Virus record (IMG/VR): IMGVR_UViG_2554235432_000003 | Location: 54,909-74,908 of that record | Source: an uncultured virus (IMG/VR IMGVR_UViG_2554235432_000003) | Taxonomy: Duplodnaviria; Heunggongvirae; Uroviricota; Caudoviricetes | Strand: one strand, 5' to 3' | DNA: 20,000 nucleotides | Shown: one piece after another, positions 1 through 20,000 of the stretch | How positions within the stretch are numbered: the first letter of the stretch is position 1 | How the letters are laid out: the number at the start of each line of letters is the position of its first letter | Program-made: the position numbers and the translations under genes | The notes under the pieces: generated by a model | Seen by the model: the letters and a program-made list of their open reading frames with translations, nothing else | Database searches by the model: none | Told to the model about the DNA's origin: nothing

Positions 1-35
1 TCATCTTGTTAGTACTTAGCTCGCCAGCTTACTAA
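1..35 (+). CDS. 3' end of Ibs-like small hydrophobic peptide (type I toxin candidate), 5'-truncated by window edge
   Basis: Frame from nt 3 reads ILLVLSSPAY-stop (TAA 33-35). It has the same type of C-terminus as the peptide at 16329-16391 (LIVLSSSAY) and E. coli IbsC (MMRLVIILIVLLLISFSAY). Confidence 0.7.
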   Translation, partial: ILLVLSSPAY

Positions 36-80
36 TTTGATGATAATTTAACGAGAGGGAGAAATCTCTCTCGTTCTTCA
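1..80 (-). ncRNA. Putative Sib-like cis-antisense RNA (5' part), copy 1
   Basis: Minus-strand promoter at 87-115 predicts a start near 80. An 11-bp stem at 50-75 follows, then sequence antisense to the peptide ORF. The 3' end lies outside the window. Confidence 0.55.
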
Positions 81-86
81 AAACTA

Positions 87-115
87 ATGTTAAGGATTTA
101 TTATGGCGATGTCAA
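87..115 (-). promoter_or_regulatory. Sigma70-type promoter for antisense RNA copy 1
   Basis: TTGACA (115-110), 17-nt spacer, TAACAT (92-87); overlaps the RBS and start of ORF 103..291. Confidence 0.6.
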
Positions 116-291
116 GAACCGAAATTGTTAAACGCAGTGAGGAAAAACACGGTATTAAACTCAAAGCCTTCAAACTTCCTTTAGTTGTGATTGCTGAAAT
201 TGAGCAGTTAAGTACAGAGTTAAATATTCCACAAAATCAGTTGATTATTCAAGCCGTTGAGCTGTTTAAGCAATCGCAGAAAGGGGCGTAA
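103..291 (+). CDS. Small ribbon-helix-helix-like DNA-binding protein
   Basis: AAGGA RBS. Pattern of beta-strand KAFKL, helix (VVIAEIEQLSTELN) and helix (QNQLIIQAVELF) is typical of RHH/CopG-like folds. Confidence 0.7.
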   Translation: MAMSRTEIVKRSEEKHGIKLKAFKLPLVVIAEIEQLSTELNIPQNQLIIQAVELFKQSQKGA

Positions 292-328
292 TGCCCTTTA
301 TTAAAACGCCCTCAAAATCAAGGGCGTT
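281..328. terminator. Two hairpins between convergent genes
   Basis: AAGGGGC/GCCCTTT (281-299) and AACGCCCT/AGGGCGTT (305-328) with an A/T-rich stretch between them. Confidence 0.6.
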
Positions 329-332
329 GCCA

Positions 333-947
333 TTAATTCACTTTCAACGCCTTCAGCGTTTCAATAAATTGCGGAATGTACTTATCAAAGGCTTTCATCA
401 ACACAGGATCGGGGTTTTCGGTGTGGATAAAAAGCGTTTGTTTTTGATATTCAGGGCAGTAGCTGACAAAATCCCAACTGGCATAACCCGTAACCCATAA
501 GGCGACTTGTACCTGTATGATGTACTCACTGGGTACCACGCCCTCAATGATATATTTGATGTGGGTTTTCATTTTGGGGCATTTGATTTCTAAGCCTTTT
601 CGTAAGGTTGGGATAAGTCCATCGGGGCTTACCATCATATCTTTGTCGGCATTGCGATATACACCACCAACCTGAACGACATCATTGCCTGTGGCGAACT
701 CATACGCCATTCTTGCTTGTTCTTCAAGCTGATTACCTCGCAACATATCGCTGGATTTAAAGCCTTCTGTTAAGCCCTCAATGCTTTCTGCGACAAGTTC
801 GGCAAGGTAGCTTGTCCACGCACTTGATTTTTTACCGCTTGGGGTGACGATATTTGACACCCCTGTTGCAGTGGGAATACCTAATCGTGCGGTAAGCCAT
901 TCTTCTGTGCCTTGCTCACAGTTGAGTGTGATCAGGTTTTCTATCAT
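333..947 (-). CDS. exo: YqaJ/lambda-exonuclease family recombination nuclease
   Basis: QGTEEWLTARLGIPTAT, RGNQLE, SPDGL, LEIKCP and YIIQVQ motifs. Confidence 0.92.
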   Translation of the reverse strand: MIENLITLNCEQGTEEWLTARLGIPTATGVSNIVTPSGKKSSAWTSYLAELVAESIEGLTEGFKSSDMLRGNQLEEQARMAYEFATGNDVVQVGGVYRNADKDMMVSPDGLIPTLRKGLEIKCPKMKTHIKYIIEGVVPSEYIIQVQVALWVTGYASWDFVSYCPEYQKQTLFIHTENPDPVLMKAFDKYIPQFIETLKALKVN

Positions 948-1810
948 AACGGTATATTTTCCCCTAGGTTTTCGCTTTGTGCCTGTGATTTATCAACACG
1001 CTCATTCAAGATTTTGATTAAATGTTCAGCTTTGTCTTTCGGTAGTTGATCAAGGCTGTTTACACCATAGTACGCAATAGCTTTGGCGACATCGGTTTGT
1101 GTAATTTGGATAAGTTGATCGAGTTGTTGGCGTTGTTCATCAGTGATCCTAACAACGCCATCTACATCGATTACGGTTTGTTGTGGTGAAGCTGGATTAA
1201 TAGGCTCTTCAGTTATCTCATCAGCAGTGATTACACCGCCCAATTCATCAGGAAATGCTTTACGCAATGCACCCGCTTCAGCACATTTAGCAAGCTGCCC
1301 TCGAGGGCGTTTCGTCCACATTGAATTAACTTTATATTTTCCTGTTCGTTGTTTGTCTTTCCATATTTCTGTTATTGCACAGGCTTCGGTAAAATACTCA
1401 GTATGAGAAAATGCACAACGTTCACCATTAACAAAACGATAAACAGTTACTTTGCACCATTCAGGAGCATTCACACCAAGATATTCTATAGTATCGCCAA
1501 ATACAGGATCATCTTGTCCTGCCATTTGCCCGGTACGAAATGCTGTAATTCGTTGTTCATAAATACCCGGCATAATTACATCACGCCATTCTTTTTCTGC
1601 TGTTTTTGCATCCGTTACGTTCATTGGTACAATATGACAAGGTTTCTTGAGAATATCCATTTTACGAGCCTTGCAATAATCAATCGCAAGTAAAATACTT
1701 TCGTCTTTCGCACCAGGGAAAATGCTGTTTTGTAATGTACTCCATACTGCGTGGTCTATGCCACGTTCAGAAAGTGCGGTTTGAATGTTGGATGGTAAGT
1801 TTGTTGTCAT
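944..1810 (-). CDS. bet: Phage single-strand annealing recombinase Bet (RecT/Bet family)
   Basis: DYCKARKMDILKKPCHIVP and W-x-KRPRGQLAKCAEAGALRKAFP motifs; ATGA overlap with exo. Confidence 0.9.
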   Translation of the reverse strand: MTTNLPSNIQTALSERGIDHAVWSTLQNSIFPGAKDESILLAIDYCKARKMDILKKPCHIVPMNVTDAKTAEKEWRDVIMPGIYEQRITAFRTGQMAGQDDPVFGDTIEYLGVNAPEWCKVTVYRFVNGERCAFSHTEYFTEACAITEIWKDKQRTGKYKVNSMWTKRPRGQLAKCAEAGALRKAFPDELGGVITADEITEEPINPASPQQTVIDVDGVVRITDEQRQQLDQLIQITQTDVAKAIAYYGVNSLDQLPKDKAEHLIKILNERVDKSQAQSENLGENIPL

Positions 1811-1819
1811 AATTTATCC

Positions 1820-2752
1820 TTATTTTGCTTTATTAAGTGAAACACAATCCCCAAACTTCGCTTTAAGCTCACGAGCAATATTAACAGCGTGGGATTGAAT
1901 GGTTTGATTTAATCGAATGGTTATCACAAAATCCCCTAAAGGCTCTGTGGTTTCCGTTTTTGCAAAATCCTGTGGATTTTCGACCGCTTGTTGCTGTGCC
2001 ATTTCATCTGCAATAGCTTTTGCCTCCGCTTGAACTTTTTCCGCCTCAGCTTTTGCTTTAGCCTCTTGTTCTGCCTTGGCTTTAATTTCCGCCTCTCTCT
2101 GTTCTTCTTCGGCAATGCGTTGCTGAATGATTGGCTCTAACTCTTCTTCCCCTGCAATCAACACTAACCAGTCTTTAAACAGGTATTCGTAATGAATTGG
2201 AATGAGCTTTCTGCGTGCGGAAATTCGAGCTGCCTCTGCTCCGATTTCTGCGGTAATGGCGGTTTCTTCGGCGTTCACCGCACTTGTTAAAGTTGCCAGT
2301 GTACTTCTACGTTTAGTCGCATCTTCAAGGCGTTTTTTGATATTTTCCTTTGGAATATTACGCTCAAGGGCAAGCGATACATCGCTTTCGTGACTGCCTT
2401 TGATTGTTAAAATTCGTTCAAAGGCTTGAGAGATAATACTTTCTTTAATCTCTGCTTTTCGGTTTTTGACCACTTTTTCACGGTTTAAACGTTCTTGTCT
2501 GAAACGTTCAGCGATTTGTTCTGCTGTCGAAATTAACTCTGCGATTTCTCCGCTATGCGTTTGTTCAATCGCTGTGCGGATTTTATCTTCAATTTCTTTC
2601 AGCTCTTTCACTTCGCTATCTGCCTTAGCAAAATCGTCATCGGTTTCAAAGGTGGTGGTGAGCGTGGCAAGGTAGGCGTTAGCTTGTTCTTCAAAGGTTT
2701 TAATGTTGGTCGAAAGAACTTTGCTTTCAGTGGATAGGATTAGGTCTAGCAT
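1820..2752 (-). CDS. Phage coiled-coil protein upstream of bet
   Basis: 310-aa Ala/Glu/Lys-rich helical ORF, tightly co-oriented in the recombination operon. Confidence 0.8.
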   Translation of the reverse strand: MLDLILSTESKVLSTNIKTFEEQANAYLATLTTTFETDDDFAKADSEVKELKEIEDKIRTAIEQTHSGEIAELISTAEQIAERFRQERLNREKVVKNRKAEIKESIISQAFERILTIKGSHESDVSLALERNIPKENIKKRLEDATKRRSTLATLTSAVNAEETAITAEIGAEAARISARRKLIPIHYEYLFKDWLVLIAGEEELEPIIQQRIAEEEQREAEIKAKAEQEAKAKAEAEKVQAEAKAIADEMAQQQAVENPQDFAKTETTEPLGDFVITIRLNQTIQSHAVNIARELKAKFGDCVSLNKAK

Positions 2753-2753
2753 T

Positions 2754-2906
2754 TTAAAATCTCTCTTTTGGGTTTACAAATGAGTTACTATCAGGGTCTT
2801 TACAAGCTTTTGCATAACGTTTCCAGACGGGCAAGTTTGTATCATCGTCATCATCCCTGTCGTATTCGTAATTTTCTTTTGCGATAGCTCGTTCAAGGTC
2901 TTCCAT
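2754..2906 (-). CDS. Small acidic phage protein, 50 aa (MEDLERAIAKENYEYDRDDDDD...), absent from ORF track
   Basis: Manual translation; AGGAG RBS; exactly fills the gap between two operon genes. Confidence 0.65.
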   Translation of the reverse strand: MEDLERAIAKENYEYDRDDDDDTNLPVWKRYAKACKDPDSNSFVNPKERF

Positions 2907-3433
2907 TTTGTTGCTCCTGTGTTTTCTTCACCATTTCCGCTAATGCTCCGAACATCTGCGGTTCAAGTACAATCGTGCTGGCGTTGGCTCTTCTGTCTAG
3001 CATTAGGCGGACATTGCCGTTTTTATCTACGAGATAGCCATTTAAGCCGTAAGGGGTAAATGGTTTGCGTTTGGGCTGTGATGGCTTCGGCTCAGGCTCA
3101 ACTTGTTCTGTTGGTGCTGTTTCAATCTCAACTTGTTCCGTCGGTGCTATTTGCTCAACCTGCTCTGCTTGGATAACTGTTACTTTTAGCCCAACTTTTT
3201 TAGCTTGCTCAATTACAATCGGATTATGCCCTTCGATTTCAGGGTAGTGAGGGATAGCTCTTTTACCGACTAAGCCTTTTTGACTGTTATATCTATCAAT
3301 GGCTTTGTTTAAATTTCGGATAGCAAGAATTTCCGATGTCATTGGTACGCCTTGAAACTCTAGGTGTTTATCCACCCACATTTCACCGAAGTATTTTTTA
3401 TTTGGGTTTTTGTAAAATTTGAAGTTTGATCAT
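2893..3433 (-). CDS. Hypothetical phage protein with internal (A)PTEQVE repeats; probable start 3433 with a 1-nt insertion near 3425-3430
   Basis: ORF 2893..3381 stays open upstream (NFKFYKNPNKKYFGE). An ATG overlapping the previous stop (ATGA, with AGGAG RBS) is one base out of frame. Confidence 0.65.
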
Positions 3434-3750
3434 CTTTTTGCTCCTACAATCAGTTTGTTAAGTTGGTTTTGGTTATGTTGTTTAATCAGCTTCACATCTT
3501 CACCTGTAACGTTATCAGGCGGTGGAAGATGTAGGGCTAATGCGTTGTAATTTACCTCTTCAGGGGTGATTTCAGCTTGTTTGAAGTCATCTTCCGTCCA
3601 AATCTTTTCTGCTTGGCAATTGCTTTCTACGGGCAGAGTAGAGACAAGCTCAGGCTCTTCACAGCCAGTTAAACTTCCGCCTGTCACAAAGGCGATAAGC
3701 AAGGCACCGAGTAGGTATTTCAGGTTGAGTTTTTTGATAAGTGTCTTCAT
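3430..3750 (-). CDS. Putative phage lipoprotein
   Basis: Basic N-terminus, hydrophobic core (YLLGALLIAFV), lipobox LTGC; AAGGA RBS. Confidence 0.7.
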   Translation of the reverse strand: MKTLIKKLNLKYLLGALLIAFVTGGSLTGCEEPELVSTLPVESNCQAEKIWTEDDFKQAEITPEEVNYNALALHLPPPDNVTGEDVKLIKQHNQNQLNKLIVGAKR

Positions 3751-3832
3751 TTTTTATTCCTTTTGTTGAATTTTGGGTGTAGGAAGCCACCGCAGGCTTT
3801 CGGGGAAAGTGCGGTGGGGTTAGGGTTTTGGT

Positions 3833-4485
3833 TTATAGGATTGACTTTTTAAATGTCGGGTCGAACTCTCGAACGTGTTTTAGTACTCGCCAGTTGCTTG
3901 TGTAGTCGTAGGCGATGTCTTTGGTTAGGCGTTGGATAACCTTGTGGGCATTTCGTGCAGTTGTTGCGTATTCGTAGCCTTGTCCGTAAACCATTGCACT
4001 GTAATTTGAGCCGAGTGCGTTGAGTGGGGTGTAGATGGCTCTGAATGTGTGTATGCCCCGTATGAAGGCGAACCACGCCCAAGTGAGGTCGAGTAGGTCA
4101 TCTTCGGTAAACTCGAAGGTGTATTTCTTTCGGGTTCGGGCAAGGCGAGTGGTTGCGGTTGGTTTTGCAAATTTGCTCTACGTTCGCACTCGATGAAGTA
4201 TTTGCGGATTTGTCGTCCTTTTTCGTTGCGTTCGACCATTGCGAGTTCTTTTCCCATATCAAGTGTGATGTGGTATTCCTTGCGTGGTCTGCCGTTTGTG
4301 CGTTCGTGAACGATGATGTAGTCTTCGTCTTGGATAAAGCCGTAGTCGGTTATGCGGTTACAAATCCATTCTGCGAAACGCATATTTACTTCTAGGAATG
4401 TATGTAGCTCACGAGCATTTGCCAGTTGAATTGCTTGATTGGCGATTTGACCGTTGAAAACAGTGATAAGGTTTGAATTTGTCAT
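3833..4485 (-). CDS. ant: AntA/AntB-family antirepressor, frameshifted at ~4128-4130
   Basis: N-domain [11 protein letters not shown]...FAEWI...YGFIQDEDY...[27 protein letters not shown]. Adding one A gives [19 protein letters not shown]...KKSIL-stop (3833), a plausible antirepressor C-domain. Confidence 0.85.
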
Positions 4486-4540
4486 TTTGATTGTCCTTTG
4501 AGATAAGTTTTTAAACTCACCACCGCAGAGACCAATCATT

Positions 4541-4619
4541 GGTGGTGAACTGAACAGAATTGGTCTTACCGCTCTCAAAGGTACACGGCGTCCTTTCGGA
4601 CTTCCATTCAGCCCACCAT
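4541..4619 (-). ncRNA. c4: c4-type antisense RNA (phage P1 C4 family)
   Basis: ATGGTGGGCTGAATGG...GTCCGAAAGGAC...TTCTGTTCAGTTCACCACC fold. Loop elements CCTTTGAGA (4581-4573) and AGACCAAT (4566-4559) are complementary to two target pairs in the same transcript. Confidence 0.85.
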
Positions 4620-4623
4620 TGGA

Positions 4624-4682
4624 CTTTTTGACAAATTTGTCAAAAAGGTTATTTGGGGCTTTTTCTGAAATTTCAGAAAAAG
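4624..4682. repeat. Two perfect 24-bp palindromes at 35-bp spacing
   Basis: CTTTTTGACAAATTTGTCAAAAAG (4624-4647) and CTTTTTCTGAAATTTCAGAAAAAG (4659-4682). Confidence 0.9.
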
Positions 4683-4705
4683 GTTGATGTGCTGTTTTCG
4701 GGTAT

Positions 4706-4822
4706 AAAAAAAGACGCTTCAGGCGTCTATCATTTCTACCGCCTTTGAGATATTCAGGAGACCAATCCCGACTTTCTGTTGAAAGTGGGGGCAGTTTAAA
4801 CTGAATGGGGAGCGGTTGTCAA
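4706..4822 (-). promoter_or_regulatory. ant leader: promoter, a1/b1 c4 targets and attenuator terminator
   Basis: TTGACA (4822-4817)-N18-TAAACT (4798-4793); a1 4759-4766; b1 4742-4750; AGACGC/GCGTCT hairpin plus T-run at 4728-4706. Confidence 0.75.
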
Positions 4823-4858
4823 TGCGGTTTTTAACGAGAACCGCAAAACTCGCCTTAC

Positions 4859-4908
4859 TTGTTACCACAACGCATAAGGATTATAATTTGTACAACCACA
4901 ACGTATAA
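4859..4908 (+). promoter_or_regulatory. Promoter for Pro-rich peptide, with a 14-bp direct repeat
   Basis: TTGTTA (4859-64)-N17-TATAAT (4882-87); ACCACAACG(C/T)ATAA at 4864 and 4895. Confidence 0.6.
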
Positions 4909-4921
4909 ATTAGGATTTGTT

Positions 4922-5047
4922 ATGTCTAATCAAAAGCCATCTCAACCAAAACCACAACCGGCTCCACCTAAACCTCAACCAACAATTTATAGAAAGCCTG
5001 AACCTGTATTTATTGGCGATAGTGTAGATATTCCTAAGAAGAAATAA
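4922..5047 (+). CDS. 41-aa Pro/Lys/Gln-rich peptide (MSNQKPSQPKPQPAPPKPQPT...)
   Basis: AGGA RBS and its own promoter; stop codon abuts the stop of the convergent gene. Confidence 0.65.
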   Translation: MSNQKPSQPKPQPAPPKPQPTIYRKPEPVFIGDSVDIPKKK

Positions 5048-5582
5048 TTAGGGTAAATAATGTAGTAAACTTGAACTAATCACCATTAATAAGATCGGCA
5101 AGCTGATAGCAGTCATAATCGCTCTATCAGTATATTTCCGATATATAGCATTGGTATTAAGCAAAGCTAAAATAGCTTGGTTGATGTTATGTAATTCATA
5201 GCGTCTTAGTATGCCAAGTTTATTTTTATCTTGGCTGTTTTTGAATGATTCGTTATAAAGATTTTGTGGAATGTTTGTTCCCATTTGTCGTATTTTACTT
5301 AATAAAACATAATGAGTTAGCATAAATGCGGATATTGTCCAACCCGCCATTAGTAAAATGGCATTGACAATAATAATGGGATGTATTTTATCAATGCTGT
5401 TTATTAGCAGTAATGAGATAGAACCAATACCCAAAAGCAGATAATTTAATAGGCGGTAGGCTTTTTCTCGATTGTTTTCGTTTGATTTTTTTACATCGTC
5501 ATAACTCTGTAAGGCTTGTTTTTCTAAATATTCAAGCATTTCATCATCAGCATCTAAAAAACTAATCGTCGGGTAAGTTCAT
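5048..5582 (-). CDS. Low-GC membrane protein (about 3 TM) moron; probable start 5582 with a 1-nt insertion near 5562
   Basis: Three hydrophobic segments in ORF 5048..5539. GGAG-RBS ATG at 5582 gives MNLPDDYFLDADDEMLEYL if one base is removed. Confidence 0.7.
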
Positions 5583-5637
5583 TATAATTCTCCAAATATT
5601 TAGTTAAAATAGCTGAGGTGCTAAAGGATAAAAAAGA

Positions 5638-5742
5638 TTAGTCATCCTTTAATTTTCCATCTAGATAATTTAGAATCCATTTTACACAGTATAAGGCAAT
5701 ACCAATATAAACAAGTGAATATATAAATGTTGAAAATGTCAT
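5638..5742 (-). CDS. 34-aa single-TM peptide (MTFSTFIYSLVYIGIALYCVKWILNYLDGKLKDD)
   Basis: Manual translation; AAGGA RBS; hydrophobic stretch plus charged tail. Confidence 0.5.
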   Translation of the reverse strand: MTFSTFIYSLVYIGIALYCVKWILNYLDGKLKDD

Positions 5743-5757
5743 TGTTGAATCCTTAAT

Positions 5758-5780
5758 AAAAAAGCCCACGTTTTGTGGGC
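5758..5780 (-). terminator. Intrinsic terminator
   Basis: GCCCAC/GTGGGC stem followed by T6 on the minus strand. Confidence 0.7.
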
Positions 5781-5918
5781 GAACGTAGCGGATCATCATT
5801 ATGATTACGGGTGTTTTAAGTGCTTACCGTGTACACTTTTGTTTGTTACCATTCAGAACCGCTCTCCAAGACAATCAAGGAGAAAATTGTCTAGTGTTAG
5901 CAAGAGAACGGTTTTGAA

Positions 5919-5995
5919 TGGCGACCGCAGAGAGACTCGAACTCTCAACCTACTGCTTAGAAGGCAGTTGCTCTATCCGATTGAGCTATGCGGTC
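5919..5995 (-). tRNA. tRNA-Arg(UCU), prophage-encoded
   Basis: 77 nt: GACCGCA/TGCGGTC acceptor stem, GCTC/GAGC D stem, ACTGC-CTTCTAA-GCAGT anticodon arm, GAGAG-TTCGAGT-CTCTC T arm, encoded CCA. Confidence 0.95.
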
Positions 5996-6158
5996 GATTT
6001 TACTTGCGTTTGTGCTACCTGATTCACTGCCAGTGCTTAACCTTTCCACAAGTAATCACACCGCTTGAGCTATGGCTTTCACATAGCTTGTTGATACCAT
6101 CTCACCTTTGGCAAGCGGTGCGTTTTTGTCTAAATTGTGTCGAGATGAAATAATGGAA

Positions 6159-6380
6159 TTAGCCGCCTTTTTGGAGTAATCTACGCATTAACCTTGCTAT
6201 TTTTGAAAGCGGGTTTTCAGGGATATATACTGAAAGATGTATCTCGCCATCAACGGTCGCTTGGGACATTGCTTTGACTTTTTCTTGCGCCTCTTCAAAT
6301 GAGTTGGCATAAACTTCTGTTGCCCACTTCTTTCCGCCGAAGCTATAAGAAACAGCATAGCATTTCATTTTTTCTTGCAT
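6159..6380 (-). CDS. Small hypothetical phage protein
   Basis: 73-aa ORF with GAGG RBS, co-oriented with the pL operon. Confidence 0.65.
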   Translation of the reverse strand: MQEKMKCYAVSYSFGGKKWATEVYANSFEEAQEKVKAMSQATVDGEIHLSVYIPENPLSKIARLMRRLLQKGG

Positions 6381-6394
6381 AAGGAGTTACCTCT

Positions 6395-6565
6395 ATGTAT
6401 TTTCAAATTTTCCAAGGTGTTAATGGTCAGTGGTATTGGCGATTAAAATCCGCCAATCACGAAACCATTGCTTCTAGCGAAGGATATACAACTAAACAAA
6501 ACTGCTTGCACTGCATAGGTTTAGTGATGGATACCACGCGAAAAACACCTGTTTATGAAGTTTAG
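6395..6565 (+). CDS. YegP/DUF1508-family small protein, 56 aa, absent from ORF track
   Basis: MYFQIFQGVNGQWYWRLKSANHETIASSEGYTTKQNCLHCI... matches the WRLKAxNxExIAxSEGY family motif; AAGGAG RBS. Confidence 0.85.
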   Translation: MYFQIFQGVNGQWYWRLKSANHETIASSEGYTTKQNCLHCIGLVMDTTRKTPVYEV

Positions 6566-6591
6566 TGTTCAAGTCCTGTTGGAGCAGGGCT

Positions 6592-6879
6592 TTAAATTCG
6601 TATCAACTCCCGACAACTACGTCTGATTTTCTCTTTGGCTCGAACTGTTGTTGGTTTGATTTTGCCTTTGTTGCAAGCGTAATTTGCAATATCAATCATT
6701 TTTTTGCTTGGTCTTTCAAGGCAGGCTATATCTACTCTTGAAAGGGTGTTAGCGGTCTGTTTTTTGCGATTTTTTGCGAACATTCTCGCTAGTCTGCCAG
6801 CTTTACCCGTTGTGCGAACTTCTGCTTTTTCGCAGTATTTGTTGCTTGTTGGGTTACGTTCGATAATGATTTTAGTCAT
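6592..6879 (-). CDS. Basic protein, candidate N-like antiterminator
   Basis: First ORF after pL, boxA and the long stem; GAGG RBS; Arg/Lys-rich segment (AGRLARMFAKNRKK). The function is a positional inference. Confidence 0.55.
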   Translation of the reverse strand: MTKIIIERNPTSNKYCEKAEVRTTGKAGRLARMFAKNRKKQTANTLSRVDIACLERPSKKMIDIANYACNKGKIKPTTVRAKEKIRRSCRELIRI

Positions 6880-6897
6880 TGCCGTGTCCTCTGTTTG

Positions 6898-7013
6898 TTG
6901 CTATTCATAGCGACACTTGTCTAACATTTCCTTTCCGATCTCAGTTCGTTGTAGATAAATCCGCATTGATGTGAGATGTTCCAGTTCTCTGTAAATGTCG
7001 CTATGAATAGCAA
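6898..7013 (-). promoter_or_regulatory. 18-bp perfect inverted repeat, RNase III-site-like leader stem
   Basis: TTGCTATTCATAGCGACA (6898-6915) / TGTCGCTATGAATAGCAA (6996-7013); same position as the lambda N-leader RNase III site. Confidence 0.65.
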
Positions 7014-7080
7014 TTCCTGTTTGCCTCAGCCCCACTGGTACAGGCGACCAACCTTGTTTGGTGATGTGGGTTATTCGTGT

Positions 7081-7092
7081 TGTTAAAGAGCA
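7081..7092 (-). promoter_or_regulatory. boxA of nutL
   Basis: TGCTCTTTAACA, the consensus boxA, just downstream of pL. Confidence 0.85.
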
Positions 7093-7120
7093 TTGAGCCG
7101 TAGCTCGTTTTGATGGGTGT

Positions 7121-7192
7121 ATAATACACTATGTATTTTATAAGTAAATACCAAATGTATTATTTTTCGCAATAAAAAATACAAAATGTATT
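7121..7192 (-). promoter_or_regulatory. pL promoter with three operators (oL)
   Basis: AATAC-N5-GTATT at 7123-37, 7147-61 and 7178-92; TTTACT/TATTAT promoter-like hexamers interleaved. Confidence 0.75.
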
Positions 7193-7375
7193 TAATTGAT
7201 TGATTTTAAAGGAAAATAAATTTTGTGAAGTGTGATTAATTGCTTATTTTTTAATCATCCCCTTGGTGTCAGGAAGATGTTTTTGCAAAAAATTGGGGAA
7301 ATGTGACCGCTGGTTGTGTGTGTTTTTGGTGGGTTAATAGTAGTATGGAGTAGTTAGTAGTAGATTTTGGGCAGT

Positions 7376-7397
7376 AAAAAGCCCTCAGTTGAGGGCT
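7376..7397 (-). terminator. Terminator after hicB
   Basis: AGCCCTC/GAGGGCT stem plus T-run on the minus strand. Confidence 0.7.
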
Positions 7398-7404
7398 AAA
7401 TGGG

Positions 7405-7824
7405 CTAGTGGGGGATAATAGTAAAGTGGCGATTGAGTTTACTATAAGCTTTCTCGACAAATTCTACTTTGGTTGCGTGCTTAAAATCCAGCAAGCGGTC
7501 AATTTGTGGTAGGTGTACATCTAAACGTCTTGCCATTTCTGCTTTTCGTACATCTTGTTTAATCATTTCATTGAGTAAAAACACTTTCATTGATTGAAGA
7601 ATAGATAAATCGACGGTGTGTTGTCCCTCTTTTACAGGGCTTGGTAATGGAATGGTGCGTCTATCATCAAAATAAAATTCAAGAGCTGCCGCTAAGCCAT
7701 CTTTTGCTTCAAGTAATGCTTCTTCAATATCTTCGCCAACGCTTGCCATTTCGGGAATATCCGGACAAGTCACTAAGTAGGTATTATTGTCATCTTTGGT
7801 GATTTCTACGGGGTAACGTAACAT
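7405..7824 (-). CDS. hicB: HicB antitoxin
   Basis: YPVEITKDD.YLVTCPDIPE...GEDIEEAL.EAKD N-domain plus C-terminal HTH (RKAEMARRLDVHLPQIDRLLD). Confidence 0.93.
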   Translation of the reverse strand: MLRYPVEITKDDNNTYLVTCPDIPEMASVGEDIEEALLEAKDGLAAALEFYFDDRRTIPLPSPVKEGQHTVDLSILQSMKVFLLNEMIKQDVRKAEMARRLDVHLPQIDRLLDFKHATKVEFVEKAYSKLNRHFTIIPH

Positions 7825-7863
7825 AATATCTCCTAGAAAAGCCCCTCTTTCGAGGGACTTTGA

Positions 7864-8046
7864 TTACTTAAGATCTAAGTCTTTTTTAATTTTATTCACT
7901 AAACCTGTACCAATCTCTTTACTGCCGTGATATGGGAAAACAGATTGTTTGCCGTTTAGTGTTACCTTTCGATGGCTTCCTCGCTTTTGTGTTTCGATTT
8001 CGCAACCTTGTGCAAGTAAGTATCTCAGGAACTCGCTGTATTTCAT
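7864..8046 (-). CDS. hicA: HicA mRNA interferase toxin (start corrected to 8046)
   Basis: MKYSEFLRYLLAQG...RGSHRK...PYHGSKEIGTGLVNKIKKDL; AAGGAGG RBS. Confidence 0.93.
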   Translation of the reverse strand: MKYSEFLRYLLAQGCEIETQKRGSHRKVTLNGKQSVFPYHGSKEIGTGLVNKIKKDLDLK

Positions 8047-8075
8047 AAGAACCTCCTTATCAAAACAGCAAAGGT

Positions 8076-8136
8076 ATAATACAACATTTTTGTTGTTTGT
8101 ACAACATTTTTGTTGTTTGTACAACAATTTTGTTGT
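8076..8136 (-). promoter_or_regulatory. hicAB promoter with three palindromic operators at 20-bp period
   Basis: TTGTAC (8104-8099)-N17-TATTAT (8081-76); ACAACA-N4-TGTTGT at 8081, 8101 and 8121. Confidence 0.75.
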
Positions 8137-8183
8137 GTTTTTTATGAAGGCAAAAGAAAACCGCCACGGCGGGCGGTTGTTGA

Positions 8184-8942
8184 TTAAGCAGCTAATCTTT
8201 CAAGCCATGTTTCTTTTTTAGAGAAAGGTAGCACCATAGCTTGATTGTTGAATAGTAATGATATTTCATTAAATTGTTGTGAGTTTAAGTCATTATCTAC
8301 AACAATGTAGTGCTGGTTATCGCTGTTTTCTGAAAGATCAATCATTTTGCCAAGAATGCCATATGCTCCAGCCCAACTTCTTGAGCTACTAATGCTTGTG
8401 GTGAATATTAACTTGTTTTTTCCGTTTCCAGTCAGGCTAATTGGTACGGATATTTCATGACCACTTGCCCCTATGATTTTGTTATCGAAACTTAAGCTTA
8501 ATTGATTAGGAAAATTAAATCTCTTAAATTCCGTTTTTACTGTTTTTTCAAAATTATCAACTTCAGGGAGCTGGAACCAATCTGACGATAATTGAGAAGA
8601 AATGATCGCATTCTGTGTAAGCAAATTTAAGCTGTTAGAAAGGTTTTGCCGTGTTGAATAGACCGCTAATTCTCCACGTTCATTTAATGACACACCATGC
8701 CGTTGAACCCGTTGTGCTATTTGTTGAATTCTCTTGCTACTTAGATTTATGCCTCTTGCACTAATATTCATTAGTGTTTGAGCATCATCAGTCACTAAAA
8801 AGTGATCAGAGCCGTATTGTTCGATAAATAACGTAATGAAAGACCCATCATTTAGCGTAAAAGGGGTGGTAATCTGGGTAAAGTCGTCTGCCAATGGTTG
8901 GCATTTATACCCTAGATTTGACAATACTGTATTGCACATCAT
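8184..8942 (-). CDS. DUF1828-like protein with C-terminal restriction-endonuclease-like region
   Basis: ITTPFTLNDGSFITLFIE...VTDDAQTL N-domain; IIGASGHE motif in the C-domain. Confidence 0.7.
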   Translation of the reverse strand: MMCNTVLSNLGYKCQPLADDFTQITTPFTLNDGSFITLFIEQYGSDHFLVTDDAQTLMNISARGINLSSKRIQQIAQRVQRHGVSLNERGELAVYSTRQNLSNSLNLLTQNAIISSQLSSDWFQLPEVDNFEKTVKTEFKRFNFPNQLSLSFDNKIIGASGHEISVPISLTGNGKNKLIFTTSISSSRSWAGAYGILGKMIDLSENSDNQHYIVVDNDLNSQQFNEISLLFNNQAMVLPFSKKETWLERLAA

Positions 8943-9481
8943 AGCGATAACTCCATTTGGCTTGCGTCTTGTTGCAGTGGGTGAGGTAGCTCACCGATAA
9001 TCTTTACATTAAATAAACTTGTGAAAATGTGTAAAAAATACGAAATATCACTTTGATTGTCAAACGGAATTTCGAGTGGATAGCCTGTTTCTTGATTATG
9101 TTTTTCATGAAGTAAGTGATAATGTGCCCCATCTACACGGCTTGGAGGTATAGGGTGAACATCAGTGTAAGCGTTTGAGTGCCCTATACCTTGTCCTTGA
9201 TCAACTGCTAATATCCTACGCCCTTTGTACAGAGCTAAAATATTAATAGACGGAAGTAGAAACTCTCTTCTTGGTGGTCTATATTGAATATGCAATTTTA
9301 AATAAGGGATAGGTATATCTTCATTATCAAGGAACACCGATTTTAATTCCATCCATTGCGGTGCAGGTTGATTATCCTGCTTTGGTATCCATTTTGCAAA
9401 CTGCATATTCAGTATTTTAGGTTGTTCAATAATCGCATCAATTTCTTTCTGCGGAATAATTAGCAGATCATCTTTAGCCAT
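8939..9481 (-). CDS. His-motif protein translationally coupled to the DUF1828-like gene (DUF6978-like)
   Basis: RILAVD...HSN...GAHYH motif; ATGA overlap with the next gene. The family name is tentative. Confidence 0.6.
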   Translation of the reverse strand: MAKDDLLIIPQKEIDAIIEQPKILNMQFAKWIPKQDNQPAPQWMELKSVFLDNEDIPIPYLKLHIQYRPPRREFLLPSINILALYKGRRILAVDQGQGIGHSNAYTDVHPIPPSRVDGAHYHLLHEKHNQETGYPLEIPFDNQSDISYFLHIFTSLFNVKIIGELPHPLQQDASQMELSL

Positions 9482-9522
9482 TTCATTTCCCTTCAGTAAT
9501 CTTCAACAAAAACACCTAAACA

Positions 9523-9546
9523 CTACAAATAACTCCTATGCTCAAC
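9523..9546 (-). repeat. Orphan duplicate of the cI 3' end (VEHRSYL-stop)
   Basis: 22/24 identical to 10456-10479; both differences are synonymous. Confidence 0.9.
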
Positions 9547-10394
9547 TATTCTCCATCTTCAATCAACAACGGCTTATCTTTTAATGGTTCAAGCGATTTT
9601 GATTTTAATAAGGATTGCATTTGTTGAATGGCCAGGCGGTTTAAAATGGTAAGTCGCTCTTTTTGTGAGACACCTTGCTCTATGAGTAGTGCATTTTGGC
9701 TTTCTAGAGCGGCTAATACCGTAAGTTGCTCAACGCTGGCATAATCTCGAATGTTGCCTTTTAATGTCGGATTTTGCTCACGCCATTGTTTGGCGGTTAA
9801 ACCGAACATAGCTTGGTTTAGAATATCGGCTTCCGCAGAATACACAAATATTGGTTGTGTGCTGTTCAGTAATCTGGGAATAAGATGTGCTTGAATAGCA
9901 TCGGTATGAATGCGGTAATTAGCTTTGCTTAGAATACGTTTAACATTCCATTCCGTTTTATTTTCTTGGGCTTCTTTTTGTTTGAGACGTTGGAACTCTT
10001 TGATGAGATAGAGTTTAAACTCTGGGCTGAGCCAAGAGCCAAATTCAAGGGCAATATCCTTATGAGCATAAGTACCGCTACCATAACGCCCCGTTTTAGC
10101 GATTAAGCCGATAGCATTTGTTGCTGACCACTTTTTGACAGACATTACAAACCGGTTTAAGCCGATGTTATTTTTAATTTGGTGTAATTCCACCAAATTA
10201 AAATTTGGGTTGTTAATCTCTTCCCAAACTTGCAAAAATTCAATGGTGTTTTTGTTTTGTAGCCAGTTTTTGATGAGTTGATCACCATCACCAAAGGCTT
10301 TGCACATATCTGTTAGGCTGATATAGTCTTCGCCATTTCGTTCTGTAACCCGAATTTCTGTCTCTTGTACGATTATTACATCATTAGGAACCAT
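9546..10394 (-). CDS. KilA-N domain DNA-binding protein
   Basis: DYISLTDMCK, IKNWLQNKNTIEFLQVWE and GRYGSGTYAHKDIALEFGSWLSPEFKLY motifs. Confidence 0.9.
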   Translation of the reverse strand: MVPNDVIIVQETEIRVTERNGEDYISLTDMCKAFGDGDQLIKNWLQNKNTIEFLQVWEEINNPNFNLVELHQIKNNIGLNRFVMSVKKWSATNAIGLIAKTGRYGSGTYAHKDIALEFGSWLSPEFKLYLIKEFQRLKQKEAQENKTEWNVKRILSKANYRIHTDAIQAHLIPRLLNSTQPIFVYSAEADILNQAMFGLTAKQWREQNPTLKGNIRDYASVEQLTVLAALESQNALLIEQGVSQKERLTILNRLAIQQMQSLLKSKSLEPLKDKPLLIEDGE

Positions 10395-10455
10395 ACCATT
10401 CTCCAGTTTTAATTATGGCGAACTCGCCTATTTACTCAATAAAATTCAATAGTTG

Positions 10456-11112
10456 CTACAAGTAGCTCCTATGCTCAACCGCCACGCCTATAATACGAAT
10501 ATCTTGTTTCATTGAACTGAGAGTTGGGAAATCTTGATTTAATGGCACTAGCTCAAAATGTGGATTGCCTGATGGTGATAATTCACCTAATTCACGATAA
10601 CGTTTTAAGGTAGCTTCACCATTACCATTCACAGCTGCGACGAAATCTCCAGGATGTGGGCGTTTTCTTATATCGATTAACACCAAGTCCCCTTCGCTGA
10701 ATTTAGGTTCCATAGACATTCCGGTCACTCGTAAGAAAAACGCATTTGGACCTGCGTCAATTTCAGTGTCGATATAGTCATAGCCTTCTGTATCTCGATA
10801 GTCAAAGACTTCAGGCCATACTCCAGCTTGAATTGAGCTAATTAAAGGGTATGAGTATGAATTCTTAACTATTACAGGCTCTACATTCGGGTCGCCAAAA
10901 GCAAGCTTTGCTGGATCTATACCAATAACTTTTGCTATCACTTCAATATCATCAAGATCAGGCATTCTTACATTTGTTTCGTAGTTAGCAATTCTAGATT
11001 GCCCCCATTTAGAACGCTCTCTTGTATCAATTTTTGATACAGCTTCTGCAAAATCCTTTTGGTTCATTCCTGTTTTGGCTCTAAAAGCTTTTATCCGCTC
11101 ACCTATTTTCAT
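10456..11112 (-). CDS. cI: CI-like repressor (HTH plus S24 autopeptidase)
   Basis: N-terminal HTH, Ala-Gly site (IQAG), GMSMEP serine and ATLKRY lysine motifs; divergent from cro. Confidence 0.95.
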   Translation of the reverse strand: MKIGERIKAFRAKTGMNQKDFAEAVSKIDTRERSKWGQSRIANYETNVRMPDLDDIEVIAKVIGIDPAKLAFGDPNVEPVIVKNSYSYPLISSIQAGVWPEVFDYRDTEGYDYIDTEIDAGPNAFFLRVTGMSMEPKFSEGDLVLIDIRKRPHPGDFVAAVNGNGEATLKRYRELGELSPSGNPHFELVPLNQDFPTLSSMKQDIRIIGVAVEHRSYL

Positions 11113-11144
11113 ATACCGCTCCTTAACCTATAACCAAACAATAA

Positions 11145-11241
11145 TATCACGCAATGAAATATCATCAAAATCACAAAAAGTGTTTTACATAAATCACTTG
11201 ATGTGATTAAATGTGCGTTATCTTAATCACAAAAAAGGATA
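11145..11241. promoter_or_regulatory. oR operators, pR/pRM region
   Basis: AATCAC-N5-GTGATT perfect at 11192-11208; degenerate at 11169-85, 11145-61 and 11225-41. Confidence 0.75.
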
Positions 11242-11244
11242 ACT

Positions 11245-11451
11245 ATGAATAATCTTGCAAAAGTAAGGGAAAGCGTAGGTATTACTCAAAAGCAATTAGC
11301 CGATCAACTCGGATTTGGACAACCAAGAATAGCTAACTATGAAACTGGTAATCGAACTCCATCGTTAGCTGATGCTAGAAGAATTGTATCTGCTCTTAAT
11401 AAATTTGGTGCTACAACATCTTTAGACGACGTTTTCCCTGTTGGCAGTTAA
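11245..11451 (+). CDS. cro: Cro-like HTH regulator
   Basis: 68-aa XRE HTH; recognition helix QPRIANYE nearly matches CI QSRIANYE. Confidence 0.9.
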   Translation: MNNLAKVRESVGITQKQLADQLGFGQPRIANYETGNRTPSLADARRIVSALNKFGATTSLDDVFPVGS

Positions 11452-11468
11452 TTTACCCAAAGGAGTGT

Positions 11469-11482
11469 GCAATGGCACGCAA
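11469..11482 (-). promoter_or_regulatory. CII-binding site of pRE
   Basis: TTGC-N6-TTGC on the minus strand overlapping the cII start, as in lambda. Confidence 0.7.
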
Positions 11483-11748
11483 TGAATTAAGCAAGTCTGC
11501 AATGAAGATTGCGGACTTAATCAGACAGAAGGCATCATAGACGAAAGATGCTCAAGCGGCAGAATATGTTGGTGTAGATACATCAACGATTTGTCGTTTT
11601 AAGGCAGAACATTTAGACAAATTCTGTGCTTACCTTGATTTTTTAGAATTGGAAGTATCAGAAAAACGGTTTAAATCGTTTGACAGACAGTGAACTCGAT
11701 GCACTTAAGCTATTTGCAGAGAAGGGCGTTCACGCTATTGGCAAATAA
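11472..11748 (+). pseudogene. cII: cII-like gene with internal stop and frameshift
   Basis: AGGAG RBS; MARNELSKSAMKIADLIRQKAS-TAG(11538-40)-TKDAQAAEYVGVDTSTICRFK (CII-like HTH); extra A in the run 11662-66; restored stop 11746-48. Confidence 0.75.
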
Positions 11749-11783
11749 AAACCCCACGCTGGAACGTGGGTAATGGGGAAATA

Positions 11784-12515
11784 ATGTTTATGAAAACAGA
11801 GTTATTATCTACTAATCAGAGAGAAAATGCAACCCTGACGATGAGTAGTCGGGAGATTGCACGAATCACAGAAAGCAGACACCGTGATGTGTGCTTATCT
11901 ATTAGAAACCTGATGAATAAAGGGGTAATTGGGGGGTATGCGGAAAGTCCGTACACCCATGAGCAAAATGGGCAAGTCTATTACGAGTATCATATTAATA
12001 AACGTGATACTTATGTGATTGTGGCTCAATTCTCTCCTGAATTTACTGCTCGTTTAGTTGATCGTTGGCAAGAGTTAGAGCAAAAGCAAGTGCAACAACT
12101 CCCTAGCTATTCAGAAGCATTACGCCAACTCGCCGATAAAATCGAAGAGAGTGAGCAAAAATCCCTTCAAATTGCCTCAATGGAAAGTTATTTCCGTAAT
12201 GGGATTTCACCGTTTGAGTTTGTCAAAGGCTTGAATGGAGTGAACGCTTTGAAAATTGGGGCGTTTTTAGTGGATAAAAACTGGCTCTATCAAGATGGTA
12301 ATCATAAACGTGTGAAGTCGTACGCTCGTGATCAGTATTTGACGGAAGAAACGACGGAGATTTCGCAACACGGAAAAGATCCGTTTGTGGCATATAAACC
12401 TGTTTTACTCAAGAAAGGGGCGGCAAAGCTCTATGAGTGGTACACAAAGCGAGAATTACCGATGAAAGCAAATTGGAATGGCGTATTTACTCAAGATAAG
12501 GTGGTGGGATTATGA
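11784..12515 (+). CDS. Rha-family regulator with antirepressor-like C-domain
   Basis: TMSSREIARITESRHRDV and SPEFTARLVDRWQELE...LPSYSEALRQLAD motifs. Confidence 0.85.
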   Translation: MFMKTELLSTNQRENATLTMSSREIARITESRHRDVCLSIRNLMNKGVIGGYAESPYTHEQNGQVYYEYHINKRDTYVIVAQFSPEFTARLVDRWQELEQKQVQQLPSYSEALRQLADKIEESEQKSLQIASMESYFRNGISPFEFVKGLNGVNALKIGAFLVDKNWLYQDGNHKRVKSYARDQYLTEETTEISQHGKDPFVAYKPVLLKKGAAKLYEWYTKRELPMKANWNGVFTQDKVVGL

Positions 12516-13411
12516 GTTTTAGCCAAAAATTACGCCAACTGGGACAACCTATTGCGTACTATCCACAATTAGCAAAACCGTTAGGCGGTGTGACAGCGGC
12601 AATTTTATTTGGGCAATTATTCTTTTGGCAGGATAAGACCTCAAACCCATTAGGCGTATATAAAACACAAGCTGAGCTTGAGCAGGAAACGGGATTAAGT
12701 CGCCGTGAGCAAGAAACGGCTCGCAAAAAATTAGTTGAGCTAGGCATATTGGTTGAAACTCACAAACGCTTAGAGCACCGCATTTATTTCAAACTGGATT
12801 TAGTTAAATTTGATGCATTAATGGACGACATTCGGGAAGAAGCAAAACCGCCATTACCCAATGTCACTAATGAACATTCCCCAATGGCGGAAAGCGACAT
12901 TCGGGAAGAAGCAAAACCGCCATTACCCAATGTCACTAATGAACATTCCCCAATGGCGGAAAGCGACATTCGGGAAGAAGCAAAACCGCCATTCGTTAAT
13001 ACAGAGAATACTTCAGAGAATACTAACAATAATACTTCCCTGACGGGAAGTATAAACGCGCGCGAGAAAAAATCCGCAGATTTGATTTTGTTGGAAAAGT
13101 TTGGGATTACCGAACAACTGGCAAAAGATTTCATCGTTCATCGGAAATCTTTCAAAGCTCCGATCACCGAAACTGCGTTGAAAGGTTTTCAGCGTGAGGC
13201 GGACAAAGCCAAAATTCCTATTCAACAAGCCATTGCGATTTCGATTGAGCGTGGTTGGCGTGGGTTCAATGCTGGTTGGGATTGGCAAAATGACGGAGTT
13301 TCTGCAAAAAATCCACAAAATCCGTCCGCTCGTAATACTTCCAAGCCGTTTATCCCTGATGACGAAGGCAACTGGGCGGAAGGTATGTCTATCACGCTAA
13401 GGGGAAGTTAA
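12512..13411 (+). CDS. Phage replication initiator (O-analogue)
   Basis: N-terminal winged HTH (YKTQAELEQETGLSRREQETARKKL), internal iteron repeats, immediately upstream of a P-like gene. Confidence 0.85.
   Translation: MSFSQKLRQLGQPIAYYPQLAKPLGGVTAAILFGQLFFWQDKTSNPLGVYKTQAELEQETGLSRREQETARKKLVELGILVETHKRLEHRIYFKLDLVKFDALMDDIREEAKPPLPNVTNEHSPMAESDIREEAKPPLPNVTNEHSPMAESDIREEAKPPFVNTENTSENTNNNTSLTGSINAREKKSADLILLEKFGITEQLAKDFIVHRKSFKAPITETALKGFQREADKAKIPIQQAIAISIERGWRGFNAGWDWQNDGVSAKNPQNPSARNTSKPFIPDDEGNWAEGMSITLRGS
12826..12993 (+). repeat. Perfect 69-bp tandem repeat x2.4, probable origin iterons
   Basis: Units start at 12826, 12895 and 12964; encode DIREEAKPPLPNVTNEHSPMAES; followed by an AT-rich tract with CAGAGAATACT x2. 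Confidence 0.9.
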
Positions 13412-14085
13412 TGCAAAACGTGGCATCAATGAACTTGAAAAGCCTTGTCGGGCAAGAGCCAAATTACCAAGTGCCAGCAAAGACAACGGCAATTCCTGAC
13501 GGTGCGATTAGAACCGTTAATCAATTATTCATTCAGCTTCGGGCGATTTTTCCTGCATGGAAAAATTCATTTCCTGATGCAGACAGTTACCGTGAAGCAA
13601 AACGGATTTGGCTTGAAACGTTGGTGAATGAAAAAATTACGACGATTGAGCAACTGCAAAACGGGATTGCGCGAGCGAAAAAATCCAAAAATCCATTCTG
13701 GCCAAGCGTAGGCGAGTTTGTGGAGTGGTGCAAAACGGTGGACTACGAAGCGTTAGGTTTGCCTGATGAAGATAGACTTTACCAGCGGTTACAAGCGTTT
13801 ATGAGGTTTGGCATGGAAGAAATCCAGCAGTTTAAGTTTGCTTCTACTGCGGAGTATTACTTGATTACCAATTTGTATGTGCGTTGTCGGACTGGTGAAT
13901 GGAGCGATAAGCAACTCAAAGATGAGATTAAAAAATCCCTCGTCAAAATGAGCAAGCGGTTAAAAACGGGGGAGGTTTTACCAGAACCAAAGCTGGCATT
14001 ACCTCAAGAAGTGAAAGCAGTCAATAGTGAAAAGGTGAGGGCTTTCTGGGGTGGTTTGTTGAAACAGGTTAGAGGGAGAAGATGA
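13411..14085 (+). CDS. Lambda P-like helicase loader
   Basis: LFIQLRAIFPAW, AKRIW and PFWPSVGEFVEWC motifs. Confidence 0.85.
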   Translation: MQNVASMNLKSLVGQEPNYQVPAKTTAIPDGAIRTVNQLFIQLRAIFPAWKNSFPDADSYREAKRIWLETLVNEKITTIEQLQNGIARAKKSKNPFWPSVGEFVEWCKTVDYEALGLPDEDRLYQRLQAFMRFGMEEIQQFKFASTAEYYLITNLYVRCRTGEWSDKQLKDEIKKSLVKMSKRLKTGEVLPEPKLALPQEVKAVNSEKVRAFWGGLLKQVRGRR

Positions 14086-14142
14086 GTTTGGATTTTATTA
14101 AGAAGGTAGGTGGGTATTTTAGAAAAGAGCAGGTTGGTAGGT

Positions 14143-14574
14143 ATGGAGCATAAGCGAAAATACTTTTTACGCACTGAGAAAATTAAAAACAATGCCCTTG
14201 AATTTGTGAAAGCGTTGCCAATAGATGAGAAAAAGCCGTTAGTGGTTGAAGTGAAGCCTATTACTCGCAACCTTGAGCAAAATGCCAAATTCCACGCAAT
14301 GTGCGGCGATATTGCTAAACAGGTGCAATTTAACGGCGAATGGCTACCGCTTGAAGCGTGGAAGGTTCTTTTAATTTCTGCTCACGCAGAAGCAACGAAA
14401 GAAGGTTCTTGTTTGGTCACAGGATTGGAAGGCGAATTAGTGAATATTCGTGAGAGTACGGCTCAAATGAGCGTAAAACGAATGGCAAGTTTAATCGAAT
14501 ATGCAACTTCGTGGGGTGTTTCTAATGGGGTGCAGTTTTTAATGACAGATGGGAATTTTTGGGGGGTGAAATGA
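14143..14574 (+). CDS. ninB: NinB/YbcN-family recombination protein
   Basis: TRNLEQNAKFHAMCGDIAKQV and RESTAQMSVKRMASLIEY motifs. Confidence 0.88.
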   Translation: MEHKRKYFLRTEKIKNNALEFVKALPIDEKKPLVVEVKPITRNLEQNAKFHAMCGDIAKQVQFNGEWLPLEAWKVLLISAHAEATKEGSCLVTGLEGELVNIRESTAQMSVKRMASLIEYATSWGVSNGVQFLMTDGNFWGVK

Positions 14575-14924
14575 TGGAAATTAAATCTTTTTCTTTTGGA
14601 AAATTAATTGCGGATTTAGCTATTGTTGGTGGCTTTGTTTATTCGCACTTGTATCTCACGGATAGTGCAGTAGTAAATGTTTATATTTGGGCTTTCTGGG
14701 CATTTTCTATTTTAACTTTAATGTCTGCGTTTATTAAGCCCACTAAGTTTTTGTTCACGGAAAACAGAGCCAAGCAAATGATTATAAGTGAGTTAACTAT
14801 TAGCTTGGTCTTGGTTTATTTTGGGTATCCAGTATTAGCTACGGTCGGTTTTATATCAACTCTTGCTTATGCTGGCTGTAGAACTGTAAAGAACAACAAG
14901 AAAACAGGTAAACACAATGAGTAG
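14571..14924 (+). CDS. Small multi-pass membrane protein
   Basis: About 4 hydrophobic segments; ATGA overlap with ninB. Confidence 0.7.
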   Translation: MMEIKSFSFGKLIADLAIVGGFVYSHLYLTDSAVVNVYIWAFWAFSILTLMSAFIKPTKFLFTENRAKQMIISELTISLVLVYFGYPVLATVGFISTLAYAGCRTVKNNKKTGKHNE

Positions 14925-15097
14925 TTACTTCTGCCCAAACTGCCAATCAATTCTTAAAGACTGGCGTAGGTTTTCTGAAAAAGTCAGAGATTAATAAGGA
15001 GAAGCCGTTTGAATGTACTGGCTTGAAGTGCACTAAGCGGTGGAGTGAGGAAGAATTGGAGGCATTTAATGATAAAGCCGAAAGTGAAAAAGCGTAA
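14917..15097 (+). pseudogene. Small Zn-ribbon nin-region protein, frameshifted in A-run 14978-82
   Basis: Removing one A gives MSSYFCPNCQ...FECTGLKC...ESEKA-stop (59 aa, CxxC...Cx4C). Confidence 0.6.
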
Positions 15098-15638
15098 ATG
15101 CAAATGCTGTGGTGGTGAGTTTAAGTCTGCGGATAGCTTTAGAAAATGGTGTAGTGCTGAATGTGGTGTGAAACTTGCCAAAATAGCCCAAGAGAAAGCA
15201 CGTCAAAAAGCCATAGAAAAGCGAAATCGAGAAGAAAGGGCAAAGATTAAAGCAACGAGAGAACGCTTAAAATCTCGTTCTGAATGGCTTAAAGACGCTC
15301 AGGCTGTTTTTAATGAATACATTCGTTTACGAGATAAAGATGAGCCTTGTATTTCGTGCCAGCGTTTTCATCAAGGTCAATATCACGCAGGGCATTATCG
15401 CACGGTAAAAGCGATGCCAGAGCTGAGATTTAATGAGGACAATGTTCATAAACAATGCAGTGCTTGTAACAATCATTTGAGCGGAAACATTACAGAATAC
15501 CGTATCAACCTTGTACGTAAAATCGGGGCAGAGCGAGTAGAAGCATTGGAAAGCTATCACCCTCCTGTGAAGTGGTCGGATGAGGATTGTAAGGAAATTA
15601 TTAAAACGTATAGGGCGAAGATTAAGGAGTTGAAATGA
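15069..15638 (+). CDS. ninG: NinG/Rap HNH-type recombination endonuclease
   Basis: CKCC...CSAEC, FNEYIRLRD..PCISC, HAGHYR and NVHKQCSACNNHLSGN motifs. Confidence 0.92.
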   Translation: MIKPKVKKRKCKCCGGEFKSADSFRKWCSAECGVKLAKIAQEKARQKAIEKRNREERAKIKATRERLKSRSEWLKDAQAVFNEYIRLRDKDEPCISCQRFHQGQYHAGHYRTVKAMPELRFNEDNVHKQCSACNNHLSGNITEYRINLVRKIGAERVEALESYHPPVKWSDEDCKEIIKTYRAKIKELK

Positions 15639-16013
15639 TTAGATTGCATATCAGCATTGACGATATTTTGAATGTTTGGGTTCGTCGCTGGGCTTCTCAT
15701 CGTGGGTGCCGTGGTTATCCATCATTACAATCCTTTATGCCTGAGGCGACTGTTAAAATTACCAAGTATAGTATTGATGAACTGTCAGAGGAACATTATC
15801 TTAAGCTAGATGAAGCTGTGATGACATTACACGATTTGAACTTAGAAGCCTATCAGGTGTTAATGGCGGTGGTTTTTACAGGGGCAGGATAAGAAGAATA
15901 TTTGTCTTGAAATGCATATTTCACCTACTACATTTGATAACCGTTTACGCACCGCACGAGATTTTATGGAAGGGGCCGTGTTTGGTTCGGGGTTGATTAG
16001 ACTGAAGTTTTAG
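15635..16013 (+). CDS. Late antiterminator Q, frameshifted at ~15872
   Basis: WVRRW...GYPS N-terminus. Removing one G gives VFLQGQDKKNICLEMHISPTTFDNRLRTARDFMEG (HTH) to TAG 16013. Last gene of the nin region. Confidence 0.75.
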
Positions 16014-16021
16014 GCGTATTG

Positions 16022-16240
16022 CTACGCCTGATGTTGCCGATAAATTTCACAAAGTTTTTTAATGGCTTCGGCTTTCTTGCCGCCGATTTCAGCAAGTATT
16101 GCCACAAATTCGTCCGCAACAGGCGTTTCCATACGCACAGAAAATTGCTTAACCTTGCCTTCAGCAAGCATACGTTTGTTATATTCGTTCGCAGTTTTAG
16201 AACGAAGTTTGCGAGAATGTTCAGTCATTGAATTTGCCAT
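16022..16240 (-). CDS. Small ribbon-helix-helix-like protein
   Basis: Strand KQFSVRM, helix PVADEFVAILAEIG, helix KAEAIKKLCE; AGGT RBS. Confidence 0.7.
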   Translation of the reverse strand: MANSMTEHSRKLRSKTANEYNKRMLAEGKVKQFSVRMETPVADEFVAILAEIGGKKAEAIKKLCEIYRQHQA

Positions 16241-16250
16241 AGTTACCTAC

Positions 16251-16279
16251 TTGATTTTTTAAAACGTTGGTTGTATAGT
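16251..16279 (+). promoter_or_regulatory. Promoter for antisense RNA copy 2
   Basis: TTGATT (16251-56)-N17-TATAGT (16274-79). Confidence 0.65.
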
Positions 16280-16285
16280 TTAGGA

Positions 16286-16441
16286 ACTGCCTAGCAGTGG
16301 GGGCAACCACCGCTAGGACTTTATCTGATTAGTAAGCTGATGAGCTTAACACAATCAGAATTAAGAAGATGATGATTTGATAGGTTTTCATCGTCTTAGT
16401 TCCTATTTTTAGTTGAGCGGTGAAAGCCGCTCTTCTTATTT
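16286..16441 (+). ncRNA. Putative Sib-like antisense RNA (~150 nt), copy 2
   Basis: Upstream promoter, 5' hairpin 16290-16317, full overlap of the peptide ORF and RBS, terminator GAGCGGT-GAAA-GCCGCTC (16415-32) plus T-rich tail. Confidence 0.65.
16329..16391 (-). CDS. Ibs-like 20-aa toxin peptide MKTYQIIIFLILIVLSSSAY
   Basis: Manual translation; AGGA RBS; Ibs-type length, hydrophobic core and SxxAY end. Confidence 0.8.
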   Translation of the reverse strand: MKTYQIIIFLILIVLSSSAY

Positions 16442-16465
16442 CCGCCCTATTGCGAAAACAAATAT

Positions 16466-16507
16466 ATTATAATTTACAAATAATAATTTATCAAGAATTA
16501 TTTGTAA
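16466..16507 (-). promoter_or_regulatory. Toxin-RHH operon promoter with operator
   Basis: TTGATA (16494-89)-N17-TATAAT (16471-66); perfect 11-bp inverted repeat TTACAAATAAT (16474-84) / ATTATTTGTAA (16497-507) around the -35. Confidence 0.7.
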
Positions 16508-16536
16508 GTTTTCAGATTTTCATTCAAGGTTATCAA

Positions 16537-16713
16537 ATGTTTAACTTCAGAAAACAAAAGCAACAAGTTGAGCTAATTGAGCAATTACAAGCAGAAATTG
16601 AGGAACTAAAAGCAGAAAACTACCGCTTGAGAGATTTGCTTTCAAGAGAGTGGCAAGAAAAACGCCGTTTTATGAAGATGATAAACGGCAAAAAGAAAAT
16701 TGCCACAGATTAA
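16537..16713 (+). CDS. Small coiled-coil protein (58 aa)
   Basis: AAGG RBS; heptad-like LIEQLQAEIEELKAENYRLRDLL. Confidence 0.55.
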   Translation: MFNFRKQKQQVELIEQLQAEIEELKAENYRLRDLLSREWQEKRRFMKMINGKKKIATD

Positions 16714-16765
16714 TCAACAACGATTATCTGTGAAGTCGTGTGAATTTTAATTGTTCAAAAAGTGA

Positions 16766-16878
16766 TTGACGTCGTGCGAGAAAAGTAGTACATTTCAGCT
16801 ATGCTTGCAACTCGTACAAGCGAGAGAAAGCGAAATGATTTTGTAGCCCTGATCGGAAACGGTCGGGGCTTTTTGTTT
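16766..16878 (+). promoter_or_regulatory. Late promoter pR' and tR' terminator
   Basis: TTGACG-N17-TACATT (16766-16794), -10-like TATGCT near +1 (possible pause element), and AGCCCTGATCG/CGGTCGGGGCT stem plus T-run (~16846-16878). Confidence 0.7.
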
Positions 16879-16883
16879 GGGGG

Positions 16884-17094
16884 TTAGGATGGAACAACGA
16901 GATATTCTGTTAAAAAACGGTGAAGTAGTTCAAGAAAAATCTCAATGTCACTATGCCGCTGGCTGGCCATCTCGACGTATATCAGACTGCGTTCCTCACT
17001 TCCAAAATAGGAAAATTTATCCATTTGCTGGCAATAATGACGTACCACAAGATTAAACATATCTAGTGGTACTGAGTAAATTTGATAAAGGTTA
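16884..17094 (-). pseudogene. Orphan paralogous C-terminal module of the 17095..17658 protein
   Basis: Open frame ending ...LELLHRFLTEYLVVPS-stop, aligning with ...HKALRHFLTQYLVLPL-stop. Confidence 0.7.
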
Positions 17095-17658
17095 TCACAA
17101 TGGTAGAACTAAATATTGCGTTAAAAAATGCCGCAGAGCTTTATGGTGAAAATCGACCATTTGTCGATCCTGAAAGTGGAACTCTAACCCTAGCAGGTTG
17201 CGAAGCTCTAAGTCGTCTTGGTATTGGATTTTCCGAAAGTAGACTTGAACCTGATCTTTTAGATAAGTTGCGTAAGAATCTCGCTGCTCTTTAGTAAAAC
17301 CTGTTGTGAGTTTTTCTATGAAAAAAAGGTGAAGATCCTTTTCGAGTTGAACTAAGAAGTTAAAGTTATTTGCAATTTTGGCATCTTTAAATGTGAATTC
17401 AATATAAGAGAAATGGCTATTATCATATTTTCCTATCCAGTGAGAACAACCTAGTGTGATAAAGGGGCTATCAGGCTTGTTAAGTTCAATAAGTGTGGTT
17501 TTAAGTTCTGGTAGTTGAGCAATTTCTAGGATTTCATCTATTTTTTCAGGATGATTAACTAAATCAATTCCACCTGCATTTGGTGTTGGATTTTGGCAAT
17601 CTTCAGATCCATTTGATGGTCGATATGGAAATTTGGTATAACCTTCACGAAAGTACAT
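17095..17658 (-). CDS. Moron protein of unknown function (187 aa)
   Basis: Low GC, antisense to the late operon, GAGGA RBS, extended -10 TGCTAGAAT upstream. Confidence 0.8.
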   Translation of the reverse strand: MYFREGYTKFPYRPSNGSEDCQNPTPNAGGIDLVNHPEKIDEILEIAQLPELKTTLIELNKPDSPFITLGCSHWIGKYDNSHFSYIEFTFKDAKIANNFNFLVQLEKDLHLFFIEKLTTGFTKEQRDSYATYLKDQVQVYFRKIQYQDDLELRNLLGLEFHFQDRQMVDFHHKALRHFLTQYLVLPL

Positions 17659-17718
17659 AATTTAATCCTCTGCTAGTTTATTTGTTGGGGAACAATATTC
17701 TAGCAGTTTTTTTAACCA

Positions 17719-17747
17719 AGCTCAGTCTTTACGGACTGAGCTTTTTT
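17719..17747 (+). terminator. Intrinsic terminator before holin
   Basis: AGCTCAGTC/GACTGAGCT stem plus T-run. Confidence 0.75.
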
Positions 17748-17771
17748 ATTGCCTGAAACGAGGGCTAAGGT

Positions 17772-18047
17772 ATGAAAAATGTTATGAGAGATATGGGAAC
17801 ACAGACGTATATTTGGTCTGGATTTAGTGGGATTATTGCGTGGCTGAGTGAGCAACAGAATTTAATGATTTTAAGTCTTGCGATTGGTATTGTGACGGCG
17901 TGTGCGAACTTGTATCAACGCTGTGACGAAGGTAAGGCGAAGCGTCGTGAACGTGAGCGAGCCGAAGAAGCTCATCAAATCAGAATGCAGATTTATCGGG
18001 TAAGGGCAGAGAGGTTAAGTAATGAGCAAGCTAAAAACACTAGGTAA
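17772..18047 (+). CDS. Holin
   Basis: Small; hydrophobic segments plus charged tail; directly upstream of lysozyme; several N-terminal Mets. Confidence 0.8.
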   Translation: MKNVMRDMGTQTYIWSGFSGIIAWLSEQQNLMILSLAIGIVTACANLYQRCDEGKAKRRERERAEEAHQIRMQIYRVRAERLSNEQAKNTR

Positions 18048-18567
18048 AGTTGGCGGTGGGGTTTGTTTTGTCAGTGCCATTATTGCGGTGTTGAATACAG
18101 ATTTTCACGGTCAATTTCGTACAAGTAAGCAAGGGCTTGAAATTATCGGCGATGCAGAAGGTTGTAAACGTGAGCCTTATTTGTGTCCTGCAAATGTGCT
18201 TACCGTTGGCATTGGTTCAACGGAAGCGTCAAGCGGTAAGATTGAAAGAAAAGTTTACACGGACAAAGAGATTGCAGAGCGTTGGTTGGTCGATATTAAA
18301 AATGCGGAAAAATGCGTGAACCGTTACGCAAATGGTGGTGATATTCCGCAATCGGTGTTTGATGTTGCTACTTCGCTGACGTTTAATGCTGGGTGTGGCA
18401 CGGTGAGTAAATCGACGTTCTTTCGTAAAATCAAATCAGGCGATTATGTTGGTGCCTGTAATGAGTTGCCTAAATGGGTTTATTCAGGTGGCAAGAAGTT
18501 ACGAGGGTTAGAAATTCGTCGTGAGAAAGAGAAGGCGTTATGTTTAGCTGGGTTAATAAAATCTTAA
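18022..18567 (+). CDS. SAR endolysin (GH24 lysozyme, P1 Lyz type)
   Basis: Gly-rich weak TM with Cys15; E46-x8-C55-x5-T61 triad; C-terminal GLEIRREKE. Confidence 0.93.
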   Translation: MSKLKTLGKVGGGVCFVSAIIAVLNTDFHGQFRTSKQGLEIIGDAEGCKREPYLCPANVLTVGIGSTEASSGKIERKVYTDKEIAERWLVDIKNAEKCVNRYANGGDIPQSVFDVATSLTFNAGCGTVSKSTFFRKIKSGDYVGACNELPKWVYSGGKKLRGLEIRREKEKALCLAGLIKS

Positions 18568-18884
18568 TGGCATTGATTTTGGGCTTGTGTGCGTGGCTAT
18601 GGGGTCAGTCACAGAGGATAAGTGCATTAACAGCCGAGAACCAGACGCAAGCCCAAACTATTGAGCAACAGCAAGAAGCAAACAGTAAGCTGACAATGCA
18701 ACTGCAACAAGAGCGACAAGCGGTGGAATATCAGCAAAGTATTGCAAATAAACTGCGAAAGCAGGTGGAGCAGAGTAATGAACAGATTAAAGCTATTTTA
18801 CAGAAAGAGCCGTGTAGCGTTACTGCTTTGCCTCGTCCTGTTGTCGATGAGCTTAAGCGGTTGCACAGCAAAGACAAAGATTGA
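18540..18884 (+). CDS. Inner-membrane spanin (Rz-like)
   Basis: N-terminal TM plus Gln-rich coiled coil, after the endolysin. Confidence 0.8.
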   Translation: MFSWVNKILMALILGLCAWLWGQSQRISALTAENQTQAQTIEQQQEANSKLTMQLQQERQAVEYQQSIANKLRKQVEQSNEQIKAILQKEPCSVTALPRPVVDELKRLHSKDKD

Positions 18885-19062
18885 GTATTTATATCCTCCG
18901 CAAGCCTTTTTAGTGCAGTGTGAGCGGTCAGAGTTTGGTGGCACAACCTATGGTGATGCTATCGAGTATCTCGTTAAGGTGATGGGAGAACGTGACTTAT
19001 GTGCGGGTCAGGTTGAACGTATTAGAGAATGGCAAGCACGAACTAAGCAAGGGTTTAAATAG
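18778..19062 (+). CDS. Outer-membrane spanin lipoprotein (Rz1-like)
   Basis: Overlaps the i-spanin 3' end in another frame; signal MNRLKLFYRKSRVALLLCLVLLSMS with lipobox LSGC. Confidence 0.75.
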   Translation: MNRLKLFYRKSRVALLLCLVLLSMSLSGCTAKTKIEYLYPPQAFLVQCERSEFGGTTYGDAIEYLVKVMGERDLCAGQVERIREWQARTKQGFK

Positions 19063-19087
19063 CTGATTAGTGTTTGTGTCACGATAG

Positions 19088-19117
19088 AGAGCGGTCAGAT
19101 GATCGCTCTTTTATTTT
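19088..19117 (+). terminator. Terminator after lysis cassette
   Basis: AGAGCGGTC/GATCGCTCT stem plus T-rich tail. Confidence 0.65.
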
Positions 19118-19230
19118 ATGTAAATCAAATGCCACATAATTTGCGTATGGTTTTGGGGTTGTTAGATAAATCCCCGAGAAAATACGCAAGTGATGTGATT
19201 TATATATAACAAATTTTAAGGATTTATCTT

Positions 19231-19629
19231 ATGACCAAGAAAGACGAGGGTAAATCCACGTCTAAAGGTCGTGGGTTAACACCTAAGCAAGAAAAATTCT
19301 GCCAGCTTTATATTGAGCTTGGCAATGCGAGTGAGGCTTATCGGCAGGCTTACGATTGTTCAAAAATGAATAATGAAGTTATCGCAGTAAAAGCAAGCGA
19401 ACTGTTAAATAAGAACGGTAATGTTACGGTAAGGTTGGAAGAGTTAAAAAAAGGTCACCAACAACGTCATAACATTACCGTTGATAACTTGTTAGGCAAG
19501 CTAGAGCGTATCTATAACGAGGCGATGGAGCGTGATACCCCCCAATTCTCATCTGCGGTAAATGCAGTAATGGGACAAGCTAAACTTTTAGGCTTTGACA
19601 AACAGGTTATCGATCATACAAGTCGGTGA
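19231..19629 (+). CDS. terS: Terminase small subunit, probably 3'-truncated at ~19620
   Basis: LTPKQEKFCQLYIELGNASEAYRQAY and AKLLG motifs; the last codons lie in the junction/hisC-derived sequence. Confidence 0.85.
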   Translation: MTKKDEGKSTSKGRGLTPKQEKFCQLYIELGNASEAYRQAYDCSKMNNEVIAVKASELLNKNGNVTVRLEELKKGHQQRHNITVDNLLGKLERIYNEAMERDTPQFSSAVNAVMGQAKLLGFDKQVIDHTSR

Positions 19630-20000
19630 CAAGCGGATAGACATAAGGCATATTGCGATAGATAATTTCATCTTTTTCACTGGCAAACGTATGGGCGAAC
19701 AGCTCCAAGCAGATCATTTGAGCCATTACCTAACGTAATTTGGTTCGTCTGAACCCCAAACTTTTTCGCAATGGTCGCTTTCAGCTCAAAACCATTCGCA
19801 TCAGGATAGCGAGTTAAATCATTCAACTGCTTTAAAATCGCTTGTTTCGCACTTTCAGGAAAACCAAAGGGGTTTTCATTCGAGGCAAGTTTCACAATAT
19901 TTGAAATCCCAAGCTCACGCTCAAGTTCTTCAATCGGCTTACCTGCTTGATAAGGGGCAAGGGTTTTCACGCCCTCATTGGCGATGTTGATAAATTGCAT
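19625..20000 (-). pseudogene. hisC: 5' part of host histidinol-phosphate aminotransferase, truncated, with indels near the junction
   Basis: YQAGKPIEELERELG, KLASNENP, RYPD and GNGSND motifs. Homology continues out of frame (ELFAHTFASEKDEIIY...VYPLVT) to ~19625. Confidence 0.9.

Follow-up and report, generated by a model that had tools for sequence, protein, structure and literature searches.

The left edge of the window (by which we mean the whole 20,000-nucleotide stretch of viral DNA that was analysed) carries one of three paralogous modules of a single provirus. With a probability of roughly 0.6, we propose that the copies are prophage morons, each complete in itself and combining a diverged Ibs/Sib type I toxin-antitoxin cassette with a co-transcribed ribbon-helix-helix (RHH) gene. 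Ibs/Sib itself is already known; what is new here is the gene for a small DNA-binding protein behind an Ibs/Sib-type cassette. If such cassettes bring along a gene for a protein regulator, type I control would gain a further layer.

The initial annotation, made from the window alone, had described an ORF tail, an 11-bp hairpin, an antisense promoter lying over the start of a 62-aa RHH-like gene and a hairpin enclosing the stop codon of that gene, and we find each of these elements in place (Table 1). The first hairpin has a GAAA loop and 11 pairs, one of them G-T. In the toxin cassette RNA it forms the 3′ stem-loop; read on the other strand, it forms the 5′ stem-loop of the predicted antisense RNA, which would start near window position 80. 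The −35 element of the antisense promoter falls within codons 3-4 of the RHH gene, whose own Shine-Dalgarno sequence is AAGGA (92-96). The annotation had further expected that the DNA to the left would complete the module; there we find an ATG that gives a peptide of 19 aa, a ribosome binding site, a near-consensus sense promoter containing a dyad, and minus-strand terminators. This start codon speaks against the possibility, raised with the annotation, that the ORF tail has none or belongs to a long unrelated ORF. The upstream partner of the long-range pairing, TTTGAAG (L001 1458-1464), lies immediately 5′ of the toxin Shine-Dalgarno sequence. Under strict criteria no antisense terminator was found inside the 5′ UTR of copy 1, where the one candidate has a 7-bp stem and a 14-nt loop; just past the sense promoter there are stronger minus-strand terminators.

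Table 1. Features of copies 1 and 2. Positions are those of the window unless marked L001; L001 1615-1587 is window 115-87, and L001 1476-1535 is window −24 to 35.
Feature	Position	Strand	Sequence or basis
Copy 1, toxin ORF, last 10 codons and TAA	1..35	+	frame 3, ILLVLSSPAY-TAA
Copy 1, complete Ibs-like toxin ORF, 19 aa	L001 1476-1535 (window −24..35)	+	MFKYIILVIILLVLSSPAY
Copy 1, GC-rich hairpin 3′ of toxin stop	50..75	+	AACGAGAGGGA-gaaa-TCTCTCTCGTT
Copy 1, 3′ arm of long-range pairing, CTTCAAA	76..82	+	partner TTTGAAG
Copy 1, antisense promoter TTGACA-17-TAACAT	87..115	-	promoter scan, score 10/12
Copy 1, SIB_RNA match (sub-threshold), part inside window	1..115	-	full match L001 1459-1615
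Copy 1, RHH1 gene, 62 aa, phrog_3887	103..291	+	PHROG assignment
Copy 1, hairpin across RHH stop	280-285/294-299		6-bp stem around stop codon 289-291
Copy 1, second hairpin, 8 bp	305-312/321-328		between convergent RHH1 and YqaJ genes
Copy 2, parts in same order as copy 1	16022-16494	-	window sequence
Copy 2, sense promoter TTGATA-17-TATAAT	16466..16494	-	11/12
Copy 2, 5′ stem-loop of toxin mRNA	16438..16459	-	GTTTTCGC...GCGGAAAT
Copy 2, intrinsic terminator of antisense RNA	16415..16442	+	GAGCGGT-gaaa-GCCGCTC then TTCTTATTTC
Copy 2, Shine-Dalgarno region, 5′ arm of long-range pairing	16398..16405	-	TAGGAACT
Copy 2, toxin ORF, 20 aa and stop	16329..16391	-	MKTYQIIIFLILIVLSSSAY
Copy 2, hairpin 3′ of toxin stop, 11 pairs	16290..16317	-	sequence
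Copy 2, anti-Shine-Dalgarno 3′ arm	16281..16288	-	AGTTCCTA
Copy 2, antisense promoter TTGATT-17-TATAGT	16251..16279	+	opens sub-threshold SIB_RNA match 16251-16409 (+)
Copy 2, RHH2 gene, 72 aa, phrog_27481	16022..16240	-	PHROG assignment

The second copy, which the annotation had recognised by its matching order of elements, has a predicted antisense RNA of ~155 nt, and its RHH gene likewise ends with GCG and a stop codon (TAG) inside a hairpin. A third paralogue lies in the same provirus 2.8 kb left of copy 1; its peptide ends in TCCSGTVV instead of S-x-P-A-Y, and its hairpin homologous to the one at the RHH stop of copy 1 was flagged as terminator-like. The RHH gene is followed by a terminator. 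As the annotation had noted, copies 1 and 2 oppose their flanking genes: copy 1 is convergent with the minus-strand YqaJ/RecT recombination genes, and copy 2 sits in opposed orientation between a Q-like gene and lysis genes. Both are classical moron slots in a prophage. The three cassettes are 64-69% identical and share no run longer than 12 bases. As they are too diverged to cross-pair, the three copies would act independently, and the paralogues may have separate specificities, as the annotation had proposed.

We compared the module with relatives of its small proteins, which comprise 122 further loci in prophages and genomes of Pasteurellaceae and Moraxellaceae. A hydrophobic ORF of 17-23 aa lies just upstream of the RHH gene in 118 of them; two of the remaining four have no upstream DNA and the other two are one degenerate locus. 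A smaller set gave 104 of 107 loci (two of the misses have no upstream DNA), and the pair was present in 20 of 21 named genomes (10 genera). Comparative counts refer to 31 sequence clusters at 90% identity. The GC hairpin 3′ of the toxin stop is found in all 31, with 7-12 pairs, differing stems and a mean z of −3.0 on the sense strand. In 26 clusters the 220 nt upstream of the toxin ATG contain a minus-strand terminator. Antisense sigma-70 promoters occur in 25 clusters, compared with 2.19 expected by chance and 6 on the other strand, and are absent in strict form from the remaining six. The layout of peptide, hairpin, antisense promoter and small protein is kept in both bacterial families and, together with the third copy, upholds the initial view that these are paralogues of a real family and not chance ORFs. 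Purifying selection on the small ORF and the sub-threshold SIB_RNA matches, both described below, support this view as well.

The cassette resembles the Ibs/Sib systems of E. coli in both its peptide and its predicted antisense RNA. Pfam Ibs_toxin (PF13956), the only Pfam family matched by the peptide, aligns over its full length with the copy 1 peptide (model 1-19 of 19) at 15.2 bits (E 0.0033), against a cut-off of 27 bits, and with two relatives at 21.3 bits (a relative from a Moraxella phage) and 15.5 bits; 10 of 14 control genomes yield sub-threshold matches of this kind as well. No Pfam family matches the peptides of copies 2 and 3. Rfam SIB_RNA (RF00113) is the top Rfam match on the antisense strand, covering model positions 1-147 of 147 at 37.2 bits for copy 1 (E 5.2e-6 in a 281-base scan) and at 32.7 bits for copy 2 (E 8.1e-5). 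Both scores are below the gathering score of 56 bits, at which the Rfam scan returns no SIB_RNA match. Promoter, hairpin and PAY-stop codons fall into register in the alignment, and the antisense promoter of copy 1 aligns with the promoter part of the model. Like Ibs/Sib, the modules combine a 19-aa hydrophobic peptide ending in S-x-P/S-A-Y with a predicted cis-antisense RNA gene that has a TTGACA promoter and a 5′ hairpin and would cover the entire ORF, and they occur as multiple diverged copies in one genome. The available text of PMC8594479 describes Sib RNA as spanning the complete ORF, and that of PMC2943612 describes E. coli Sib RNAs as repressing their cognate ibs mRNAs only. The modules differ from Ibs/Sib in that match scores fall under curated cut-offs, in that they reside in prophages, in that the antisense terminator of the copy-1 type lies beyond the sense promoter, and in that each has a downstream co-transcribed RHH gene. 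Ibs homologues in Pasteurellales appear in the accessible part of Fozo et al. 2010 (PMC2887945), and our literature searches, which included this text, found no description of an RHH gene as part of Ibs/Sib. A paper on Hfq and sRNAs of H. somni (PMC10204968) does not mention Sib, antitoxin or antisense.

Several predicted RNA structures suggest that translation of the toxin is restrained within its own mRNA. In 26 of the 31 clusters the Shine-Dalgarno region pairs with bases after the hairpin over at least 6 contiguous positions, using at least 8 different arm sequences; this long-range pairing covaries and sequesters the toxin Shine-Dalgarno sequence. The copy 2 pairing (L007 type) has 8 contiguous pairs and a z of −4.9. 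The Rfam SIB_RNA model contains a long-range closing helix that is the counterpart of this pairing. The toxin Shine-Dalgarno sequence also pairs with codons 5-7, and the 5′ stem-loop in the copy-1 subfamily shows compensatory changes at 5 of its 10 pairs. Copy 1 folds far better than shuffled sequences on both strands (z −8.2 and −7.1).

We next consider the proteins encoded downstream. The best PDB sequence match of the RHH1 family profile is CopG (1b01, E 2.9e-4). An AF2 model of RHH1 (pLDDT 80.5) superposes on CopG in Foldseek with a TMt of 0.80 and an rmsd of 1.7; the top rows are mostly RHH proteins, all with E-values above 0.1. The extended RHH2 family profile matches ParG (E 6.3e-4) and NikR (E 9e-4), and Pfam RHH_1 matches 5 of 35 family members. 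The RHH2 model (pLDDT 69) gave no clear fold by Foldseek or by VIA-align (no Z of at least 5). Homology between the two families was not found by BLASTP (E 0.13) or with shallow profiles (9.3%), and emerged in hhalign with a deeper RHH2 alignment, at 86.8% probability and E 4.3e-6. As judged from these profiles, RHH1 and RHH2 are both ribbon-helix-helix proteins and distantly homologous, contrary to the possibility, raised with the annotation, that their folds are unrelated.

Promoter scans of copy 1 and of the clusters found no usable plus-strand promoter ahead of the RHH gene. With no such promoter in front of it, the RHH gene would depend on the toxin promoter for its level of expression. 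A candidate operator is found in the sense promoter spacer, a TNNG-N4-CNNA dyad (4-N4-4) that ends 1-3 nt before the −10 element in most cases read. In copy 1 it is TTAG-N4-CTAA (TTAGTTAGATAACTAA), and its half-sites differ across the copy-1 subfamily (TTAG, TTGG, TAGG, TCGG). Twelve of the 31 clusters have a spacer dyad whose arms reach 5 bases or more, compared with 5.29 expected; significance is confined to the copy-1 subfamily, and the spacer dyads of copy 2, copy 3 and the Moraxella type are no better than shuffles. Spacer similarity is weakly related to RHH similarity (partial correlation 0.18, reached in 20 of 2000 permutations). RHH is probably an autorepressor, with dyad support in the copy-1 subfamily.

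Collectively, these features are consistent with a model in which a strong sense promoter would drive an mRNA encoding a membrane peptide of 19-23 aa. This mRNA would be translationally inert, owing to its 5′ stem-loop and to a Shine-Dalgarno region that pairs with codons 5-7 as well as with the stretch following the 3′ hairpin. The convergent promoter between the hairpin and the RHH gene would produce an antisense RNA fully complementary to the toxin ORF from end to end, blocking toxin translation and triggering cleavage. Because the hairpin has no U-tract, sense transcription should continue into the RHH gene, whose product would most likely bind the dyad in the promoter spacer and repress its own toxin-RHH transcript, placing a transcriptional lock on top of the RNA lock. 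The sequence elements with their conservation and covariation, the RHH family assignment and the selection on the peptide are observations. We infer the existence of the antisense RNA, the binding of RHH to the dyad and the toxicity of the peptide, which has indirect support from the selection on its ORF; prophage retention or abortive infection would be the role.

A more elaborate form of this model is possible, although we would bet somewhat against it. It describes a doubly locked hybrid, in which an antisense RNA and a dedicated, co-transcribed RHH autorepressor act on one Ibs-type toxin, operators and RHH proteins have diversified in specificity, either of two distant RHH lineages can stand behind one and the same cassette, and several insulated copies serve as retention or abortive-infection devices. 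If the specificities are diversified and the lineages interchangeable, a temperate phage could therefore carry several mutually insulated copies.

If RHH were instead cargo, acting in trans on other phage or host genes, then the Ibs/Sib cassette would provide addiction or expression control and the toxin would not be RHH-regulated. The two distantly related RHH lineages have indeed been exchanged behind cassettes that are 72-83% identical, which resembles cargo exchange, and both the moron slots and the sense promoters without a significant dyad fit this idea. The copy-1 dyad, however, occurs once in the 74.9-kb provirus and nowhere else, its position in the promoter spacer is kept while its sequence varies across the subfamily, and the RHH gene lacks a separate promoter. 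We consider a cargo role rather unlikely.

Alternatively, the small ORF could be a leader, translated or not, and no toxin, with the antisense RNA and folds regulating RHH in the manner of P22 arc-sar-ant or pMV158 copG-RNAII. Such circuits of RHH protein and antisense RNA are known (P22 immI, pMV158), RHH is co-transcribed downstream and the leader is heavily structured. What makes this reading improbable is the peptide itself. It is under purifying selection, with dN<dS for 211 of the 214 pairs that could be used (median dN/dS 0.35; the pairs are not independent of one another), its S-x-P-A-Y ending is near-invariant among 19-aa forms, and Ibs_toxin is the one Pfam family that it matches; for IbsC, C-terminal residues are required for toxicity according to the accessible sections of a review (PMC8309996). 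In addition, the start predicted for the antisense RNA is located upstream of the RHH Shine-Dalgarno sequence, which the RNA leaves uncovered.

Still less probable is a type II-like arrangement in which the peptide is neutralised directly by RHH, acting as a protein antitoxin, and the antisense promoter plays no part. Type II antitoxins are common among RHH proteins, the fold matches of RHH1 include MazE, ParD and CopA, and the two genes are tightly linked. The RHH proteins, however, span just 59-80 aa (53 distinct forms), which leaves little beyond the DNA-binding fold for a toxin-binding tail, the antisense promoter is kept far above chance expectation, and the SIB_RNA-like match is on the antisense strand. 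No protein toxin gene of a known family, type II or other, adjoins RHH at copies 1 and 2, where the neighbours are the 19-aa peptide and YqaJ/RecT, or the Q-like gene and the lysis genes, respectively. Finally, single elements are short, and AT-rich DNA yields promoter-like matches (2-6 of 31 in controls), but chance features of AT-rich intergenic DNA are scarcely credible given a layout shared, with covariation, by 31 clusters of two bacterial families, dN<dS, and fold z-scores of −7 to −8.

The combination of controls that we propose has partial precedents. In hok/sok and aapA1/isoA1, a long-distance 5′-3′ interaction hides the ribosome binding site of the toxin mRNA, in addition to antisense control. 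The modules described here likewise have a predicted long-distance lock on the toxin mRNA, although the peptides are unrelated, and to our knowledge neither of those systems has a protein regulator gene. Type I systems that are controlled transcriptionally are known to rely on regulators of the host, LexA for example. pMV158 CopG/RNAII and P22 Arc/sar combine a small RHH autorepressor and a countertranscript on one short operon, and there too the antisense promoter overlaps the start of an operon gene. Their antisense RNA targets the gene downstream of RHH (repB and ant, respectively), over its ribosome site in the P22 immI and pMV158 arrangement. Nothing follows RHH in our modules, whose predicted antisense RNA leads in the other direction, away from RHH and across the toxin ORF upstream. 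For phiCD630 of Clostridioides difficile, the available text of PMC7699646 reports a prophage-borne small toxin with an antisense RNA and proposes a role in stabilising the element. The present prophage likewise carries a small toxin and a predicted antisense RNA; phiCD630 differs in its toxin families, its Gram-positive host and its lack of a linked transcription factor.

Unstranded contigs from RNA libraries of four studies cover the modules, and DNA carry-over may contribute to them. Three contig breaks (L108 3318, 3370 and 3608) were considered as transcript ends and rejected, as the sites are sequence shared with paralogues. In run X1 the highest summed depth fell in bins over copies 3 and 1, a depth not usable for ranking.

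If the proposed arrangement is correct, the modules would offer naturally orthogonal triples of promoter, repressor and antisense RNA. It would also explain the lone, backward small ‘transcriptional regulator’ genes in prophage operons, and correct the many genome annotations in which toxin and RNA are missing. A megablast search of the phage collection with the module gave no match, and a protein search found relatives. Among these, sequenced Mannheimia and Moraxella phages have the RHH gene linked with an Ibs-type cassette; their records annotate the RHH gene alone, and the Moraxella record H14 lacks even that.

The initial annotation had described, at the left edge of the window (copy 1) and again 16 kb away (copy 2, here placed at 16022-16494, minus strand), a module composed of an Ibs-like ORF, a hairpin, an antisense promoter and a gene for a small ribbon-helix-helix (RHH)-like protein. 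All the elements that it named are present in the sequence, and copy 2 has the same element order as copy 1, promoter first. Its prediction of what lies upstream of copy 1 was mostly borne out by 1.5 kb of left-flanking DNA (within L001, the DNA that includes this flank): an ATG opens a 19-aa peptide, MFKYIILVIILLVLSSPAY, preceded by GAAGAGGA; a sense promoter, TTGATT-17-TATAAT, scores 10/12; and two minus-strand intrinsic terminators lie directly beyond this promoter. A third copy, which also has a hairpin and a minus-strand promoter and terminator, encodes a 23-aa peptide, MKIFRVLILVTVVLLTCCSGTVV, whose C-terminal end is TCCSGTVV and not S-x-P-A-Y; its RHH protein (RHH3, 72 aa) is 47% identical to RHH1. 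Across the three copies, the transcribed cassettes are 64-69% identical, with a longest identical run of 12 bases. According to the abstract of PMC2943612, repression by E. coli Sib RNAs is limited to cognate ibs mRNAs. The three copies would likely act independently of one another.

Features of the modules and of the surrounding prophage (window positions unless prefixed; C1, provirus record; L002, a stretch containing copy 3)
Feature	Position	Strand	Remarks
Copy 1 toxin ORF tail	1-35, frame 3	+	ILLVLSSPAY-stop
Copy 1 hairpin	50-75		11 pairs, GAAA loop
Copy 1 antisense promoter	115-87	-	TTGACA-17-TAACAT
Copy 1 62-aa ORF (RHH1)	103-291	+	stop enclosed by hairpin
Copy 2 toxin ORF	16391..16329	-	MKTYQIIIFLILIVLSSSAY
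Copy 2 hairpin	16290-16317	-	
Copy 2 antisense promoter	16251-16279	+	TTGATT-17-TATAGT
Copy 2 72-aa ORF (RHH2)	16240..16022	-	
Copy 3	C1:51627-52105 = L002 1084-1562		same layout; 2.8 kb left of window
YqaJ exonuclease	333-947	-	early-left genes
RecT	944-1810	-	early-left genes
RecE-like gene		-	early-left genes
Anti-repressor Ant gene	3925-4578	-	early-left genes
C4 antisense RNA	4538-4623	-	Rfam RF01695, 57.8 bits, above gathering score; at Ant gene 5' end
tRNA gene	5922-5995	-	Rfam, 72.9 bits; prophage early region
HicB-like antitoxin	7405-7824	-	phrog_497, E 4e-43
CI-like repressor	10456-11112		
Cro-like gene	11245-11451		
O-like, P-like, NinB, NinG			rightward genes
Q-like gene	15635-15892		rightward, after NinG
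Holin, endolysin, spanin, small terminase			after Q-like gene
Promoter-like TTGACG-17-TACATT, then strong hairpin with T-run	16766-16870	+	

At gathering scores, Rfam gave no match at the modules. In E-value mode, SIB_RNA was the best match on the antisense strand, at sub-threshold scores of 37.2 bits for copy 1 (full model) and 32.7 bits for copy 2, and this model's promoter, 5' hairpin and UUAGUAAGCUGG segment fall in register with the modules' own promoter, their hairpin and their P-A-Y-stop codons. Pfam Ibs_toxin scored 15.2 bits for copy 1 and 21.3 and 15.5 bits for two relatives, all below the cut-off of 27. Pasteurellales Ibs homologues are already listed by Fozo et al., 2010 (PMC2887945; seven in H. 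somnus 2336, one in H. influenzae 86-028NP), and Kumar et al., 2012, reports H. somni Ibs-like ORFs expressed beside small hypothetical proteins in unstranded RNA-seq. Judged by sequence, these matches and published homologues together argue that the toxin/antisense core is a diverged form of the known Ibs/Sib kind. A full-text search of the main texts of open-access papers returned none that ties a dedicated RHH gene to Ibs/Sib or to type I systems of any sort. Whereas the core is of a known kind, the new features are the conservation of an RHH partner, the dyad in the promoter and the presence of several copies in one prophage.

That the module is a real family, as the initial annotation had held, is upheld by its recurrence across phages, IMG/VR loci and named genomes. 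Seventeen phage records in total, of Mannheimia phages (among them PHL101, 587AP2 and 1152AP2) and Moraxella phages, encode a relative of RHH1. In the four phage records inspected, the protein gene is labelled 'transcriptional regulator' or 'hypothetical protein', and the ~200 bases upstream carry no annotated gene; each contains an Ibs-like ORF. Scans of IMG/VR gave 15 + 65 + 21 loci, and a named-genome scan gave 21 (Haemophilus, Rodentibacter, Seminibacterium, Mannheimia, Volucribacter, Actinobacillus, Caviibacterium, Glaesserella, Moraxella and Acinetobacter). In 104/107 loci of the first set, the RHH gene is preceded by a small hydrophobic ORF, at a distance of 58-134 nt from the tblastn protein match or 58-111 nt from the reset ATG; upstream DNA is absent at two of the others (L073 and L094), and the third (L086) has no such ORF. 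It is also found in 20/21 named-genome loci, the sole miss (L129) being the same place as L086, with a degenerate protein gene. Most peptides end in S-x-P-A-Y, and the 21 distinct forms of 19 aa all share M1, L11, P17 and Y19. For the small ORF, dN was below dS in 211/214 usable, non-independent pairs (median dN/dS 0.35).

The proteins themselves, for which unrelated folds had been named as a finding that would undo the family, point the same way. PHROG assigns RHH1 and RHH3 to phrog_3887 and RHH2 to phrog_27481. A 29-sequence RHH1 family profile matches CopG (E 2.9e-4), and the predicted RHH1 model (pLDDT 80.5), an N-terminal helix, an extended segment and two helices, superposes on CopG with TMt 0.80 and rmsd 1.7 A; RHH proteins fill most top Foldseek rows, with no E-value significant at this small protein size. 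RHH2 has 60 relatives in a library search, and its 35-sequence profile matches ParG (E 6.3e-4), NikR (E 9e-4) and CopG (E 0.023), with RHH_1 matching 5/35 family members. By hhalign, the strand and the two helices of one family align with those of the other at 86.8% probability (E 4.3e-6). From the profiles and, for RHH1, the model, RHH1 and RHH2 are both RHH proteins.

At 90% identity, the 79 distinct modules make up 31 clusters. In 25/31 of these, the antisense strand has a strict sigma-70 match in the stretch from the toxin stop to RHH codon 7, compared with 2.19 expected from dinucleotide shuffles and six on the sense strand of that stretch; relaxing the cut-off to 8/12 raised this to 28. 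All 31 clusters have a hairpin of 7-12 pairs, with varied stems, 7-37 nt past the toxin stop (mean z against shuffles -3.0 on the sense and -1.9 on the antisense strand). In 21/31, the hairpin is stabler on the sense strand, and the sense RNA is favoured as well by loops of GNRA type and by G-U pairs. Aligning 25 modules of the copy-1 type showed that all 10 pairs of the 5' stem-loop are kept, with compensatory changes at five, and the Shine-Dalgarno pairs with toxin codons 5-7. The Shine-Dalgarno region is complementary to the bases directly 3' of the hairpin (six or more contiguous pairs in 26/31 clusters), and these long-range arms vary by lineage: TTTGAAG/CTTCAAA in copy 1, TAGGAACT/AGTTCCTA in copy 2, TGGAGCT/GGCTCCA in copy 3, AAGGAGT/ACTCCTT in Moraxella and, as a double change, TGTGAAG/CTTCGCA at locus L109. 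For copy 1, the fold has z -8.2 (sense) and -7.1 (antisense). In 26/31 clusters, the 220 nt upstream of the toxin ATG include a minus-strand terminator; it is ~20 nt before the ATG in copy-2 and copy-3 types, giving predicted antisense RNAs of ~150-160 nt, and beyond the sense promoter in the copy-1 type.

Among 24 runs listed, 20 contain the copy-1 stretch or a portion of it and 11 are recorded as RNA, from nine studies in all. Contigs from four RNA runs (four studies) span all three modules, although they are strandless, give no ends or levels and could reflect DNA carry-over. The strains behind RNA-library contigs X1 and X6 (loose ends at 3318 and 3370 of stretch L108) have a further paralogue, of the type at locus L052, whose peptide ends LLLWSLPVY; the first 50 bases of its toxin region are common to copy 1.

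The window forms bases 54909-74908 of the 74,908-base provirus record, which from its gene content is a lambdoid prophage. The C4 RNA and Ant gene make up a P1/P7-type immunity element within this lambdoid, Pasteurellaceae-type prophage. A small ORF (7864-8127, minus strand) adjoins the HicB-like gene and could be its HicA partner. Directly left of copy 1, a minus-strand ORF contains a long imperfect run of short repeats, caccgaacacccgagc-like units, inside its coding region (L001 770-1090; C1:54178-54498). Past the Q-like gene, the promoter-like site may represent the late promoter, and the hairpin its first terminator; if so, copy 2 lies between Q and the late promoter.

As the post-stop hairpin has no U-tract and a promoter scan found no usable plus-strand promoter ahead of the RHH gene, this gene would have to be co-transcribed with the toxin. 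The spacer of the sense promoter contains, in the copy-1 subfamily, a 4-N4-4 dyad that ends, in most cases read, 1-3 nt 5' of the -10. Because the dyad is upstream of the transcript, its symmetry must act on DNA. Its half-sites vary by lineage (TTAG, TTGG, TAGG, TCGG), and the copy-1 dyad occurs once in the provirus. Spacer dyads with arms of at least five bases occur in 12/31 clusters, compared with 5.29 expected; copies 2 and 3 have no standout spacer dyad. Identical RHH strand residues tend to accompany the same half-site, with A/S found with TCGG in two separate lineages (loci L052 and L115), but this does not hold throughout; overall, the partial correlation is only 0.18, a value reached by 20/2000 permutations. 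Cassettes 72-83% identical bear RHH genes of either lineage, and therefore the slot counts more than the particular protein. At the IMG/VR locus L043, the sense promoter and the DNA upstream of it contain three copies of a 10-base dyad, TAGTTATCTA, an arrangement resembling an array of operators for the RHH of this module.

Follow-up and report, generated by a model that had tools for sequence, protein, structure and literature searches.

The window analysed here, a 20,000-nt stretch of the IMG/VR record IMGVR_UViG_2554235432_000003 (positions 54,909-74,908), derives from a Pasteurellaceae prophage and carries a three-part cassette comprising a gene for a toxin-like peptide, a locus for an antisense RNA and a small ribbon-helix-helix (RHH) gene. 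Every element listed in an initial annotation of this DNA was recovered where that annotation had placed it. On the minus strand lies an Ibs-like toxin ORF of 20 aa (16329-16391), which encodes the peptide MKTYQIIIFLILIVLSSSAY, with the C-terminus SSSAY. It is preceded on the same strand by a promoter, P_tox (16466-16494), with the -35 element TTGATA at 16494-16489 and the -10 element TATAAT at 16471-16466 separated by 17 nt. P_tox agrees with the consensus at 11 of 12 positions and is the best site in a scan of 15500-17200, a region with 12 promoter-like sites versus 4.4 expected from shuffles; judged from the position of the promoter, transcription would start near 16459. Relatives of the cassette have a promoter at the same position. 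Bracketing the -35 element of P_tox is an 11-bp perfect inverted repeat, whose arms, TTACAAATAAT, lie at 16474-16484 (plus strand) and 16497-16507 (minus strand) and enclose a 12-bp spacer holding the -35, thereby forming a putative operator (16474-16507). At up to one mismatch the arm sequence has two matches in the window, which are the two arms themselves, and as a word it is not rare (at least two matches in 82 of 200 shuffles), so that the weight of this observation rests on the palindromic placement. The putative operator also overlaps a weak divergent promoter on the plus strand (16473-16501) ahead of a 58-aa ORF at 16537, so that it may act on more than the toxin operon.

On the plus strand, a second promoter of the form TTGATT-N17-TATAGT (16251-16279; 9 of 12 consensus matches) is situated such that its -35 element is just upstream of the ribosome site of the RHH gene on the opposite strand. 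A terminator follows at 16415-16432 on the same strand, with a 7-bp stem and a GAAA loop (GAGCGGT-GAAA-GCCGCTC) and a T-rich tail, TTCTTATTTC; on the minus strand its stem corresponds to hairpin 2 of the toxin 5' UTR. Together these signals delimit a predicted antisense RNA, Sib-like and about 155 nt long (16286-16441, plus strand), close to the approximately 150 nt suggested at the outset, with both its start near 16286 and its end placed from the promoter and terminator, which would span the entire peptide ORF together with its ribosome site. Among 95 related modules, a promoter-like site with at least 8 of 12 matches is present at the matching place in 86, as against 27 of 95 shuffled controls, and the terminator stems of relatives differ in sequence while their pairing is kept.

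The third gene (16022-16240, minus strand) encodes a 72-aa protein, hereafter class 1, with an N-terminal basic helix followed by a strand-helix-helix unit, the RHH domain being at the C-terminal end with no tail after it. It matches phrog_27481 (E 1.9e-42). A Pfam search with the window protein recovered no family, Pfam RHH_1 matches six of 38 family members (best E 5.2e-5), and NikR, DinJ, CopG and ParG are among the best six rows of a PDB profile search with class 1 (E 0.07-0.5). In its AlphaFold2 model (pLDDT 76.6) residues 28-38 are extended and residues 39-52 and 56-71 helical, and the model superposes on CopG with a TM score of 0.86 and an rmsd of 1.1 A over 43 residues. RHH proteins head its VIA-align list at Z 4-5, values kept low in absolute terms by the small size of the domain; the RHH antitoxins TacA, MazE, VapB, ParD, RelB and DinJ are among its structural neighbours. 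The predicted model thus identifies the protein as having an RHH fold, as the initial annotation had supposed. The same prophage harbors a second cassette at the start of the window (1-291, plus strand), where the peptide MFKYIILVIILLVLSSPAY precedes a 62-aa RHH gene (103-291) of a different class, hereafter class 2; in this second cassette the promoter and the beginning of the peptide ORF fall ahead of the window. Class 2 matches phrog_3887, labelled 'transcriptional regulator' (E 8.5e-31), its profile, which was constructed on the very ORFs it later classified, matches CopG (E 3.8e-5), and its AlphaFold2 model has a pLDDT of 91.8. Models of the two classes superpose on CopG at 0.8-1.1 A rmsd, and NCBIfam has no family for either of them. 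The neighbor of the 72-aa gene is Q, which is convergent to it and frameshifted in the window; pR', the other boundary between which the cassette had been placed, was not located.

We then considered the predicted folds of the two RNAs. Both fold better than shuffled sequences, with z scores of -6.1 and -7.0, and with none of 200 shuffles as good. The predicted toxin mRNA begins with a 5' hairpin (hairpin 1; 16438-16459, minus strand), at the place of which diverged relatives have a hairpin of different sequence. The Shine-Dalgarno region UAGGAACU (16398-16405, minus strand) constitutes the 5' arm of a long-range helix, the 3' arm of which is an anti-Shine-Dalgarno sequence, AGUUCCUA (16281-16288, minus strand); this closing helix would hide the ribosome site of the toxin. 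Compensatory changes are seen in all seven of its pairs, and the excess of G-U over A-C pairs (19 versus 2) points to folding of the sense strand. Hairpin 3, likewise anticipated from the initial reading, lies after the ORF (16290-16317, minus strand) and has an 11-bp stem, and compensatory changes affect 10 of 10 pairs of its helix; as no T-run follows, it does not act as a terminator in the window, and in one subfamily it has a T-rich tail. Across 68 distinct sequences, in an alignment that was fitted to our own covariance model and hence leans towards that structure, 93.8% of the cells pair, double changes occur in 26 of 28 pairs, and the covariation score is 0.493 versus at most 0.09 in slid controls, a value reached by none of 500 shuffles. 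Over all helices G-U pairs number 85 against 30 A-C pairs, which again favours sense-strand folding. Aligning the upstream regions in full with MAFFT misplaced the hairpins and thus yielded hardly any consensus structure; single-sequence folds and the covariance model took its place.

Several lines of evidence support the identification of the peptide and its antisense RNA as a probable distant member of the Ibs/Sib family of type I toxin-antitoxin modules. Rfam's model SIB_RNA (RF00113) matches 16251-16409 on the plus strand over its full length, with a score of 32.7 bits (E 2.4e-4) that is below the gathering score of 56. Reciprocally, when our own covariance model R1 was run against 12 kb of Escherichia coli K-12, its best match fell exactly on ibsC/sibC in the right orientation, albeit weakly (13.1 bits, E 0.07). 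In E. coli K-12, IbsC is MMRLVIILIVLLLISFSAY and SibC is annotated as 141 nt without an adjoining regulator gene, which bears out the initial annotation's account of this system. An ATG-initiated hydrophobic ORF of 17-23 aa is kept in 94 of the 95 related modules, 68 of these 94 ending in AY, and although 70 distinct peptides are found among the modules, the Ibs-like length and hydrophobic core are kept. The entropies at codon positions 1, 2 and 3 (1.20, 0.52 and 1.49) constitute a coding signature, with the second position least and the third most variable. Peptides of 25-26 aa occur in the module scaffold at two loci, L028 and L135. Ibs homologues in Pasteurellales have already been listed (Fozo 2010), in a text that also calls certain Helicobacter pylori peptides apparent Ibs homologues, and the Ibs tree and tables of that work may include the very loci surveyed here; hence the new part is the third gene, that of the RHH protein. 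The initial annotation knew of no account of such a three-part arrangement, our literature searches found no description of it either, and it does not seem to have been described so far.

Examination of gene neighborhoods revealed a close association of the RHH gene with the module. A peptide ORF is upstream in all 17 loci retrieved with the 72-aa protein and in 14 of 14 loci of the wider RHH family, such that all 31 of these relatives, from viral contigs and reference genomes, are directly downstream of an Ibs-like module. Likewise, a survey of 151 Pasteurellaceae genomes turned up 25 class-1 genes of full length, of which 23 directly follow such a module and two do not, beside 16 weaker partial matches (E 5e-9 to 1e-5) that do not enter this count. 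Conversely, with the RNA modules taken as the starting point in a sample of Pasteurellaceae genomes, an RHH gene comes next in 61 of 95, belonging to class 1 in 18 cases and to class 2 in 43, and the other 34, a tandem array included, have neither. A blastn search of 15900-16760 against the phage collection gave no match, no locus was found in viral contigs for two distant RHH relatives (P0038 and P0034), and one metagenome scan yielded a single distinct full-length Neisseriaceae-type RHH locus (L126 and L127 being identical in sequence), which lacks an upstream Ibs-like module. Together with the two unaccompanied class-1 genes, the latter indicates that the partnership is frequent and not obligate. 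The cassette is present in three different phage backgrounds and occurs in lambdoid, P2-like and other Pasteurellaceae prophages, and the two RHH classes, distant as they are, take up an identical place in different backgrounds. Up to 10 matches were observed in a single genome. The conservation of its elements across relatives shows that the predicted cassette is more than a chance arrangement; the initial annotation was right as to its parts and their linkage, and needs correction in that the cassette is no one-off but common in Pasteurellaceae, that it comes with two RHH classes and that 34 of 95 modules lack the RHH gene.

Sequence signals further suggest that the peptide ORF and the RHH gene are co-transcribed, in line with the initial proposal: no promoter or terminator is predicted between them in the window, and a terminator is present after the RHH ORF in 10 of 18 class-1 relatives and before it in none. 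The module is covered by contigs from all four RNA-seq runs, which give no strand, ends or levels and may reflect DNA carry-over, and in run X5 a contig over 15742-16713 reaches a depth of 1682 as against 55 for its neighbour, again with carry-over of DNA possible. The contig breaks at 16214, 16408 and 16437 coincide with a second variant of the cassette from the same sample and hence are not taken as RNA ends. We also compared the promoters of the modules by the longest perfect inverted-repeat arm within the promoter window of each. Class-1 cassettes have a mean arm of 9.5 bp, with at least 7 bp in 16 of 18, versus a mean of 6.0 bp and 6 of 26 in modules without an RHH gene; class-2 promoters are barely enriched (mean 6.5 bp; at least 7 bp in 14 of 32). 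Pooling both classes against the RHH-less modules gives a Fisher p of 0.003, which overstates independence as the sequences are related, and only 12 of 18 promoters of class-1 cassettes score better than shuffled versions of themselves (p <= 0.05), AT-rich promoters being prone to yield palindromes easily. A comparison by eye of the RHH strand residues with the operator half-sites gave no consistent match. The enrichment of palindromes in RHH-bearing cassettes fits a putative autorepressor.

From the elements observed in the sequence, which are conserved and covary, and from the RHH fold and the linkage of the genes, we propose, with a probability of roughly 0.6, that the locus is a type I toxin-antitoxin module of the Ibs/Sib family within a three-gene cassette whose RHH protein represses its own operon. 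We infer that the single minus-strand promoter would give rise to an mRNA encoding a 20-aa hydrophobic, and probably toxic, membrane peptide and then the 72-aa RHH protein. In this mRNA the ribosome site of the toxin would be paired with the sequence just past the ORF and hence poorly translated. An opposite-strand RNA of about 155 nt, transcribed from the promoter between the two genes and with full complementarity to the ORF as well as its ribosome site, would then block translation or trigger cleavage, much as Sib acts on ibs. A dimer of the RHH protein most likely binds the P_tox palindrome and represses its own operon, so that the toxin would be under double control, both transcriptional and antisense. 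The cassette as a whole is a mobile moron of Pasteurellaceae prophages, and its benefit to phage or host could lie in prophage maintenance or abortive infection.

A different, rather unlikely, reading is that only the toxin and antisense RNA form a type I module, with the RHH gene being an unrelated moron that borrows the toxin promoter and regulates further genes of the phage or the host, such as in superinfection immunity. The 34 of 95 modules without an RHH gene, the two class-1 genes and the one Neisseriaceae-type relative without a module, the low palindrome enrichment at class-2 promoters and the overlap of the window palindrome with the divergent promoter ahead of the 58-aa ORF would all sit well with such an arrangement. 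It accounts less readily for the tracking of P_tox palindromes with the class-1 RHH gene (16/18 versus 6/26 in RHH-less modules), for the absence of the palindrome 11-mer, at up to one mismatch, from the rest of the 20-kb window, and for the presence of two distant RHH classes in the same slot of different phage backgrounds. Considerably less probable is the notion that the short ORF is not a toxin but a leader peptide or uORF tuning RHH translation or read-through, with the opposite-strand promoter and terminator being unused: while the ORF indeed falls within the 5' part of the presumed RHH mRNA, and the T-rich tail of hairpin 3 in one subfamily could attenuate read-through, the module resembles Sib/ibs, occurs 34 times without a downstream RHH gene, including in a tandem array, retains the Ibs-like length, hydrophobic core and C-terminal AY across 70 peptide variants, and has its antisense promoter conserved in 86 of 95 cases. 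Least probable of all is an antitoxin of the type II kind, which would directly bind and neutralize either a protein toxin or the peptide itself, as many RHH antitoxins among its structural neighbours might suggest. Against it, no further ORF is present on the strand of the RHH gene as far as the convergent Q, terminators come directly after the RHH ORF in relatives, and in known type II antitoxins the toxin-binding part comes after the RHH domain, where this protein, with its C-terminal domain, has no tail.

Returning to the autorepressed type I cassette, we tentatively entertain, as a possible though doubtful extension, that it acts as a mobile and self-contained switch, with a membrane toxin restrained jointly by an antisense RNA and by an RHH repressor dedicated to it, and serves as an abortive-infection or addiction device. 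Both brakes would probably be short-lived and the toxin mRNA stable and pre-folded, such that a halt in cassette transcription, through prophage loss or through a superinfecting phage that shuts off host transcription, might release the toxin. Each cassette would possess a private operator by virtue of the diverse palindromes and the two RHH classes, perhaps allowing several to coexist per genome, and the scaffold might accept unrelated toxin ORFs, as the 25-26-aa peptides mentioned above could illustrate. The occurrence of an own RHH gene in 61 of 95 modules, with two distant classes in the same slot, points to a recurrent, selected design, in which a toxin would be subject to a private repressor as well as an antisense RNA. 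Should this be confirmed, the classic type I system would gain a third component, a clear route would open to asking what sets off type I toxins, and a common moron left without annotation in the prophages of veterinary and human Pasteurellaceae would be accounted for. The cassette also gives annotators a rule, because gene callers miss such peptide ORFs and RNAs.

Among known systems, E. coli IbsC/SibC is similar in having a hydrophobic peptide of about 19 aa ending in AY and a cis-antisense RNA of about 140-155 nt (predicted in our case) that spans the ORF in full and falls within the mRNA (T1TAdb). It differs in that no protein gene belongs to the E. coli unit, whereas the toxin mRNA described here apparently continues into the RHH gene; moreover, this cassette has a promoter palindrome, rides on prophages and scores below the Rfam gathering score. 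In AapA/IsoA of H. pylori and in hok/sok, the fold of the toxin mRNA pairs a distant 3' sequence with the ribosome site, as is predicted here, but those loci are not known to have a protein regulator. At tisB/istR-1, symE/symR and dinQ/agrB, LexA represses toxin transcription in addition to the RNA antitoxin, comparable to the DNA-binding repressor proposed here; however, LexA is a global regulator encoded elsewhere, whereas the repressor gene would travel within the cassette. To our knowledge, any transcriptional control of type I toxin-antitoxin loci falls to host regulators. Pairing of Shine-Dalgarno and anti-Shine-Dalgarno sequences is described for type I systems in general in T1TAdb. Other prophage-borne modules include hokW-sokW of Sp5 and yonT-yoyJ/SR6 of SPbeta, with yonT on a polycistronic mRNA; unlike the present cassette, these are of other toxin families, and the abstracts describing them mention no regulator gene. 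A further parallel is provided by the plasmid pMV158, where the small RHH repressor CopG is co-transcribed with repB, the gene that it controls and whose translation is blocked by the antisense RNAII (PMC4485353, PMC5717011). The logic proposed for the cassette is the same, a small RHH repressor and an antisense RNA converging on one target gene. Unlike CopG, the RHH protein of this cassette has an extra N-terminal helix, and its circuit is a prediction from sequence and models; the target here would be a toxin and not a replication initiator, and the gene order is reversed, with the target first and the repressor second.

The minus strand of the window carries a toxin promoter, TTGATA-N17-TATAAT (16494..16466; 11/12, the top site within 15500-17200), whose -35 is flanked by 11-bp inverted-repeat arms (TTACAAATAAT; 16474-16484 and 16497-16507), an ORF for a 20-aa peptide, MKTYQIIIFLILIVLSSSAY (16391-16329), and a 72-aa ribbon-helix-helix (RHH) ORF (16240-16022). 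All of these had been claimed in the initial annotation and are present, as are the plus-strand promoter, TTGATT-N17-TATAGT (16251..16279), and the GAAA-loop terminator with a T-rich tail (16415-16432) reported with them, which bound a predicted antisense RNA of ~155 nt (~150 nt in that annotation) spanning the peptide ORF and its ribosome site. Both predicted RNAs fold far better than shuffles (z -6.1 and -7.0).

The one clear match of a permissive Rfam scan was SIB_RNA, full-length at 16251-16409 (+) with 32.7 bits (E 2.4e-4), short of the curated gathering score, 56. Searched against 12 kb of E. coli K-12, a covariance model, R1, built from nine related peptide/antisense modules matched best exactly at ibsC/sibC in the correct orientation, at a weak 13.1 bits (E 0.07); IbsC is annotated there as MMRLVIILIVLLLISFSAY and SibC as 141 nt long. 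Both matches speak for the Ibs/Sib reading first made by eye, the second weakly, and from sequence we regard the pair as a distant member of this family and very probably a toxin-antitoxin system of type I. This part is already known: Fozo et al. 2010 (PMC2887945), who also discuss an Ibs tree, list homologues of Ibs from Pasteurellales, seven of them in H. somnus 2336 and one in H. influenzae 86-028NP, so that the pair adds a member to a family already on record.

A survey of 151 Pasteurellaceae species genomes with R1 gave 97 matches spread over 50 genomes, from which 95 modules were kept after removal of two opposite-strand doubles. An alignment of 73 modules, 68 of them distinct, has 93.8% of its cells paired, and both partners have changed in 26 of 28 pairs. 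Its covariation score, 0.493, was reached by none of 500 shuffles and fell to at most 0.09 with partners slid; the alignment leans toward the R1 structure because it was fitted to that model, and the slid-partner control speaks for a real signal. The helix between the Shine-Dalgarno region (16398-16405) and 16281-16288 has compensatory changes in all seven of its pairs, and its 19 G-U against 2 A-C combinations point to sense-strand selection; ribosome-site masking of the same kind is described for type I toxin mRNAs in the T1TAdb paper. Of the 95 modules, 86 have an antisense promoter-like site (at least 8/12) at the corresponding position, versus 27 of 95 shuffled controls. An ATG ORF of 17-23 aa is retained in 94 of the 95 modules (exactly 19 aa in 60 of these), with 70 distinct peptides and C-terminal ends (n=94) that include AY (68), VY (11), TY (6) and AF (5). 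Codon-position entropy is lowest at the second position (0.52) and highest at the third (1.49), and we take the peptide ORF to be under coding selection.

The 72-aa protein, of RHH class 1, matches phrog_27481, of unassigned function, and no Pfam or NCBIfam family; a 90%-identity search returned 19 clusters, every named one from Pasteurellaceae. A profile search for its wider family found 93 clusters at E <= 0.001 that share a very conserved N-terminus, MANSNTEHSKKLRAKTA, and Pfam RHH_1 is matched by 6 of 38 family members. Its AlphaFold2 model (pLDDT 76.6) comprises a helix (7-27), an extended segment (28-38) and two further helices (39-52 and 56-71), and superimposes on CopG in Foldseek with TM 0.86 and an rmsd of 1.1 Å over 43 residues, the E-value exceeding 0.5 because the domain is small. 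The top ranks of an exhaustive structural search (Z 4-5) are almost entirely RHH proteins, among them AmrZ, PutA, NikR, Arc, TacA, MazE and omega. Model, superposition and structural ranking bear out the earlier RHH-like label; we regard the fold as established, and infer that the protein binds DNA. A second, distant family of 57-72 aa, class 2 (phrog_3887, 'transcriptional regulator'), matches CopG by profile (E 3.8e-5), and in its model (pLDDT 91.8), which superimposes on CopG at 0.8 Å, helix, strand, helix and helix follow one another as in class 1; profile-to-profile comparison links the two classes weakly (E 1.7e-5 and 3.8e-4).

The neighborhoods of RHH homologues, which the initial annotation had named as a check, do contain the Ibs-like module: a short hydrophobic ORF lies upstream, at the same place, in 17/17 loci found with the 72-aa protein and 14/14 loci of the wider family, and 23 of the 25 full-length class-1 genes in the 151 genomes have a module upstream. 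Eighteen of these coincide with R1 matches, and at five more the module is directly readable (one cut by a contig end, one with an early stop after the ATG, one with a different 26-aa peptide); no upstream module was found at two of the 25, nor at the one Neisseriaceae-type RHH relative examined. Downstream of the 95 modules lie a class-1 gene in 18, a class-2 gene in 43 and neither in 34, the count of 43 depending on the grouping chosen because the ORFs classified with the class-2 profile were also those used to build it. Counted per genome, RHH-bearing cassettes are present in 28 of the 50, and the other 22 contain bare modules alone, that is, modules lacking a downstream RHH gene. Some bare modules look decayed, and the sequence downstream of one starts like a frameshifted class-2 gene. 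An unrelated 25-26-aa peptide (MNDLQHVFIVLVAYLIVMLVITKGR, MNEFDRFCIVLVIFLIIALSCIDNER) replaces the Ibs-like one in the same RNA scaffold, next to the same RHH gene, at the related loci L028/L029 (about 1340-1420) and L135, which suggests that toxin ORFs are exchangeable within the cassette.

In the window, the interval from the peptide ORF to the RHH gene has no predicted promoter-like or terminator-like site, and none of the 18 class-1 cassettes has a terminator before that gene; an intrinsic terminator follows the RHH ORF in 10 of the 18 and in many class-2 cassettes, and lies 50-70 nt downstream of bare Haemophilus-type modules. Toxin and RHH gene are likely to form an operon, in which the hairpin after the peptide ORF (16290-16317, minus strand, in the window), T-tailed in one subfamily, may attenuate read-through there. 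Scored by the best perfect inverted-repeat arm within 55 nt spanning the toxin promoter, class-1 cassettes have a mean of 9.5 bp (at least 7 bp in 16/18; 12/18 beat their own shuffles), class-2 cassettes 6.5 bp (at least 7 bp in 14/32) and bare modules 6.0 bp (at least 7 bp in 6/26, several being upstream terminators); the pooled classes differ from the bare modules (Mann-Whitney p 0.004, Fisher p 0.003) in a comparison of interrelated sequences and palindrome-prone AT-rich DNA. The palindrome varies in sequence among cassettes and is constant in place, either covering spacer plus -10 or surrounding the -35. The enrichment in RHH-bearing cassettes is our main, and indirect, reason to propose autorepression, and we lean modestly toward the RHH protein acting on its own toxin promoter.

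The window, which forms the 20-kb end of a provirus record of 74.9 kb, encodes a cI-like repressor, cro, Rha/Ant, O, P, NinB, NinG and a Q-like gene, followed by holin, lysozyme, Rz and small terminase, a content that identifies a lambdoid prophage; since close relatives of the cassette are located in Glaesserella parasuis and Avibacterium paragallinarum, its host should be a member of Pasteurellaceae. Also in the early region, both on the minus strand, are a tRNA gene (5922-5995) and an Rfam C4 antisense RNA (4538-4623; 57.8 bits, clearing its gathering score of 45); C4 serves phages P1 and P7 as their immunity RNA. The cassette, itself on the minus strand, is flanked by the Q-like gene (end 16013) and a plus-strand 58-aa coiled-coil ORF (16537-16713). 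The Q-like antiterminator (15635-16013, +) is broken into 85-aa and 33-aa frames near 15871, and as relatives (RNA-seq contigs, three runs) have one base fewer there and the related locus L008 has an intact 125-aa Q, the window copy is frameshifted or mis-assembled. The coiled-coil ORF runs divergently from the cassette, shows 100% identity over the 54-58 aa that align in each of the eight G. parasuis-type loci, and could share the cassette operator, as its weak promoter (16473-16501) overlaps the palindrome. Further along, a 58-aa fragment (16884-17060, -), matching the C-terminal third of phrog_18578, adjoins a full 187-aa copy (17095-17658, -), a partial duplication kept in relatives.

The same prophage has a second three-part cassette at 1-291 (+), extending upstream in locus L034 (1370-1612), with promoter TTGATT-N17-TATAAT, the palindrome TTAGTTA-GA-TAACTAA inside the spacer, the peptide MFKYIILVIILLVLSSPAY and a 62-aa class-2 RHH gene (phrog_3887). 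In the lambdoid group of G. parasuis cassettes occur downstream of Q, in a P2-like phage among ogr-, hicAB-, methylase- and replication gene A-like ORFs, and in a third phage type near tail genes, these gene names being read from the ORFs rather than tool-assigned. Genome G031 has ten R1 matches, with eight identical class-2 cassettes on separate contigs; G048:C8:30446-31862 has three consecutive RHH-bearing cassettes, and G044:C5:3395-4229 three tandem bare modules spaced ~335 nt. L008 has a ~1.4 kb insertion relative to the window (2001-3640), with a class-1 cassette (1804-2219) and a class-2 cassette (3254-3640) either side of a 300-aa minus-strand ORF. Contigs of all four RNA-seq runs compared (four studies) cover the module, and in one, X5, a 971-nt contig (15742-16713) has a depth of 1682 versus 55 for the adjacent NinG contig; these contigs, which carry neither strand nor ends and could include DNA carry-over, hint at expression in lysogens.

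We propose that the toxin promoter would yield a bicistronic toxin-RHH mRNA with its toxin segment folded shut, that the Sib-like RNA would pair with the peptide ORF and ribosome site, and that an RHH dimer would repress the promoter; we give this whole circuit a probability of about 0.6. The initial annotation knew of no description of such an arrangement, and a full-text literature search together with passages of the T1TAdb paper likewise revealed no type I module that carries a regulator gene of its own and no such cassette. In layout the cassette resembles Ibs/Sib as the T1TAdb paper describes it, with the antisense RNA inside the mRNA and spanning the whole ORF. In logic, the proposed combination of RHH repressor and antisense RNA follows plasmid pMV158, where, according to two reports (PMC4485353, PMC5717011), the co-transcribed RHH repressor CopG and the antisense RNAII jointly limit repB.
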